From: Gammaproteobacteria bacterium
GTDB taxonomy: Bacteria > Pseudomonadota > Gammaproteobacteria > Eutrophobiales > Eutrophobiaceae
Assembly (NCBI GenBank): GCA_965116495.1
Contig: OZ220696.1
Span: forward strand, 3,488,001-3,552,000
Reading direction: 5' to 3'
Length of the DNA stretch: 64,000 bases
The position numbers were made by a program, and so were the translations under genes. The notes beneath the pieces were generated by a model that worked only from the letters and a program-made list of their open reading frames with translations, was not told where the DNA came from and did not search any database. Positions 1-64,000 of the stretch are shown here, piece after piece. Numbering within the stretch: the first letter of the stretch is position 1; each line of letters begins with the position of its first letter.

Positions 1-16
1 TGCCCGGGGATGAATC

Positions 17-595
17 ATGAACCGCGTCACAACGCTGAAACGCAACACACAGGAGAACGCACATATAAGTTGCCGGGTCAATACCGAACCGGTGCAGGTT
101 TCGGTGGCGCCTTGCAAGACCCTGCTGGAGATGCTGCGCGAAGACCTGCAACTGACCGGCACCAAGCACGGTTGCGAACTGGGCGAATGCGGCGCCTGTG
201 CGGTGCTGGTCGACGGCGAACCCATACTCTCCTGCCTGTACCTGGCGCTGGACGCGGAAGGTTGTTCCATCGATACCATAGAAGGCATGGCCGTGGACTC
301 ACAACTGCACCCGCTGCAGGCCGCGTTTGCCGACCTGGGCGGCGCCCAGTGCGGTTATTGCACCCCAGCCATCCTGCTGACTGCCAGGGCCCTGCTTGAC
401 GAACAACCCAATCCCGGCCGGCAGCAGATCCGGGAGGCGCTGTCCGGCAACCTGTGCCGCTGCACCGGCTACCAGCAGATCTTCGAAGCCGTGGAAGAAG
501 CCATCCTGCGTCTCAGTACACCATCATCCCGGCAAAAGCCACGTCATTCCGGCGCAGGCCGGAATCCAGTGGATGCCGGGTCCAGCCCGGCATGA
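17..595 (+). CDS. hcrC: (2Fe-2S)-binding small subunit of a xanthine-oxidase-family enzyme, 4-hydroxybenzoyl-CoA reductase gamma-like
   Basis: Motifs GTKHGCELGECGACAVLVDG, QCGYCTP and GNLCRCTGY. Directly precedes the large Mo subunit and the FAD subunit. The C-terminal ~25 aa are read through a palindromic repeat. Confidence 0.85.
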   Translation: MNRVTTLKRNTQENAHISCRVNTEPVQVSVAPCKTLLEMLREDLQLTGTKHGCELGECGACAVLVDGEPILSCLYLALDAEGCSIDTIEGMAVDSQLHPLQAAFADLGGAQCGYCTPAILLTARALLDEQPNPGRQQIREALSGNLCRCTGYQQIFEAVEEAILRLSTPSSRQKPRHSGAGRNPVDAGSSPA

Positions 596-597
596 CG
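543..597. repeat. GTCATTCC-GCG-GGAATCCA type palindromic repeat (double hairpin) inside the 3' end of hcrC
   Basis: gtcattccggcgcaggccggaatccagtggatgccgggtccagcccggcatgac, with a partial tandem copy at ~523-540. Related copies at ~28523, ~31650 and ~40781. Confidence 0.75.
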
Positions 598-621
598 ATA
601 GCAGACCAGCCAAAACCCCTG

Positions 622-3105
622 ATGAGTAACAATCATTCATTCTCCATAATCGGCAAGCCGCGCCGGCGCGTGGACGGCGCCGACAAGGTGACCGGCCGCA
701 CCTGTTTTGCCGACGATATCATCCTGCCGCGCATGCTGCATTGCAAGCTGCTGCGCTCACACGTACCCCATGCCCGCATCAAATCAGTGGACGTCAGCAG
801 GGCGGAACGGCATCCCGGCGTGAAGCTGGTGTTGACCGGCAAGGATTTTCCCAACGAGTACGGCATCCTGCCGGTAAGCCAGGATGAACAGCCGTTATGC
901 CGGGACAAGGTGCGTTTTGTGGGCGACCCCGTCGCCGCGGTCGTTGCCCTGGATGAGTTTGCCGTTGAACAGGCGCTGGATCTGGTCGAGGTCGAGTATG
1001 AACCGTTGGGAACGGTCTCCGACCCCGTCGATGCCCTGAACAATCCCGCTGCGCGACTGCATGATTACAGCGAGGAGGGGAATATCCATAAACGTCTCAG
1101 CTACGAATTCGGCAACGTTGAGGAGAGCCTGGCAAACAGCGCCCATGTGTTCGAGGATATCTTCTTCTTTGAAGGCAATACCCACCTGCCGCTGGAGCAA
1201 CATGCCGCAGTCGGCATGGCAGAGGCCGATGGCCGGGTCACCCTATGGTCGAGCACGCAGTGTCCCCATTACGTGCATCGCGCGGTTGCCAAGGCCCTGG
1301 ATATCCCCATGGCGCGGGTGCGCGTCATTGCCAGTCCCAACGGCGGCGGTTTCGGCGGCAAGACCGACCCGTTCAATCATGAGATAGTCGTTGTCAAGGC
1401 CGCCATGATACTGGGCCGCCCGGTCAAGATCTGCCTGAACCGCGAAGAAGTTTTTTATTGTCACCGCGGCCGCCATCCGGTACTGATGAAATTCAGGACC
1501 GGCGTCGATGAGAACGGCGCCTTGACCGGTATGCACCTGCAAACCCTGCTGGACGGAGGCGCTTACGGTTCCTACGGCGTTGCCAGCACTTTCTATACGG
1601 CCGTGCTGCAACCTGTCACCTACCACCTGCCGCGCTATGCCTTTGACGCATGCCGCATGTTCACCAACAAACCTCCATGCGGCCCCAAACGCGGCCATGG
1701 GACGGTACAGCCGCGTTTCGGCCAGGAAGTACAACTGGACAAGATCGCAGAAAAGCTGGAAATAGATCCTGCCGAGTTACGCCTCAACATCGTCGAGAAA
1801 CCGGGCGCGCTGACGGCTAACTACCTGAAGATAGGCAGTATCGGCCTGGCGCAGTGCATCCGCACGGTAGTGGAGCGTTCCGGGTGGAAGAGTAAATACG
1901 GGAAACTGCCGCAAGGAAAGGGTGTGGGCCTGGCTTGTTCCAGTTACCTGACCGGCGCGGGCAACTCCATTTACTGGAATGCCATGCCCCATTCGGGCGT
2001 ACAGTTGAAACTGGACCGCAGCGGCAAGGTCACCGTGTTCTGCGGGGCTACGGAAATCGGCCAGGGGTCCGATGACGTGCTGGTCGCCACGATAGCAGAG
2101 ATACTGGGCATCGATCCCCTGGATATCCGTTGCGTCACCGGCGATACGGACCTGACCCCCGTTGACCTGGGCTCCTATTCGTCCCGCGTGACCCTGATGA
2201 TGGGAAATGCCGCCATCCAGGCGGCTGAGCGCGCCCGGGCGTTGATCGCGCAGGCCGTTGCGCAAAAATTCGCTACGGATATCGAGTCCATCGCCTTCAG
2301 CGGCGGTCAGGTCTACGCTGCCGGACACCCTGAACAGACCCTGTCGTTTCAAAAAGCGCTGGTTTGCGCGGAGGAGATGCACGGTTCCCTGGGCGCGACA
2401 GGCTCCTATACACCGTCGGCCCCTCCCGGAAAATACAAGGGCGGCGGTGTCGGTCCCTCGCCGGCCTACTCCTATACGGCCGCGGTGATCGAGGTGGAAG
2501 TCGATTCGGACACCGGCTGGCTCACCGTACCCAGGGTCTATATCGCCCATGATCTCGGCCGCGCCATCAACCCGGTGCTCGCCCGCGGCCAGGTGGAAGG
2601 CAGTGTTTACATGGGGCTGGGTGAAGCCTTGATGGAAGAATCTGCATTCCGCCGGCTGCCCCCGCGCCTGTCCGCTGCCCTGGTTCATCGCGAACCGTCC
2701 ATGCTGGAGTACAAGAGTCCCACGTCCCTGGATATGCCGGAAGTGATCACGGACCTGGTTGAACACCCGGATGACAATGGACCGTTCGGCGCCAAGGAAG
2801 CAGGGCAAGGCCCGCTGCTGCCGATCATGCCGGCCCTGGCCAATGCGGTGTATGACGCCGTGGGGGTGCGCATTGATGAAGTGCCGATCGGCGCGGAGAA
2901 AATATTGAAGGCCCTGGATGACAAGGCCAGGGGAGGCGCCGGCCGGGTGGGGCCGGACAGCTTCCCGGCCATCGACTGGCCGGAGCCGTTTCAGGTGCCG
3001 CCACCCTGGGAGGGCGGGGACGGCAACGCGGTGAATAAACCGCAACGCAAACGGGCCGCCAAGATGCACGAAATGGACCGGTTCAAAAAGGCGGCCTCAT
3101 CATGA
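622..3105 (+). CDS. hcrA: Molybdopterin-binding large subunit, 4-hydroxybenzoyl-CoA reductase alpha-like
   Basis: VDGADKVTGR, GGGFGGK, GPKRGHG, EIGQGSD, GSYSSRVT and GPFGAKEAGQG motifs. Start is 622 or 592; the ORF-track start at 454 overlaps hcrC. Confidence 0.85.
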   Translation: MSNNHSFSIIGKPRRRVDGADKVTGRTCFADDIILPRMLHCKLLRSHVPHARIKSVDVSRAERHPGVKLVLTGKDFPNEYGILPVSQDEQPLCRDKVRFVGDPVAAVVALDEFAVEQALDLVEVEYEPLGTVSDPVDALNNPAARLHDYSEEGNIHKRLSYEFGNVEESLANSAHVFEDIFFFEGNTHLPLEQHAAVGMAEADGRVTLWSSTQCPHYVHRAVAKALDIPMARVRVIASPNGGGFGGKTDPFNHEIVVVKAAMILGRPVKICLNREEVFYCHRGRHPVLMKFRTGVDENGALTGMHLQTLLDGGAYGSYGVASTFYTAVLQPVTYHLPRYAFDACRMFTNKPPCGPKRGHGTVQPRFGQEVQLDKIAEKLEIDPAELRLNIVEKPGALTANYLKIGSIGLAQCIRTVVERSGWKSKYGKLPQGKGVGLACSSYLTGAGNSIYWNAMPHSGVQLKLDRSGKVTVFCGATEIGQGSDDVLVATIAEILGIDPLDIRCVTGDTDLTPVDLGSYSSRVTLMMGNAAIQAAERARALIAQAVAQKFATDIESIAFSGGQVYAAGHPEQTLSFQKALVCAEEMHGSLGATGSYTPSAPPGKYKGGGVGPSPAYSYTAAVIEVEVDSDTGWLTVPRVYIAHDLGRAINPVLARGQVEGSVYMGLGEALMEESAFRRLPPRLSAALVHREPSMLEYKSPTSLDMPEVITDLVEHPDDNGPFGAKEAGQGPLLPIMPALANAVYDAVGVRIDEVPIGAEKILKALDDKARGGAGRVGPDSFPAIDWPEPFQVPPPWEGGDGNAVNKPQRKRAAKMHEMDRFKKAASS

Positions 3106-4121
3106 TGCGGTTGCCCCAGTTCCATTACTACCGGCCCCGGGATATCCGCGAAGCGACCCAGGTCCTGGCCGGTGAGGACAACGCCATGGTCATTGCCGGC
3201 GGCACGGATCTGTTGCCCAATATGAAGCGGCGCCAGCAGACGCCGCGTACCCTGGTAGCCCTGCGCCACCTGGAATCACTGAAGCGCGTCACAAACGGGA
3301 CCGGCCTTGACATCGGCGCCGGGGTGACGCTTACTTCCCTGGTGCAGGACCGGCGTATCAAATCCGCTTACCGGGGATTATGGCAGGCCGCCGCACAGGT
3401 GGCTACACCGCACCTGCGCAACATGGGCACGCTGGGCGGCAACATCTGCCTGGATACCCGTTGCAATTACTACGACCAGAACTATGAATGGCGCAAGGCT
3501 ATCGATTTCTGCATGAAAAAGGACGGCGAGATCTGCTGGGTTTCCACCGGCAGCAGGAAGTGCTTGGCCACCTCATCCACGGATACCGCCCCGGCGCTGA
3601 TCTCACTGGGCGCTGAAGTGGTACTGGAAGCGGCTGACGGGCAGCGGACAATCCCGCTGCAGGACATGTACCAGGACGACGGCATGTATTATCTGACGCG
3701 TAAACACGGCGAGATCCTCACCAGGATCATCGTGCCGGATGCCGGTGGGTCGCGTAGTGTCTACTGGAAATTGCGCCGGCGCGGGTCGTTTGATTTCCCC
3801 GTGTTGTCGGTTGCCGCGGCCATCAGGTTTGCCGGCCCCGGCGAGATCGCCGATGCCCGGATCGTATTGGGTGCGGTAGCGTCCCGTCCCGTCCCGTGTG
3901 CGGACGCCAATGAATTTCTCCGGGGTAAAAGCCTGACGGACGAGGTGATTGAAGAAACCGCGACACTCTGCGCCAGGGCGGCAAAACCGGTAAAGAACAC
4001 GGATTTCGCACCCCACTGGCGTAAACGCGCCGCCGCCCGGCTTGTCGGCTACGCCCTGCAGGAACTGCGCGGCGACAATATGCGCGCAACCAGGGAGAAG
4101 ATCGCGCGCCAGGCGCTCTGA
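3102..4121 (+). CDS. hcrB: FAD-binding subunit with [4Fe-4S] insertion, 4-hydroxybenzoyl-CoA reductase beta-like
   Basis: AGGTDLLPNMK and LRNMGTLGGN FAD motifs. The Cys-rich insert CLDTRCNYY..FC..IC..KC is characteristic of HcrB. ATGA overlap with hcrA. Confidence 0.85.
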   Translation: MMRLPQFHYYRPRDIREATQVLAGEDNAMVIAGGTDLLPNMKRRQQTPRTLVALRHLESLKRVTNGTGLDIGAGVTLTSLVQDRRIKSAYRGLWQAAAQVATPHLRNMGTLGGNICLDTRCNYYDQNYEWRKAIDFCMKKDGEICWVSTGSRKCLATSSTDTAPALISLGAEVVLEAADGQRTIPLQDMYQDDGMYYLTRKHGEILTRIIVPDAGGSRSVYWKLRRRGSFDFPVLSVAAAIRFAGPGEIADARIVLGAVASRPVPCADANEFLRGKSLTDEVIEETATLCARAAKPVKNTDFAPHWRKRAAARLVGYALQELRGDNMRATREKIARQAL

Positions 4122-4221
4122 GCGGGGACGCAGCAGTGATAATCATATGCAGGGGTATTATTCACTGTTACAATCGCCGCTCTTTACCTGTAACCTGCTG
4201 AAGGGAGTAATATTGCTCGTC

Positions 4222-4443
4222 GTGAATAAAACTCTACGTCATGTCATTTCCATAATTGTCGCCTCATCAGCCGCTATCGCCACCGCGCAGGCCCAGGATG
4301 ATAAATGGGAAGTCGCGGTGTACGGGACGAACCTGTTCGATACGGAGTACCTGACCTACATCAATAATATCGGATTCTTCAAGCTGGACATTTTCGGCGA
4401 AAGGCAGACCTTCGGCGCGTCGGTCCGCTATCGATTCCAGTGA
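4222..4443 (+). pseudogene. Internally deleted TonB-dependent receptor remnant: signal peptide fused in frame to the last beta-strands
   Basis: Signal peptide ..IIVASSAAIATAQA|QD is followed directly by KWEVAVYGTNLFDTEY...GERQTFGASVRYRF, a typical TBDR C-terminus. Only ~73 aa. Confidence 0.7.
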
Positions 4444-4466
4444 TACTTAACGGGAGGGGGGTAAGA

Positions 4467-4958
4467 ATGAATAGAAGCGTGAGGTTAATTGGTGTTTTTC
4501 TTGCAAGCCTGGTTGTCTATATTGCATCCCAGGCAACAGTATTGGCCGCGGATGACGGGCACCCGGCGGTAACGGGAAGTCTTCCGTTCTTTTACTACAA
4601 CGACCTGCCGGCTGCCGCGGACTGGTACAGGAACAAACTTGGCCTCAAGCCGCTGACCGAAGAAGACTGGGTGGTCATCTTCGAACTCAACGCCTCGTCT
4701 TATATCGGCCTGGTTAAAACCGGCAGCGGCTTATTGGAACCGACCGAGGACAAGGGCGCAATTTTCTCCATTGACACGCCGGAACTGGAAGCCTGGTGGG
4801 ACAGGTTGAAAGACATGGAAGACATCGATATCAAAAACGGTATCAGGACCGGCTCCGACGGGATGATCGAGTCGTTCAGCGTGTACGATCCGGAAGGCTA
4901 CATCGTCGAGTTCTTCCGCTGGAAAGAACACCGGCCTGAAGCGCGGCGTTACCCGTAA
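4467..4958 (+). CDS. Exported VOC (glyoxalase/bleomycin-resistance) family protein
   Basis: N-terminal signal peptide; YNDLPAAADWYRNKLGL and SFSVYDPEGYIVEFF VOC motifs. Confidence 0.8.
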   Translation: MNRSVRLIGVFLASLVVYIASQATVLAADDGHPAVTGSLPFFYYNDLPAAADWYRNKLGLKPLTEEDWVVIFELNASSYIGLVKTGSGLLEPTEDKGAIFSIDTPELEAWWDRLKDMEDIDIKNGIRTGSDGMIESFSVYDPEGYIVEFFRWKEHRPEARRYP

Positions 4959-5043
4959 ACCGGTACGTCCGATAACGCGGAACCGGATTACACCGTATCC
5001 TTAACCTGACATGGGCCACTCGCGCGCTGGAGTGTTCGACTTT

Positions 5044-6402
5044 ATGCCGGTAAGGGGTCTGTACGGTTTCATAGCTGTTTTTCTCATATTATTTTCCGGC
5101 ATATCAAATGCGGATGGGCAACACCTGATCATCGAAGACGTCGTCCTCATCGACGGGACCGGCCGCCAACCGCTGCATCAGGCCAGTGTACTGGTGCGGG
5201 AAGAGCGCATTGCCGAAATAAAGAGAGGGAAATTCAGCAGCTCCCTGCGTAACAAGGCACGGGTAATCGATGGCAGGCAGAAATACCTGATCCCCGGACT
5301 GGTGGATGTTCATGTCCATTTGACAGGAAGTATAAAAGTCACTGAAGCAGGCCTGCGCGAGGTAGAACTTGACAGGCAGAAGGGTATCAGGGCGCTGCAC
5401 GGCTATCTTTACAGCGGTGTTACTTCAATCTATGACTCGGGCAATATACCCGATTATATTTTTGCCTTGAGGGAACAGGAACGTACCGGCGCGATTACCA
5501 GTCCGCGTATCTTTGCTACGGGTGGTATCGTGACTTATCCGGGCAGTCACGGCAGCGGTCCCGGCGCTACGCTTGTAGATGACTGGCCCGAAGCGATTCC
5601 ACTACTGGACGAACATATCAGGCGCCAACCTGATATTCTGAAACTCACCCTGGAAGAGCGGGGCTGGGGGGCGCGGCCGTTGATCCCGAAGCTGCCCCTG
5701 CCTCTTATGGAACGGATTATCGAGTATTACAACAACCACGGTATCCGTACCACCGCGCATACCGCCAGCGAAATCCGGGCAAGACAGGCCATCTTTGCCG
5801 GGATAGACGCGTTGTCCCATCCGGTCATTGTCGGTCCCATTTCCGACAGCTTCGCAAAACTCATGGGCGCAAAGAAAATTCCCATGGCTACCACGTTGAC
5901 GATCGGTGAGAACTACAGCCGCCTGGCCGAACATCCTGAATACCTGGACCAGGCACTTTACCGGGCGGTGTTCACAAAAGAGGAAATCACGGATTTGAAA
6001 AATAGGACACGGCAGCAGTACCAGGACAGGACCTGGACCTGGTGGATGAAGCTGATGACCCCGGTTGCACAGGAAAACCTTCGTCAAATACACGCTGCCG
6101 GCGGCATACTGGCGCTGGGGACGGACCAGACCAACGGCCCGGCAGTACATCGCGAGATGGAACTCCTGGTTGCCGCCGGCATACCGGCGCTTGACGTCAT
6201 CCGGATAGCAACATTGAACGGCGCCGGATTTTTAGGAAAAGAACAACAACTGGGATCTGTTGAAGAAGGAAAACTCGCCGATATGGTGTTATTGAACGCC
6301 GATCCGTCACAGGATATCAATAACGCCAAAAATATCCACATGGTCATTAAAAACGGCAGCCTTATCGACAGGGAGAAACTGGAACTGCCTGTCAATCATT
6401 AA
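5044..6402 (+). CDS. Exported amidohydrolase family protein
   Basis: Signal peptide; IPGLVDVHVH, LALGTD and GSVEEGKLADMVLL motifs. Confidence 0.88.
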   Translation: MPVRGLYGFIAVFLILFSGISNADGQHLIIEDVVLIDGTGRQPLHQASVLVREERIAEIKRGKFSSSLRNKARVIDGRQKYLIPGLVDVHVHLTGSIKVTEAGLREVELDRQKGIRALHGYLYSGVTSIYDSGNIPDYIFALREQERTGAITSPRIFATGGIVTYPGSHGSGPGATLVDDWPEAIPLLDEHIRRQPDILKLTLEERGWGARPLIPKLPLPLMERIIEYYNNHGIRTTAHTASEIRARQAIFAGIDALSHPVIVGPISDSFAKLMGAKKIPMATTLTIGENYSRLAEHPEYLDQALYRAVFTKEEITDLKNRTRQQYQDRTWTWWMKLMTPVAQENLRQIHAAGGILALGTDQTNGPAVHREMELLVAAGIPALDVIRIATLNGAGFLGKEQQLGSVEEGKLADMVLLNADPSQDINNAKNIHMVIKNGSLIDREKLELPVNH

Positions 6403-6464
6403 TGCAGGCTAATTGAGAGCCGGCACCCCCTCCATGACCGGCACACAACATCTGCCGATACGGG

Positions 6465-6587
6465 TTGTGGATTGCAATTTTCACAATAATCTTAACGCTA
6501 ATCCATCGGGATATTGCCGGTTTACGTGAACGCATGGCCCGCCTGGAGGGACTGCTTGAGGGATTTACCGGCAGAACCTCGCAATAA
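6465..6587 (+). CDS. Small membrane-anchored coiled-coil peptide or 5'-truncated remnant (40 aa)
   Basis: Manual translation from TTG gives LWIAIFTIILTLIHRDIAGLRERMARLEGLLEGFTGRTSQ*. Below the ORF-track cutoff, with no clear RBS. Confidence 0.35.
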   Translation: MWIAIFTIILTLIHRDIAGLRERMARLEGLLEGFTGRTSQ

Positions 6588-6625
6588 AGCCCGTCAAGGT
6601 TAAGGAAACACTGCGCCCGGTGGCA

Positions 6626-7993
6626 TCAGGCGCCTTCAATATCAAAGTCATCCAGGTTGACCTCGCGCATGGTGACCCTGTTGTATTTATCCTCCCTCGG
6701 CAGCGGCACGGTGGCGTCGATACCCAGCCGCGTCCACGAGTCGTTCTCCACCATAGGGTTCAGGCGGTGGCCGATGGAATCGGGTATGGGCAGAAGGTCC
6801 CGGTCGAAGCGGCAACGGGTCTGTACCGCCCAGTCCACGTCCGCCAGGCTGTAGAGGTCCACGTCCGTGTCCACCACGGTGACCGTTTTCACGAACGCCA
6901 GGCAGGTAAACGCAGCCATGATGGCGTTGCGCTGGCTGCCTTCGTGCTTCTTATCAACCTGCACCACCAGGTGGTAGGGCACGCTGCCGTCGGAGAAATG
7001 CACGGCTGTCACCTCCGGCACCAGGCTGTGAATCTTATCGTAAGCCCCGGCGCCGGCGATGAGACCGTAGGCATTATAGACTTCCTTGCCGGAGAGGATG
7101 GAATGGAAGATCGGTTGCCGGCGCCGGGTGATGGCGGAGACTTCGAACACCCAGCGGTCATCGACGCCGGCGTAGTAACCCGTCACCTCGGCGTAAGGAC
7201 CTTCCGGTTCCCTGACACCCGGCAGTATTTTCCCTTCGATGACGAACTGGGCATCGGCCCAGGCTTCCACCCCCACGCTCTGCGCTTCGATTAACCTGAC
7301 CGGCGCGCCGTGCATCTGGCAGGCGATACCGACCTCATCCATTTCCATCGGCGCGGCGGAGGCCGGCGATGCGGCCGCCATACTCATGGCGTAGTCCGCC
7401 CCGTTGTTGACGGTGAGTTCCAGGGGCTGTCCCCTGGCCTCGGCCCGTTTGTAATAATCCATCAAATGGCCCAGTTCCTCCAGCAGCAGGGTAAAGCGGT
7501 TTTTCCCGGTCACCATCATGCGATGGATGGACAGGTTGCGGGTTCCCGTGTCCGGGTCTTTTGCAATCACGACGCTGGAAGTGAGGTAGCGGCCGCCGTC
7601 CCCTTCGGCGTGGTGTGGTATCGGCAGGGCGTAGAGGTCGGGGTCGGTCTCGACCACCTCGTTGGCCGGGCCTTGTTTCAGCACGACGGGTTCGATGGGG
7701 TTCCGGCGCCAGGCGCGGATATCGTCTGCCAGCATAAACGGGAGCCGGGCGCTGGTGGTCTGAAATAACTTCGCCATAAAGTCGCGGTTCCAGTACAGGC
7801 CGATCAGGACCGGGTAATCCCGGCCCTTGACGTTCTCGAACAGCAAGGCTTTGCCGCCCTGGAATTTACGCGCGATCCCGGCCAGTTCAAAGTCGGGATC
7901 GACTGCGCTCTTCACCCGGATCAGGTGGTTATGCCGCTGCAGGAATTCAACATAGGATTGCAGGTCGATAAGCTTGCGTTTCGCCAGGTCCAT
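6626..7993 (-). CDS. UbiD-family (prFMN-dependent) decarboxylase
   Basis: DGGRYLTS, NLSIHRMMV, EGPYAEVTGYY, VVDTDVD and LGIDAT motifs. Confidence 0.9.
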   Translation of the reverse strand: MDLAKRKLIDLQSYVEFLQRHNHLIRVKSAVDPDFELAGIARKFQGGKALLFENVKGRDYPVLIGLYWNRDFMAKLFQTTSARLPFMLADDIRAWRRNPIEPVVLKQGPANEVVETDPDLYALPIPHHAEGDGGRYLTSSVVIAKDPDTGTRNLSIHRMMVTGKNRFTLLLEELGHLMDYYKRAEARGQPLELTVNNGADYAMSMAAASPASAAPMEMDEVGIACQMHGAPVRLIEAQSVGVEAWADAQFVIEGKILPGVREPEGPYAEVTGYYAGVDDRWVFEVSAITRRRQPIFHSILSGKEVYNAYGLIAGAGAYDKIHSLVPEVTAVHFSDGSVPYHLVVQVDKKHEGSQRNAIMAAFTCLAFVKTVTVVDTDVDLYSLADVDWAVQTRCRFDRDLLPIPDSIGHRLNPMVENDSWTRLGIDATVPLPREDKYNRVTMREVNLDDFDIEGA

Positions 7994-8024
7994 AATCGAT
8001 CTCAGTAATGTTTCAATTCAATGT

Positions 8025-8103
8025 ATGTATGGGGTCAGGTCGCACAATGCACAGGGAACGTGTCTGCTAAGAATTGTGCATTGTGCGACCTGACCCCATA
8101 CAT
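8025..8103. repeat. 29-bp perfect inverted repeat (GGGGTCAG...CTGACCCC palindrome family)
   Basis: atgtatggggtcaggtcgcacaatgcaca (8025-8053) is the exact reverse complement of 8075-8103. Confidence 0.9.
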
Positions 8104-8114
8104 GCGGGCCGGCC

Positions 8115-8642
<528 letters not shown>

Positions 8643-8763
8643 TATAATTTTCTGATTGTTATTGAAACTGCCGGTCGCGTCCCTGACCGTGATGTGATTG
8701 CCGATCATATTAACATGCCCGACAGGTTATTCAGTCTTACTCTGTATAAATCATAATAACGTC

Positions 8764-10098
8764 ATGTCCGAGGCCGGCATCAGGCAACTTATCGACGAGA
8801 AACCCATCAGCGGCCTGCAGTTACGGGTCGTCTTCGGCTGTTTCGCCCTGAACATGCTGGACGGGTTCGACGTCCTGGCCATTGCCTTCACCGCACCCAC
8901 CATCTCCCAGGAATGGCAGTTGACGCCTTACCTGCTTGGTATCATTTTCAGCGCGGGCCTCATCGGCATGACCCTGGGGGCGGCGTTTATTGCCCCGTAT
9001 ACCGACGTCATCGGCCGGCGCGCAATGATATTGTTGTCCCTGGTTGCGATAGGCGCCAGCATGGCCCTGACCGGCATGACCACAAATGCTACACAGATAA
9101 TCATCATGCGCATCATCACAGGTCTGGGCATCGGCAGTATTCTTGCCAGTCTCACCAGCCTGGTTGCCGAATACACCCCGGCCAGGAAGCGCAGCCTGAT
9201 GGTGGGCTTCATGCAGGTGGGCTATCCCCTGGGCGCCACTGCCGGCGGGTTTGCCGCGGTCTGGTTGATCCAGCTGTTCGGTTGGCAGGCGGTATTTTAT
9301 TGCGGCAGCCTGTTGTCGTTTGCCGCGGTCGTCTTTACTTATTTTTTTCTGCCTGAATCCATGGAATTTCTTTCCTCCCGGCAACCCGCAGGCGCCCTGG
9401 ACAAGATCAACCGGATCCTGGCCCGCATGGGCTGGCAACAGTTACAAGCTATGCCGGCGGCGCCACCTTCCGTGGAAAAGCCTTCGGTCAGGAGTATATT
9501 GACACCGGACTATCGCACTTGGACCTTGTTGCTCTGGTGTGGTTTTTTCATGTCGTTCCTGACCCTGTATTTCCTGTTCAGCTGGATTCCCAAGATTACC
9601 GTGGATGCCGGGCTGCCGGTGGATAAGGGAATTTACATCGGCACCGCGCTGAATTTCGGTGCGTTCATCGGCGGTACCTCGCTGGGTTACCTGTCCGACC
9701 GGTTCGGGGTACGTCCCTTGATCATCTTGTTTTTTAGCGCCGGCGTCGTCTTCATGACGATATTCGGATTTTCGCCGGCTGAAGTGGAGTTATTACTGGT
9801 ACTGGCCTTCCTGATAGGCTTCTGCGTACTGGGCGGCTTTGTCGGGTTTTATATCTCAGCCGCGTGCCTGTACCATACGGAGATTCGCACGACCGGCGTA
9901 GGCTGGAGCATCGGCGCCGGACGCACCGGCGCGATCATAGGCCCTTACCTGGGGGGCGTGTTTATCGGCATGGGTTTCTCGACGAGCGTGAATTTCATCA
10001 TCTTCGCCATCCCGCTGGTCCTGGCTTGCGTTGTTATATACCTGTTACGGGCGCCCCAACTGGAGCCGGGGGGGGATCAATTACGAATTAGGAATTAG
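8764..10098 (+). CDS. MFS aromatic acid:H+ symporter (PcaK/BenK-like)
   Basis: LDGFDVLAIAFTAP, DVIGRR, EYTPARKR and IRTTGVGWSIGAGRTGAIIGP motifs; about 12 hydrophobic segments. Confidence 0.88.
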   Translation: MSEAGIRQLIDEKPISGLQLRVVFGCFALNMLDGFDVLAIAFTAPTISQEWQLTPYLLGIIFSAGLIGMTLGAAFIAPYTDVIGRRAMILLSLVAIGASMALTGMTTNATQIIIMRIITGLGIGSILASLTSLVAEYTPARKRSLMVGFMQVGYPLGATAGGFAAVWLIQLFGWQAVFYCGSLLSFAAVVFTYFFLPESMEFLSSRQPAGALDKINRILARMGWQQLQAMPAAPPSVEKPSVRSILTPDYRTWTLLLWCGFFMSFLTLYFLFSWIPKITVDAGLPVDKGIYIGTALNFGAFIGGTSLGYLSDRFGVRPLIILFFSAGVVFMTIFGFSPAEVELLLVLAFLIGFCVLGGFVGFYISAACLYHTEIRTTGVGWSIGAGRTGAIIGPYLGGVFIGMGFSTSVNFIIFAIPLVLACVVIYLLRAPQLEPGGDQLRIRN

Positions 10099-10226
10099 GA
10101 ATTAGAAACTGGAGGTGTTGCGTCCCCATCCAGCTTGATCTGGTTTGCGGAGACCTGTACATCATAAAAAAACTGCAGCCGTTGGCGTCACATTCATTCC
10201 TAATTCCTAATTCCTAATTCGTAATT
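10079..10226. repeat. Inverted pair of heptamer (AATTAGG)n arrays between convergent genes
   Basis: aattacgaattaggaattaggaattag (10079-10105) pairs perfectly with ctaattcctaattcctaattcgtaatt (10200-10226). Confidence 0.85.
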
Positions 10227-10234
10227 CTCAATTC

Positions 10235-11071
10235 TCAATTCTCCTCTATCGTGTTTGACAGCGTCCCTATCCCTTCCAGCTCCACCTCGACCCTGTCACC
10301 CGGGAACATGTAGAGCGGCGGCTTGCGTTTATAGCCGACCCCGCCGGGTGTGCCGGAAGCGATGATGTCGCCGGACTCCAGGGTGGTGAACGTGGACAGG
10401 TAGGCCAGCAGTACGGGTATGGGGAACAGCATCAGGTCCGTTGTCGTGCTTTGCACCGTTGCGCCGTTCAGACGGGTCTCAAGCCGGAAACCGGCATTGG
10501 GGTCGGGTATTTCCCCGGCCGGGATCATCCAGGGGCCGCAGGCGCCGGTGCCGTCAAAGTTCTTGCCCGGGATGTACTGGGTTGTATGGTTCTGGTAATC
10601 ACGAATCGAGCCGTCCATGAAACAACTGTAGCCGGCGATGTGGTCCAGCGCCTGTTCGGGACGGATGCGCCGGCCCGGCCTGCCGATAATGATGGCCAGT
10701 TCGCCTTCGTAATCGAAATTGTCGCTTTCCCCGGGTTTGAGCAGGGCCTGGCCATGACCTGAGACCGAGGCCGGGAAGCGAGTAAAGATAAGCGGGTATG
10801 TTGTCTTCGCCCCGCCCATTTCAGCCCGGTGCGCGGCGTAATTCTGGCCGATGCAGAGGATACGGGACGGGTCCGGGATGGGCGGCAGGAAGGTAATTTC
10901 GTCCGACGCCACTGTTTTGCCCGTTGCCGCGGCGCCGGCGCAAGCCGCCAGGTTCTGCTTGCGGATAGCGGCTTTCAGGGAGGGTTCACAATGAGTCAGG
11001 TCCGCAATGACCCCGCCGTCCTCCAGGCCCCAGCCCGGTTTGTTATCGTGCAGGTAAGAGACGAAACGCAT
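10235..11071 (-). CDS. Fumarylacetoacetate hydrolase family protein
   Basis: CIGQNY, FDYEGEL, GKNFD and GDIIASGTPGGVG motifs. Start at MRFVSY. Confidence 0.9.
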   Translation of the reverse strand: MRFVSYLHDNKPGWGLEDGGVIADLTHCEPSLKAAIRKQNLAACAGAAATGKTVASDEITFLPPIPDPSRILCIGQNYAAHRAEMGGAKTTYPLIFTRFPASVSGHGQALLKPGESDNFDYEGELAIIIGRPGRRIRPEQALDHIAGYSCFMDGSIRDYQNHTTQYIPGKNFDGTGACGPWMIPAGEIPDPNAGFRLETRLNGATVQSTTTDLMLFPIPVLLAYLSTFTTLESGDIIASGTPGGVGYKRKPPLYMFPGDRVEVELEGIGTLSNTIEEN

Positions 11072-11072
11072 G

Positions 11073-12080
11073 TCAGCTTTCATTCCTGACGGTTCGAAAG
11101 CCGATATGCGCCGCACCCAGCGTGGTTTCCTGCGGATGCCTGGCGGCCGGCCGGTAACGCCGGCAATAATTTTCCGCACATAAATAGGATCCGCCCTTGA
11201 TTACCTTGACCGGCACTCCGGGCTGGCGCGGGTCATGGCCTGTCGCGCCGGCGGGCGCCCGCTGCGAGTTCACCGGGAAATACCAGTCGTCAACCCACTC
11301 CCACACATTGCCGATCATATCGTACAGGTCGAAACCGTTGGCGGGGAAACAGCCTACCGGGGCGCTAGCGGGGAAATTGTCTTCATTGTCATTCATTACC
11401 GGGAATACCCCTTGCCAGGTATTGGCCTGGTGCTTTCCGTCGACCAGGTATTCGCTGCCCCAGGCAAAAGGGGCATTGTCCAGGCCGCCCCGGGCCGCGA
11501 ATTCCCACTGCGCCTCCGTCGGCAGGTCATGTCCCAGCCAGTCTGCAAAAGCCCGGGCGTCCTGGTAGGTGATATGCACGACGGGATGATCATCCCTGCC
11601 TTCGATTGAACTGCCGGGCCCGTCCGGTTCGCGCCAGCTTGCCCCGGGGACGAAGCGCCACCACTGGGTCAGCCTGCCGGCTGGGCCCGTGGGCATGGTA
11701 AATACGACGGAGCCGGGTTGCAGCAGGGCAGGGTCGATGTCCGGAAAGTCGTCCGGGTCCGGCCGGCGTTCCGCCACGGTGACGTAACCGGTCGCGCGCA
11801 CGAACTCGCCGAACCTCGCGTTGGTCACTTCATACCTGTCTATCCAGAAGCCGCCGACCTCCATTTCCTGCGGCGGTCCTTCTTCGGGATAAAACTCTGC
11901 CGCGCCCTTGGTGAAGCTGCCGCCTTCGATCCAGACCATATCGTCCTGTCCTGCCGGTTCGCTGCAGCCTGCCTGAGAGTGAGGCGCGTCACTCACTGTT
12001 TGTCTGCCGTCCATGGCTGCAAAATACCCTAGGACCGCAACGATTACCAGGACGAGTACGATGAGCAGGAATTTCTTCAT
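11073..12080 (-). CDS. Formylglycine-generating enzyme (SUMF1/FGE) family protein with N-terminal anchor
   Basis: HPVVHITYQDA, LPTEAQWEFAARGG, GNVWEW and KGGSYLCAENYCRRYRPAAR, including both catalytic Cys. Confidence 0.9.
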   Translation of the reverse strand: MKKFLLIVLVLVIVAVLGYFAAMDGRQTVSDAPHSQAGCSEPAGQDDMVWIEGGSFTKGAAEFYPEEGPPQEMEVGGFWIDRYEVTNARFGEFVRATGYVTVAERRPDPDDFPDIDPALLQPGSVVFTMPTGPAGRLTQWWRFVPGASWREPDGPGSSIEGRDDHPVVHITYQDARAFADWLGHDLPTEAQWEFAARGGLDNAPFAWGSEYLVDGKHQANTWQGVFPVMNDNEDNFPASAPVGCFPANGFDLYDMIGNVWEWVDDWYFPVNSQRAPAGATGHDPRQPGVPVKVIKGGSYLCAENYCRRYRPAARHPQETTLGAAHIGFRTVRNES

Positions 12081-12183
12081 CAGGCCATATTACCACTATT
12101 CAGTTTGTAACCGGCGTCCGTCGATAATATAATCCCGGCGGCATATTCTCATCGTCATACTCAGGAAGGAAAGACCCGCCGAC

Positions 12184-13065
12184 ATGCCGTATAAACTCGT
12201 CTTACTGGAAACGGCCAGGAAGCTTGCCGAACAACACGATTTTGACGGGGCATCCCTGAGAGAGGCCATTCCTTACCTGGAGGCCTTCCAGGGAAAGAAG
12301 TTCGTTCTCAAGATCGGCGGTTCGGTATTGCAGGATGAACGCCTGATACCGCGACTGGTCAGTGATGTCATCTTTCTGAAGCGCCTGGATATCAATGTGA
12401 TTCTCGTCCACGGCGGCGCCCGGCAACTGGACCGGCGCATGCAATCACTAGGGATGGAGCCGAGCAAGACGGACGGACTCAGGGTGACTTCCCTTGAAGT
12501 CCTGGAACTGGCGAACGAGGTCTTCCTGGATATCAGTTATAAAATCAGGGACGCGGTCGCCAACCGGGGCTACCGGGGCACCATATTCGACCGTTCCAGC
12601 GGCCTGGTCTGTTCCAGACGGAAACATGCCGACCTGGGTTACGTCGGCGAACCGGTGCGCGTGAATACGCCTTTGCTCGAGCAACTGCCGGCAGAAGCTG
12701 TCCCCATCGTTACGGCGATTACCTCAGGCGAGGAATCTCGGGAGCCCGGTTACAACGTCAATGCCGATGAAGTGGCCAGCGCCATCGCCCGGGAGATCAA
12801 GGCGGAAAAACTGATCCTGATGACCGATGAGGACGGGGTGAAGGACGGCCGCGGCGACTTGTTGCCGTCGCTCACGCAGCAACAGGCGGAAGCCCTTATC
12901 AAATCAGGGGTAATTCATGGCGGAATGATTCCCAAGGTGCAAGCCTGCCTGGAACCGCTGCAACACGGAGTCGGAAAGTCTCATATCATCAAGGGAGACG
13001 TCGATTCCTTTATCAACGAGATACTGACCGATGCCGGCGTCGGCACGGAATTCGTCCGCGAATAG
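12184..13065 (+). CDS. argB: Acetylglutamate kinase
   Basis: VLKIGGS, LVHGGA, GLRVT, NVNADEVA and GGMIPKVQAC motifs. Confidence 0.88.
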   Translation: MPYKLVLLETARKLAEQHDFDGASLREAIPYLEAFQGKKFVLKIGGSVLQDERLIPRLVSDVIFLKRLDINVILVHGGARQLDRRMQSLGMEPSKTDGLRVTSLEVLELANEVFLDISYKIRDAVANRGYRGTIFDRSSGLVCSRRKHADLGYVGEPVRVNTPLLEQLPAEAVPIVTAITSGEESREPGYNVNADEVASAIAREIKAEKLILMTDEDGVKDGRGDLLPSLTQQQAEALIKSGVIHGGMIPKVQACLEPLQHGVGKSHIIKGDVDSFINEILTDAGVGTEFVRE

Positions 13066-13122
13066 CTGAAAATCGGACTCCCTGTCATGCAGAGAACGCG
13101 CTGAGACTTAATCAGGGGTTCC

Positions 13123-13962
13123 TCAAGTAATTGCATCCGGCGGATAATCAGCCGGGTCGAACTGGGGTTCGGGGAAGCGGGGGTTCATGTCTTCAAGGTT
13201 GTCGACCAGCAGTTGGCTGATTACCAGGTTGCGAAACCAGCGGTTTTCCGAGGGGATAACATACCAGGGCGCATAAGCAGTGGAACAGCGCCGCAGCGCG
13301 AGATTATAGGCTTCCATGTAGTCATCCCAGCGTTCCCGGTCGCGCAGGTCCTCCGGGAAGAATTTCCAGTGCTTGTCAGGGCGCCGCAGCCGCCGTTTCA
13401 AGCGTTTCAACTGGTAGTCTTTTGAAATGTGCAGCATGATCTTGACGATACGGGTGCCGTGGTCGCTGAGCATCCTTTCGAAGTCATTGATATGGCCGTA
13501 GCGTTTGTCGATAAGGTCGAGCGGCGCCAGGTTATGGACGCGCGCGATCAACACATCCTCGTAATGGGAGCGGTTGAATACGCCGATACCGCCTTTGCGG
13601 GGCGCGTGCGAGTGTACACGCCAGAGAAAATCCCGCGCCCGTTCCGCGCTGCTGGGTGACTTGAAGTTCGTTACCCGGCAGGCCATGGGGTTCAGCGGCG
13701 CCATGACGTGGCGGATGACGCTGTCCTTGCCGGCGGTATCCATGGCCTGCAGCACCAGCAGCAGGGACTGTTTTGACTCGGCAAACAGGCGTTGTTGCAA
13801 CTCGTCCAATTGCGCCTGGACCTGTGCCAGTTGTTCACCCACTACCAGTTTGTCGCGCTCTTTTTCCAGTCCCTGGGTGTCCCGGGGGTCGATATTGTCG
13901 AGCGAAAACGAGCCTTTTGTCGGCACGCGGTATTTTTTGTAATCCAATGAGAACCAGGCCAT
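13123..13962 (-). CDS. ppk2: Polyphosphate kinase 2 family (class III-like) phosphotransferase
   Basis: QAMDTAGKDS Walker A and FNRSHYEDVL Walker B; DKHWKF and APWYVIP motifs. Confidence 0.9.
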   Translation of the reverse strand: MAWFSLDYKKYRVPTKGSFSLDNIDPRDTQGLEKERDKLVVGEQLAQVQAQLDELQQRLFAESKQSLLLVLQAMDTAGKDSVIRHVMAPLNPMACRVTNFKSPSSAERARDFLWRVHSHAPRKGGIGVFNRSHYEDVLIARVHNLAPLDLIDKRYGHINDFERMLSDHGTRIVKIMLHISKDYQLKRLKRRLRRPDKHWKFFPEDLRDRERWDDYMEAYNLALRRCSTAYAPWYVIPSENRWFRNLVISQLLVDNLEDMNPRFPEPQFDPADYPPDAIT

Positions 13963-14163
13963 GTATCCCTCCCGGGATGTGATTTTTAAAGCGCCAATAC
14001 GATAACATTAAAGCGGTCGGATAACGAGACGAATGCTATGATTGCATGCTGATTGCTCGTTGAAAAGTGCGCTTATCTCCCTTAGTATCTGTGGGAAAGA
14101 ATAAATATCCCGAAAAAGTCTGAAATTAACGACCTTCCTGCCGATGGAAGTAGACGCCCTGAT

Positions 14164-14967
14164 ATGTTGAATGACGCACAGATCGCCAGAGCCGCCGCAG
14201 CCATCCACGCAGCGGAAACCAATCGCAGGCAGGCACGGGCAATAACCTTTGAACATCCTGACATGAGCCTTGATGATGCCTATCGCATCCAGGCGCAATG
14301 GATGGCAATCAAACAGTCTGAGGGGCGAGAAATAAGAGGATACAAGATCGGCCTGACTTCGCGTGCGATGCAGATGGCCATGCACATTGACGAACCGGAT
14401 TACGGCACCTTGCTGGATGACATGTTTTTTACAGACGGCGCCGTGATAGATGCCGGAAAATTTACCGATCCCAGGATAGAAGTCGAGTTGGCGTTTATCC
14501 TGAAGGACCGGTTGGCAGGTGAAAACGCGACCATCGCTGACGTGCTGGATGCAACGGATTACGTCGTGCCCGCCCTGGAACTGATCGCAGCCCGCACCTA
14601 CCGGGTCGATCCGGATAGCGGTTACGTGCGCAGGATACAGGACACCATTGCCGACAACGCTGCCGGCGCCGGCGTCATCATGGGAGAACAGCGCATTAAA
14701 CCCGGCAATATGGACCTGCGCTGGTGCGGCGCCCTGCTTTACCGCAACGGTGTGGTGGAAGAGACCGGCCTGGCCGCGGGTGTGCTGGATCATCCTGCCA
14801 ACGGGATAGCCTGGATCGCAAAACGCTTTACGCCCCACGGTATCGCGCTGGAACCCGGCCAGGTGCTGCTGTCCGGTTCGTTTACCCGGCCAGTCATCGC
14901 CAGCCCGGGTGATGTGTTCCGTGCCGATTACGGCAACCTGGGAAGTATCGATTGCCGCTTCACGTAA
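14164..14967 (+). CDS. hpaH: 2-oxo-hept-3-ene-1,7-dioate hydratase
   Basis: GYKIGLTSRAMQ, IDEPDYG, PRIEVELAF, DTIADNAA and EETGLAAGVLDHPANG motifs; hpa cluster context. Confidence 0.92.
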   Translation: MLNDAQIARAAAAIHAAETNRRQARAITFEHPDMSLDDAYRIQAQWMAIKQSEGREIRGYKIGLTSRAMQMAMHIDEPDYGTLLDDMFFTDGAVIDAGKFTDPRIEVELAFILKDRLAGENATIADVLDATDYVVPALELIAARTYRVDPDSGYVRRIQDTIADNAAGAGVIMGEQRIKPGNMDLRWCGALLYRNGVVEETGLAAGVLDHPANGIAWIAKRFTPHGIALEPGQVLLSGSFTRPVIASPGDVFRADYGNLGSIDCRFT

Positions 14968-15048
14968 AAAAAGGGGACAGATTTATTTTTCGGAATAATG
15001 AGGCACATGTTAGTGTGATGGAGGAAACATAAATCTGTCCCCTTTTTT
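14967..15048. repeat. GGGGACAG...CTGTCCCC inverted repeat between hpaH and hpaI
   Basis: aaaaaaggggacagatttat ... ataaatctgtcccctttttt. Confidence 0.85.
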
Positions 15049-15101
15049 GAATATCCGTTGTCATCTGTGGTAGACACTAAATATTAATCCAGGAGATGAA
15101 A

Positions 15102-15884
15102 ATGGAATTACCCATTAACCGCCTGAAACAGGCCCTGGCAGCCGGCCGCACGCAATACGGCCTGTGGCTGGGTTTGCCGGACACCACCTGCGCCGAGATC
15201 TGTGCCGGGGCTGGCTTTGACTGGCTGGTCATCGACGCGGAGCACGGTCCATTCGACCTGCCTGCGGTACTCAGCCATTTACAGGCCATCGCAGCCTACG
15301 ACGTTGCGGCCGCCGTGCGTCCGGTATCGGATGATCGCAATGTATTGAAACAACTCCTGGATACGGGCGCACAGACCCTGGTGGTGCCGATGGTCGAATC
15401 AGCCGAACAGGCGGCAGAACTGGTCCGGTCGGTGCGCTACCCGCCTGCCGGTGTGCGCGGTCTCGGTACATCCCTGGCAAGGGCGGCGCGCTGGGCCAGG
15501 ATACCCGGATACCTGCACAAGGCGAACGAGCAGATCTGCCTGTTCGTACAGGTTGAGACCCTGCGCGCGGTACAGGCGTTACCCGGCATACTGCAAGTCA
15601 GCGGTGTTGACGGCGTATTTATCGGACCGTCCGACTTGTCAGCTTCCATGGGGCATACCGGCAACGCCCGCCACCCGGACGTCGTCAAGGTGATCCGGGA
15701 TATCCTGCACAAGACCCGCGCGGCAGGCAAGGCAGCGGGCATACTCGTCCTTGACCCGGCCCAGGCACAGGAATACCGGGACTGCGGCGCCAACATGATC
15801 GGCATCGGCACGGATACCTTGCTGCTCGCCAACAGCGCGCAGCGTCTTGCCGGCAGCGTCAGAGATGAAAAAGATCAGGATTAA
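15102..15884 (+). CDS. hpaI: 4-hydroxy-2-oxoheptanedioate aldolase (HpcH/HpaI)
   Basis: GFDWLVIDAEHGP, RYPPAGVRG and VDGVFIGPSDLSASMG motifs; AGGAG RBS 6 nt before ATG 15102. Confidence 0.92.
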   Translation: MELPINRLKQALAAGRTQYGLWLGLPDTTCAEICAGAGFDWLVIDAEHGPFDLPAVLSHLQAIAAYDVAAAVRPVSDDRNVLKQLLDTGAQTLVVPMVESAEQAAELVRSVRYPPAGVRGLGTSLARAARWARIPGYLHKANEQICLFVQVETLRAVQALPGILQVSGVDGVFIGPSDLSASMGHTGNARHPDVVKVIRDILHKTRAAGKAAGILVLDPAQAQEYRDCGANMIGIGTDTLLLANSAQRLAGSVRDEKDQD

Positions 15885-16635
15885 TACCGATGGAACGTTG
15901 CGGGTGGCTACAGTCGATGAGCGGGCCTGTCTCCACCTGGACGGCAGGACAATGGCGCTGGCAGAGACCAGGTTGCTGCCCGTTACCGATCAACCGGTCA
16001 TCTGCGTCGCGCTGAATTACGCTGATCATTACGCCCGACTCGAACACACATTTCATCAACCTCCGCACCAACAGCCGCCGCGCCAACCCGTATTTTTCAT
16101 CAAACCCCCGAATACGCTGGCGGGACACTTGAGTGACGTGCCGTACCCGGACGCCGTTGACCATATATACACCGGTGCGGGCCTGGCTTTCGTGATCGGC
16201 CGGCGGGCTTCCCGGGTCGACCGGGAGCAGGGGTTGGACTATGTCAGCGGCTATACCATCTTCAATGATTTCAGCCTTGCCGAGGAAAGCTACCTGAGGC
16301 CGCCCATCGCCGGCAAGTGCCATGACGGCTTCGGTCCGGCAGGGCCCTATATCGTTGACCGGGGCGAAATCACCGATCCCCATAACCTCACGATCTCGAC
16401 ATATGTGAACGGAGAACCGCGGCAAACTGCCAGTACGGCGGACCTGAGGGTCCCCATCCCCGCCATCATCGAGTCCCTGACCGAATTTATGACTCTGTCC
16501 CAGGGCATGGTGGTCGTGAGCGGTTTTCCCGACGGGCGGGTTGCGGTGAAGCCGGGGGATGAGGTCAGGGTCGAGATAGAACAGATTGGTTCGTTGGTGA
16601 ATCATGTTGTAGCAGCAACGGAATTTTACTCCTGA
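15865..16635 (+). CDS. hpaG: HpaG N-terminal subunit (isomerase/decarboxylase, FAH family)
   Basis: CVALNYADH, PVFFIKPPNT and GYTIFND motifs; paired with a second FAH gene as in split hpaG1/hpaG2. Confidence 0.8.
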   Translation: MKKIRINTDGTLRVATVDERACLHLDGRTMALAETRLLPVTDQPVICVALNYADHYARLEHTFHQPPHQQPPRQPVFFIKPPNTLAGHLSDVPYPDAVDHIYTGAGLAFVIGRRASRVDREQGLDYVSGYTIFNDFSLAEESYLRPPIAGKCHDGFGPAGPYIVDRGEITDPHNLTISTYVNGEPRQTASTADLRVPIPAIIESLTEFMTLSQGMVVVSGFPDGRVAVKPGDEVRVEIEQIGSLVNHVVAATEFYS

Positions 16636-16686
16636 CACGGTCCAAACCCATCCATAGCTATGTGGCCCCCATGATTTGAATATAAG

Positions 16687-17469
16687 ATGAAAACGGCAAG
16701 AGTGAAAATTGATAACCGGGTAGAGTTGGTGGGCGTGAACGACGATTACAGCGTTGTCGGCGCGGACGGCAGGACCTGGCAGGAGGATGAAGTGACGTGG
16801 CTGCCGCCGCAGCACGGTACCGTGTTCGCGCTGGGATTGAATTACGCCGACCATGCGTCCGAACTGGCATTCAAGGCGCCCAAGGAGCCCCTGGTTTTTT
16901 TGAAAACGCCCAATACGTTTGTCGGGCACAGGCAGCGCAGCTACCGGCCCGACCATGTCGATTACATGCACTACGAGGCGGAACTGGTCGCCGTGATCGG
17001 GACCACGGCGCGTAAGGTGAGACAGCAGGATGCCATGGATTACGTGGCCGGTTATACCCTGTGCAACGATTACGCGGTGCGGGATTACCTGGAAAACTAT
17101 TACCGGCCGAACCTGCGGGTCAAGTGCCGGGATTCATTGTCCCCGTTAGGGCCGTATGTCATTGGCCGGGACGACATTGGCGACCCCCACGATTTGAGGC
17201 TCCGCACCCGGGTCAACGGGGAGGTGCGGCAGGAAGGGACGACTGCCGACATGTTATTCAGGATCCCTTTTTTAATCGAATACCTGTCCGCATTCATGAC
17301 CCTGCAAGCGGGGGACATGATATCGACCGGCACGCCGAAAGGACTCGCGGACGTGCAACCGGGAGATGAGGTGGTGATTGAAGTTGAACAAGTGGGTCGT
17401 TTGATCAATTATGTGGTCAGCGAGCGGGAGTATTTCAGTGGCCAGGGATCAGGGGCTGGGGATTATTGA
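16687..17469 (+). CDS. hpaG: HpaG C-terminal subunit (5-carboxymethyl-2-oxo-hex-3-ene-1,7-dioate decarboxylase)
   Basis: FALGLNYADHASEL, MHYEAEL, DYAVRDYLENYYRPNLRVK and GTPKGLADV motifs. Confidence 0.88.
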   Translation: MKTARVKIDNRVELVGVNDDYSVVGADGRTWQEDEVTWLPPQHGTVFALGLNYADHASELAFKAPKEPLVFLKTPNTFVGHRQRSYRPDHVDYMHYEAELVAVIGTTARKVRQQDAMDYVAGYTLCNDYAVRDYLENYYRPNLRVKCRDSLSPLGPYVIGRDDIGDPHDLRLRTRVNGEVRQEGTTADMLFRIPFLIEYLSAFMTLQAGDMISTGTPKGLADVQPGDEVVIEVEQVGRLINYVVSEREYFSGQGSGAGDY

Positions 17470-17492
17470 AAACTGGGTAACTGTAAGAATTG

Positions 17493-19013
17493 ATGACCAG
17501 ACAATTAGAAGAAAACCTGAAAAAGGCCGAAGGCTATTTACAGCGCTTCAGGGAGAACGTCAGCGCGCACTATATTAACGGAGAAGCATGTCCGGCCGTT
17601 TCCAGTGAGACTTTTGAGAACCTGACGCCGGCGGATAATACCTCGCTCGGACTCGTTGCCGCAGGTTCGGCTGCCGATGTCGACCACGCCTGCCGGGCTG
17701 CCCAGGAAGCCTTTCCCGGCTGGTCCCGTACCTCCGGGAAAGATCGCAGGAAAATCCTCAACCGCTTTGCCGGCCTGGTCGAACAGCGGGCCGAGGAGAT
17801 TGCCCTGGTGGAAAGCATGGACTGCGGCCAGCCGATCCGCTTCATGCGCGCGGCCGCGGCGCGCGGCGCCGATAACTTCCGTTTCTTCGCCGACAAGGCG
17901 CCGGAGGCCGGCAACGGCCTGTCATTGCACCAGGATGAACACCTTAATTACACGAAACGGACACCCATCGGGCCGGTAGGCGTGATCACGCCGTGGAATA
18001 CGCCGTTCATGTTGTCTACCTGGAAGATCGCGCCGGCCTTGGCCGCCGGGTGCACCGTGGTGCACAAGCCGGCGGAATTCAGCCCCCTGTCAGCCATGAT
18101 CCTGGCGGAAATAAGCAGCGAGGCCGGCTTGCCGGACGGGGTATGGAACACCGTCAACGGCTTCGGTGAGGTTGCCGGTAAAGCGTTGACCGAGCATCCT
18201 GCCATCAAGGCCATCGGGTTCGTGGGAGAAACGGTGACCGGAACCCACATCATGCGCCAGGCCGCGGCCACACTGAAAAGAATACACGTGGAACTGGGCG
18301 GCAAGAACCCTGTTATCGTATTTGACGACACAGATTTCGACCGGGCCCTGGATGCGGTCGTATTCATGATCTACAGCCTGAACGGTCAACGCTGTACCTC
18401 CAGCAGCCGCCTGCTGATACAACACGGTATCGCTGACCGGTTCCTGGCTGCGCTGGAACAGCGGGTTAACAGTATCAGGGTGGGTCACCCGCTGGATCCA
18501 GCCACCGAGATAGGGCCGCTGATCCATCCGAGCCACCTGGAAAAGGTGCTGGGTTACGTGGATGCGGCACGGCAGGAGCACGCGACGCTTGCCGCGGGGG
18601 GCGTATTGGTGAATGAACTCGGCCCCGGCAATTATCTCCGGCCCACCCTGTTTACCGGCGCAACCAGCGAGATGAAGATCGCGCGGGAAGAGATCTTCGG
18701 CCCGGTACTGACGGTGATCCCCTTTGCCACGGAACAGGACGCGGTAACCCTGGCCAATGATACCCCGTACGGTCTGGCAGGTTATGTCTGGACCGCTGAC
18801 TCCGGGCGCGGTATCCGCATGGCGGAGGCCCTGGAAGCGGGCATGGTCTGGGTGAATTCGGAGAATAACCGCAACCTACCGTCGCCATTCGGCGGGATGA
18901 AGCAGAGCGGGATCGGTCGGGATGGTGGTGACTACAGTTTTGATTTTTATATGGAAACCAAAAACATCTGTATCGCACATGGGACGCACAGGATTCCTGT
19001 GCTTGGTAGGTAG
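17493..19013 (+). CDS. hpaE: 5-carboxymethyl-2-hydroxymuconate semialdehyde dehydrogenase
   Basis: ITPWNTPFMLSTWK, ELGGKNP, SLNGQRCTSSSR, EEIFGPV and GRDGGDYSFDFY motifs. Confidence 0.93.
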   Translation: MTRQLEENLKKAEGYLQRFRENVSAHYINGEACPAVSSETFENLTPADNTSLGLVAAGSAADVDHACRAAQEAFPGWSRTSGKDRRKILNRFAGLVEQRAEEIALVESMDCGQPIRFMRAAAARGADNFRFFADKAPEAGNGLSLHQDEHLNYTKRTPIGPVGVITPWNTPFMLSTWKIAPALAAGCTVVHKPAEFSPLSAMILAEISSEAGLPDGVWNTVNGFGEVAGKALTEHPAIKAIGFVGETVTGTHIMRQAAATLKRIHVELGGKNPVIVFDDTDFDRALDAVVFMIYSLNGQRCTSSSRLLIQHGIADRFLAALEQRVNSIRVGHPLDPATEIGPLIHPSHLEKVLGYVDAARQEHATLAAGGVLVNELGPGNYLRPTLFTGATSEMKIAREEIFGPVLTVIPFATEQDAVTLANDTPYGLAGYVWTADSGRGIRMAEALEAGMVWVNSENNRNLPSPFGGMKQSGIGRDGGDYSFDFYMETKNICIAHGTHRIPVLGR

Positions 19014-19016
19014 GGT

Positions 19017-19123
19017 ACAGGTTTGAATATGCATTTTAAGACACGCTGTGAATACATCCCTGTACGCTTGGTCCATCCGCTGTCCCTGCGGATGACAGTC
19101 TTAAAATGCACATCCAAACCTGT
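19017..19123. repeat. Palindromic (MITE/REP-like) insertion with 26-bp terminal inverted repeats
   Basis: acaggtttgaatatgcattttaagac (19017-19042) matches the reverse complement of 19098-19123 at 24/26 positions; internal small hairpins. Confidence 0.8.
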
Positions 19124-19257
19124 CGGCATCCTGCGATTACTGGTTCCTGGTCAGGCTGTGGAGGAAAGGATGGGTGCGTTCTTGAAAATGCTATGCCAAC
19201 CTGTCGGTATTCTGTGATTACGGGTTTCCAGTCTGGCTGGGGAGGGAAGTATGGGTG
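19117..19257 (+). repeat. Imperfect tandem duplication (81-bp period) that includes the hpaD RBS and start
   Basis: 19117-19176 and 19198-19257 are 49/60 identical by manual alignment; both end in GGAGG..ATGGGTG. Confidence 0.85.
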
Positions 19258-20099
19258 AAATCGTATTAGCCGCAAAGATTACGCATGTGCCGTCGATGTA
19301 CCTGTCGGAGTTGCCCGGGCCGCACCAGGGATGCCGGGAGGATGCCATTGAAGGCCACCGGGAGCTTAGCCGGCGGGCGCGGGAGCGGGGCGCGGATACG
19401 GCGCTGGTGTTTGACGTGCACTGGCTGGTGAACAGCGGTTACCACATTAACAGCGGCGAACATTTCGAGGGGGTGTATACCAGCCATGAACTGCCCCATT
19501 TCATCAAGGACATGGCCTATGAGTATGACGGCAACCCCGCCCTGGGCGACCTGGTTGCCGAGTGCGCCAATGCCCGGGGGATCAATACCCGGTCACACCA
19601 CATCGAGAGCCTGGCGCTTGAGTACGGCACCCTGGTGCCGATGCGCTACATGAACCAGGACCGGCATTTCAAGGTGGTCTCCGTCGCGGCCTGGTGCGCC
19701 TGGCACGACCTGAACGATTCCAGGGTCTTCGGCGAGGCGGTGAGGACCGCCATAGAAAAAAGCGACAGTAAGGTCATGGTGTTGGCCAGCGGGTCCTTAT
19801 CGCACCGTTTCAACGACAACTCCAACGCCGGCGACAGGATATTCCAGATCAGCGACGAATTTTACCAGCAGACGGACCTGCGCGTGGTGGATTTATGGAA
19901 ACAGGGAGATTTCAAGACGTTTACGGAAATGTTCCACGAGTACGCCTACCGCTGTCATGGCGAGGGCTGGATGCACGACACCGCGATGTTGCTGGGCATG
20001 CTGGGCTGGGACGCCTACGACAGACCGGTGGAAATCATCAGTGATTATTTCCCCAGTTCCGGCACCGGCCAGATCAACGCGGAATTTCCGGTAATCTGA
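19251..20099 (+). CDS. hpaD: 3,4-dihydroxyphenylacetate 2,3-dioxygenase
   Basis: LAAKITHVPSMYLSE, VFDVHWLVNSGYH, ELPHFI, EYGTLVPMRY and SSGTGQINA motifs. Confidence 0.94.
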   Translation: MGEIVLAAKITHVPSMYLSELPGPHQGCREDAIEGHRELSRRARERGADTALVFDVHWLVNSGYHINSGEHFEGVYTSHELPHFIKDMAYEYDGNPALGDLVAECANARGINTRSHHIESLALEYGTLVPMRYMNQDRHFKVVSVAAWCAWHDLNDSRVFGEAVRTAIEKSDSKVMVLASGSLSHRFNDNSNAGDRIFQISDEFYQQTDLRVVDLWKQGDFKTFTEMFHEYAYRCHGEGWMHDTAMLLGMLGWDAYDRPVEIISDYFPSSGTGQINAEFPVI

Positions 20100-20109
20100 G
20101 GATATTGAT

Positions 20110-20517
20110 ATGCCCCATTTCATCCTGGAGTATTCAGCCAATATCAAGGACGACCTGGACCTGGACGGGTTATTCAGGTCCCTGCATGAAACCGCGCTGG
20201 AGACCGGTGTCTTTCCCCTGGGCGGTATCCGCTTTCGCGCCGTTCGTTGCGATGATTACCTGATCGCCGACGCCGACCCGCAAAACGCCTTTGTGCATTT
20301 AACCGCCAAAATAGGCCGCAGGCGGGAGCCTGACGTCAGGCAGTCTGTCGCTGAGAAGATATTCGATACCCTGGTCGAATACCTGGATTCCCTCTACCGG
20401 CAACGGCCGTTGGCCATCTCGTTCGAACTGACCGAACTGGCCATGGGGCTGAGTTTCAGAAAGAACAACATCCACGAGAAGATAAAGCAGAAGCAAAGCG
20501 CAGATCAGGCCCAGTAA
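20110..20517 (+). CDS. hpaF: 5-carboxymethyl-2-hydroxymuconate delta-isomerase
   Basis: N-terminal PHFILEYSAN (catalytic Pro1), FPLGGIRFRA and KNNIH motifs. Confidence 0.92.
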   Translation: MPHFILEYSANIKDDLDLDGLFRSLHETALETGVFPLGGIRFRAVRCDDYLIADADPQNAFVHLTAKIGRRREPDVRQSVAEKIFDTLVEYLDSLYRQRPLAISFELTELAMGLSFRKNNIHEKIKQKQSADQAQ

Positions 20518-20542
20518 ACCGCCAGACCGTCATTCCTGTAAA

Positions 20543-20567
20543 AATCAAAACGCCGCCCCGGGCGGCG
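20543..20567 (-). terminator. Probable intrinsic terminator between convergent hpaF and methyltransferase genes
   Basis: GC hairpin cgccgccccgggcggcg with an adjacent A-run, which reads as a U-tract on the minus strand. Confidence 0.55.
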
Positions 20568-20574
20568 CATTGAA

Positions 20575-21261
20575 TTATTTTACCGCCCTGAAATTAACCC
20601 AGTAACCGGTGCGCCAGCCCGTATCGACATGGCGGAAGCCGGCGGAGTGTAACCAGGCTTTCTGATCGGTATAATCGTCAGGCCAGTCGTAAGCGTCATG
20701 ATGTTCGGCCATCCACGCCCATTTTTCACCATCGGGATAGCTGGCATTGATGAACGTCCGCCATTCCCCGACCAGTCGTGTGTGTTCAGCGGAATTCTTT
20801 TTGACCATCATATCCGAGCAGGTGAAAATACCTCCCTGTTTCAGCGCATTGCAGAGCAGGGGAAAAATCCACTGTTTTTCCCCACTGTCGAGGTGGTGCA
20901 GGCTGAAATTTGCTGCAATAAGATCAAAATAGTCCTCGGGGAAGGTATAATCCCGGAAGTAACTCCTGACGCAGTTCATATTTATGCCGGAAAATCTTTC
21001 CCGGCATATGGCCAGCATGTCCGGCGAGACATCCAGCAAGGTATATTCGGCGTCGGGAAATTTTTCCAGAAGCAGGGCTGTCACATTGCCGTTGCCGCAC
21101 CCCAGGTCCAGGATTTTAGCCGCAGAAAAGCTGTCCGGCAGGCATTCACTGAGACTGGACAGCAACCGCAGGTAATGCGGGACAATGCGGATGATATCTT
21201 CCGTATAGTTATCGGAGAACCGGTCAAACTCGTCGGCAAGGGTTGCTTTAATTTTCATCAT
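20575..21261 (-). CDS. Class I SAM-dependent methyltransferase
   Basis: ILDLGCGNG, LLDVSPDML and FDLIAANFSLHHL motifs. Confidence 0.88.
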   Translation of the reverse strand: MMKIKATLADEFDRFSDNYTEDIIRIVPHYLRLLSSLSECLPDSFSAAKILDLGCGNGNVTALLLEKFPDAEYTLLDVSPDMLAICRERFSGINMNCVRSYFRDYTFPEDYFDLIAANFSLHHLDSGEKQWIFPLLCNALKQGGIFTCSDMMVKKNSAEHTRLVGEWRTFINASYPDGEKWAWMAEHHDAYDWPDDYTDQKAWLHSAGFRHVDTGWRTGYWVNFRAVK

Positions 21262-21290
21262 GGTATTTTACCCGATTAGTACACACTGAT

Positions 21291-22025
21291 ATGTCTTTGC
21301 TTGAACCGGTTGCAATCCTGATCGTATTCGGGTCGTTTTTTTCATCATTCATCAGCGCGACCTTTGCGGTGGGGGGCGGCTTCATCATGCTTGCCATCCT
21401 CTCCAGCGCATTGCCGATTACCTCGGCGGTGCCGCTGCACAGCTGGATGATGCTGGGCCTGTCGCTGGGCAGGTTCTGGTATTTCCGCAAGGATATAAAC
21501 TGGCCCATCGTATTACCGTTTATACTGGGCGCCTGTATCGGTGTGTTTGCCGGGGGCCGGGTCTATTTTGACCTTTCGGAATTTCTGTTGAGCCTGGTTA
21601 TCGGCTTGTTGATCCTGGGCGCGGTGTGGATGCCGCAACGGGTAAGGTGGGGGTCGCAGCTACCCACGCCGTTTTTCTGGGTCGGCATTATCCATTCCTT
21701 CATATCGACCCTGTTTTCCTTTGGCGGGCTGTATCAGCCGCTGATGCTGCGCGCAGCATTAACCAAGCTGCAAATCGTGGGGACACTGGCTGCGGGCCTG
21801 TTGCTCATGAACCTGCTCAAGCTGGGCGCATACAGTTATTACGGGTTTGATTACGGCCCCTATTTCGGCGTCATCCTGGCCGCTGTCCTGGTCGCCATCC
21901 CCGGCGCTTTCCTGGGGAAAAAGGTATTGCATCGAATCTCCGAAGACAGGTTCCGGCTCATATTCAAGATCATCATGACATGCTTTGCCCTGAGACTATT
22001 GTACAGGGCCTGGATTCTCCTCTGA
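21291..22025 (+). CDS. TauE/SafE sulfite exporter family membrane protein
   Basis: FAVGGGFIML motif, two-repeat multi-TM pattern and C-terminal GKKVLHRISEDRFR. Confidence 0.8.
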   Translation: MSLLEPVAILIVFGSFFSSFISATFAVGGGFIMLAILSSALPITSAVPLHSWMMLGLSLGRFWYFRKDINWPIVLPFILGACIGVFAGGRVYFDLSEFLLSLVIGLLILGAVWMPQRVRWGSQLPTPFFWVGIIHSFISTLFSFGGLYQPLMLRAALTKLQIVGTLAAGLLLMNLLKLGAYSYYGFDYGPYFGVILAAVLVAIPGAFLGKKVLHRISEDRFRLIFKIIMTCFALRLLYRAWILL

Positions 22026-22796
22026 GACCGGCCTGCCGGCGACCAGCCAGTAACCGTATCCCATCAGGATTGCTCCGGAGCAGGCATTGCCCAGCGTCAC
22101 CCAGACCAGATTGCGAACTGCCCCGGCCAACGAAATGCCCGCGCCATGTTCTGACAACAAGGCGACTGAGAACAGGGTCATATTGGCAACGGAGTGCTCA
22201 AAACCGGCAGCAATAAAAGCGAACAGGCACCAGAAGATGATGATGCACTTCGCGGCGTCGTCATCAGTTCGCGCCGCGCCCCAGATCGCAAGGCAGACCA
22301 ACCAGTTACACAGCACGGCGCGCATGAACAACTCCATGCCCGGGGCCGTCATTTTCTTCAGCGCGACGGTATGGATCAGGTCCTGGCCTCCGTCCTGAAG
22401 CACCACGCCACCACCGCCGAGCACAAATAACAGACCGAGCAGCGCCGATCCGAGCAGGTTGCCGGACCAGGTAGTGCCCCATGCGCGCGCCAGGTCGCCG
22501 GTCCTGATCCTGCCGGTCAAACGCCCTATGGTCATGTACATCGCATGGCCTGTGAACAGTTCCGACCCGGCAAAGATAACCAGCGTCAGCGCGATTCCGA
22601 AGCTGACACCCATCACCAGGTTGCGAATTGCCGGATCCGCCGTCTGCCCGACCGAAAAAATCAACAATATACCCATCCCGACGTAAACTCCGGCCATCAT
22701 TGAGGCTACCCAGAAACCAGGCGGATTGCTGGAAAGGAATCGGGTTTTCAGCGCGGCAAGCTCGGCGAATTCATTGATCGTATTATCAGGTTTCAT
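21996..22796 (-). CDS. nirC: Formate/nitrite transporter (NirC-like)
   Basis: GSELFTG, CNWLVCLAIW, GFEHSVANMT and VTLGN FNT signatures. Start at MKPDNTINEF. Confidence 0.85.
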   Translation of the reverse strand: MKPDNTINEFAELAALKTRFLSSNPPGFWVASMMAGVYVGMGILLIFSVGQTADPAIRNLVMGVSFGIALTLVIFAGSELFTGHAMYMTIGRLTGRIRTGDLARAWGTTWSGNLLGSALLGLLFVLGGGGVVLQDGGQDLIHTVALKKMTAPGMELFMRAVLCNWLVCLAIWGAARTDDDAAKCIIIFWCLFAFIAAGFEHSVANMTLFSVALLSEHGAGISLAGAVRNLVWVTLGNACSGAILMGYGYWLVAGRPVSEENPGPVQ

Positions 22797-22798
22797 GA

Positions 22799-23029
22799 TT
22801 AAGGAACCTCTGATAAAAACAGAGGTTCCTACGGTACAGGGATGTGCCGTCAAAATCAATGATAGTATGTCATTGATTTTGCGAGGGAAACAAAAATCGC
22901 ATTTTTGTTTTCACTCGCTACATCCTGGTAGCTCGCCGCAAGGCGGCAACAAGTTGTGCAAATCGGCTATCCTGCCGATTTGTGCGTACTCTGACAAGTC
23001 CTGGACGGACTTGAGCAGAGCTTCCTTAA
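22799..23029. mobile_element. MITE-like non-autonomous element with 14-bp terminal inverted repeats including TTAA ends
   Basis: Left ttaaggaacctctg matches the reverse complement of right cagagcttccttaa at 13/14 positions. Internal hairpins at 22802-22830 and 22851-22881. A related end (ttaatcaggggttcct) lies at ~13108-13123. No transposase. Confidence 0.6.
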
Positions 23030-23033
23030 TTCC

Positions 23034-24029
23034 TCAAATCACGGTAATCTGGCTGGATTTGCAACTGACCCATACCGTGGCGCCAAGTTGCAGGTTCAAC
23101 TCTTCCATTGCCGTGCGGGTGATCACGGCGTTGAACACCACGTCCGATTTTATCTTCAGGTGGATTTCTCCATTGACCGCGCTCATTGCCGTCACAGTAC
23201 CGGAAAAGTTATTGCGCATGCTGGATGACAGGCGCTCGGGGGAAATAACGAGATGCCTTGGATCGATGAACAGTTTATGGCCGGACCTGACGCTTTCCGG
23301 TACCGAAAAGCGTGCCTTGCCGCTGGTGAACGTGTTGCCGTTCACGTCCACCGTTCCGCTGAACAGGTTCCCGGACGAAACAGGATGTATGCGGCCGTTG
23401 ATCAGGTTGAGAATATTATCGGACAACGACAGCGCCCGCAGCCGGTCATGGGTGCTGAACAGTATCGTTTTCGACCGGTTCGCCCGTTGCGCGGCGATCC
23501 ACTCCTCAATGTCGTGGACGGTCACCTCATCCAGGTAGGTGAACGGTTCATCCATGATAACCACCTCCGGTTGCAAAGCCAGGGCGCGGGCCAGCGCAAC
23601 TTTCTGTATTTCACCACCTGACAGCTTGCCGGCGTCCCGGTCCAGCAGCGTCGCCAGGCCCAGTTCACCGGCAACGGTATTAACCGCAGCATTGATGGCG
23701 GCATGGGTTTCACCGCGGAATTTCAGCCCCAGGCCGATGTTGTCCCGGACCGACATCTTCATCAGGTAGGGTTTTTGCTGTACGTAGCCGACCTGGCGCC
23801 GCAGCAGGGCGGCAGTTATCCCGGCGGTCGGTTTGCCGCGCAACAGTATCCTGCCGGTATCGGGTTTGCGCAGGAAGGCCAGGATGTCGAACAGCGTGCT
23901 TTTACCGGAACCGTTGGGTCCGACCACTGCCGTTACCCGGTTGCGGCCGATGAGAAGTTCATCCAGGTCCAGTACATTCCGTGCGGAATAGGAAAACGTC
24001 AGGTCGGAGATTTTGTATAGGTGCTCCAT
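23034..24029 (-). CDS. tupC: Tungstate ABC transporter ATP-binding subunit with C-terminal TOBE domain
   Basis: GPNGSGKS, LSGGE and IMDEP motifs; SSMRNNFSG/AVITR TOBE domain; coupled to the permease. Confidence 0.8.
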   Translation of the reverse strand: MEHLYKISDLTFSYSARNVLDLDELLIGRNRVTAVVGPNGSGKSTLFDILAFLRKPDTGRILLRGKPTAGITAALLRRQVGYVQQKPYLMKMSVRDNIGLGLKFRGETHAAINAAVNTVAGELGLATLLDRDAGKLSGGEIQKVALARALALQPEVVIMDEPFTYLDEVTVHDIEEWIAAQRANRSKTILFSTHDRLRALSLSDNILNLINGRIHPVSSGNLFSGTVDVNGNTFTSGKARFSVPESVRSGHKLFIDPRHLVISPERLSSSMRNNFSGTVTAMSAVNGEIHLKIKSDVVFNAVITRTAMEELNLQLGATVWVSCKSSQITVI

Positions 24030-24718
24030 CAGCCCATGGCCTGGAAACGCTGTACGATGAAATTCACCAGGAAGGCCGTAACCAGCAATAATATTCCCAG
24101 GGCCAGGGCGAACTCGAATTCACCCTTGCTGGTCTCCAGCGCAATTGCCGTTGTCATGGTGCGGGTAAAACCTTCGATGTTGCCACCCAGCATCATGGCA
24201 ATGCCTACCTCGCCTATGGCCCGGCCGAAGCCGGCGACCATGGCGGCCGCCAGGGCAAACTTCACCTCGTTCACGTACATAATCCCCTGTTGCAGGGTGG
24301 ATGCACCCAGGGCCTGGCTGGTGGGGAGCAGGCGCGGGTCGGCGCTGGACGCCGCGGCGATGGAGAGGTTCCAGATGATCGGTAATATCAACACTGTCTG
24401 GCCGATGATGATGGCGCCGGTTGTGTACAGCAGGCCCAGGTCGCCCAGGACTCCCTTCCGGGTCAGCACGCCGTATAACAACAGGCCTACCACCACCGTC
24501 GGCAGGGCCATCAGGGTATTCAGTGTCTGTTGCAGCAGGCGCTTGCCCGGAAAGTCCCGCAGCACCACCATGATACCCAGGGGGATGCCGGCCAGCGCGG
24601 CCAGCGTGACCGCCACAACGGAAATGTGTAACGAGGTCCAGACTACCGTGTAGACTTCCCGGTCAAAACTGAATATGAGTGACAGCGCCGCGCCGGCCGC
24701 CGCGGAAAAATAATCCAT
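24029..24718 (-). CDS. tupB: Tungstate ABC transporter permease
   Basis: LMALPTVVVGL and GFGRAIGEVGIAMMLGGNIEGFTRTMTTAIALETSKGEF, the TupB signature. Confidence 0.88.
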   Translation of the reverse strand: MDYFSAAAGAALSLIFSFDREVYTVVWTSLHISVVAVTLAALAGIPLGIMVVLRDFPGKRLLQQTLNTLMALPTVVVGLLLYGVLTRKGVLGDLGLLYTTGAIIIGQTVLILPIIWNLSIAAASSADPRLLPTSQALGASTLQQGIMYVNEVKFALAAAMVAGFGRAIGEVGIAMMLGGNIEGFTRTMTTAIALETSKGEFEFALALGILLLVTAFLVNFIVQRFQAMG

Positions 24719-24728
24719 CCGGCCCGGC

Positions 24729-25076
24729 CTAGCCCGCCGCGAGGCCCACTATCGCCAGCAGTAGCGCAGCCAGCGCCAGGAAGAAAGCAAAACCGGAACG
24801 CTGCTGTTCCCGCTGCAGCGAACCGGCCAGCGCCTCGTTCTGGCGGGCCAGTTGCTCGATGAGTTTGATCTGCTCGACGCTGGCTTCATCCATTGCATCC
24901 AGGCGCGCCTCCAGCCTGTCGATGACCTGTTCCAGGTTGTCCGCCGTGACCGGGAGTTTTTCGGTGCGAGCGGGGGCATCCTGGTTCCGCTCCTTGATCA
25001 AATCGATTAGTTTGCCTGCGCCCTGAATGATCAGGGGGGCGGAATTGAGCAGTGTTTTGATGGTAAACGGGTTCAT
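24729..25076 (-). CDS. Hypothetical coiled-coil protein with C-terminal TM anchor
   Basis: Helical heptad-rich middle and hydrophobic C-terminus; fills the intergenic space co-directional with tupB. Start is 25076 or 25091. Confidence 0.65.
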   Translation of the reverse strand: MNPFTIKTLLNSAPLIIQGAGKLIDLIKERNQDAPARTEKLPVTADNLEQVIDRLEARLDAMDEASVEQIKLIEQLARQNEALAGSLQREQQRSGFAFFLALAALLLAIVGLAAG

Positions 25077-25125
25077 GAGTTTTTTAATCACTGTAGTATT
25101 CGCGTGCCGATATAGCGCGTCCGCG

Positions 25126-25153
25126 CTTGAAAAATTCTATCTCATCCCCATTT
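25126..25153 (+). promoter_or_regulatory. Sigma-32 (RpoH) heat-shock promoter
   Basis: CTTGAAA-N13-CCCCATTT matches the RpoH consensus, upstream of two Hsp20 genes. Confidence 0.8.
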
Positions 25154-25203
25154 TTTCTACCAGTAACACTTTTTACTCGCATATATAAATCTGGAGGTGA
25201 AAC

Positions 25204-25629
25204 ATGGTCAGATTATTTACAAGTCCCATTGACGGTCTATTGACCCTGCAAAAAGCGTTGTCGGACACGATGACGAGCGACTGGTTCGGATCAGGACTCA
25301 GCAGCCGCGGCGGGTTTCCACCGATCAACATATTCCAGGCGGACGGCGAATACGCAATTATTGCGGAACTGCCCGGGGTCAATCGTGAGGATATTGATGT
25401 CGACGTCCAGCGCAACCGCGTCAGGATTTCAGGAAAAAAGCAGGTGGACTACGGAGAGGGATCAAGCGTACACCGGCGCGAGCGGCAAACGGGCGCGTTC
25501 GACCGTACCTTCGCCACGCCGTTTGAGATAGACGCAGAGCGGGTCAATGCAGAATACCATGACGGTATACTGGCTTTGTCCCTGCCGCGGGCCGAGCAGG
25601 ACAAGCCCCGTTCCATCAATATTTCCTGA
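25204..25629 (+). CDS. Hsp20/alpha-crystallin small heat-shock protein
   Basis: FPPINI, AELPGV, RRERQTGAFDR and AEYHDGILALSLPR motifs. Confidence 0.92.
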   Translation: MVRLFTSPIDGLLTLQKALSDTMTSDWFGSGLSSRGGFPPINIFQADGEYAIIAELPGVNREDIDVDVQRNRVRISGKKQVDYGEGSSVHRRERQTGAFDRTFATPFEIDAERVNAEYHDGILALSLPRAEQDKPRSINIS

Positions 25630-25673
25630 ACTATTCAAGCGAACATTCAGCCATTCACAGGCAGGAGGTTATC

Positions 25674-26072
25674 ATGTCAAAGAATCAAGATTTAACTCCC
25701 CAGGAGAAGAAAGAACTGGATGCAAAGGAAGAGAAGACCTATGCCGGAAAATTCTATCTGCCCGGCACGGATATCTTCGAGACCGGTGATGCGATCACCA
25801 TGGCGCTGGAAATGCCCGGTGTCAGCAAGGAAAATATCGATATCAAACTGGAGCAGCGCCAGCTTTCGATCCAGGGCCATATCGATTTCGATAATTACGA
25901 AAACTTCAAGCCGGTCTATACGGAATATAACGTCGGCCACTACAGCCGCAGTTTTAACCTGTCCAGTGAGGTCGACACGGATAATATCAAGGCCAGTGTT
26001 GCCGACGGCGTATTGACCCTGATGTTGCCGAAAGCGAAGGAAACCCGGCTCAGGAAGATCCAGGTCCACTGA
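25674..26072 (+). CDS. Hsp20/alpha-crystallin small heat-shock protein
   Basis: DIFET, EMPGV, YSRSFNL and ADGVLTLMLPK motifs; GGAGG RBS. Confidence 0.92.
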   Translation: MSKNQDLTPQEKKELDAKEEKTYAGKFYLPGTDIFETGDAITMALEMPGVSKENIDIKLEQRQLSIQGHIDFDNYENFKPVYTEYNVGHYSRSFNLSSEVDTDNIKASVADGVLTLMLPKAKETRLRKIQVH

Positions 26073-26104
26073 CGGACGCGTTGTCTGCCGGCGCAACAAA
26101 GAGC

Positions 26105-26129
26105 GGGGACGGATTTTAAATCCGTCCCC
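26105..26129. repeat. GGGGACGG...CCGTCCCC palindrome
   Basis: ggggacggattttaaatccgtcccc, downstream of the hsp20 pair. Confidence 0.8.
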
Positions 26130-26198
26130 CATCCCACTATGCTGCGCCGTTTAATTATTTCACAAAGGATATCCGTTTATCCGTACAATAACCGGTAA

Positions 26199-27161
26199 AT
26201 GTCAAACCGATCCGAGATTCTCCGCCTTAAATCATTCATCTCCCGGCATATCATCGGCCAGCACACGCTGGTGGACAGGCTGCTGCTGGCGTTGCTGGCT
26301 GATGGTCATTTACTGGTCGAGGGCGCGCCGGGCCTGGCCAAGACCCGGGCCATCAAGGTCCTGGGTGACGGCGTCGAAGCGGATTTTCACCGGGTTCAAT
26401 TCACCCCTGACCTGCTGCCTGCCGACTTGACCGGCACCGAGATCTACCGCCCCCAGGACGGTACTTTCCAGTTCCAGCGCGGGCCGCTGTTTCATAACCT
26501 GATCCTGGCGGACGAAGTAAACCGGGCGCCGGCAAAAGTCCAGTCGGCGTTGCTCGAAGCAATGGCCGAGAGGCAGATTACCGTCGGCAGGGAAACCTAC
26601 CCGTTGCCGCAACTTTACCTGGTCATGGCAACGCAGAACCCGATCGAGCAGGAAGGCACTTACCCGTTACCGGAGGCGCAGCTTGACCGGTTTCTGTTGC
26701 ACGTCCGTATCACCTACCCGGAGGCGGAAGATGAACTGGCAATCCTGGGACTGGCCCGGCAGGAAGCCCGGCAGGGGTATGACCCGGCGCAACTGTCACC
26801 GGTGACCCAGGAAGCCGTGTTTGCTGCCCGCAACGAAGCGCTGGACACCTACATGGCCGCGAACCTCGAGCAATACCTGATCCAGCTGGTGCTGGCGACC
26901 CGCAGTCCCGGCGCTTATGGCGACGACCTAGCCCAGTGGCTGCAATACGGGGCCAGCCCGCGCGCAACCATCGCCCTGGACCGTTGCGCCCGGGTGCACG
27001 CGTGGCTGAATGACCGGGATTTTGTCGGGCCGGAGGACGTGCAGGCGGTGGTCTACGACGTTCTGCGCCACCGCCTGATATTGAACTATGAAGCGGAAGC
27101 CGAAGGGATCACCACGGACCACGTGATCGGTGAACTGATTACCCGCATCGCAGTACCCTGA
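26199..27161 (+). CDS. moxR: MoxR family AAA+ ATPase
   Basis: EGAPGLAKT, QFTPDLLPAD, LADEVNRAPAKVQSALLEAM and ATQNPIEQEGTYPLPEAQLDRF motifs. Confidence 0.95.
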   Translation: MSNRSEILRLKSFISRHIIGQHTLVDRLLLALLADGHLLVEGAPGLAKTRAIKVLGDGVEADFHRVQFTPDLLPADLTGTEIYRPQDGTFQFQRGPLFHNLILADEVNRAPAKVQSALLEAMAERQITVGRETYPLPQLYLVMATQNPIEQEGTYPLPEAQLDRFLLHVRITYPEAEDELAILGLARQEARQGYDPAQLSPVTQEAVFAARNEALDTYMAANLEQYLIQLVLATRSPGAYGDDLAQWLQYGASPRATIALDRCARVHAWLNDRDFVGPEDVQAVVYDVLRHRLILNYEAEAEGITTDHVIGELITRIAVP

Positions 27162-27168
27162 GGGCAGT

Positions 27169-28125
27169 ATGCAGGCCAACATCTCCAGCGCCGTTACTGA
27201 TCCGGTCCGGGTTTCCGTACCGGCCCTGGTCGGATTGAACCGGGCGGCCGCCTCGATCCGCCTGGGCAGCGGCAGGATATTCTCCAGGCAGGGCGGTGAC
27301 TACCAGTCCCCTTTCCGTGGCAGGGGAATGGAGTTTGATGAATCGAGGCTATACCAGCCGGGAGATGATATCCGCAATATAGATTGGCGCGTGACGGCCA
27401 GAACCGGCAAGACCCATACGAAACTTTTTCGGGAGGAACGCGAACGCCCGGTATTTGTCTGGATCGACCTGCGCAGGGCCATGCACTTCGCGACGCGCGG
27501 CAGGTATAAATCGGTCCTGGCCGCAGAACTGGCCGCATTGATCGGTTGGAGCGCACTGCATAACGGCGACCGGGTAGGGGGAGTGGTGTTTTCCGAAGAG
27601 GAACACCATGAGTTGAGACCCCAGCGCGGCAAGACTGCGGTATTGCGCCTGATCAACAGGATAGTCAAGGACGCCGGCTGGTCACATCCGGCGCTTTCCA
27701 CAAACGGCAGACAGTCCCTTGAACATGCCTTGCAGCGCCTGCGGCGCGTCGCCAGGCCGGGCAGCCTGATATTTTTAATCAGTGACTTCCGGCGCCTGGA
27801 CGCCCAGGCTGAGATAACGCTGACCAGATTGTCCCGGCATAACGAGGTCGCCATGTTGTTTGTTTATGACCAGCTTGAACAGGCATTGCCTCCGCCCGGG
27901 CGTTACAAGGTCAGTGACGGCGCCAGGGAGTTCCTGGTGGATAGCTCGGATAATCACCGGGTCAGGGAATACCGGCAGCAGTTCCGGGCGCGCCTGGGCC
28001 GGTTACAGCAGCTGTCCAGGTCAAACCGGATGATCTTGCTCCCGTGCAGAACCGATGCCGAACCGCTGCAACTGTTGCTCAGCGGCCTGAAATCCGGGGC
28101 AGGGGACGGGATTCGGGAACCATAG
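27169..28125 (+). CDS. DUF58 domain protein
   Basis: GMEFDESRLYQPGDDIRNIDWRVTAR, FREERER and LISDF motifs. Confidence 0.92.
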   Translation: MQANISSAVTDPVRVSVPALVGLNRAAASIRLGSGRIFSRQGGDYQSPFRGRGMEFDESRLYQPGDDIRNIDWRVTARTGKTHTKLFREERERPVFVWIDLRRAMHFATRGRYKSVLAAELAALIGWSALHNGDRVGGVVFSEEEHHELRPQRGKTAVLRLINRIVKDAGWSHPALSTNGRQSLEHALQRLRRVARPGSLIFLISDFRRLDAQAEITLTRLSRHNEVAMLFVYDQLEQALPPPGRYKVSDGAREFLVDSSDNHRVREYRQQFRARLGRLQQLSRSNRMILLPCRTDAEPLQLLLSGLKSGAGDGIREP

Positions 28126-28137
28126 AGTATCCGGGAA

Positions 28138-28791
28138 ATGCAGGCTGGTACATTGAACACGGATCCGGCAGCCTTGCCGCTCAGGGAAATCCACCTGCCG
28201 GACGCTGTCGGCTGGTGGCCCCCGGCGCCCGGATGGTGGATTTTGCCGATCCTCGTTTTACTTGCCGCAGGCATAATCTGGTATAGCCGGCTCCTGTACA
28301 AGCGGCGCAGGTATTCCGCCATTAACATGGCAAGAAAGGAACTGGTCCGGATCAAATCCCGCTATGCCGTTGACCGCGATGCCGGACACTGCGTCCGGTC
28401 CGTTTCCGGGTTATTGAGGCGTCTTTGCATCAGTGTTTTCCCAAGGGCCGAGAGCGCCGGGTTGACCGGCGCCGAATGGCTGGCATTTTTGCAGTCAGGT
28501 AACAGGCATTCCGCCTCTATTCGTCATACCGGACAGGGATTGTCCGGTATCCAGTCACAGGGAAGTAGATCTGGTATCCAGTCACAGGAAGGTGAACTTG
28601 GTGGCCGGGAACAGTGTCCGAAAAATAAGGAACCGGGCGTGGACGGCGTTATGCCGGAGAACATCGGCAGGTTATTGCTCGAAGCGCCGTACCGCCGGCA
28701 GGTCGCCCGTGAAGAAGTTGAAGACCTCATGGGCTTTTGCTCGGACTGGATCGAATCCGTAGCCCGGAATTCCCGTCAGGTGATGCGATGA
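28138..28791 (+). CDS. DUF4381 domain protein with a repeat-derived in-frame insert
   Basis: LPLREIHLPDAVGWWPPAPGWW and GLTGAEWLAFL motifs; extra low-complexity segment containing GIQSQ twice. Confidence 0.8.
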   Translation: MQAGTLNTDPAALPLREIHLPDAVGWWPPAPGWWILPILVLLAAGIIWYSRLLYKRRRYSAINMARKELVRIKSRYAVDRDAGHCVRSVSGLLRRLCISVFPRAESAGLTGAEWLAFLQSGNRHSASIRHTGQGLSGIQSQGSRSGIQSQEGELGGREQCPKNKEPGVDGVMPENIGRLLLEAPYRRQVAREEVEDLMGFCSDWIESVARNSRQVMR

Positions 28792-29840
28792 TAGGATTTG
28801 AATGGCCCTGGCTGGCGCTGATACTGCCGTTGCCGTACTTCGTTTACCGCTACGCGCGGCCCTTCAATGTTGCCATGAGTTCCGCCCTGCGGGTCCCGTT
28901 CCTGGATGACTTTGCCGAGGCTGAACCTGACATCAGGCGCAAATCCCGGCCCTGGCCGTTATGGATTGCAATATTTGCCTGGTGCCTGCTGGTTGTCTCC
29001 GCCATGCGGCCGCAATGGCTGGGTGACCTGGTCGATATCCCCGTAACCGGCCGGGAACTGATGCTGGCGGTTGACCTGTCCGGCAGCATGGAGCAGCAGG
29101 ACTTCTCCCTCGGTGGCAGGCGCATTGACCGACTTGCCGCGACGAAACTGGTCGCCGGTGATTTTATCGAACGCCGTGTCGGCGATCGGATCGGCCTGAT
29201 CCTGTTCGGTGAGCAGGCTTACCTGCAGGCGCCCCTGACATTCGATCGTGAAACGGTCAGGACCTTGTTGTCCGAGGCCGTGATCGGGCTTGCCGGCAAA
29301 GCGACCGCCATCGGCGATGCCATCGGCCTGGCGGTAAAACGCCTGCGCGAGCGGGATGAAAGCCAGCGTGTGCTGGTCCTGTTGACGGACGGCGCGAATA
29401 CGGCCGGCGTCGTAGACCCGCTTTCCGCGGCACAACTGGCGAGCCGGGAAGGATTGAAGATATACAGCATCGGCATCGGCGCGACTGAACTGGTCGAACG
29501 CAGCCTGTTCGGCGCCAGGAAGATTAACCCGTCGGCGGACCTTGACGAGGCCGCCCTGAAGGAGATCGCCAACCTGACCGGCGGCGCCTATTTTCGCGCC
29601 CGCGACCTGGGTGAACTGGAGCAGGTGTATGCGCTGATCGATGAACTGGAACCCGTTGAACAGGACCCGAAAAAGTTCAGGCCGCAGATATCCCTGTATT
29701 ACTGGCCCCTGGCCGCGGCGCTGTTGCTGGGTGCCCTGTTGACCCTGATGTACAGGGGGGGTCAGGCCGCAGATCAACTACGACCGGCCGGTTTGGGACA
29801 GATCCCGGGTCTGTCCCCTGCAACTATGCGGTTGCCCTGA
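28788..29840 (+). CDS. vWA-domain protein (BatA-like)
   Basis: MIDAS DLSGSM, TAIGDAIGLA and LLTDGANTAG motifs; ATGA overlap with the DUF4381 gene. Confidence 0.9.
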   Translation: MIGFEWPWLALILPLPYFVYRYARPFNVAMSSALRVPFLDDFAEAEPDIRRKSRPWPLWIAIFAWCLLVVSAMRPQWLGDLVDIPVTGRELMLAVDLSGSMEQQDFSLGGRRIDRLAATKLVAGDFIERRVGDRIGLILFGEQAYLQAPLTFDRETVRTLLSEAVIGLAGKATAIGDAIGLAVKRLRERDESQRVLVLLTDGANTAGVVDPLSAAQLASREGLKIYSIGIGATELVERSLFGARKINPSADLDEAALKEIANLTGGAYFRARDLGELEQVYALIDELEPVEQDPKKFRPQISLYYWPLAAALLLGALLTLMYRGGQAADQLRPAGLGQIPGLSPATMRLP

Positions 29841-29849
29841 GTTGAATAA

Positions 29850-31619
29850 ATGATTGACCTGGAATTATTTCATTTTTTACGGCCGCAGTGGTTTTTTGCC
29901 GTGCTACCCCTGGGGTTGCTGACCTGGTTCCTGTTTTTCAGGAAGGGTGCGCAGAGCAACTGGGAAGCGCTGGTCGATGAACCGTTATTGCCGCATATAT
30001 TGATCAGGGGCGTACGCAGGAACCGGCGTTTTGCACTTCTGTCGACGGCCGCAGGCGGGTTGCTGGGAATTGTTGCACTGGCGGGTCCGGTCTGGGAGAA
30101 ACTGCCGCAACCCGTGTTTACCACCCACGATGCCCTGGTTATCGCCCTGGACCTCACACGTTCCATGGAAGCCGCCGACGTGTCGCCCAGCAGGCTGGAA
30201 CGGGCCCGCTACAAGATCAGGGACATCCTGGACCAGCGTCATGAAGGCCAGACGGCTTTGCTGGTCTATGCCGGGCAAGCCTTTACGGTCACGCCGCTGA
30301 CCGACGATAGCGAGACCATCAAGTCGCAGTTGAACGCCCTGGACAGCAATATCATGCCGGTGGCAGGCAATCGAACCGACCGGGCGCTGGAGCGGGCGCT
30401 GGAACTGCTCAAGCAGGCCGGCATGAGACGCGGCCACGTCCTGCTGATTACCGATGAGGCGGACCCGGACCGGGCGGGAGTAAGCGTGCGCCGCTTGCGT
30501 AACGAGGGCTACCGGCTCTCCGTATTGGGCGTCGGCACGCGCCACGGTGCGCCTGTGTTATTGCCTGATGGCGGTTTCCTGCAGGGGAAAGACGGTGAGA
30601 TCGTGATACCCGTCCTGGATGAGAGCGCATTGCGCCGGCTTGCAGCGGCAGGCGGCGGCATGTACGTGCGTTTGACAAAAGACGACCGGGACACCAGGTT
30701 GTTGACCGACAATTTCTCCGCCGCCCGGACCGACGCCGGGCAGGCCGGTAGCGGGACAACGGCGGATGTCTGGCGCGAACAGGGGCCGTGGTTGGTTTTG
30801 TGCCTGCTTCCCCTGGCTGCCTTGCTGTTCCGGCGCGGTTATATCTTCGTACTGGCGGCAGTGCTGCTTGCTCCGGCGGACCCGGCTCACGCATTGGACT
30901 GGGAGGATCTGTGGTCACGCAAGGATCAGCGTGGACAGCGGGCGATGGATGAGCGGGATTATGAAGCGGCGGCTGAGTGGTTTGATGACCCCGCCTGGAA
31001 AGCGGCAGCGCAACATCGCGCCGGCAATTACCAGGCGGCCGTCGATAACCTGGAAAAACTCGATGACGCGCAAAGCAACTACAACAGGGGAAACTCACTG
31101 GCCCGCCTGGGACGATACCATGAGGCCATCGCCGCGTATGACCGGACCCTGGCCGAACTGCCGGACCATGCCGATGCAAAATTCAACCGGGAATTACTGG
31201 AACAGGAACTGGAACGGCAGCAGTCGCAGCAGCAGCCACAGGACAGGGAGCAGCAACAGGACGGGGAACAGCAACAGGAGCAGAAGCAGCAACAAGTGGG
31301 GGAACAACCGCAGGAGCGGCAACCCTCCCAATCCCCGCAGGCTGATGATCGGCAGGAACAGGCAAATCGTAATCAAACGTCCGAACAGGACCAAACAGAA
31401 CGGGCGCAACAGCAGGAGCGAAAAGAACAGGGAAGACAGCAACAGGCTGAGCAACAAACCGCGCAAACTGACGACCTGAAAAGCGCTGAGGAACAACAGG
31501 CTACGGAACAATGGCTGCGGCGCATCCCCGACGACCCCTCAGGACTGCTCAGGAGGAAGTTCCTTTATCAATACCAGCAACGCAACTATGAAACCGATCG
31601 CAATGACCAGACCTGGTAA
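29850..31619 (+). CDS. vWA + TPR protein (BatB/C-like) with Gln-rich linker
   Basis: FHFLRPQW, DLTRSM, TPLTDD, TPR YNRGNSLARLG, Q-rich tract and EQWLRRIPDDPSGLLRRKF. Confidence 0.9.
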   Translation: MIDLELFHFLRPQWFFAVLPLGLLTWFLFFRKGAQSNWEALVDEPLLPHILIRGVRRNRRFALLSTAAGGLLGIVALAGPVWEKLPQPVFTTHDALVIALDLTRSMEAADVSPSRLERARYKIRDILDQRHEGQTALLVYAGQAFTVTPLTDDSETIKSQLNALDSNIMPVAGNRTDRALERALELLKQAGMRRGHVLLITDEADPDRAGVSVRRLRNEGYRLSVLGVGTRHGAPVLLPDGGFLQGKDGEIVIPVLDESALRRLAAAGGGMYVRLTKDDRDTRLLTDNFSAARTDAGQAGSGTTADVWREQGPWLVLCLLPLAALLFRRGYIFVLAAVLLAPADPAHALDWEDLWSRKDQRGQRAMDERDYEAAAEWFDDPAWKAAAQHRAGNYQAAVDNLEKLDDAQSNYNRGNSLARLGRYHEAIAAYDRTLAELPDHADAKFNRELLEQELERQQSQQQPQDREQQQDGEQQQEQKQQQVGEQPQERQPSQSPQADDRQEQANRNQTSEQDQTERAQQQERKEQGRQQQAEQQTAQTDDLKSAEEQQATEQWLRRIPDDPSGLLRRKFLYQYQQRNYETDRNDQTW

Positions 31620-31682
31620 AGTCAACGCCATCATGCCTGTAGCAGCCACCATTCCTGCGCAAGCGGGAATCCAGGGGTATTC

Positions 31683-33404
31683 ATGATTGCCGGCAGCTAT
31701 AACCTGCTGTTCACGACAGTTGCCGTCCTGGCGTTGCTTCCCGGTTTCACCAAAGCCGCGACCATCACGGTCAAAACTGATCGCAACCCGGTCGTATTGC
31801 AGGAATCCTTCCAGATGGTATTTGAAGCTGCCGGAGACGTGGATGGCGATCCCGACTTCTCTCCGCTGGAAAAGGATTTCCAGGTACTGTCCACCAGCAC
31901 CAGTACCAGCATGAGTATCGTCAACGCAAAAATTACCCGAACCAGGCAATGGCAGTTGACCCTGTTGCCGCTGACTGCCGGCAACGTGGTTATTCCCGCC
32001 ATTTCTTTCGGCCGGGACAAGAGCCCGCAAACCTTGTTGACAGTCATAACGGGCGTAGCCGGTCTGCCGGGGCAGGCGTCACAGGACATCTTCCTGGACG
32101 TCAAGGTGACGCCTGAAGCGGCTTATGTCCAGGCCGAATTGATTTATACCGTAAAACTGTATCGCGCAGTCGCCACCTCCAATGAGACATTATCCGAGCC
32201 GGAACTGGGCCAGGGGAGTGCAATTATAGAAGTGCTGGATGCGGACAGGAGTTACGACGACTTCTTTCAAGGCAGGCGTTATGCGGTGTTCGAGAGACGT
32301 TACGGGATTTATCCCCAGGTCAGCGGGACCCTGTCGATCAAGCCTGTGCGGTTTCAGGCGCAGGTGTCGAACAGTTCACCCTTCAGCCTCGATCCTTTCG
32401 GAGCCAGGTCCAGGACGGTCGTAAGACAGTCGGAACCGGTGCAACTGGCGATCAAGCCGGTCCCCGGCAATTACCGGGGTGGACACTGGCTGCCTGCGGC
32501 TGACGTAAAAATCACCGAGAGGTGGTCAAAAAATCCGTTCGAGTTATTGCCCAATGAACCGGTGACCCGTACCGTCACGCTGACTGCCCAGGGTTTGACC
32601 GCCAGCCAGTTGCCGGAGATGCAGGAACAACTCCCCGCGGACTTCAAGCAGTACCCGGATATCCCGGTATTGGAAAATGGCCGGAGCGCTGACGGTATAA
32701 CGGGGGTAAGACAGCAAAAGAACGCAATCATCCCGGCGCGGGCGGGCAACTATGTCCTGCCGGCAATCTCCCTGACCTGGTGGAATACCGGAACGCAGAC
32801 CATGGAAAATGCGGTTTTACCCGAACGGCGCGTACAGGTAGCGGCGGCTGAAGCGGGGGCAGTTATCGAGGCGCCGGAGCTGCCTGCGCTCGATTTGGAT
32901 ACGGCGGCCCCCGGCCGGACGGTCCCGGACGCTGCACAGGCTGCCACAGCCGAACACACGGCCCCTCCCGTTGTATCGATCTGGCAATGGCTTACCTGCA
33001 TCATGGCGCTGACCTGGGTCATCACCCTCGTATATCTACTGAAGAACAGAGGGCGTTCGCGGCCTGTGACCCCGCAGACGCATACGGGGGATGCCAACGA
33101 AGCGCTGAAAGCGCTGAAACGGGCTTGCCGGGAGAATGACCCGCAACGGGCAAAAGCGGCGTTGTTACGCTGGGCAGGGGCACGCACAAGCGCAACGCTG
33201 GTCACCAGCCTGGGTGACCTGGAACGACACAGCAGCGAGGCCCTGGCCGTGGAAATCCGCGCCCTGTCGCGCCGGCTTTATTCCCGCACGACAGACCCCT
33301 GGCGCGGCGAACCGTTATGGCAGGCATTCCTGCAGGAGCGCAAAACTGCCGATAAGGAATCATCCCCGGACAGCGGCGACCTTGAACCGTTGTTTCGACT
33401 GTGA
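31683..33404 (+). CDS. BatD family protein
   Basis: Signal peptide, DRNPV, YVQAELIYTVKL, WLPA and WWNT motifs, TM segment, C-terminal LEPLF; last gene of the MoxR-vWA operon. Confidence 0.85.
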   Translation: MIAGSYNLLFTTVAVLALLPGFTKAATITVKTDRNPVVLQESFQMVFEAAGDVDGDPDFSPLEKDFQVLSTSTSTSMSIVNAKITRTRQWQLTLLPLTAGNVVIPAISFGRDKSPQTLLTVITGVAGLPGQASQDIFLDVKVTPEAAYVQAELIYTVKLYRAVATSNETLSEPELGQGSAIIEVLDADRSYDDFFQGRRYAVFERRYGIYPQVSGTLSIKPVRFQAQVSNSSPFSLDPFGARSRTVVRQSEPVQLAIKPVPGNYRGGHWLPAADVKITERWSKNPFELLPNEPVTRTVTLTAQGLTASQLPEMQEQLPADFKQYPDIPVLENGRSADGITGVRQQKNAIIPARAGNYVLPAISLTWWNTGTQTMENAVLPERRVQVAAAEAGAVIEAPELPALDLDTAAPGRTVPDAAQAATAEHTAPPVVSIWQWLTCIMALTWVITLVYLLKNRGRSRPVTPQTHTGDANEALKALKRACRENDPQRAKAALLRWAGARTSATLVTSLGDLERHSSEALAVEIRALSRRLYSRTTDPWRGEPLWQAFLQERKTADKESSPDSGDLEPLFRL

Positions 33405-33412
33405 GTATTCGG

Positions 33413-33446
33413 GAACCGGGGACAGGTTTAAACCTGTCCCCGGTTC
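33413..33446. repeat. 34-bp perfect palindrome between convergent genes
   Basis: gaaccggggacaggtttaaacctgtccccggttc. Confidence 0.9.
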
Positions 33447-33454
33447 ATCACTCC

Positions 33455-34255
33455 CTACAGTTTGACAAACTTCATGGTCATCCTGTCGCTTTCGCCTATG
33501 GCGGTGTATTTTGCCCTGTCCTGCTCGCCCAGCCGGTACGAGGGAGGCAGGGTCCAGACGCCCTCAGGGTAATCTTTGGTGTCTTTCGGGTTGGCATTGA
33601 TCTCCGATTTTTTCACCAGTTCAAAGCCCATGCCTTCCAGCAGTCCGATCAGGTAGCTTTCGGGCACGTAGCCGCGCTCAGCGGTTTCTTTGGCATTGCT
33701 CCCAGGTTCGGCCCGGTGCTGCACCACGCCCAGGGTCCCGCCGGGTTTGAGCACCCGGTAAAATGAACGGTAAATGTCTTCCACACCCCCGCGACGGATC
33801 CAGTTATGGGTATTGCGGAACGTCAGCACCATGTCGAAACTGGCATCCTCGAAGTTCTCCAGGTACGCCTCGCCCTGAAACACGCCGAGTACGACCTTAC
33901 CGTATATCTCCGGTTCGCCGCCAAATTTTTCCGCCAGTTTGTTATGCATGCTGCGCAGGAACTCAACGGAATGCTCATGGCCGAAACTGGCGACCGCGAG
34001 CAGGCCGTCATCCTTCAGGTACGGGGCCAGTATCTCCGTGTACCAGCCGCCGCCGGGCAGGATTTCGAGCACGTGCATATCCGGCCTGATCCCGAACAGG
34101 GTCAAGGTCTCCCCGGGGTGCCGGTAGACATCCCTGGCAACGTTTCCCGCGGTCCGGTGTTCCGAGGCGATCGCCTTATCCAGCAGGCCGTCCTGCTGAT
34201 CGGCATGACCTGCAAACGCCAGCGCCAGTAATATGAAAATGGTTAACCTGCTCAT
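33455..34255 (-). CDS. Exported SAM-dependent methyltransferase-like protein
   Basis: Signal peptide; RDVYRHPGETL, EILPGGGWYTEILAP, DMVLTFRNTHNW, GVWTLPP and IGESDRMT motifs. Confidence 0.85.
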   Translation of the reverse strand: MSRLTIFILLALAFAGHADQQDGLLDKAIASEHRTAGNVARDVYRHPGETLTLFGIRPDMHVLEILPGGGWYTEILAPYLKDDGLLAVASFGHEHSVEFLRSMHNKLAEKFGGEPEIYGKVVLGVFQGEAYLENFEDASFDMVLTFRNTHNWIRRGGVEDIYRSFYRVLKPGGTLGVVQHRAEPGSNAKETAERGYVPESYLIGLLEGMGFELVKKSEINANPKDTKDYPEGVWTLPPSYRLGEQDRAKYTAIGESDRMTMKFVKL

Positions 34256-34280
34256 GATAGTTACTCCCGGGAAAATCAAT

Positions 34281-34314
34281 GGGGTCAGACTCGATTGATT
34301 TTTACTCTGACCCC
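34281..34314. repeat. GGGGTCAG...CTGACCCC palindrome
   Basis: ggggtcagactcgattgatttttactctgacccc. Confidence 0.75.
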
Positions 34315-34339
34315 GAAAATCAGAGAATATCATGCTCCG

Positions 34340-34669
34340 TCATGATAAAATACCGGAATCGTTTGCAGCATCCGCCCAACGATATTCTACCAGGTCGATT
34401 TTATCATCCTCCGAGAAAACGATGCCCTCTGCTTCAAGCAATATCCGTTGCAGATGATGTCCCTCCGAGCCAGTACGCATGCTGATCCGGCCCTGGCTGT
34501 TGATAATCCTGTGCCAGGGAATGTTATTGTCTCCGGACAGGGCCGCCATGGCATAGCCTACCTGTCTGGCTGAGCATCTCCCTGCCAGCCCGGCTATCTG
34601 GCCGTAGGTGGCGACTTTTCCCTCCGGGACCCGGCGCACCCATGCATAGATCCTGTCATAAACGCGCAT
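34340..34669 (-). CDS. Alkyltransferase-like (ATL/YbaZ, MGMT family) protein
   Basis: VATYGQIAGLAG, ARQVGYAM and PWHRII, with Trp in place of the catalytic Cys. Confidence 0.9.
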   Translation of the reverse strand: MRVYDRIYAWVRRVPEGKVATYGQIAGLAGRCSARQVGYAMAALSGDNNIPWHRIINSQGRISMRTGSEGHHLQRILLEAEGIVFSEDDKIDLVEYRWADAANDSGILS

Positions 34670-34967
34670 TTATCCTGTCTATCCGGGTTACCTGCACCTG
34701 GCAGTCGGCGTACCACCTGGCGCGCCCCAGTGCCTGGGCCGCCCGGTGTTCCGGGTGCGCTTTCCAGGCCTTGATGGCGGCGAGGCTTTCCCAGTAGGAA
34801 ACAGTGAGCTCCCGGTTCCCCTCCATGCTGGTATGTTTGCCGATATAACCGGGTTGCTGTTCGACCAGTTCTGTCATGCGCTGTGCCGTGTCTGCATAGC
34901 CGGCCGTGTCGTCAGACATTTCTGCGGTGAAAATCACCGCGTAATAGCTGTCATCCCTGGTTTCCAT
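34656..34967 (-). CDS. Antibiotic biosynthesis monooxygenase (ABM) domain protein
   Basis: YYAVIFT, QPGYIG and TVSYWESLAAIKAWKAHPEHRAAQALGRARWY motifs. Confidence 0.88.
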   Translation of the reverse strand: METRDDSYYAVIFTAEMSDDTAGYADTAQRMTELVEQQPGYIGKHTSMEGNRELTVSYWESLAAIKAWKAHPEHRAAQALGRARWYADCQVQVTRIDRINARL

Positions 34968-36402
34968 GCGCGCGCAGCCGGCTCGCCGTTTCCGTAATTT
35001 TATGCCATGCCTGTTCGACGTGTTCCAGTTCGGTGTGGGACTGGCCGATACAGATGCGAATGACAAAGCGGTCGTTCAGCTTCGTATGGGTGAGGAAAAT
35101 ATCGCCGCTTTTGTTAAGTTCATCCAGAAGTTTCCTGTTGAGTTCGTCGCTGCCCCGGTGACGCAGGCAGACCAGGTTGAACGGCGCTGGCGCAACGATT
35201 TCGAAATGCTCATCAGCCTCGATCCACCCAACCAGTAACCGGGTCAGCTCGATATGCCGGCGTATATGGTATCGCAGGCCTTCCACACCGTAGTAGCGCA
35301 GTACGAACCAGAGCTTGAGCGCGCGGAAACGGCGGCCCAGCGGCACCTGCCAGTCGCGGTAATCAAACACCGCGCCGCTTTCCGTCGCCTCGTTGAGCAG
35401 GTATTCGGGCAGGATGGACAATGCATTGATCAACGCGCTGCGGTCCGCCACCCAGAAGCAACTGCAATCAAAATTGGTAAACATCCATTTATGGGGGTTG
35501 AAGCAATAACTGTCGGTGTATTCGATGCCGTCGTGGAGATAACGGTATTCGGGACAGATGACCGCGGTGCCGGACATGGCCGCGTCCACGTGGAACCACA
35601 GGCCTTCAGCGGCGCAGATCCTGCCGATCGCGGCAATGGGATCAAGTGCATTGGATGAGGTGGTGCCCAGTGTGGCGCAGACGAAGATGGGGCGCAAACC
35701 ATCGGCCCTGTCGGCCTTGACCTGCGCGGCCAGTTTGCCGGCGTCCAGGGCAAAGTTCTCATCGACGCCGACCTGTCGCAGGTTGGCCCGCCCCAGGCCA
35801 GCTATGCCCATGGCTTTCTCCAGGGAGGAATGGGTTTGTGTGGAGCAGTATGCGACCTGTTTCCCGTCACAGCCTTCCCGGTTCGTACGCAGGCCGGAGT
35901 CCCGCTCCCGCGCCGCGAGCAGGGCGCACAGGATAGCGCTGGAAGCCGTGTCCTGGATCACGCCGCCGCCGCTGCCCTTTGAACGGTACCTGTCCGGTAA
36001 TCCCAGCAGGTCTGCCAGCCAGTCCATTACCCGGGTTTCAAGCTCGGTACAGGCGGGACTGGTCGACCATAACATCCCCTGCACCCCGAGACCGGAGCAC
36101 AGCAGGTCGCCCAGGATAGCCGGTCCTGAGGTATTGGCGGGGAAATAGGCATGGAAGTGCGGGGACTGCCAATGGGTGATTCCGGGCAGGATCTTGTCCT
36201 CAATATCCCGGAATATGTCGGTGAATTCCTCGCCCTGTACGGGTACGGCATCAGCCAGTGAAGCACCTGTCTCGCCCGGTTTTACCTGTGACTGAACGGG
36301 ATAGCGGCCTGCATTTTCATAGTAATCCGCTATCCAGTCGATCACCTCCTTGCCGTAACGGCGGAAATCTTCCACCGGCATATGGTAACCCTGCTTACTC
36401 AT
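34951..36402 (-). CDS. Aromatic-L-amino-acid (DOPA) decarboxylase, PLP group II
   Basis: [35 protein letters not shown] (PLP Lys) and [18 protein letters not shown] motifs. Confidence 0.9.
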
Positions 36403-38074
36403 CGGTGACGCAACCGAGCGAGGCTGACTTCACGCTCTTTATGTATTTGTACAGGGTACCGCGCGTCGCCTTGTACCGGGGCATGATCCAGTCCGCCTTG
36501 CGTTGCGCCAGTTCGTCATCGGTCAGGTCAACGTTTATCTGGTTATGCTCCGCATTGATCGTGATCATATCGCCGGTTTTAATCAAGGCAATGGGCCCGC
36601 CTTCCTGGGCTTCAGGCACCACGTGGCCGATGATAAAACCATGGGAACCGCCGGAAAACCGGCCGTCGGTGATCATGGCGACATCGTTGCCCAGTCCTGC
36701 GCCCATGAGGGCGGAAGTCGGGGTCAGCATTTCCGGCATCCCCGGCCCGCCCCTGGGACCTTCGTAACGGATCACGACCACGTCGCCTTTTTCAATCCGG
36801 TCCTGTTCCAGCGCCGCCAGCATGGCTTCTTCCGAGTCGAATACCCTGGCGGGGCCGCTGAACACTTCCCCTTCCTTGCCGGTGATCTTCGCCACCGCGC
36901 CGCCCGGCGCCAGGTTGCCCTTCAGGATGCGGATATGGCCGCTTGACTTGAACGGTTTGTCCAGCGGCCGCAGCACATCCTGCCCTTCACTCAACGCCGG
37001 CAAACCGGCCAGGTTTTCACCTATGGTCTTTCCCGTGACTGTCATGCAAGCGCCGTCGATCATGCCGTTTTCCAGCAGGAACTTCATCACCGCCGGTACG
37101 CCGCCGACCTTGTGCAGGTCCTCCATCACGTAGCGGCCGCTGGGTTTGAGGTCTGCCAGGTACGGGGTGCGGTCACTGACTGCCTGGAAGTCGTCGATAC
37201 CCAGCGTCACGTCGACGGAGCGGGCCATGGCGATCAGGTGCAATACCGCGTTGGTTGAACCACCGAGCGCCGTAACGACAACCATGGCATTTTCGAATGC
37301 GGAGCGGGTCATGATGTCCCGCGGCTTGAGATCCAGTTCCAGGAGGTTTTTTATGGCCGCGCCGGCCTGGAGGCATTCATCCAGCTTGTGCGGGTCGACT
37401 GCGGGTGTGGAGGAACTGTAGGGTAACGACATGCCCAGCGCCTCAATCGCCGAGGCCATGGTATTGGCCGTGTACATGCCGCCGCACGCGCCCGGGCCGG
37501 GACAGGCTGAACGCACGATAGCGCTGCGGTTGTTGTTGTCGATCCGGCCCGATATGAACTCGCCGTAGCTCTGGAACGCGGAGATGACGTCCACTTTGTT
37601 GCCCTGGTGATACCCCGGTTTGATGGTGCCGCCGTAGATCATGAGGGCGGGGCGGTTGAGGCGGCCCATGGCCATGATGCAACCGGGCATGTTCTTGTCG
37701 CATCCCGGGATCGAGATATTGGCGTCATACCATTGGGCGTACATGATGGTTTCGATAGAATCCGCGATGAGATCCCGGGATTGCAGGGAAAAACTCATGC
37801 CCTCCGTACCCATGGATATGGCGTCGCTGACACCGACGGTGTTAAAGCGCATCCCCACCAGGTCCCTGGCCTCCACGCCTTCCTTGACCCTGGCCGCAAG
37901 GTCCAGCAGGTGCATGTTGCAGGTATTGCCCTCAAACCAGACACTGGCAATACCCACCTGGGGTTTGGCCATGTCCTGTTCGGTCATACCGGTACCGTAG
38001 AGCATGGCCTGTGAGGCGCCCTGTGATTTCTCCTGGGTTACCCTTGCGCTGTAACGATTTAGCTGCTCAGTCAT
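36395..38074 (-). CDS. ilvD: Dihydroxy-acid dehydratase
   Basis: [36 protein letters not shown] and [12 protein letters not shown] motifs. Start at MTEQLNRYS. Confidence 0.95.
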
Positions 38075-38252
38075 TGTATTGTTCCTGTGCCTGTAGATTG
38101 GAGAACGAACATTAATATTGACGGTACATCCCGACCCCGCAGGAAACTGAGAATAAATACAGGTTTCCTGTATTATTTTCATCTGCGATAATCCCTGTCC
38201 CCGCATGCTTTAAGCAGGGATGCCTAACCTGCGGATAAATTATTATGACAAC

Positions 38253-39404
38253 ATGATAACACTACCTGCGTTCAAAGAGTCATTTGCCGCGCTGGTGGCA
38301 GCGCCTTCAGTAAGCAGCATAGACCCGCGCCATGACCAGAGTAATCTTCCCGTGGCGGACCTGCTGGCAAACTGGTTTGCCGACCTGGGTTGCGCCGTTG
38401 AGACGTTGCCGGTTAACGGCAGGGCGGACAAAGTCAACGTGGTCGCGAGCCTGGGTAGCGGCGCCGGCGGGCTGGTCCTGTCGGGCCATACCGATACGGT
38501 GCCCTACACCGGGTCCGCCTGGTGCCAGGACCCGTTCAGGTTGACGGAAAGGGACGGGCGTTTTTACGGCCTGGGCACATCGGACATGAAGTGTTTCTTC
38601 CCTATCGTGATGCAGGTGTTGCTGTCACTGGACCTGAAAAGGATCAAGCGCCCCCTTGTCCTGCTGGCGACCTGTGATGAAGAAAGCACCATGGCCGGCG
38701 CCAAGGCACTGGTTGATGCAAACAGGGGTCTGGGACGCTACGCGCTCATCGGCGAACCGACGGGTTTAAAACCCGTCATCATGCACAAGGGAGTGATGAT
38801 CGAGACCATTATGCTCAAGGGCAAGGCCGGACATGCCAGTAATCCGTCCCTGGGTATCAATGCCATGGAAGGTATGCATGATGTCATGAACACCCTGCTC
38901 GATTGGCGCCGCCGCCTGCAGCAGGAATTCTCCAACGGAAACTTCGATGTGCCGGTACCGACCTTGAATTTTGGTTCTATCCATGGCGGCGACAGCCCCA
39001 ACCGGATCTGTGCCGACTGTGAACTGAAGATCGACCTGAGACTATTGCCGGGCATGCACATCGGTGACGTTCGTAAACAATTGCGCCGGACGGTGACACA
39101 GGCGCTCAGCGGGAGCGGCCTGACCGTGGAGTTTGATGAGGTATTCTCCGGGACACCCCCCATGGAAACCGATCCCCGGAGTGATATCGTCAGCGTGGCG
39201 GAGAAACTGACCGGACATACCGCCGGGACCGTCAATTTCGGCACGGAAGGGCCGTACCTGAATTCTCTGGGCATGGACACGGTGGTGCTGGGTCCGGGGG
39301 ATATCGACCAGGCGCACCAGGCCAATGAATATATCGAGCAGGCGCGCATCCGGCCCATGCAGGACCTGCTGAAAAAGATGATTACCCATTTCTGCATGTC
39401 ATGA
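38253..39404 (+). CDS. argE: Acetylornithine deacetylase
   Basis: LSGHTDTVP, GLGTSDMK, DEESTM, IGEPT, FGTEGPY and GPGDIDQAHQ motifs. Confidence 0.93.
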   Translation: MITLPAFKESFAALVAAPSVSSIDPRHDQSNLPVADLLANWFADLGCAVETLPVNGRADKVNVVASLGSGAGGLVLSGHTDTVPYTGSAWCQDPFRLTERDGRFYGLGTSDMKCFFPIVMQVLLSLDLKRIKRPLVLLATCDEESTMAGAKALVDANRGLGRYALIGEPTGLKPVIMHKGVMIETIMLKGKAGHASNPSLGINAMEGMHDVMNTLLDWRRRLQQEFSNGNFDVPVPTLNFGSIHGGDSPNRICADCELKIDLRLLPGMHIGDVRKQLRRTVTQALSGSGLTVEFDEVFSGTPPMETDPRSDIVSVAEKLTGHTAGTVNFGTEGPYLNSLGMDTVVLGPGDIDQAHQANEYIEQARIRPMQDLLKKMITHFCMS

Positions 39405-39413
39405 GATGAAGTT

Positions 39414-40727
39414 ATGGACAAATCGCAATTCGTAAACTGGTTCCGGTCTGCTTCGCCTTACATCCGCATTCATCGCGGCAAGACGTTCGTTGTGCAGGTC
39501 AGTGACACCATGCTTCGCAGCGGCGGCTTTACTCCGCTGGTCCACGACGTGGCCCTGCTTACCAGCCTGGGGATCCGCCTGGTGCTGGTATTCGGTACCC
39601 GTGCGTCCATCGAGGCGCGTCTGCGTGAGAGAGGAGTGGATTCAAGCTATCACAACAGCATACGCATCACCGACTCGGACACCATGGAAGACGTCAGGAC
39701 GGTTACCGGGCGGCTGTTGCTGGACCTGCAGGCCGGGTTGTCCATGGGGCCCGGCAACAGCCCCATGTCCAATGCGCTGATCAGGGTGAACACGGGAAAT
39801 TACGTGTCGGCAAAACCCCTGGGTGTTATCGAAGGCGTGGATCATCAACTCACCGGCAATATCCGCCATATCGATGCGGACGCCATCACCCACAAACTGG
39901 ATAAGGGTGAAATCGTGGTCTTGCCCCCGCTGGGCTATTCCGTGACCGGAGAGGCGTATAACCTGTCCGCAATTGCCCTGGCGGCGGAAGTGGCGGTGGC
40001 CCTGCAAGCGGACAAACTGGTTTATTTGATGGAACAGGATGAATTGGCCGGGTTGATGGACGGCCGCCAGGCCAACCAGTTGAACCAGGCATCGGCCCAG
40101 GCGCTAGTCAGCCGGCTGGGGGTAGAATCACAGGGCCGGGTTTACCTGGAACACGCATTGGATGCCTGCGCCGACGGAGTCCAGCGCGCACACCTGCTTG
40201 ATCGCGAAGAAGACGGCGCCATGTTGAATGAGCTGTTTACCCGTGACGGTTCCGGGCTGATGATCACCACCTCTGCCTATGACGTCACGCGCAAAGCGGT
40301 CAGCGCTGATATCGGCGCTATCCTGGACTTGATCGAACCCCATGAGCAGCAGGGGTTCCTGGTAAAACGTTCCCGGGAGAAACTGGAGTTGGAGGTCGGC
40401 CACTTCACCATCCTGCTCCGGGACGGCGTCGTCATCGGCTGCGTCGGTCTGTATCCCTACCCGGATGACAGGATGGGAGAAGTGGCCTGCCTGGTCGTAC
40501 ACCCGGATTACCAGGATGCCGGTCACGGCAACCAGTTGCTTGACGAAGTGGAAAAAGAGGCACAGCGCCAGGACCTGGACAGCCTGTTTGTGCTGACCAC
40601 CCGGGCCCAGCAGTGGTTCCTCGAACGCGGTTTCAACACAGTCTCACTGGAGAACCTGCCCATGGAAAAGCAGAGCCTGTACAACTATCAGCGCAACTCC
40701 AGGATCCTGGTCAAGGACCTGAAATAG
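39414..40727 (+). CDS. argA: Amino-acid N-acetyltransferase (N-acetylglutamate synthase)
   Basis: FVNWFRSASPYIRIHRGKTFV, ELFTRDG, GNAT domain FVLTTRAQQWFLERGF and YNYQRNS. Confidence 0.95.
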   Translation: MDKSQFVNWFRSASPYIRIHRGKTFVVQVSDTMLRSGGFTPLVHDVALLTSLGIRLVLVFGTRASIEARLRERGVDSSYHNSIRITDSDTMEDVRTVTGRLLLDLQAGLSMGPGNSPMSNALIRVNTGNYVSAKPLGVIEGVDHQLTGNIRHIDADAITHKLDKGEIVVLPPLGYSVTGEAYNLSAIALAAEVAVALQADKLVYLMEQDELAGLMDGRQANQLNQASAQALVSRLGVESQGRVYLEHALDACADGVQRAHLLDREEDGAMLNELFTRDGSGLMITTSAYDVTRKAVSADIGAILDLIEPHEQQGFLVKRSREKLELEVGHFTILLRDGVVIGCVGLYPYPDDRMGEVACLVVHPDYQDAGHGNQLLDEVEKEAQRQDLDSLFVLTTRAQQWFLERGFNTVSLENLPMEKQSLYNYQRNSRILVKDLK

Positions 40728-40746
40728 CAGACGGACCCTGGCAAAA

Positions 40747-40806
40747 GGGGACAGGTCCTGCCGTTCACTCCTGTCCCGCCGTCATTCCTGCGCAGGTAGG
40801 AATCCA
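40747..40806. repeat. Adjacent GGGACAGG...CCTGTCCC palindrome and GTCATTCC...GGAATCCA repeat between convergent argA and apbE
   Basis: ggggacaggtcctgccgttcactcctgtccc followed by gtcattcctgcgcaggtaggaatcca. Confidence 0.7.
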
Positions 40807-41880
40807 TCAGTCATAAACTATATTAGAGTTAAACTCAGGGGTGGATTTATCCTTGAACCCCATGCCGGCATGGATGATGAAACAGGCAGCCAGCTTCTTT
40901 TTCAAAGCCAGTTCATAGCCCTGGTCCGGCCCCAGCACGAGTAGGCCGGTCGCCCACGCGTCGGCCAGCATGGCCGAGGGGTGCAACACCGTCACCGAGG
41001 CGAGTCCATGGGCGATCGGACGGCCCTTGCGCGGGTCTATCGTATGTGAATAGCGGGCCCCGTCTTTCTCGAAATAATTCCGGTAATCACCCGAGGTCGC
41101 CATGGCCATGTTCTCAAGCTTGATGATTTTCCGCACGCCGTCCTGTCCGCTAACAGGCTGTTCAATCCCGATTTGCCAGGGCCTGTTTTTGCCGTTCACG
41201 CCCCGCCCGCGAATTTCCCCGCCGATTTCCACCAGGTAGTTGTCCAGTTGAAGCAGGTCCAGGTAGGCCGCGACCTCATCCACACCAAACCCTTTTGCGA
41301 TAGCGGAGAGGTCGATATACATTCCGCCATTCGATTTTTTCAGGGTAGAGGCGACGGGGTCAAGTTGCAGTTTTTGATAACCAACCAGGCGTAAAGCCGT
41401 ATCAATTTGCTCGTCCTCCGGGACAGTGAACTCCTGTTCCGGGCCGAATCCCCACAGGTTGACCAGGGGGCCGGCAGTGACATCGAAGGCGCCTGTTGTT
41501 GATCGGCTTATCTCCCGGGCCGCCTGTAACATCTGCATCAGGGATGCACTCACGCTGAGTCGGCCCGTGCTGTCCGAAGCATTTATCCGTGACAGTTCCG
41601 ACCCGGGCAGGTAAGTGGACATCTCCTTGTTGACCCGGTTGAGGATGGTATCGAACTGCGCCTGTATACGTTGCCTGGAATGCGGCAGCGCCCCGGCGTT
41701 GATCAGGACGGACCAGGTTGTTCCCATCGTCAGCCCGGCAAATTCATAAACCTGTCGCGGTTGCTCCGACTGGCACGAGGACAGGGACAGGAAACAGGTA
41801 ACGGATAATAGAATACGGCGGGTTACAGGGAACAGCAGGGGACGGAATTTAATTCCGTCCCCGTGCCGAAGTGGAAACAT
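40807..41880 (-). CDS. apbE: FAD:protein FMN transferase lipoprotein
   Basis: Lipobox LSSC; TMGTTW, DLSAIAKGFGVD, EIGGE and ATSGDYRNY motifs. GGAGG RBS before ATG 41880. Confidence 0.92.
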   Translation of the reverse strand: MFPLRHGDGIKFRPLLFPVTRRILLSVTCFLSLSSCQSEQPRQVYEFAGLTMGTTWSVLINAGALPHSRQRIQAQFDTILNRVNKEMSTYLPGSELSRINASDSTGRLSVSASLMQMLQAAREISRSTTGAFDVTAGPLVNLWGFGPEQEFTVPEDEQIDTALRLVGYQKLQLDPVASTLKKSNGGMYIDLSAIAKGFGVDEVAAYLDLLQLDNYLVEIGGEIRGRGVNGKNRPWQIGIEQPVSGQDGVRKIIKLENMAMATSGDYRNYFEKDGARYSHTIDPRKGRPIAHGLASVTVLHPSAMLADAWATGLLVLGPDQGYELALKKKLAACFIIHAGMGFKDKSTPEFNSNIVYD

Positions 41881-41919
41881 TCTTTCGTCCTCCAGGTACG
41901 GCAACGGGGGGGTGACCCG

Positions 41920-43668
41920 TCACATAACGGCCGTTCCCTGGTCGCGTTCCGGCACCGAATGCCGGAAGTAGGGAATAATCAGTTCTATATCGCCACTCAG
42001 GTGTTTCTGTTTAATGTGGTTCCAGTATTCCGCCGTGAGCAGGTCGCCGTGGACCTCCAGGAACAGGGTCCGCAAATCCGGGTCCATGGATAAAAATTTG
42101 ATGAATTCTTCCGGGAAAATATCGTTTTTGTTGACGTGGAACCAGACGTCGGAGCGCATCACGTCTTCATCGTCGTCGCTGTCCGGAATTTCGCGGAAAT
42201 CGCATTCCGTTACCAGCGCCACTTCATCGTAATCATAGAAAACCACCCGCCGGTGCCGGGTCACGCCGAAGTTTTTCAGCAACAGGTCGCCGGGGAAGAT
42301 ATTGGTATTGGCCAGGTCCTTGATGGTTTGTCCGTAATCCAGTATGACCTCGCCGGCATCGGTACGGTTTGTTTCTCTGAGATAAAGGTTCAACGGCCGT
42401 ACCCGGCGTTCGATATAGACGTGGTCGATAATCAGTTTATCGTTCTTTACGCGCACGGTTTCGGCCGCTTCACTCAGCAGTTCACTCCGCAGGGCTTCGT
42501 CGAAGCGGTTTACCGGGAATTCCAGGTTACGGAACTCCTGGGTGTCGATCAGGCGGCCGGCCCGGTCATGCCTGGAAACCAGCCGGTACTTGCTTTGCAC
42601 CTCCTCCCTGTTGACGGTCTTCGGGTAGCCGAAATTATCCCGGATGATTTTGAATACCAGGTCGTAGGAGGGCAGGGTGAACACCAGCATCACCAGGCCC
42701 TTGTCTCCTTCAGCGTGCACGAACCTGTCATCCGTGTTCTGCAGGTGGTGTGAAAAGATGCGGTAGCGTTCGGTCTTGCCCTGGCGCAACCGCCCCAGCA
42801 CCGTGTACAACTCGTCTATGGGTTTGTTGGGCAGGATGGAATGCAGGAAATGCACCGCGCCTATGACGGAATGGGGGTTGGCGAAATAGTAGGAGCGGGT
42901 GTAACTGAATACGACGCTGACTTCTTCCTCGGACAACAGCACCGCGTCAACCTCGATACCGCTCGAGGTGTTTTTCAGGGCAATGATGATGGGGTTGACG
43001 TGGTCCTGCTGGATCGTGCGCCCAATCAGGTAGGCGCGTGCCGATTGAAAAAATGCCGAGTTGATGAATTCGAACCTGACAAACTCGCCGTGTTCCCGCA
43101 GGTGCACCTGGTAATAGCGCTGGATTTCCTGGCTGAATGTCCGGGTGTCGGCTGCAATATTCCGGTACGGGACCTTGAAGGCAAAATCTTCCAGGATTTT
43201 TTTGAATGTCTTTTCCAGCGAACCCCAGTAGGGATAGCGGTTCAGGGTCAGGGTTTCCAGCGGGTTAAAGCCTTCGTCCGGCGCCGAGGTAACGAATTCG
43301 ATTTCCGGGTCGGTCCCTACGGTATTGAAAATACGCCGGGTTGTGGAATTGAAAAAGGTTTTCAGAAATCCGGCGTCAGGCACGTTATACAGGCGCTGGC
43401 CGAAGTACCTGCGCGTACTGTGCCAGAGTTTGCGGTCGACGACCCTGGGCCCCAGGTTTTTGCGCAACGAGACGACGATGCGGCGCACGGATTTTTCATA
43501 GAGTTCGACCCGTTCGGTTATATCCTGTTGATGTCCCTCCCAGTCCCGCTGTTCAAACCGGCGCCCTGCCCGCTCAGTGATACGAAAGAAATTCTCGTTA
43601 TATTTCTGGAAGCCCTCGTAGATAAACTCCGAGATGCGCGCAATGGTCTGTTTACGTTGCTCGGGCAT
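41920..43668 (-). CDS. aceK: Isocitrate dehydrogenase kinase/phosphatase
   Basis: GDKGLVMLVF, VFKIIRD, HDRAGRLIDTQEF and NIFPGDLLLKNFGVTRHRRVVFYDYDE motifs. Confidence 0.95.
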   Translation of the reverse strand: MPEQRKQTIARISEFIYEGFQKYNENFFRITERAGRRFEQRDWEGHQQDITERVELYEKSVRRIVVSLRKNLGPRVVDRKLWHSTRRYFGQRLYNVPDAGFLKTFFNSTTRRIFNTVGTDPEIEFVTSAPDEGFNPLETLTLNRYPYWGSLEKTFKKILEDFAFKVPYRNIAADTRTFSQEIQRYYQVHLREHGEFVRFEFINSAFFQSARAYLIGRTIQQDHVNPIIIALKNTSSGIEVDAVLLSEEEVSVVFSYTRSYYFANPHSVIGAVHFLHSILPNKPIDELYTVLGRLRQGKTERYRIFSHHLQNTDDRFVHAEGDKGLVMLVFTLPSYDLVFKIIRDNFGYPKTVNREEVQSKYRLVSRHDRAGRLIDTQEFRNLEFPVNRFDEALRSELLSEAAETVRVKNDKLIIDHVYIERRVRPLNLYLRETNRTDAGEVILDYGQTIKDLANTNIFPGDLLLKNFGVTRHRRVVFYDYDEVALVTECDFREIPDSDDDEDVMRSDVWFHVNKNDIFPEEFIKFLSMDPDLRTLFLEVHGDLLTAEYWNHIKQKHLSGDIELIIPYFRHSVPERDQGTAVM

Positions 43669-43688
43669 CGGCTGATGAGAAATCCGGG

Positions 43689-44984
43689 CTACATGTTTGC
43701 AATCAATGCCTGGCCGAATTCGCTGCAACTGACCTTTCTCGCACCCTCCATGAGTCGGGCAAAATCATAGGTGACGGTCTTGGCGGCTATCGTTTTATCC
43801 ATACCGGAAATGATGAGGTCTGCGGCATCCGTCCAGCCCAGGTAGCGCATCATCATCTCGCCGGAGAGTACCAGGGATCCCGGGTTGACCTTGTCCTGGT
43901 TGGCATACTTGGGCGCGGTGCCGTGAGTTGCCTCGAATACGGCATGTCCGGTGTCGTAGTTGATATTGCCTCCGGGCGCAATGCCGATACCGCCGACCTG
44001 TGCCGCCAGTGCATCGGACAGGTAATCACCGTTCAGGTTCATGGTGGCAATCACATCGAATTCTTTGGGCCGGGTCAATACCTGTTGCAGGGTAATATCG
44101 GCAATGGCGTCCTTGATCAGTATTTTGCCGCCCGCCAGTGCTTCTTCCTGTTCCTTGTTGGCAGCCGCCGAACCTTTTGCCGCACGGGTGCGTTCCCATT
44201 GATCCCAGGTGTAGGTCTGGTCGGCGAAGGAGTCCTCCGCTAACGCATAGCCCCAGTTACGGAACGCGCCTTCGGTGTATTTCATGATGTTGCCCTTGTG
44301 TACAAACGTCACGCTCTTGCGCTTATTGTCCAGCGCGTACCGGATTGCCGCCTTGACCAGGCGCCCCGTCCCTTCCTGTGATACCGGCTTGATACCGATA
44401 CCGGACGTCTCGGGAAAGCGGATTTTCCGGTAATAGTTGGGAAATGTTTCCTGCATGAACTCAAGAAATTTCCGGTTTTCTTCCGATCCCTGTTCAAACT
44501 CGATACCGGCGTAGATGTCTTCGGTGTTTTCCCGGAATATGACCATGTCCACCAGTTGCGGGTTTCTTGTCGGCGACGGTACGCCCTGAAACCAGCGCAC
44601 CGGACGCAGGCAGACATACAGGTCGAGGATCTGGCGCAGGGCGACGTTGAGGGAACGGATACCGCCGCCGATGGGCGTGGTGAGCGGGCCCTTGATGGCA
44701 ACCAGGAATTCCCGGCAGCGGTCAAGGGTCTCGTCCGGCAGCCAGGATCCGGTCAATTCGTTGGCCTTCTCCCCGGCGTAGACTTCCAGCCAATGGATCT
44801 CGCGCCGGCCGTTGTAGGCCCTGGCAACCGCCGCATCAAGTACCTGCCGGGTCGCACGCCAGACATCAGGCCCGATACCGTCACCTTCGATAAACGGTAT
44901 TACCGGGTGAGCCGGGACTTGCAGTCGTCCGTTCTCAATAGTGATCTTTTCCCCTTCAGGGGGGATCGATAACGCTGTGGCCAC
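43689..44984 (-). CDS. icd: NADP-dependent isocitrate dehydrogenase
   Basis: [41 protein letters not shown] and [10 protein letters not shown] motifs; GTG start with AGGAG RBS. Confidence 0.96.
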
Positions 44985-45173
44985 GTTAAATCTCCTTGGT
45001 TGGTCAATTTTTGCAATAGCTTATCACATCTCTTACCGGGTAAGCAGTTGTAAGCACTGGGTAACAGCTCCCACGCGCCGGTCAGCAGGGCTGAAACAGG
45101 ATACATTTTGGATATGATCAGAAACGATCCGGGTCGCGCTCTACGTCAGTATCAATGCCCTTCAGAAAACTCC

Positions 45174-45345
45174 TCAGGTTCTCCTGTGACATTTTTTATG
45201 AAAAACCGCTTCAGCTTCGTCTTCCAGCATGGGCCCGATGACTTCCATCGGCCAGCAACGCGCCGAACGCGTGGTTGCCCCGCACCCGCGCCCTGACGGC
45301 CTCCTTGAATGCTATGCGCAGGTAATGTTCATCCACGTTCTTCAT
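45174..45345 (-). pseudogene. Nucleoside/cytidine-deaminase family pseudogene with the catalytic core deleted
   Basis: Manual translation gives MKNVDEHYLRIAFKEAVRARVRGNHAFGALLAD (family N-terminus), joined out of frame to EVIGPMLEDEAEAVFH (family C-terminus). HAE and PCxxC are absent. Confidence 0.7.
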
Positions 45346-45375
45346 GTGCATGAAAATACGTTATCCATCTGCACT

Positions 45376-46115
45376 AATCTGCGTAATCTGCGGATTAGAT
45401 ACAACGTTCGATGAACTCCTGCCCGGTCATCACGTCGCCGAACTGCTGGATGATGGACTCCAGCGTCGCCTGGTGTTCGCGGTCGGACAGGGTGGAGCAG
45501 CAGTCTTCGACCATGACCACGTTGAAGTCCATGTCAAAAGCAGTGCGTGCAGTGGTCTCACAACAGATGTTAGTCTTTGTCCCGGCTATCAGCAGGATCT
45601 CGATGGCGCGGCTGCGCAACACCCGTTCCAGTTTCGAAGCACCCGGTGAGAGACAGCCGTAACGGTTCTTGACCAGGTGAATATCGTCCTCATCCACCTC
45701 CAGTTCATGCCATAGCTTGCCGCCCTCCTGCCCGGGCGCCATGTACTGCATGGTACGCTCGCGCACCTCCCCGGACACCATGTTGCTGAAGAAATTCTCC
45801 CATTCCGATTTGCCGCCGTTGCAATGGAACTCGCTGACGATCCAGATCACGTCGCCACCCCGCTTGCGCAGTTCCTGTGCCAGCCGGTTAATGTTACCGA
45901 CAGTCCCGCGGCTGGCCGGCACCTCGGCCGGCGCCCCCGGCTTGCAGAAGGCATTCTGCATGTCGATGACCACCAGGGCGCATTTTGCCGGGTCAAAACT
46001 GTCATAAAGGTGATAACGCCCGCGGCGCTTCATCACCCGCTCAACGATCTCGTCACTTATTCGTATATTGTGCATAGCTTAAGAAAATTATATGTATCCG
46101 CAGATTACGCAGATT
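45376..46115. repeat. 20-bp exact inverted repeats bracketing the isochorismatase gene
   Basis: aatctgcgtaatctgcggat (45376-45395) and atccgcagattacgcagatt (46096-46115); a third partial copy at 46209-46224. Confidence 0.8.
45395..46075 (-). CDS. Cysteine hydrolase/isochorismatase family (RutB-like amidohydrolase)
   Basis: ALVVIDMQNAF, KNRY and AGTKTNICCETTAR supply the Asp-Lys-Cys catalytic triad. Confidence 0.9.
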   Translation of the reverse strand: MHNIRISDEIVERVMKRRGRYHLYDSFDPAKCALVVIDMQNAFCKPGAPAEVPASRGTVGNINRLAQELRKRGGDVIWIVSEFHCNGGKSEWENFFSNMVSGEVRERTMQYMAPGQEGGKLWHELEVDEDDIHLVKNRYGCLSPGASKLERVLRSRAIEILLIAGTKTNICCETTARTAFDMDFNVVMVEDCCSTLSDREHQATLESIIQQFGDVMTGQEFIERCI

Positions 46116-46135
46116 GTTTATGTTGGTTCATTAAT

Positions 46136-46190
46136 AATTTGGGACACCCACAAATTGACAGTTGTCCTCAATTTATGGGTGTCCCAAATT
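46136..46190. repeat. GGGACACCC...GGGTGTCCC palindrome
   Basis: aatttgggacacccacaaattga...tcaatttatgggtgtcccaaatt. Confidence 0.8.
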
Positions 46191-46212
46191 TCAGTCCCAA
46201 ATTTCAATTGCG

Positions 46213-48282
46213 TCATCTGCGGATAAATATCTGGTCATGCAGGTACGGGTCGCCCGTCATGGCAGTCTCCGTTTCCAGCAGCGCGCCGCAGTCCGGACAG
46301 GAGAAAGAGCGCAGCAATACTTCGCCGCCGCTGGCATAGGGCCCGCCCAGGGTTTGCATGGCCGTTTCCTGCAGGCAGGCAGATTCCTTCCAGTTGTTGT
46401 CTCCCTCAGCCGGGTTCTCGCCGCAATGTTTGCAGGTGACGGGTGCGCCTGCAACAGGCGCGGGTTGCGCTCTGTTTTTTCTATGCGCTACCAGTCCGGT
46501 TCTCTTCTTCTCTGTGAGGGACGGGTCTGCTTCCCCTGTCCCGGCGTCCACGACGACGCCATACACGGTCTCTGCAAATTCCGCTGAAGTCAGCCCGTCC
46601 CGCACGTCGCGGGCCACTTCTTCCGGCGGGCGGGCCAGCGGATCGCCGTAACCGCCGCCGCCGTTCCAGCGGACGTACAAGGCATCCTTGCCCATTAACG
46701 GAAACACCCCCCAGTCTACGACCTGTTGCTCTGCCATTGCGGTACCTGCTTGTGCCGTGTCCTCACCGTTGATTGCACCAGGTTCATTGTTCTTGATCCA
46801 CATGTAGGCATTGGGAGATCCGGGATAACCGCCGGCCAGACCTTCGCTCATGGGGAACTTAGAGCCCTTGCCGGATACCACGTAGTGCATCCCGCCGTCC
46901 GGCGCATCGTGCGGTACGAAGGACAGCTCCATACCGACACCGCCGCGGTAACGCCCCGGCCCGCCGGAATCCTTAAGGCGCCGGCGGTACAGGTAACGGA
47001 TCGGGAAGGTGTATTCGACGGTCTCCACGTTGGCCATACGCGAGATGGGGTTCGGGATCTCGCCGCCCACCTCGATACCGTCCGCCCAGGCGCGGGCGCC
47101 GCCGGCGCCGGCGAAGGTCTCGGTCAGGATGCCGATGGCCTGTTTGTTGTGCTGGTTCCGGCCGAACAGGAACACCGCGAAATGGTTGGCGTGCCACACG
47201 GCCGTGGCCTCGTCAGCATACTTTTCACTGGCGCTGAGCATCTTGCCGATGGTGGTGCAGGCTGCATTGTTGACGGACTGTATGGCGCCGACAGTGGCGA
47301 CGGAGACCGGCGCCGGCCGCGTGCAGTTCACGACCGTCCCCTCCGGCGCGATCATGGTGATAGGGCTGATCACGCCTTCATTCCAGGTAATGTCGTAGCA
47401 CAGCAACGGGAACAGGGGCGCGAACAAGCCGCCCAGGGAGGCCCATCTGGTGCAGTTGATGGCGTACCGGCTCTGCTCGCTGGAGCCGCTAAAATCGAAG
47501 GTGAGCGTATCGTCCCGCTTGGTCATGGTCAGTTCGACCCGGCACACCTCATCCTCCACGCTCAGGTACTGGCGCGATTGCCATTGCCCGTCAGGCAGTT
47601 CCTGAAGGCGGGCGCGCAATTTTTCTTCAGACCTGATGATCAGGGTTTTGCAGGTCTCATCCACTGTCTCGAGCCCGTATTTTTCAATGAGGGCCAGCAT
47701 CCGCTCCCGGGCAACGTTGTTGCAGGCGATCATGGAATTCAGGTCCAGCGCCACCATGTCCGGCGCGCGCACCATGTTGAGGAAAGTATCCATGATAGCC
47801 CGGTTAATCTCTCCCTTTTCCACCAGCCTCAGCCCCGGTGAACTGAAGCCTTCGGTATAAATATTGTCCGCGTCGGGGCAGAACCCGCCGGGGTTGGTGG
47901 CGCCGATATCGTACACGTGCACAAAGCAGGCGCTCCAGGCCACCAGTTCTCTCCGGTAGTGAATGGGCGCCACCAGGTACACGTCGGAGGTATGCAGGGC
48001 CGCGGTGTAGGGGTCGTTCAGCAGGAACACGTCACCGGCATGAATGTCCCCGCGGAAGCGTCGGATGATGGATTTGCACGCCTCCGCGGCGCTGGTCAGG
48101 TGGTGCAGGAAACCCACACCGCCCATCAGCAGGGAACCGTCCGCCCGGTACAGGGATACCATGAGATCATGGCCCTCGTTGGTGATGGCGCTGCCGGATA
48201 CGTTTTTCAGGGTGATCACGGCCTCGTCCACGACCCGGAACAGGCGGTGGCGGATGATCGAAAAAGTGATCGGATCAATCAT
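46213..48282 (-). CDS. Hydantoinase B/oxoprolinase family protein with C-terminal CxxC..CxxC domain
   Basis: DPITFSII, GDVFLLNDPY, DSGGPGRYRGG and GGGGYGDPLAR motifs; tail CKHCG...FSCPDCGALLETE. Confidence 0.88.
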   Translation of the reverse strand: MIDPITFSIIRHRLFRVVDEAVITLKNVSGSAITNEGHDLMVSLYRADGSLLMGGVGFLHHLTSAAEACKSIIRRFRGDIHAGDVFLLNDPYTAALHTSDVYLVAPIHYRRELVAWSACFVHVYDIGATNPGGFCPDADNIYTEGFSSPGLRLVEKGEINRAIMDTFLNMVRAPDMVALDLNSMIACNNVARERMLALIEKYGLETVDETCKTLIIRSEEKLRARLQELPDGQWQSRQYLSVEDEVCRVELTMTKRDDTLTFDFSGSSEQSRYAINCTRWASLGGLFAPLFPLLCYDITWNEGVISPITMIAPEGTVVNCTRPAPVSVATVGAIQSVNNAACTTIGKMLSASEKYADEATAVWHANHFAVFLFGRNQHNKQAIGILTETFAGAGGARAWADGIEVGGEIPNPISRMANVETVEYTFPIRYLYRRRLKDSGGPGRYRGGVGMELSFVPHDAPDGGMHYVVSGKGSKFPMSEGLAGGYPGSPNAYMWIKNNEPGAINGEDTAQAGTAMAEQQVVDWGVFPLMGKDALYVRWNGGGGYGDPLARPPEEVARDVRDGLTSAEFAETVYGVVVDAGTGEADPSLTEKKRTGLVAHRKNRAQPAPVAGAPVTCKHCGENPAEGDNNWKESACLQETAMQTLGGPYASGGEVLLRSFSCPDCGALLETETAMTGDPYLHDQIFIRR

Positions 48283-50396
48283 GTCCGGTTTCCCCGGGCA
48301 ATCTCGATAACAATATTTCTATAACCGTCCATAAACCCCTGCTGGCTGTCCTGGACCACGATAGTCGTGATCGGTGTATGAATTACTGCCGGTCCGTTTA
48401 TGATATTACCCGGACGCAGTTTTTCAAAATCATGGACCCAAGCCTCGGTCAGGCCGTCATGCCCGTCGACGAATATCCTGCGCCGCCCCGTACGGGCGGC
48501 GTCCGCGGAGGAATCCGCAAACGCTTGCGCGGCAACCTCGGGGCGGTCTATCCTGCCGGCGGCGCTGAGCCGGAACCGGGTCATCTCGATCCCCGCATCC
48601 CGGTAGGCGGACCCCTTGCCGTAGCGGTTCTCGTACAGCGCCTCGAAATCATCGATCAATCGCTCCAATCCGTCTTCGTCCAGCGGCGTTGCGGCGCGCA
48701 CCGGCGTGATGATTTCATGGACCTGCATCGCATAGCGGAACCCGACGGACCACTTGAAGCTCATTTTATCCCCGGAAAATCCCTCCCGGTCCAGCGTGTC
48801 CGCGGCCGTTTTCAGCATGGGCTCGTAGATGGCGTTGATTTCCCCGGCAGGGCAGGGGGCGGATTTGGTCAGGGTCGTGCTGTACTCGTGCATCACGTCA
48901 GTGCTGGCCAGGCCGAAGGCGCAATTCACCGATGCGGTATACGGCACGATAACCCGCTGCACGCTCAGTTCCCGGGCGAACACGCTCGCCAGGATGGGAC
49001 AGGTACCGCCGAACGCGTGCAGCACGAAATCCCGCGGGTCCAGGCCCTGCTCGACAGTGATCTTGTGGATCAGGTCGGTGACCTGTGCGCTTGCCACGCG
49101 GAATATGCCGATTGCCGCCTGCTCCACGGACAGGCCCAGCGGTTCAGCAATCTGTTTCCTGAACAACTCCACCGTATTTCCCGTATCCAGTGTTATGGCG
49201 CCGTTGAGGAAATGCTGCGGGTCGATATATCCCAGCAATAACAACACGTCGGTGAGGGTTGGCCGGGTGCCGCCGAGGCCGTAACAGATCGGCCCCGGAT
49301 CGGCCCCGGCGCTACGGGGTCCCACCAGGGGCGCGGCCGTGTCCTGTTCCAGGGTGACCAGGCTGCCGCCACCGGCGCCGATGGACGCTACGTCAATCTT
49401 CGGCGCCGAGTAGTGGAAGCGGTCAATCAGGGGTTCCCTGGCATACTCGATTTCGCCGTCCTGGATAATGCCCACCTTGAACGTGGTGCCGCCCATGTCC
49501 GCGGCGATGATGTTGCTGTCGCCCATGCCGTCGCCGAGAAACTTGCTGCCGATGACCCCGGCAACGGGGCCGCATTCCACCATGTTCACCGCCCGCCCGG
49601 CAGCCTGTTCGGCAGGCAGCAGGCCGCCGTAGCCCTGCATGACCAGCACCGGCCCCTGGTAATCATGCTGGCCCAGCAGCCTTTGCAGGTTGCTGATGTA
49701 ACGGTTGACCACTTGTCCGGCATAGGCGTTGATTACTGTGGTCGAGGTGCGTTCGTACTCGCCGGGGAGCGGCGCCACTTCGCTGCTGACGGACACGTGG
49801 ATGTCCGGCCTGCGCGCCTTGATGATGGAGCGGATACGCTGTTCATGGACGGGATTGGCAAACGACCACAGCAACGCCACCGCAACGGATTCGACCTGCT
49901 GCTCGCCGATAAGGTAACTGACGGCCTCGGCAACCTCGGCCTCATCCAGTTCCTGAATAACGGCGCCCTTGTAATCCACCCGCTCCGTCACACCACGGAT
50001 CAGGTCGTACGGGACCAGCGGGGCAGGCCGGTCCGTGGCAACCGGGTGTTTGAGTCCCTCTTCCGACAGGCCCGACCAGCGCCCGTAGGCGCCCCGGGTG
50101 ACCAGCAGGGTGTCTTCAAAACCGGCCGTGGTAATCAGGCCGGTGCGGGCGCCCTTGCGCTCCAGCAAGGTGTTGTCCACCACGGTGGAGCCGTGGATGA
50201 ACAGGGTGGTGTGCCGGAAAATGTCTGCCAGGCCCACTTGCATGGTTTCGGCCGCGGACCTGATGGAAGCAATGACGCCGTCGGCGAAATCAGGCGGCGA
50301 TGACAAGGCCTTGCCGATGTAGACGGAACGTCCGTCCTCGACGATCACCGTGTCGGTACAGGTACCGCCAACGTCAGTTGCGACTACGAATGGCAT
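48279..50396 (-). CDS. Hydantoinase A/oxoprolinase family (ATP-binding) protein
   Basis: DVGGTCTD, HGSTVVDN, EYERTSTTVINAY, DMGGTTF, SIGAGGGS and SAGADPGP motifs. Confidence 0.9.
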   Translation of the reverse strand: MPFVVATDVGGTCTDTVIVEDGRSVYIGKALSSPPDFADGVIASIRSAAETMQVGLADIFRHTTLFIHGSTVVDNTLLERKGARTGLITTAGFEDTLLVTRGAYGRWSGLSEEGLKHPVATDRPAPLVPYDLIRGVTERVDYKGAVIQELDEAEVAEAVSYLIGEQQVESVAVALLWSFANPVHEQRIRSIIKARRPDIHVSVSSEVAPLPGEYERTSTTVINAYAGQVVNRYISNLQRLLGQHDYQGPVLVMQGYGGLLPAEQAAGRAVNMVECGPVAGVIGSKFLGDGMGDSNIIAADMGGTTFKVGIIQDGEIEYAREPLIDRFHYSAPKIDVASIGAGGGSLVTLEQDTAAPLVGPRSAGADPGPICYGLGGTRPTLTDVLLLLGYIDPQHFLNGAITLDTGNTVELFRKQIAEPLGLSVEQAAIGIFRVASAQVTDLIHKITVEQGLDPRDFVLHAFGGTCPILASVFARELSVQRVIVPYTASVNCAFGLASTDVMHEYSTTLTKSAPCPAGEINAIYEPMLKTAADTLDREGFSGDKMSFKWSVGFRYAMQVHEIITPVRAATPLDEDGLERLIDDFEALYENRYGKGSAYRDAGIEMTRFRLSAAGRIDRPEVAAQAFADSSADAARTGRRRIFVDGHDGLTEAWVHDFEKLRPGNIINGPAVIHTPITTIVVQDSQQGFMDGYRNIVIEIARGNRT

Positions 50397-50412
50397 TTAG
50401 CGAGATGCTGCT

Positions 50413-50694
50413 TCAGGAACCCATGCCGATGGAAAATATCTCTTCCAGGTCGTGTTGCGAATAGGTCTTGAACGCGATCATGGTTTCGGTATTTTCAATG
50501 CCTTCAACCCGTACCATGCGGTTGGTCACCATGTCGGCGATGGCCTCGTTGGTTTCTACCCGCAGGATGCCGACGATATCGTAGCTGCCGCCGACGGAGT
50601 AAACCTCGGAAAATTCGGGCACGTCAGCCAGGGCTTCGGCGACCTCATTGATCCTGCCGTGCTGGGTATTGATTAACACGATTGCTGTAACCAT
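50413..50694 (-). CDS. Stand-alone Lrp/AsnC ligand-binding (RAM) domain protein
   Basis: MVTAIVLIN, EVYSVGGSYDIV and TETMIAF motifs; no HTH. Confidence 0.85.
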   Translation of the reverse strand: MVTAIVLINTQHGRINEVAEALADVPEFSEVYSVGGSYDIVGILRVETNEAIADMVTNRMVRVEGIENTETMIAFKTYSQHDLEEIFSIGMGS

Positions 50695-50722
50695 TTGAAT
50701 CACCTTCCGCTGAGTGCGTGTC

Positions 50723-52354
50723 TCATTGGTGTAATGCCCGCAGTTTGTTTCTCTGGATCTTGCCGGTCTGTGTCTTCGGCAATGCCGTTATGAATTCTAT
50801 CACTCTCGGGTACTTGTAGGGGGCAATGGATTGTTTGGTAAAGTCCTGCAACTCCGAAATTAAATTCTCCGATGCCTGAAAACCCTCTGCGGGCACGATA
50901 AATGCTTTTATGAGCATCCCCCGCTTTTCATCCGGTATGCCGACTACGCCGCATTCACTGACCGCCGGGTGCGGCAACAGGGCCGCCTCCACTTCCGCAC
51001 CGGATATATTGTAACCCGAGGAGATGATCATGTCGTCCGTGCGTCCTTGGTACCAGACGTAACCGTCTTCGTCCATGGTGCACACGTCCCCGGTCAGGTT
51101 CCAGCCGTTGACCACGTAGTTTTTTTGCCGTTCATCGGCCAGGTATTTACAGCCGGTCGGGCCCTTTACCCCCAGGCGGCCCAGGGTGCCGGGAGGTACC
51201 GGCCGGTCATCATCGCCCAGGATACAGGCCTGGTAACCGGTGATCGCCTTGCCCGTTGCCCCCGGGCGGATATCGTCACCGACCGCGGAAATAAAGACGT
51301 GGATCATTTCGGTCGAACCGAAGATATCCACCATTTTGATGCCGGTCGCCGCCAGCCATTCCCGGTAAGTGGGCAGGGGGAGTTTTTCGCCTGCGCTGGC
51401 GCTTTTTTTCAGGCTGCCCAGGTCAAACTCATCGATGTGCCCCAGGATGGCGCGGTAAGCAGTCGGTGCAGAGGCGCAGATGGTAGCTTTGAACCTGTCG
51501 ATTGCCCTGGCCAGTTCCAGGGGTGGAGACGTCTCCAGCAACACCACGCTGGCGCCGGCATACAGGGGCATGCCTACCAGCATGCCCAGGCCGAAGGTGA
51601 ATGCAACCGGCGGGCTGCCGATGAAGATATCGGTGGGCTCCGCTCTGACGACGTAGGAATTGCCGCAAATGCACATGGCCAGGATGTCGCGGTGGAAATG
51701 GACCGTGCCTTTGGGCTGGCCCGTGGTACCGCTGGTGAAGGCAATGATGGCGGGGTCGTCACTGGCCATCTCGACAGGGCTGAAGGAGGGTTCCCTGGCG
51801 GCCATGAGTTGCTCCAGTTCCGCCGCCGCGCCGGCCTCTCCGGAGCCGTTGAACTGCAGGATGCGTCTCAGGTACGGACTGGATTGCGTGGCGGCAACCA
51901 GGTCGCCAATCAGTCTTTCATCGCACAATGCGAACTGCACCTGCGCCTTGTCGACGATGGGTTCCAGGTCCCGTCTGCGCAGCAGGGGCATGGTGGCGAC
52001 GGCCACGCCGCCGGCTTTTATCACGCCGAACCAGCAGGCGACCAGCATCGGGTTGTTGGGGGAGCGCAGCAGGACGCGGTTACCCGGCACAAGGCCCAGG
52101 TCGTCCACCAGTACCCGGGCAATCCGGTTGGATTTTTCGTACAGGTCCCGGTAACTCCAGGTCTCGTTGGGCGTCAGGATGACATTGTTAGGGCCGTGGC
52201 CCCGGGTGATTTGCTTATCGAGCAACTCTGCCGCGCTGTTCATGCGCGCCGGGAGCTGTAACTCGTCGGTGCTGAACAGGAATTCAGGTAATTGTTCCGC
52301 CGGGGGCAGGTTGTCCCTGACGAACGTATCGACGTGGCTGGTGTGATTACTCAC
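50723..52354 (-). CDS. Aromatic acid-CoA ligase (2-aminobenzoate-CoA ligase-like)
   Basis: HVDTFVRDNLPP N-terminus; FTSGTTGQPKGTVHFHRD, GSTEMIHVFIS, GPTGCKYL and PKTQTGKIQR motifs; GTG start. Confidence 0.85.
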   Translation of the reverse strand: MSNHTSHVDTFVRDNLPPAEQLPEFLFSTDELQLPARMNSAAELLDKQITRGHGPNNVILTPNETWSYRDLYEKSNRIARVLVDDLGLVPGNRVLLRSPNNPMLVACWFGVIKAGGVAVATMPLLRRRDLEPIVDKAQVQFALCDERLIGDLVAATQSSPYLRRILQFNGSGEAGAAAELEQLMAAREPSFSPVEMASDDPAIIAFTSGTTGQPKGTVHFHRDILAMCICGNSYVVRAEPTDIFIGSPPVAFTFGLGMLVGMPLYAGASVVLLETSPPLELARAIDRFKATICASAPTAYRAILGHIDEFDLGSLKKSASAGEKLPLPTYREWLAATGIKMVDIFGSTEMIHVFISAVGDDIRPGATGKAITGYQACILGDDDRPVPPGTLGRLGVKGPTGCKYLADERQKNYVVNGWNLTGDVCTMDEDGYVWYQGRTDDMIISSGYNISGAEVEAALLPHPAVSECGVVGIPDEKRGMLIKAFIVPAEGFQASENLISELQDFTKQSIAPYKYPRVIEFITALPKTQTGKIQRNKLRALHQ

Positions 52355-52428
52355 ACTTTGGTAGCGCCGTAATAAAGTACGCCGACAAAAAACAATACAG
52401 CAATGGTCAGTAAAATGAACTCAATCAT
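52351..52428 (-). CDS. 25-aa single-TM microprotein
   Basis: MIEFILLTIAVLFFVGVLYYGATKV*, with an ATGA overlap to the upstream ORF and a GTGA overlap to the CoA ligase start. Confidence 0.55.
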   Translation of the reverse strand: MIEFILLTIAVLFFVGVLYYGATKV

Positions 52429-52655
52429 ATTTTTCCTATTTCTTTGGTATATTTCTGGATGCGCTTGAAGACTATTAAATTCATGTAGCTTAAAATGAAA
52501 AGGAGAAACATGCCTACCCAAAAAATCTCATTGATATTCCCTGAAAGATACAAATTCACTAATCCGCCTATGATAAGTACAAACAGCCCAACAAGCACAA
52601 AAAATAGTTTGGTTAAGAATGAAATTCTTTCTTTTAGCTCATCAAGTTTTGTCAT
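52425..52655 (-). CDS. Small two-TM hypothetical protein (AT-rich)
   Basis: MTKLDELKERISFLTKLFFVLVGLFVLIIGGLV...FWVGMFLLFILSYM; much lower GC than its neighbours. Confidence 0.65.
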   Translation of the reverse strand: MTKLDELKERISFLTKLFFVLVGLFVLIIGGLVNLYLSGNINEIFWVGMFLLFILSYMNLIVFKRIQKYTKEIGKI

Positions 52656-52753
52656 GGGTAAATCATGCAATATATATTTTTGATATTCAAGTTGTTATAC
52701 GGGAGAATCTCAGGTACTGAAATATTATTTAATTTGGAACGGTAATCATCCTG

Positions 52754-54238
52754 ATGACATTTAAACTCCCCGACAGCACCGAACTGAAACGGCTGGCCGC
52801 TGAACTGAACCTGGCACTCGACGATAACCAGGCGGAAAAACTGCTTGACTACATGCAGCCTCTTGCCGCCGGATATGAATATATTGACCAGTGCGATAAC
52901 GAACTGCCGGAGTCGGCCTACCCGGGACGGGATTATTACTACCCGGAGGCGGAGGAAAACCCCTATGGCGCCTGGCTGGTGAAATGCCGGATCAAGGGCG
53001 CCCCGTCGGGCCCCTTGCTGGGCAAAAAGGTCGCGGTCAAGGACAATATCTTTGTCGCGGACCTGCCTCTCACGAACGGTTCGGGCGTCCTGGCCGATTT
53101 CGTTGCCGATTTCGATGCGACGGTCGTGGACAGGTTGCTCGGCGCCGGCGCCGAGATCGTCGGAAAGTCCGCCTGTGAGTACATGTGCCTGTCAGGCGGC
53201 AGCGCCACCTCAAGCGCAGGCATCGTGCAAAATCCCAGGAAACCGGGCTATTCCACCGGCGGGTCTTCCTCCGGCAGCGCGGCGCTGGTCGCCGCCGGTG
53301 AAGTGGATATTGCCCTGGGCACCGACCAGGGCGGTTCGGTACGCATACCGGCATGCTGGACCGGTGTGGTAGGGATGAAAGCAACCCGGGGCGTGGTCCC
53401 CTTCAGCGGCGGCGTGCCCATTGAGGCGTCCATAGAGTACATCGGTCCCCTGACTGACAGCGTTGCCGGTAATGCCCAGTGCCTGGAAGTCCTGGCCGCC
53501 GCCGGCGCAGGCGATTATACCGGCGCGTTGGGAAAAGACCCGGCAGGGTTGAAGATCGCCGTGGTCAGGGAAGGTTTCGGTTGGCCGTCTTCTGCGGCCG
53601 CGGTGGATCAATGCGTGAAATCCGCGGCGTCACAGTTCGCCTCGCTGGGGGCGGCGGTGGAAGAAATATCCATCCCCGAACACCTGACCGGCCCGGCAAT
53701 ATGGGGGGCCGTGGTTACGGACGGTTTCTGGCAGACCGTGAAACTGAACGGGGTGGGCTTTAACCATGGTGATGTTTATTCACCGGCATTGTACCGGGCA
53801 ATGCAGGACTGGACGGCCCGCACAGGAGATGCCCCGATCAACGCGCAACTAATCTGGCTGTTGGCCCGGCACCTGGAGAAGTACGACGGCCGCTACTACG
53901 CCAGGGCGAAGAACCTGGTGCGCAAACTGCGCGCAAGCTACGACGGGCCGTTACGGAACTATGACCTGTTGCTGATGCCCACCCTGGTATCCACGGCCGC
54001 ACCGAATCCGGAGTCACTGGAGCACGCAAGCGATGATGAGATAATGTACACCGCGTTCGGCAACACGCTGAACACCTGCCAGTTCAACGCCACCGGGCAT
54101 CCCGCCATCTCCATCCCGTGCGGCCGCATAGACGGCCTGCCGGTGGGCCTGATGCTGGTCGGTCGTTATTTTTCCGAAAAGACCATCTACCGGGCTGCCC
54201 ATGCGTTCGAACAATCGGTAGATTGGCAATCTTCGTGA
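52754..54238 (+). CDS. Amidase signature family amidase
   Basis: AVKDNI, GGSSSGSAA and GTDQGGSVRIPA (Ser-cisSer-Lys triad); LPVGLMLVG. Confidence 0.92.
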   Translation: MTFKLPDSTELKRLAAELNLALDDNQAEKLLDYMQPLAAGYEYIDQCDNELPESAYPGRDYYYPEAEENPYGAWLVKCRIKGAPSGPLLGKKVAVKDNIFVADLPLTNGSGVLADFVADFDATVVDRLLGAGAEIVGKSACEYMCLSGGSATSSAGIVQNPRKPGYSTGGSSSGSAALVAAGEVDIALGTDQGGSVRIPACWTGVVGMKATRGVVPFSGGVPIEASIEYIGPLTDSVAGNAQCLEVLAAAGAGDYTGALGKDPAGLKIAVVREGFGWPSSAAAVDQCVKSAASQFASLGAAVEEISIPEHLTGPAIWGAVVTDGFWQTVKLNGVGFNHGDVYSPALYRAMQDWTARTGDAPINAQLIWLLARHLEKYDGRYYARAKNLVRKLRASYDGPLRNYDLLLMPTLVSTAAPNPESLEHASDDEIMYTAFGNTLNTCQFNATGHPAISIPCGRIDGLPVGLMLVGRYFSEKTIYRAAHAFEQSVDWQSS

Positions 54239-54516
54239 TATTTTTGTTGAAGGATATTATGCCGGAGCAGCATCATGGCTGATACCCTGTTTGAGACGGT
54301 CTTCAGGTTGATTCATACTTCTGCTTGTCTCTATGGTTGAACAACGATGCCATCCTGCACGGCTGTAGGCTTACAGCATCTTGCCACATGGCGGGCATCG
54401 GGTAATTGAGGATTAGTAATTGAAGCTATGGTGGTGAAACGTTGTTTCAAGGATTCAATCGCATGCATCGGGCCCTCGTCCTAAGTCTGAAGGAATATTA
54501 CTTTCCATTGTTAGTG

Positions 54517-54551
54517 GAAAAACCGCCTCTAGGGCGGTTTTTCCGCCCCAA
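54517..54551. repeat. Terminator-like hairpin, left boundary of the AT-richer island
   Basis: gaaaaaccgcctctagggcggtttttccgccccaa, closely related to 63721-63756. Confidence 0.7.
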
Positions 54552-54798
54552 GCCAATATTTGCAATAACCTGGCAAGGGGTGAGTTGTACGCAAGTTATC
54601 AAATATTGACGCGAACTTGTCAATATCAAGTATCAATGTTCAGTTATATTTGTTGACGGCGAAGACGACGGTCACTTCGAACCTGAAATACTATTGTCGT
54701 TTTCTACCCATCAATTATACTCACTATATTCTTCAATATCAGAGTTTAAGAACCTGTCTGGTTTTCAGGTACCAATTCATTTTGCTAGCCCAGAGAAC

Positions 54799-57700
54799 AT
54801 GAAAAAACATCGAATCGGCAAAGGTCTTCCTCGTTGTATAGGAAGTGATAAAAATGGCTTCGAGAGACTATGTAATACGCTTGGGCTAATCGATCGGCAG
54901 CATCGTAAAGTTCTACTGAAAAATGACTTTGTAAAAGAGAAAACAAGTACCCTTCGCAAATCCTTATCTCGTACTCGGCCCGGACCGGGTATGCGGGACC
55001 GAGAACTGTTATTCGAGCTTTATAGCGACCCAAACTCCCGTCTTGAACTCTGGTGCGAATCATTCAATGAAATTAAAACTGGTGAAGAAGAAAACCATTT
55101 AGAGACAGTCTTAGTTCCATCACTGGAATATTGCATTCTTACCAATCATATTCAAAATTTCTCTACGGAAAACAGTACCTCCGACATCAGTGAAGTTTTT
55201 GCTGAGTGGCCGGAGATTGTTCAGTGTTTGAAAGATGAGATTCCATGGGCCAATTTAGCAGGATATGTGTGGTCGGAAATCAAGAAGGATCTTGATAACT
55301 GGGACAACCTAACTGACGATGAACGCACACAAACCACACTGGTCACGTTTGCCGTGGCAACTATCGTCGATGATGATCGAATACTCAGCACCGCCATCCA
55401 GAAAGTCCCACAACTGGAAAATGAATTTAGTAGCCTGCTTAACGGCGGTAGTGACACAGAAAGAGTTGATGACCCAATCGAAGAAAAGGATATCGTGTTT
55501 CAGTGGAATGAGTTCTGTGGGACGTTAGGGATGTTAGCAGCAGAGGCGGTCGGCTCTCCCCCTAAGGTGGATGCTCTAGCCCAAATCAAGCTCACTGTAG
55601 GGGAACTAGATAAAATCGAGCAGTCTGTGAGAGCTCACCTTGTTACCATTTCATCAGAACGCCTGATCTCACGTGTAGAGGAACTCATTAATGAACTTAC
55701 TATAGAAGAGGCATTCTCATGGCTTGATGATACGGTCAGTAAGCAATTGAAAACTAGATGGCTAGAAGTAGGACAGTCATTGTCTCCCGATCAGATAAAA
55801 GAAGAGTTCAAGCGGCTGGAGGAAGAAGTTCCGAACGCATCTGAACATGTGCAGAACCTTGCGACTACCTTATCGGAAGTCACACAAAAACTTGATAATC
55901 TCCGCACAGAAGAACCAACTAACTTTAAAATACGTTGCCTCTGGGAGGAGAAACTTAATGAGCAGGAGGAGAAACTCCCCGATTTAAGGCGCGAACAGAG
56001 TAAGGCACGGGTCGAATTACTCAGCAAGCTTTCCCCATTAGGGGAAACCTTCAAGCTTAGCCAAGATGGGATTGAATCCCGTCCAAGCGGAGATACACCA
56101 GTTCCTGTTGAGGAAGATCCTTTCTCTGAGAAGTCAGATATAGATGAAAAGCGCCATGCCGAGCAAACAGAGGAAATCGAAATAGAAGATGTTTCTGTTA
56201 AGGATCTTGATGATGTTGATCCTGTTGACCAACCACAAAATATTGAGGAAACGCATAGCGAACAAAATATTGAAAATGATTCCGAACCGCAGAAACCTTT
56301 AACTATTACATCAACCCAAAGGGTTGATATTGGAAAACCAAAAAGTGGTTCAGTAGCGGATACACGCTTAGATCTTGCACGGACACGAGTGATTGATGCA
56401 TTGCTTGAATCACCGCCTCGCTTTGCCTACGTGGTACAAGTTTGCCGTCTGATTAACCGCTTTAGTCTTGATACTGATCTGCCACCAGTCAAACTTTTTG
56501 AGGCCATGTTGTTATCTGATCGTCTTCAGTTGCCTGATGCAAATGTGGCTTTTGAATTGAAGCAAGTTCTTGAGCAAGTTCTTGAGCAATTCTCTTCACC
56601 AGAAAAAATCACGGATGGTTCAAACCGTGACCTGCATGTAATGTTGGTGCTTGCAGGCACCTTGCGTCCAGCATTACTCGCGCCACAATCCGGTGCGTTA
56701 GTGTTCTTGACTGCGTTAAAGCCGAGTGAACGTTTAGGTACCGTATATCAACTTGCCAATGTGATTATCGAAGGGAGTGAAAAGCTCCAAGGGGTACGGG
56801 TCGATTCCTCCATTTTGAGAGGTGCTGATTCTAAAGCCGTTTGGGAAACTAAACGTGAACAACTCGTGTCGGATGTAGTCGAATGGAAAAAACAGGCACC
56901 GTACAGGACAATTAAGTATGCCCCTGCCACTAAGGTATGGCAGAAGTGGCTGAAGACAGACGGCTACATACATCAGTTGTTATCACCTATTGCCCCTGGC
57001 AGTAATGGTAATAGCACAACAATTAAGGAGATATTAACAAAATTAGGAGATAGAAAGTCGTTCGAGGAATTAGTCAAAAATACTGATCGATCAGAACTCG
57101 GACGTCGGAGGGGTGAGAACATCCACTCGAAAGCATTAAACCAACTCTATGCATTGACAAGGGAAGCCGTAGATCTTGCTCGTCGCCACCTCAGCTTGAA
57201 TAGTTCCATACCTGCTCAGTCAGATTTCCTGACCAACACGCTAGCAGATATACGTGATAGCTTTGAAAACTTGGCACCAATCGCACTCCAAGAGTTAGAC
57301 AGTTTTATGGGTGAAGAAAAATCACTACTCTCCGGGGCTGCGAATTCTGCCATCTACGCGCTCAAGCGGTTTCGTGAGATATTAACGACTGGATATACGG
57401 GGGGTGACCAAGAACCTGATCCCAAGGAACTTATTGGTTCCGGACTTTTCGGTTTTTCATCTATCCATATCGATGACAATGGTATGCCAGAAGGTGACCC
57501 TGAGCAGGCACTCAATGCCCTCTTGTCTACCGACAAGCCAGAAGAATATGAATCGGCGCTCGAACGATATTTGACAGTGGGTGATCTGAAGACAGCAAAG
57601 CGGGTCGCAAACTGGATTGAATACGAAGATCTTAATGATACAGGGGATATCCAAAATCGACTGGACGAAGTATTAGCTTCGGAAACCCAAAAATTGTACT

Positions 57701-60700
57701 TGCTCATAAATGAGACGAGGAAGGAGGTCGAGGTTGGACTTGGTCGTGGCACCATATCTGATGCGGAAAGAGATACATTTGATGCAGACTTAGTTCAATT
57801 AGAACTTCTTCTTGAAGAAGCGAGGGTACTACGTTTTGATCTTGAGAGGGATAAGCTGGAACATATAGTTGAAACTATCAAGAACAGCCGCGATTCAAAA
57901 ACGGAGAAGTTGAAAGTGTCGCTTGATGATCTCTCTCTTTCCTCTGAAAGCACGGAACATAAGCAGATTACACAATCAATTGAACAGGGTGATCTTGTAA
58001 CTGCGAATGAACTCATAGATCGGGTTCGCGACAACACATCCTATTCGGTCGAAACTGAACCGGGTAATCAAAGGCAAGTATTCCGGGAGTTTTATCCCAT
58101 CCGGTCAGATGAGATAGATAAAGAACTTGAGGTATTACGAAACAGCAAAGAAATTGTAGAGAAAATCAGAAAAAGTAGCGAGTTTGGAGGAATGGCACTC
58201 GGCGAAATCCCTGGTGCGCAGCGGGATTCTGCAAAGCAGATGCTTGAAGCATGGTATAGCCTGAAACGCGCAAATCGACTCGATGAAAAAGATAAGGCAA
58301 GTATAACTACGCTATTTTCGGGACTAGGGTTCATCGTACAAAAGGTGGCTATAAATCGATCAGGGCGGAATTTTGCGGAAGCTTTGATTAAAACAGATCC
58401 TTTACAAGCGCGAGAACGGTGCCCTATTCCTGCATTTGGATCATTTACTAAGGGTCAATATCGTCTCGTGTTTCTCTGGGGGCGACCCACCGAGGAGGAT
58501 ATTATCCAGCACGCTGATGAGCGTAGCGTAACGCAAGCCACAATTGTTCTCTACCTGGGACGACTCAGTAATGCTAGACGAGAGGGATTATCACGTATTT
58601 CTCGCGAGCGATCTCGGACCTTACTTATCCTAGATGAACTTTTGCTGGTTTTTCTCTGTGGTGAACGCGACTCGCGGACATTCAATCTCTTCTCATGTGC
58701 TATACCGTTCACTTATGTACAGCCATACGTGACGATCGCCGGTTCAGTCCCTCCAGAAATGTTTTATGGGCGTGAGCAAGAAATGCAAGAGATTGTAAAT
58801 CCACATGGTTCCGTCTTCATTTTTGGAGGCCGACAACTTGGGAAGACGGCGCTCCTTCGAGCAGTTGAGAGGATGTCGCATCGGCCGAAAGACGGTAGTT
58901 TTGCCGTTTTTATAGACCTCAAGGGTGCAGGGGTTGGTTATGATAGAGACGCGGCAGAAATATGGCTTGTAATCTGGCGCAGACTACGGGAACTTTCAGC
59001 CATACCTGATGAAATCAAGGAACCTAATAATAAGGGGAGAGGACGTATAGACGATTTCATGGATCGCTTATGTACCCGTTTCAGTGAGTCATCAGGACGT
59101 TCACTTTTTATTTTATTGGATGAGGCTGATAAGTTCCTGGAAGTGGATGCACGAGATTCAGGTATTTCAACGAAGGGATTTCGCGAGTCATCCAGGCTCA
59201 AAGCACTAATGGACAGAACCGGACGTTCTATCAAAGTTGTATTTGCAGGACTTCACAATGTGTTACGCACTGTTAAAGGGGCAAATCATCCGTTAGGTCA
59301 CTTCGGGGAGCCTATCGAGGTTGGTCCACTGCTTTCAGGTACTGGCTGGCAAAACGCAGAGGAGTTAATTCGCCAACCGCTCCTTGTGTCTGGATATCGA
59401 TTCAAGGACGATAGCCTCGTAACTCGCATTCTGGCCCAGACGAATTATTACCCAAGTCTCATCCAACTGTATGGTTCAGCGCTAATAAAGGAGATGCGGT
59501 CCCGGCAAATAACCGGCGCTCCACTCTACATCATAGATGACAAAATACTTGCTCAAACTTATCAGAATACAAATCTTCGAGAGATGATTCGTTCGAGGTT
59601 TCATCTAACCTTACAACTCGACCCGCGCTATGAGGTTATTGCGTATTCTATCGCAAATGATTGTATTGAACAGGAAGCTTTACTGGGCAAAGGAATCGAT
59701 CATCGACGGATTGATGAGGCTGTAAGAGACTGGTGGCCGGAAGGCTTTAAGGATATTGAGCCTCATACTGACGGGTTAAGAGCGCTTCTGGAGGAGATGG
59801 CAGGGCTCGGTGTGCTAAGGGTCGTCGATGAACAAGATGGTCGATATACTCTGCGTAATCCAAATGTCTTGCTGTTGATGGGGACAAAAAATGAAATCGC
59901 CGAAAACCTTCTCAGGAATCGTGAACCACCGCAGGAGTTCGAGCGCGAATATTTCAGGGCACGTGATCCACAGGAACCTGACGGTCCTTCTCGGAGTCCT
60001 CTTACGTTTCAACAGGAAGATATTTTACGTGCTGAGCGGAATGGTATTTCTCTTATCTGTGGTCTTCCGGCTTCCGGATTTGACTATGTTATACCGTTCC
60101 TCAGATCCCGTGGAGATAATGATTCCGTTATTGAGTTCAATGACTTAATTGACCAACGTGAATTTGAAAAAGAGGTGAGACGTCTGCATTCCAAACGACC
60201 TGACGGTACAACTATCTGTGTGATTTCCCATGAGGTGCCGTGGAGTGAAAGATGGGTTCAAGCTGCTTTGGATCAGGTTGACAGACTAAGCGCAAAGGGC
60301 CGGTATCTCCAGATAGTATTTATGACTGATCCGCAACACCTGTGGACACTTCAATCCGAACTCAAAAAGCTCAACCAGGCGGGGCTTCGGTGGAACTCAT
60401 TACGACCGTGGCGAGAAGGCTTCCTTCGCCAATGGATGGATGATGTCGGATTTAGCAATGACCCAACCATTCGCGAACAGATCATCGAGAAAACAGGTGG
60501 ATGGAAGACACTCCTCGAACGACTTTATTTTTTGAGCCAGGAAACTGGTAATTTGGAAAACAGCCTCAAAACACTGGAAAATGAATTCACGAATGGGGAT
60601 GATTCTATACTTCGCAAAAACTTTGCTCTTGATGTTCCCGGAGCAAATAAGGCGCTGCAGTGTCTTAATGATGTCGGTGGTAAAAATGAAACTACGACAG

Positions 60701-60873
60701 AGGAAATCATGAATTTCCTTGATAACTTCCCTGATGACTATGGCATAGATGGTGTCACACTAAAACGAACCCTTGAGTGGGCTGAGTTGCTTCATCTAGT
60801 ACGTAGGGCAGGCCATAACGCTTGGCGGTTGGACTCAATCGCGGCACATGCGATCTCTTCGATCGGACGTTGA
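54799..60873 (+). CDS. Giant (~2020 aa) multidomain STAND-type P-loop NTPase
   Basis: The FYGREQE pre-motif, Walker A GGRQLGKT (58825-58848), Walker B FILLDEAD (~59107-59130) and TNYYPSLIQL are present. The N-terminal part is helical/coiled-coil with an acidic linker. A C-terminal degenerate repeat carries CGLPASGFD, LRPW and KTGGW. Start is ATG 54799 or TTG 54694. Confidence 0.85.
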   Translation: MKKHRIGKGLPRCIGSDKNGFERLCNTLGLIDRQHRKVLLKNDFVKEKTSTLRKSLSRTRPGPGMRDRELLFELYSDPNSRLELWCESFNEIKTGEEENHLETVLVPSLEYCILTNHIQNFSTENSTSDISEVFAEWPEIVQCLKDEIPWANLAGYVWSEIKKDLDNWDNLTDDERTQTTLVTFAVATIVDDDRILSTAIQKVPQLENEFSSLLNGGSDTERVDDPIEEKDIVFQWNEFCGTLGMLAAEAVGSPPKVDALAQIKLTVGELDKIEQSVRAHLVTISSERLISRVEELINELTIEEAFSWLDDTVSKQLKTRWLEVGQSLSPDQIKEEFKRLEEEVPNASEHVQNLATTLSEVTQKLDNLRTEEPTNFKIRCLWEEKLNEQEEKLPDLRREQSKARVELLSKLSPLGETFKLSQDGIESRPSGDTPVPVEEDPFSEKSDIDEKRHAEQTEEIEIEDVSVKDLDDVDPVDQPQNIEETHSEQNIENDSEPQKPLTITSTQRVDIGKPKSGSVADTRLDLARTRVIDALLESPPRFAYVVQVCRLINRFSLDTDLPPVKLFEAMLLSDRLQLPDANVAFELKQVLEQVLEQFSSPEKITDGSNRDLHVMLVLAGTLRPALLAPQSGALVFLTALKPSERLGTVYQLANVIIEGSEKLQGVRVDSSILRGADSKAVWETKREQLVSDVVEWKKQAPYRTIKYAPATKVWQKWLKTDGYIHQLLSPIAPGSNGNSTTIKEILTKLGDRKSFEELVKNTDRSELGRRRGENIHSKALNQLYALTREAVDLARRHLSLNSSIPAQSDFLTNTLADIRDSFENLAPIALQELDSFMGEEKSLLSGAANSAIYALKRFREILTTGYTGGDQEPDPKELIGSGLFGFSSIHIDDNGMPEGDPEQALNALLSTDKPEEYESALERYLTVGDLKTAKRVANWIEYEDLNDTGDIQNRLDEVLASETQKLYLLINETRKEVEVGLGRGTISDAERDTFDADLVQLELLLEEARVLRFDLERDKLEHIVETIKNSRDSKTEKLKVSLDDLSLSSESTEHKQITQSIEQGDLVTANELIDRVRDNTSYSVETEPGNQRQVFREFYPIRSDEIDKELEVLRNSKEIVEKIRKSSEFGGMALGEIPGAQRDSAKQMLEAWYSLKRANRLDEKDKASITTLFSGLGFIVQKVAINRSGRNFAEALIKTDPLQARERCPIPAFGSFTKGQYRLVFLWGRPTEEDIIQHADERSVTQATIVLYLGRLSNARREGLSRISRERSRTLLILDELLLVFLCGERDSRTFNLFSCAIPFTYVQPYVTIAGSVPPEMFYGREQEMQEIVNPHGSVFIFGGRQLGKTALLRAVERMSHRPKDGSFAVFIDLKGAGVGYDRDAAEIWLVIWRRLRELSAIPDEIKEPNNKGRGRIDDFMDRLCTRFSESSGRSLFILLDEADKFLEVDARDSGISTKGFRESSRLKALMDRTGRSIKVVFAGLHNVLRTVKGANHPLGHFGEPIEVGPLLSGTGWQNAEELIRQPLLVSGYRFKDDSLVTRILAQTNYYPSLIQLYGSALIKEMRSRQITGAPLYIIDDKILAQTYQNTNLREMIRSRFHLTLQLDPRYEVIAYSIANDCIEQEALLGKGIDHRRIDEAVRDWWPEGFKDIEPHTDGLRALLEEMAGLGVLRVVDEQDGRYTLRNPNVLLLMGTKNEIAENLLRNREPPQEFEREYFRARDPQEPDGPSRSPLTFQQEDILRAERNGISLICGLPASGFDYVIPFLRSRGDNDSVIEFNDLIDQREFEKEVRRLHSKRPDGTTICVISHEVPWSERWVQAALDQVDRLSAKGRYLQIVFMTDPQHLWTLQSELKKLNQAGLRWNSLRPWREGFLRQWMDDVGFSNDPTIREQIIEKTGGWKTLLERLYFLSQETGNLENSLKTLENEFTNGDDSILRKNFALDVPGANKALQCLNDVGGKNETTTEEIMNFLDNFPDDYGIDGVTLKRTLEWAELLHLVRRAGHNAWRLDSIAAHAISSIGR

Positions 60874-60876
60874 TGT

Positions 60877-61977
60877 GTGGATATCTGGAGTCTCCCAGGC
60901 CCGTCCTCGTTCGTTGATAATATCGAGAATGCGGTTCGGGATGGATCAAATGTAATTGTCAGGTTTCCAATAGATATCCCTGGTGGATTGAAGCGCGAAC
61001 TAAGAGAGCGGTTACACTCGCTATTTATCTGGAATTACATTGATGCATCGGATTCCAGCTTGAATCCACTTGCATTTCTGCACCAGCAAATTTCTCCAGA
61101 TGTCAGTGCGTTTAAGATAAGTAGCATTGCAGAGTTAGCAGATAATACTTCATTTCAGGGAAGGCTCATTTGGGTAGAGAACATCGATAATGAAATGTGG
61201 CCTGAATGGTCAACGTTTCTAAGAGCTTACTCGGATGCATGTCGGAATGTGGACCTTATGAACCGTACAGTATTCATTGTTCTATTATCCAAAGGAGCTA
61301 TTGCGGGCAAGATAACAAAAGAAGTAGCTCTCGTATCCTATGACTTCAGAGGAGTCGTGGATATGTTGGATCTATTTGTGTTAGCCTTACGGGAAGCTCC
61401 GGTAAGTAATAAACCCCGCGAATATCGTGCACTATTGGCACATATGGTTGCTCAGGTTGCACAGTGGGACATCTCTCTAGCTGGTCAGCTTTTAGCATTG
61501 CCACTCGAAGAAGTGCTCAGTCCCGATAATATCCTCCGGCAATATGCTTTAGATCGCGGTTGGACATCCGAAACACTTAATTGTTGGGAGAATGGAACGC
61601 AGGATGGCATGCCAGAAAAACCTGTCGTGCATTCTGCTTTATTGGAAGTGTGCGGAGAATCGCGAACAGTGCGCCAAAGAATTTGGGCAGCTCAGGCGGC
61701 GGTGCTGCTGCCTCTCATAGAAGAGCAGCGCATCAGCCTTATATCCCAAAATAGTCGGTATCTGAATCTACCTATTAAAACTGAAGATGGGCGGCAAATC
61801 GACGATCCACTCGATTTAGATGTTGGTCAATTAGCGTGGCATCTGGACCGGAGAGACAAACCTAAAGTGTTGAGGAAAAAAATCCGGAGTCTTCGCTTGG
61901 TCCGTAACAAACTGGCACACATGGAACCACTTAAACCAAACGAAGTTCTGAGAGTGATGTTATTCGCCAACTCGTGA
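60877..61977 (+). CDS. Hypothetical protein: degenerate NTPase-like N-terminal part and putative C-terminal HEPN (RxxxxH) domain
   Basis: Starts 3 nt after the giant NTPase. GRLIWVENID is a Walker-B-like strand. The C-terminus LDVGQL...LRLVRNKLAH (61903-61920) fits the HEPN RNase motif. Confidence 0.7.
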   Translation: MDIWSLPGPSSFVDNIENAVRDGSNVIVRFPIDIPGGLKRELRERLHSLFIWNYIDASDSSLNPLAFLHQQISPDVSAFKISSIAELADNTSFQGRLIWVENIDNEMWPEWSTFLRAYSDACRNVDLMNRTVFIVLLSKGAIAGKITKEVALVSYDFRGVVDMLDLFVLALREAPVSNKPREYRALLAHMVAQVAQWDISLAGQLLALPLEEVLSPDNILRQYALDRGWTSETLNCWENGTQDGMPEKPVVHSALLEVCGESRTVRQRIWAAQAAVLLPLIEEQRISLISQNSRYLNLPIKTEDGRQIDDPLDLDVGQLAWHLDRRDKPKVLRKKIRSLRLVRNKLAHMEPLKPNEVLRVMLFANS

Positions 61978-61995
61978 ATCTTCTCTTTTCCCTCA

Positions 61996-62886
61996 ATGCC
62001 TGTCCTATACCCAATTGTTAAAGTAAGTCCGGAATGGCTTCGTGACCCCGAGGATATGGGAAGCAAGAAAAAGTTCTGGTATCTGGTTCCTAGGAGACAG
62101 AGAAGATATTGGCTTTTCAAATATCCACAGGCAGGTACTGGGCAACACTGGGCAGAGAAGATTGCCGCCGAGGTTGCGAGGTTACTGAATATTCAGTGTG
62201 CGAAAGTGGAATTGGCGGTTTTTGGAAGTGAGCAAGGATCGGTGACGGAAGCATTTACACATGGTAAGCGGGAATTAATTCATGGCAATCAGATTTTGGT
62301 AAGGGCTGTTTACGGCTACGATCCCGAGAGAAAATTCCATCAGTCAAGTCATAGTCTGGCGAATATCTGGCAGGCAATAGACAGAGTTTTTACAGAGAAC
62401 ACAGGTGCAAATCGGGCGAAACTCCGTCTTGCAGAGTACTTGGTTCTAGATGCATTGATTGGCAACACGGATCGCCATCACGAGAATTGGGGGATACTTC
62501 GAAAGCGCGTAGGTGACCGTTGGAAAGGGTCGGTGGCTCCATCATTCGATCATGCTTCCTCTTTGGGCCGGGAACTTCGGGATGTGAGACGTGAAAGGCT
62601 GTTAGCTGAGAATCGTGTAGGCGAATATGTCGAAAAGGGACGCGGCGCGATTTACTGGTCGGAAGATGACCTGCACGGTCCAAGCCCGCTGGAATTGGTA
62701 CGGCGGGCAGTCATTTCGTATCCAGACCTATTCCTTCCGGTTGGAAAGAAGCTGGAAAAGCTGGACGGGAAAGCTATGGAAGATATCGTGAACCACATAC
62801 CTGATGGTTGGATATCATCTTTCGCCAGAAAGTTTGCTGTTGCGCTACTGTGTTATAATTTTAAACAATTACAGGAACTATTCTGA
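61996..62886 (+). CDS. HipA-family Ser/Thr kinase lacking the HipA N-terminal subdomain
   Basis: MGSKKKFW loop, WLFK, HWAEKIA, DALIGNTDRHHENWG catalytic loop and APSFDHASSLG. Confidence 0.88.
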   Translation: MPVLYPIVKVSPEWLRDPEDMGSKKKFWYLVPRRQRRYWLFKYPQAGTGQHWAEKIAAEVARLLNIQCAKVELAVFGSEQGSVTEAFTHGKRELIHGNQILVRAVYGYDPERKFHQSSHSLANIWQAIDRVFTENTGANRAKLRLAEYLVLDALIGNTDRHHENWGILRKRVGDRWKGSVAPSFDHASSLGRELRDVRRERLLAENRVGEYVEKGRGAIYWSEDDLHGPSPLELVRRAVISYPDLFLPVGKKLEKLDGKAMEDIVNHIPDGWISSFARKFAVALLCYNFKQLQELF

Positions 62887-63632
62887 TGAGTGAACGAACC
62901 TTATTTCTGGCCTGGCAGGACAGCGATTCCAGCAGGGCGTGGTTCCCAGTGGGACAGCTCGATGCGGACGTTGATCGTCCTTTGTATCGTTTCCGTTATA
63001 TCGGAGGAGCGAAGCGCGCGCAGGAAAACTCAGGGTTCCCTCTACTCGTTGAGTTTCCCTCACTAGGGGGGGATTATAAATCTCCAGAGTTGTTCCCGCT
63101 GTTCCAGAACCGGGTAATGAATAAGAAAAGGCCGGACTTTGCCGACTATCTGCGTAGTCTTGACTTTACGGAGGAAGCTGATCCTATTGAGATTCTATCG
63201 GTAAACGGAGGTCAACGCATAACGGACGCCTATGAGGTGTTTCCGAAAATCGAGAAGGACGATAGTGGGAACTTCTCTTGTCGGTTCTTTCTGCATGGTT
63301 GGCGGCACGTCAAACAAGCTGCCCAGGAGCGAATTAACGGTCTGGAATCTGGAGAACGGCTTTTCCTAACACGGGGACAGACCGGTCCTGAGACCGGGTT
63401 GGCAGTAGAAATCTGCACTGGTGATGGTTTTATGATTGGTTGGGCGCCACGCTATCTGGTTGCCGATTTTGTTGCGTCTAAGTCTGAAACTCCTGAATAT
63501 TCTGCCCATGTGGTGCGGGTTAATCCCCAGCCTGCCCTGTCAAAACAACGGGTTCTGATTGAGATGCGTGGCCGCTGGGAAACCCACGAACCCATGAGAG
63601 GTGAGGATTTTGTGCCTTTGGTTGACGGCTGA
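62886..63632 (+). CDS. HipS-like N-terminal domain + HIRAN domain protein
   Basis: WFPVGQLD..YRFRY..ELFPLFQNRV (HipA-N/HipS-like) and FFLHGWRH...LAVEI...MIGWAPRYL (HIRAN). TGATG overlap with the kinase gene. Confidence 0.8.
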   Translation: MSERTLFLAWQDSDSSRAWFPVGQLDADVDRPLYRFRYIGGAKRAQENSGFPLLVEFPSLGGDYKSPELFPLFQNRVMNKKRPDFADYLRSLDFTEEADPIEILSVNGGQRITDAYEVFPKIEKDDSGNFSCRFFLHGWRHVKQAAQERINGLESGERLFLTRGQTGPETGLAVEICTGDGFMIGWAPRYLVADFVASKSETPEYSAHVVRVNPQPALSKQRVLIEMRGRWETHEPMRGEDFVPLVDG

Positions 63633-63720
63633 GTGTCTGTCAGAGTCGGTCTTAAGATTGTCTAAGGCTTCGTCTTGCCTGTGTGATTGACTATCGTCAA
63701 TGACCCTGCTCCCGAGTAAC

Positions 63721-63756
63721 GAAAAAACCGCTATAGAGGCGGTTTTTTCGCCCCAA
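63721..63756. terminator. Bidirectional terminator-like hairpin, right boundary of the island
   Basis: gaaaaaaccgctatagaggcggttttttcgccccaa, between the convergent HIRAN and DUF3782-like genes. Confidence 0.7.
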
Positions 63757-63762
63757 TCCCGC

Positions 63763-64000
63763 TTACCCGAATACCCGGGGCTGAAAATCTGCCTGGTTGA
63801 CGATACTGGCACTGCTCCCAGTTGCCCGGATAACAAACAGCCCCTGTCGCTCCGCATGGACCTCGGCGGATTGCTCCACCCGCAAATACGCCAGCGCGCC
63901 GTACACCTGCTTGCCCCGGAAAACCGGCACGTGCCCCGTGAACCTTGCCAGCTTCTCCAGAAAGTGTGTCACATCCTGGGCGTGCAACGTAGTCTTCACT
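63763..64000 (-). CDS. C-terminal part of a DUF3782-like PD-(D/E)XK-fold hypothetical protein (5' end beyond the window)
   Basis: VKTTL...DVTHFLEKL...VYGALAYL...AERQGLFVIRATGSSASIVN...F.P..F C-terminus; GC returns to host level. Confidence 0.65.
   Translation of the reverse strand, partial: VKTTLHAQDVTHFLEKLARFTGHVPVFRGKQVYGALAYLRVEQSAEVHAERQGLFVIRATGSSASIVNQADFQPRVFG

Follow-up and report, generated by a model that had tools for sequence, protein, structure and literature searches.

In the window—the whole stretch of 64,000 nucleotides analyzed here—four ORFs lie co-directionally on the forward strand, as confirmed by an ORF check of this block. Gene 1 encodes a giant NTPase and is open from TTG 54694 (54694–60873, 2059 aa); the database call starts at ATG 54799 (54799–60873, 2024 aa), and all gene 1 residue numbers given here refer to the 2059-aa frame. 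It is followed by gene 2 (60877–61977, 366 aa), which combines an inactive STAND domain with a HEPN-type domain, gene 3 (61996–62886, 296 aa), a small HipI-like kinase of the HipA type, and gene 4 (62886–63632, 248 aa), a HipN-like protein with HipS-like and HIRAN parts. Genes 1 and 2 are spaced by 3 nt and genes 2 and 3 by 18 nt, and genes 3 and 4 overlap by 1 nt, which reproduces the tight packing described in the original prediction. The block is also AT-richer, as had been proposed: it shows 46.2% GC versus 54.7% for the genome. Its GC3 ranges from 0.41 to 0.51, compared with 0.73 for the upstream amidase gene, and the two gene pairs differ from each other (0.41–0.42 versus 0.46–0.51).

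Related hairpins are indeed found at both ends of the block: a terminator-like left one (54518–54554) and a right one (63723–63759), each 37 nt long and 78% identical to each other. The genome (4.34 Mb) contains the exact arm pattern three times, and two of these three copies bracket the four genes; hence, the hairpin pair does not reflect chance. However, they do not mark the ends of a mobile unit of four genes: two genomes of the same genus without genes 1–2 (L067 and L072) carry the left hairpin, together with ~100 nt alongside, at the same site. The left hairpin is thus a resident of a variable site and not specific to genes 1–2. At the ends of the gene 1–2 pair in 53 related loci, a loose hairpin pattern is absent save for two unrelated-looking matches. 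The variable site itself accumulates toxin–antitoxin cassettes.

The call of a STAND NTPase for gene 1 holds, given an AAA_22 match in Pfam (E 1.4e-4) and intact motifs. Its active STAND ATPase with the adjoining helical and winged-helix domains spans positions 58720–59886 (aa 1343–1731), as delineated by motifs and fold match. Walker A (GGRQLGKT, 1378–1385), Walker B (D1476–E1477), and the sensor-1/arginine motif GLHNVxR (1519–1525) are all present—along with the helical domain and the winged helix, the features by which the STAND superfamily is recognized—and the motif residues G, K, D, E, and R are conserved in 42/42 homologues. In a structure search, the model of this ATPase matches the archaeal ATPase 2qen (Z 20.1, rmsd 4.1, 325 aligned residues). 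Behind it, fold alignment places a second, motif-less STAND-like module at 59968–60870 (aa 1759–2059), which matches CED-4 (2a5y; Z 15.0, rmsd 4.8, 273 aligned) and carries the pattern GxxxxGK[ST] in none of the 42 homologues. The earlier description had overlooked this inactive module, which ends gene 1 in place of a repeat sensor.

A small alpha/beta domain precedes the ATPase (58285–58659, aa ~1198–1322), as seen in the secondary structure of the model. Its strand order presumably resembles a restriction-endonuclease fold lacking the catalytic motif; the domain gave neither a Pfam match nor a usable Atlas match. The N-terminal ~1,100 aa (54799–58083) are the least conserved part of the protein, with a mean column conservation of 0.29–0.55 versus 0.68–0.72 for the ATPase, and contain an acidic low-complexity linker near aa 460–560. 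Some relatives carry a pPIWI-RE or sigma-70 module at this N terminus or in its place, and the region likely represents a sensor or scaffold. Among 7,992 scored candidates, 1,791 are homologues of gene 1, and the frame reaches at least 1,700 aa in 42/49 loci. No relative in a viral contig was found among 98 pattern matches, and an Atlas search with a gene 1 homologue returned solely unnamed AAA_22 clusters.

For gene 2, the structural model (pLDDT 91.5) shows an inactive STAND domain at aa 1–~220, a spacer of ~40 residues made of short elements with no winged helix after the STAND, and an all-helical HEPN-type domain at aa ~262–364. That the protein consists mostly of an inactive STAND domain had also been overlooked. 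A fold search spanning residues 1–269 matches the N-terminal part to Cdc6/ORC (Z 10.7, rmsd 4.4, 213 aligned) and to Avs5 (Z 10.5). Walker A occurs in 0/135 homologues of the family, which comprises 2,558 clusters at 50% identity. No fused or longer form (694–2000 aa) appears among 7,995 candidates, which is weak evidence. Neither the gene 1 nor the gene 2 profile has a significant sequence match in the PDB, and an origin of gene 2 by duplication finds no sequence support, as an HHalign comparison of its profile with the C-terminal half of gene 1 gives a probability of 0.15%.

The HEPN assignment made for gene 2 is supported by its motif RNKLAH (R343–H348, 61903–61920), located at a helix end in the model. 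HEPN motifs follow the rule Rx4-6H with a polar residue next to the R and an upstream Ex3[KR] (PMC3710099). In gene 2, the R and H are kept in 135/135 distant homologues (27–37% identity), and the residue following the R is N, D, or H in 132/135. The acidic motif E282-x2-R285 (E in 128/135, R in 131/135) is one residue shorter than Ex3[KR]. The Pfam match to HEPN_Swt1 is weak and under the cut-off (E 0.034), and weak matches of this kind recur in 17/70 and 9/124 homologues. From its sequence, gene 2 is predicted to encode an RNase.

Genes 3 and 4 encode the HipA kinase and the HipS–HIRAN protein that had been called. Gene 3 matches PADLOC PDC-M03A (E 1.6e-83) and HipA_C (E 1e-14) and bears the kinase motifs; gene 4 matches PDC-M03B (E 1.1e-73) and HIRAN (E 3e-4). 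The accessible part of Gerdes et al. (2021) describes hipIN as a small HipA-type kinase gene followed by one for a HipS-like and HIRAN protein, HipN, with a putative antitoxin role. Genes 3–4 show the small HipA core kinase and the HipS-like plus HIRAN gene in the same order, with full-length profile matches, and no difference from hipIN/PDC-M03 was found. They are an already described toxin–antitoxin-type module, separate from genes 1–2, and likely act independently as a hipIN-type kinase and antitoxin.

The original prediction had joined all four genes into a single system, with the NTPase setting off the RNase, the kinase, or both. At the window locus, the tight spacing suggests cotranscription, and a ~88% identical contig from another run covers the last part of gene 1 and genes 2 to 4, so that the adjacency exists in at least one close lineage; descent accounts for this. 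Elsewhere, it is genes 1 and 2 that stay together: gene 1 lies adjacent and upstream in 49/53 gene 2 loci, with a gap of −4 to 33 nt in 49/49 measured cases. Among the four others, two start at a contig edge, one retains a 176-aa remnant of gene 1 (L024), and one holds a partial gene 2 (L044). The kinase–HIRAN pair is found by tblastn at 0/53 gene 2 loci, two of which end too soon to judge (L041 and L048). A profile search likewise gives 0/65, with a kinase profile that was built from six close homologues, missed an annotated hipBA-type HipA in L083, and may let distant kinases escape. The annotated HipA genes of L083 and L086 stand behind an HTH gene, at distances of 6 and 12 kb from the NTPase or the pair. 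In four same-genus genomes (L068–L071), the kinase pair stands directly after the amidase gene and the NTPase pair is absent. Within the family, the HIRAN gene is present in 11/126 genomes versus 1/126 for gene 2, and GC3 is unequal between the pairs. A single four-gene system is hence very unlikely. Absence of co-occurrence had been named beforehand as the sign of two independent modules, and the four genes are two neighboring modules. The four-gene claim is to be dropped, and the two-gene unit is the find.

Genes 1–2 are patchily distributed. In a quick, midpoint-rooted tree—which gives no donor and no event order—the pair is present on both main branches, and the nearest relatives come from three phyla within one clade (support 99). 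The occurrence in only 1/126 family genomes, the three-phyla clade, and the low GC point to a mobile pair. Genes 1–2 are missing from a contig of a very close relative; therefore, loss occurs as well. Plasmids account for 28 records, and 7/7 plasmid loci with both genes have a PADLOC match among the scanned neighbors. These neighbors include AbiEi, Hhe/PDC-S37 with Cas2e, WYL with E1–E2/JAB, Druantia DruH3/DruE3, and, three times, pPIWI-RE parts. In the genome and metagenome loci, a PADLOC match lies nearby in 28/53—a raw tally without background control, in which related loci are not independent—with a named system in 12 and no match within the scanned ORFs in 25. Many loci sit amid housekeeping genes. 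Gene 1 has no detected partner in 5/12 plasmid loci examined, so the RNase is not always needed.

The pair also varies by fusion. One clade carries gene 1 fused behind a pPIWI-RE Argonaute-type module, forming the third gene of a REase–DinG–pPIWI-RE operon under a WYL regulator; in this clade, gene 2 bears an added C-terminal AAA_33 P-loop kinase. In cyanobacteria, the N terminus of gene 1 is a sigma-70 domain.

Genes 1–2 match no model in PADLOC 2.0.0 (2023), NCBIfam, or PHROGs. They form a large family that is unnamed in these collections, and the view of the NTPase and HEPN protein as an unnamed defense-type unit stands, also in light of their tight pairing. In the mostly open-access literature, no account of the pair or of a pPIWI-RE–STAND fusion was found, and six homologue accessions are absent from the seven supplements examined, a part of the whole, of a 2026 STAND survey (PMC13581612).

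The pair resembles the nSTAND2 two-gene system (PF20702), for which the accessible part of Kaur et al. (2021; PMC8195603) offers a prediction only: a toroidal hetero-multimer of an active STAND and an inactive STAND–HEPN protein, from a mobile pair of genes with the active STAND gene first. Genes 1–2 share the mobility, the gene order, the two-gene operon with a STAND in each gene, the second one being inactive, and the fusion of the latter to a HEPN or GT4 domain—here a HEPN by motif, with Pfam under its cut-off. Yet the pair fails the family test: at E ≤0.05, PF20702 is matched by 0/70 and 0/124 gene 2 and 0/42 gene 1 sequences and by none in the own genome. As a positive control, PF20702 did find a match in another genome, a 113-aa fragment that the gene 1–2 profiles missed. 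According to the same part of this source, the nSTAND2 effector gene encodes nSTAND2, wHTH, TPRs, and HEPN in mostly 486–640 aa, or bears GT4; gene 2, in contrast, has 366 aa with neither wHTH nor TPRs, and the extra inactive module of gene 1 brings the pair to three STAND domains.

With Avs/AVAST and the bacterial NLR-related receptors, the pair shares the STAND ATPase switch, and Avs5 and plant NLRs are among its fold matches. However, Avs proteins bear a C-terminal TPR/WD40 sensor and an N-terminal effector, both of which are missing in genes 1–2, where the effector resides on the second gene; the PADLOC Avs profile gives no match, and the order effector–STAND–repeat in one chain is absent. 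In BREX BrxC–BrxB and MoxR-vWA-iSTAND, an active AAA+/STAND ATPase likewise works together with an inactive STAND that adjoins an effector, but the pair has no conserved methyltransferase, PglZ, MoxR, or vWA neighbor. For pPIWI-RE, the accessible part of Burroughs et al. (2013; PMC3702460) lists standalone, three-gene, and rare zincin-fused forms, a STAND fusion not being among them. One clade keeps the REase–DinG–pPIWI-RE order joined directly to the gene 1–2 pair; the window copy lacks the PIWI part.

A defense role, binding, and RNase activity are predicted for genes 1–2, which likely protect against invading DNA by shutting down the infected cell. On balance, we lean slightly toward reading them as a suicide switch that infection triggers: a two-gene unit, spread horizontally, which sits upstream of an unrelated, described kinase pair. 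In gene 1, the variable N-terminal half would sense an invader molecule, and ATP binding at the single active STAND domain would drive assembly. The two inactive STANDs, which close gene 1 and open gene 2, might then pack beside the active one—similar to ORC, where only some subunits are active—and bring the HEPN domains of gene 2 together into a dimeric RNase site. Cleavage of cellular RNA would then arrest the growth of the infected cell. The more specific picture is tentative and rather doubtful: the core of a modular, so far undescribed immune switch, in which a ring resembling ORC, with one active STAND and two inactive ones, fires the HEPN RNase, with a swappable N-terminal input such as PIWI-RE in one clade and sigma-70 in cyanobacteria.

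The same defense outcome would arise if the roles were swapped, with the inactive STAND of gene 2 as nucleic-acid sensor and gene 1 as an amplifier or scaffold setting the threshold. For MoxR-vWA and BREX systems, inactive STANDs have been suggested to serve as receptors for nucleic acids, and the N-terminal domain of gene 2 resembles DNA-binding Cdc6/ORC subunits. However, it is gene 1 that holds the swappable modules and the region of greatest variability, and the modeled gene 2 STAND is not followed by a winged helix, which makes this swap unlikely. We consider it quite unlikely that the pair works as a selfish addiction or anti-plasmid module with no phage role, in which gene 1 restrains the RNase or frees it upon loss of the element: a 6-kb ATPase would be a costly antitoxin, named antiphage systems and WYL regulators are among the neighbors, and the close relative without the pair indicates that loss happens. 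The patchy and mobile distribution, the plasmid records, the often lone position amid housekeeping genes, and the toxin–antitoxin cassettes collected at the window site would nevertheless fit such a module. The pair might also process or recycle RNA under stress instead of acting against invaders. The AAA_33 kinase on gene 2 speaks for this, as the pairing of HEPN and P-loop kinase would parallel eukaryotic Las1–Grc3, but the patchy horizontal spread, the defense neighbors, and the frequent decay of gene 1 (seven of the 49 frames fall below 1,700 aa) make this reading very unlikely.

The build of the pair is unusual, with no repeat sensor and three STANDs of which only one is active. The pair allows a direct test of the prediction that inactive STANDs co-assemble with active ones and thereby release an RNase. 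The pPIWI-RE fusion, which can be cloned from available strains, would tie guide recognition of the Argonaute type to an NLR-like switch. If the ring with a swappable input is true, a PIWI-RE input would turn the pair into a guide-programmed, NLR-like suicide system, as a backup for DNA restriction. Hosts of this fusion include cultured Bradyrhizobium, Azospirillum, and Microvirga.

The four-gene block in the window is composed of one known module—the HipA-type kinase gene and the HipS-like HIRAN gene (genes 3 and 4; 61996–62886 and 62886–63632)—and one unnamed, widespread two-gene STAND–HEPN unit (genes 1 and 2; 54694/54799–60873 and 60877–61977), and is not a four-gene system. The original prediction described the ORFs, spacing, low GC and pair of related hairpins correctly, and Pfam agrees with its domain labels (AAA_22, HEPN_Swt1 (weak), HipA_C, HIRAN). 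The single defence system proposed from them does not stand: the kinase pair is a described module and is present within 10 kb of gene 2 in 0 of 53 loci (L041 and L048 end too early to tell) and, by profile search, in 0 of 65 loci. Gene 1 lies directly upstream of gene 2 in 49 of the 53 loci. One contig of ~88% identity runs from the gene 1 end through gene 4, which points to common descent within a close lineage; a system of all four genes is very improbable.

A PADLOC search, suggested as a check on novelty, divides the block: genes 3 and 4 match PDC-M03A (E 1.6e-83) and PDC-M03B (E 1.1e-73) at full length, whereas genes 1 and 2 match nothing in PADLOC, NCBIfam or PHROGs. Genes 3 and 4 are known, and independent of genes 1 and 2. 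They share the gene layout of hipIN, as given in Gerdes et al. 2021; the main text of 10.1101/2024.01.29.577857 does not contain the PDC-M03 name. Among 126 Eutrophobiaceae genomes, gene 4 is matched in 11 and gene 2 only in the window's own. In three loci (L067, L072, L074), a HIRAN (HipN-like) gene occurs with no kinase gene detected upstream, which suggests that the putative antitoxin is able to persist alone.

Genes 1 and 2 are one unit. Their gap is −4 to 33 nt in all 49 measured cases, and among 401 sampled genomes of the order of Bradyrhizobium there are four gene 2 matches; gene 1 lies upstream in all three that are full length, one of them from the seed genome. The gene 2 profile search returned 2,558 clusters at 50% identity, 1,940 of them at E ≤ 1e-10. 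Gene 1 matches 28 plasmid records; in the 12 examined, gene 2 follows directly in seven and was not detected beside gene 1 in Brasilonema, Bosea, Euzebya and two Streptomyces. In Euzebya, an unrelated 895-aa protein (L084:14664–17351) without a PADLOC match follows the giant gene with a 1-nt overlap, and is possibly an alternative partner.

The gene 1 model (residues 1130–2059, pLDDT 88.0) displays a small alpha/beta domain, a STAND ATPase matching the archaeal ATPase 2qen (Z 20.1) and a second STAND-like module aligning to CED-4 (Z 15.0). Walker A, Walker B and GLHNVxR of the ATPase are kept in 42/42 sequences, none of which has a Walker A in the second module. In the gene 2 model (pLDDT 91.5), a Cdc6/ORC/STAND-like N-terminal domain (Z 10.5–10.7) precedes a set of helices with RNKLAH at their end. 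None of 135 homologues at 27–37% identity has a Walker A in the N-terminal domain, and all 135 keep R343 and H348, in line with the HEPN motif rule of Anantharaman et al. 2013 (PMC3710099); by motif, the C-terminal part is a putative HEPN-type domain.

Only these parts and the pairing are established. As predicted function, we lean toward an infection-triggered switch ending in RNA cleavage: gene 1 would sense the invader and assemble, the inactive STAND domains of the unit would join this assembly, and the HEPN domains of gene 2 would pair and cut RNA. Gene 2, which bears a STAND-like domain of its own, might be the sensor in place of gene 1, but this is unlikely. The unit is quite unlikely to be an addiction or anti-plasmid module, and a role in RNA processing is very improbable.

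Among described schemes, the nSTAND2 operon that Kaur et al. 2021 (PMC8195603) predicted comes closest, and genes 1 and 2 likely work in a similar way. They are not a member of it, because they do not match its PF20702 family and gene 2 lacks the wHTH and TPR parts of its effector gene. A STAND–HEPN two-gene scheme has already been predicted; this widespread unit itself is unnamed. The gene 1 ATPase may be one of the 589 clades of the 2026 STAND survey (PMC13581612); six homologue accessions do not occur in the seven of its supplements that were searched. The comparison also covered PMC12839542, PMC3702460, PMC10853773, 10.64898/2026.10.19.760177 and 10.1101/2024.01.29.577857.

Around the 53 genome and metagenome loci, ORF clusters with clear housekeeping Pfam labels were skipped, and PADLOC was run on 41 ORFs at E ≤ 1e-8 and on 149 of the remaining 222 at E ≤ 1e-25. 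Matches lie near 28 loci, in 12 of these loci to a named system (e.g., Pbe, Septu, Hachiman, SoFic, pPIWI-RE); at the other 25, no scanned ORF gave a match. A PDC-S01 cluster, scored via one representative, is present at 13 loci. All seven plasmid loci with both genes have a match among the selected annotated neighbours scanned. As the tally has no background control, it supports a defence context in kind and is not a measured enrichment.

The unit also varies in architecture. In Bradyrhizobium, Azospirillum, Microvirga and one Gemmataceae genome, gene 1 reaches 3,100–3,400 aa and is fused behind a pPIWI-RE (Argonaute-type) module (L042:661–9972, L041, L043, L082:6543–16727, L085:7062–16832, L086:7137–16439), based on Pfam for L042 and elsewhere on annotation as RNaseH-domain proteins—as for 7 of the 28 plasmid matches—or plain homology. 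No description of this fusion was found in the literature searched. In the three plasmid cases, the fused gene is preceded by a divergent WYL gene, a REase gene and a DinG-type gene, in an operon of the order WYL, REase, DinG, PIWI-STAND, HEPN-kinase. Gene 2 of the fused forms and of Agrobacterium keeps RNxxAH and adds a C-terminal P-loop kinase domain (AAA_33-like; L079:14607–16196, L090, L092), in Agrobacterium without the PIWI fusion. PIWI-fused and kinase-bearing forms make up one branch (support 100), which also includes the partnerless Bosea protein. Cyanobacterial gene 1 homologues (P0112, P0113, P0123; L076:7870–14739) carry N-terminal sigma-70 regions 1.2–4, as seen by scan in two proteins and from precomputed domains in a third. 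In Brasilonema, the plasmid gene that comes after this giant is not the HEPN partner but one for an HKD-SNF2 helicase.

The site between the amidase and MarR-like genes is a variable spot gaining and losing cassettes. Six of the nine gene 4 family loci fetched at length occupy it, 3' of the amidase gene; by sequence reading, L068–L071 have kinase and HIRAN genes directly after the amidase gene, and L067 and L072 a HIRAN gene without kinase amid PIN, NYN-like and Phd-type cassettes. A second contig, ~98% identical, joins 54654 to 62292, so that the pair and the kinase start are missing there. The left hairpin (54518–54554) is a resident of the site; its flanks match those of the right one (63723–63759) directly, and the loops match better inverted (92% over 25 nt), a pattern resembling a flipped loop. 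Across 54239–64476 and L067–L072, this amounts to a genus-level hotspot with hipIN, PIN, NYN-like, Phd/PIN and other cassettes, and none of the listed ORFs stood out as an integrase. A two-gene minus-strand pair (~165 and 146 aa), whole in L067 and partly preserved in L071, is reduced to a decayed remnant at 54347–54490. Directly after the block, a minus-strand gene that begins in the window (63763–64000) encodes a 237-aa coiled-coil and PD-(D/E)XK-like protein (L054:1763–2476; weak Hjc match), which the aligned relatives lack at this site. A small AT-rich minus-strand ORF (52425–52670) for an 81-aa two-helix membrane protein, situated between the genes for the acyl-CoA ligase-like protein and the amidase, is apparently another insertion.
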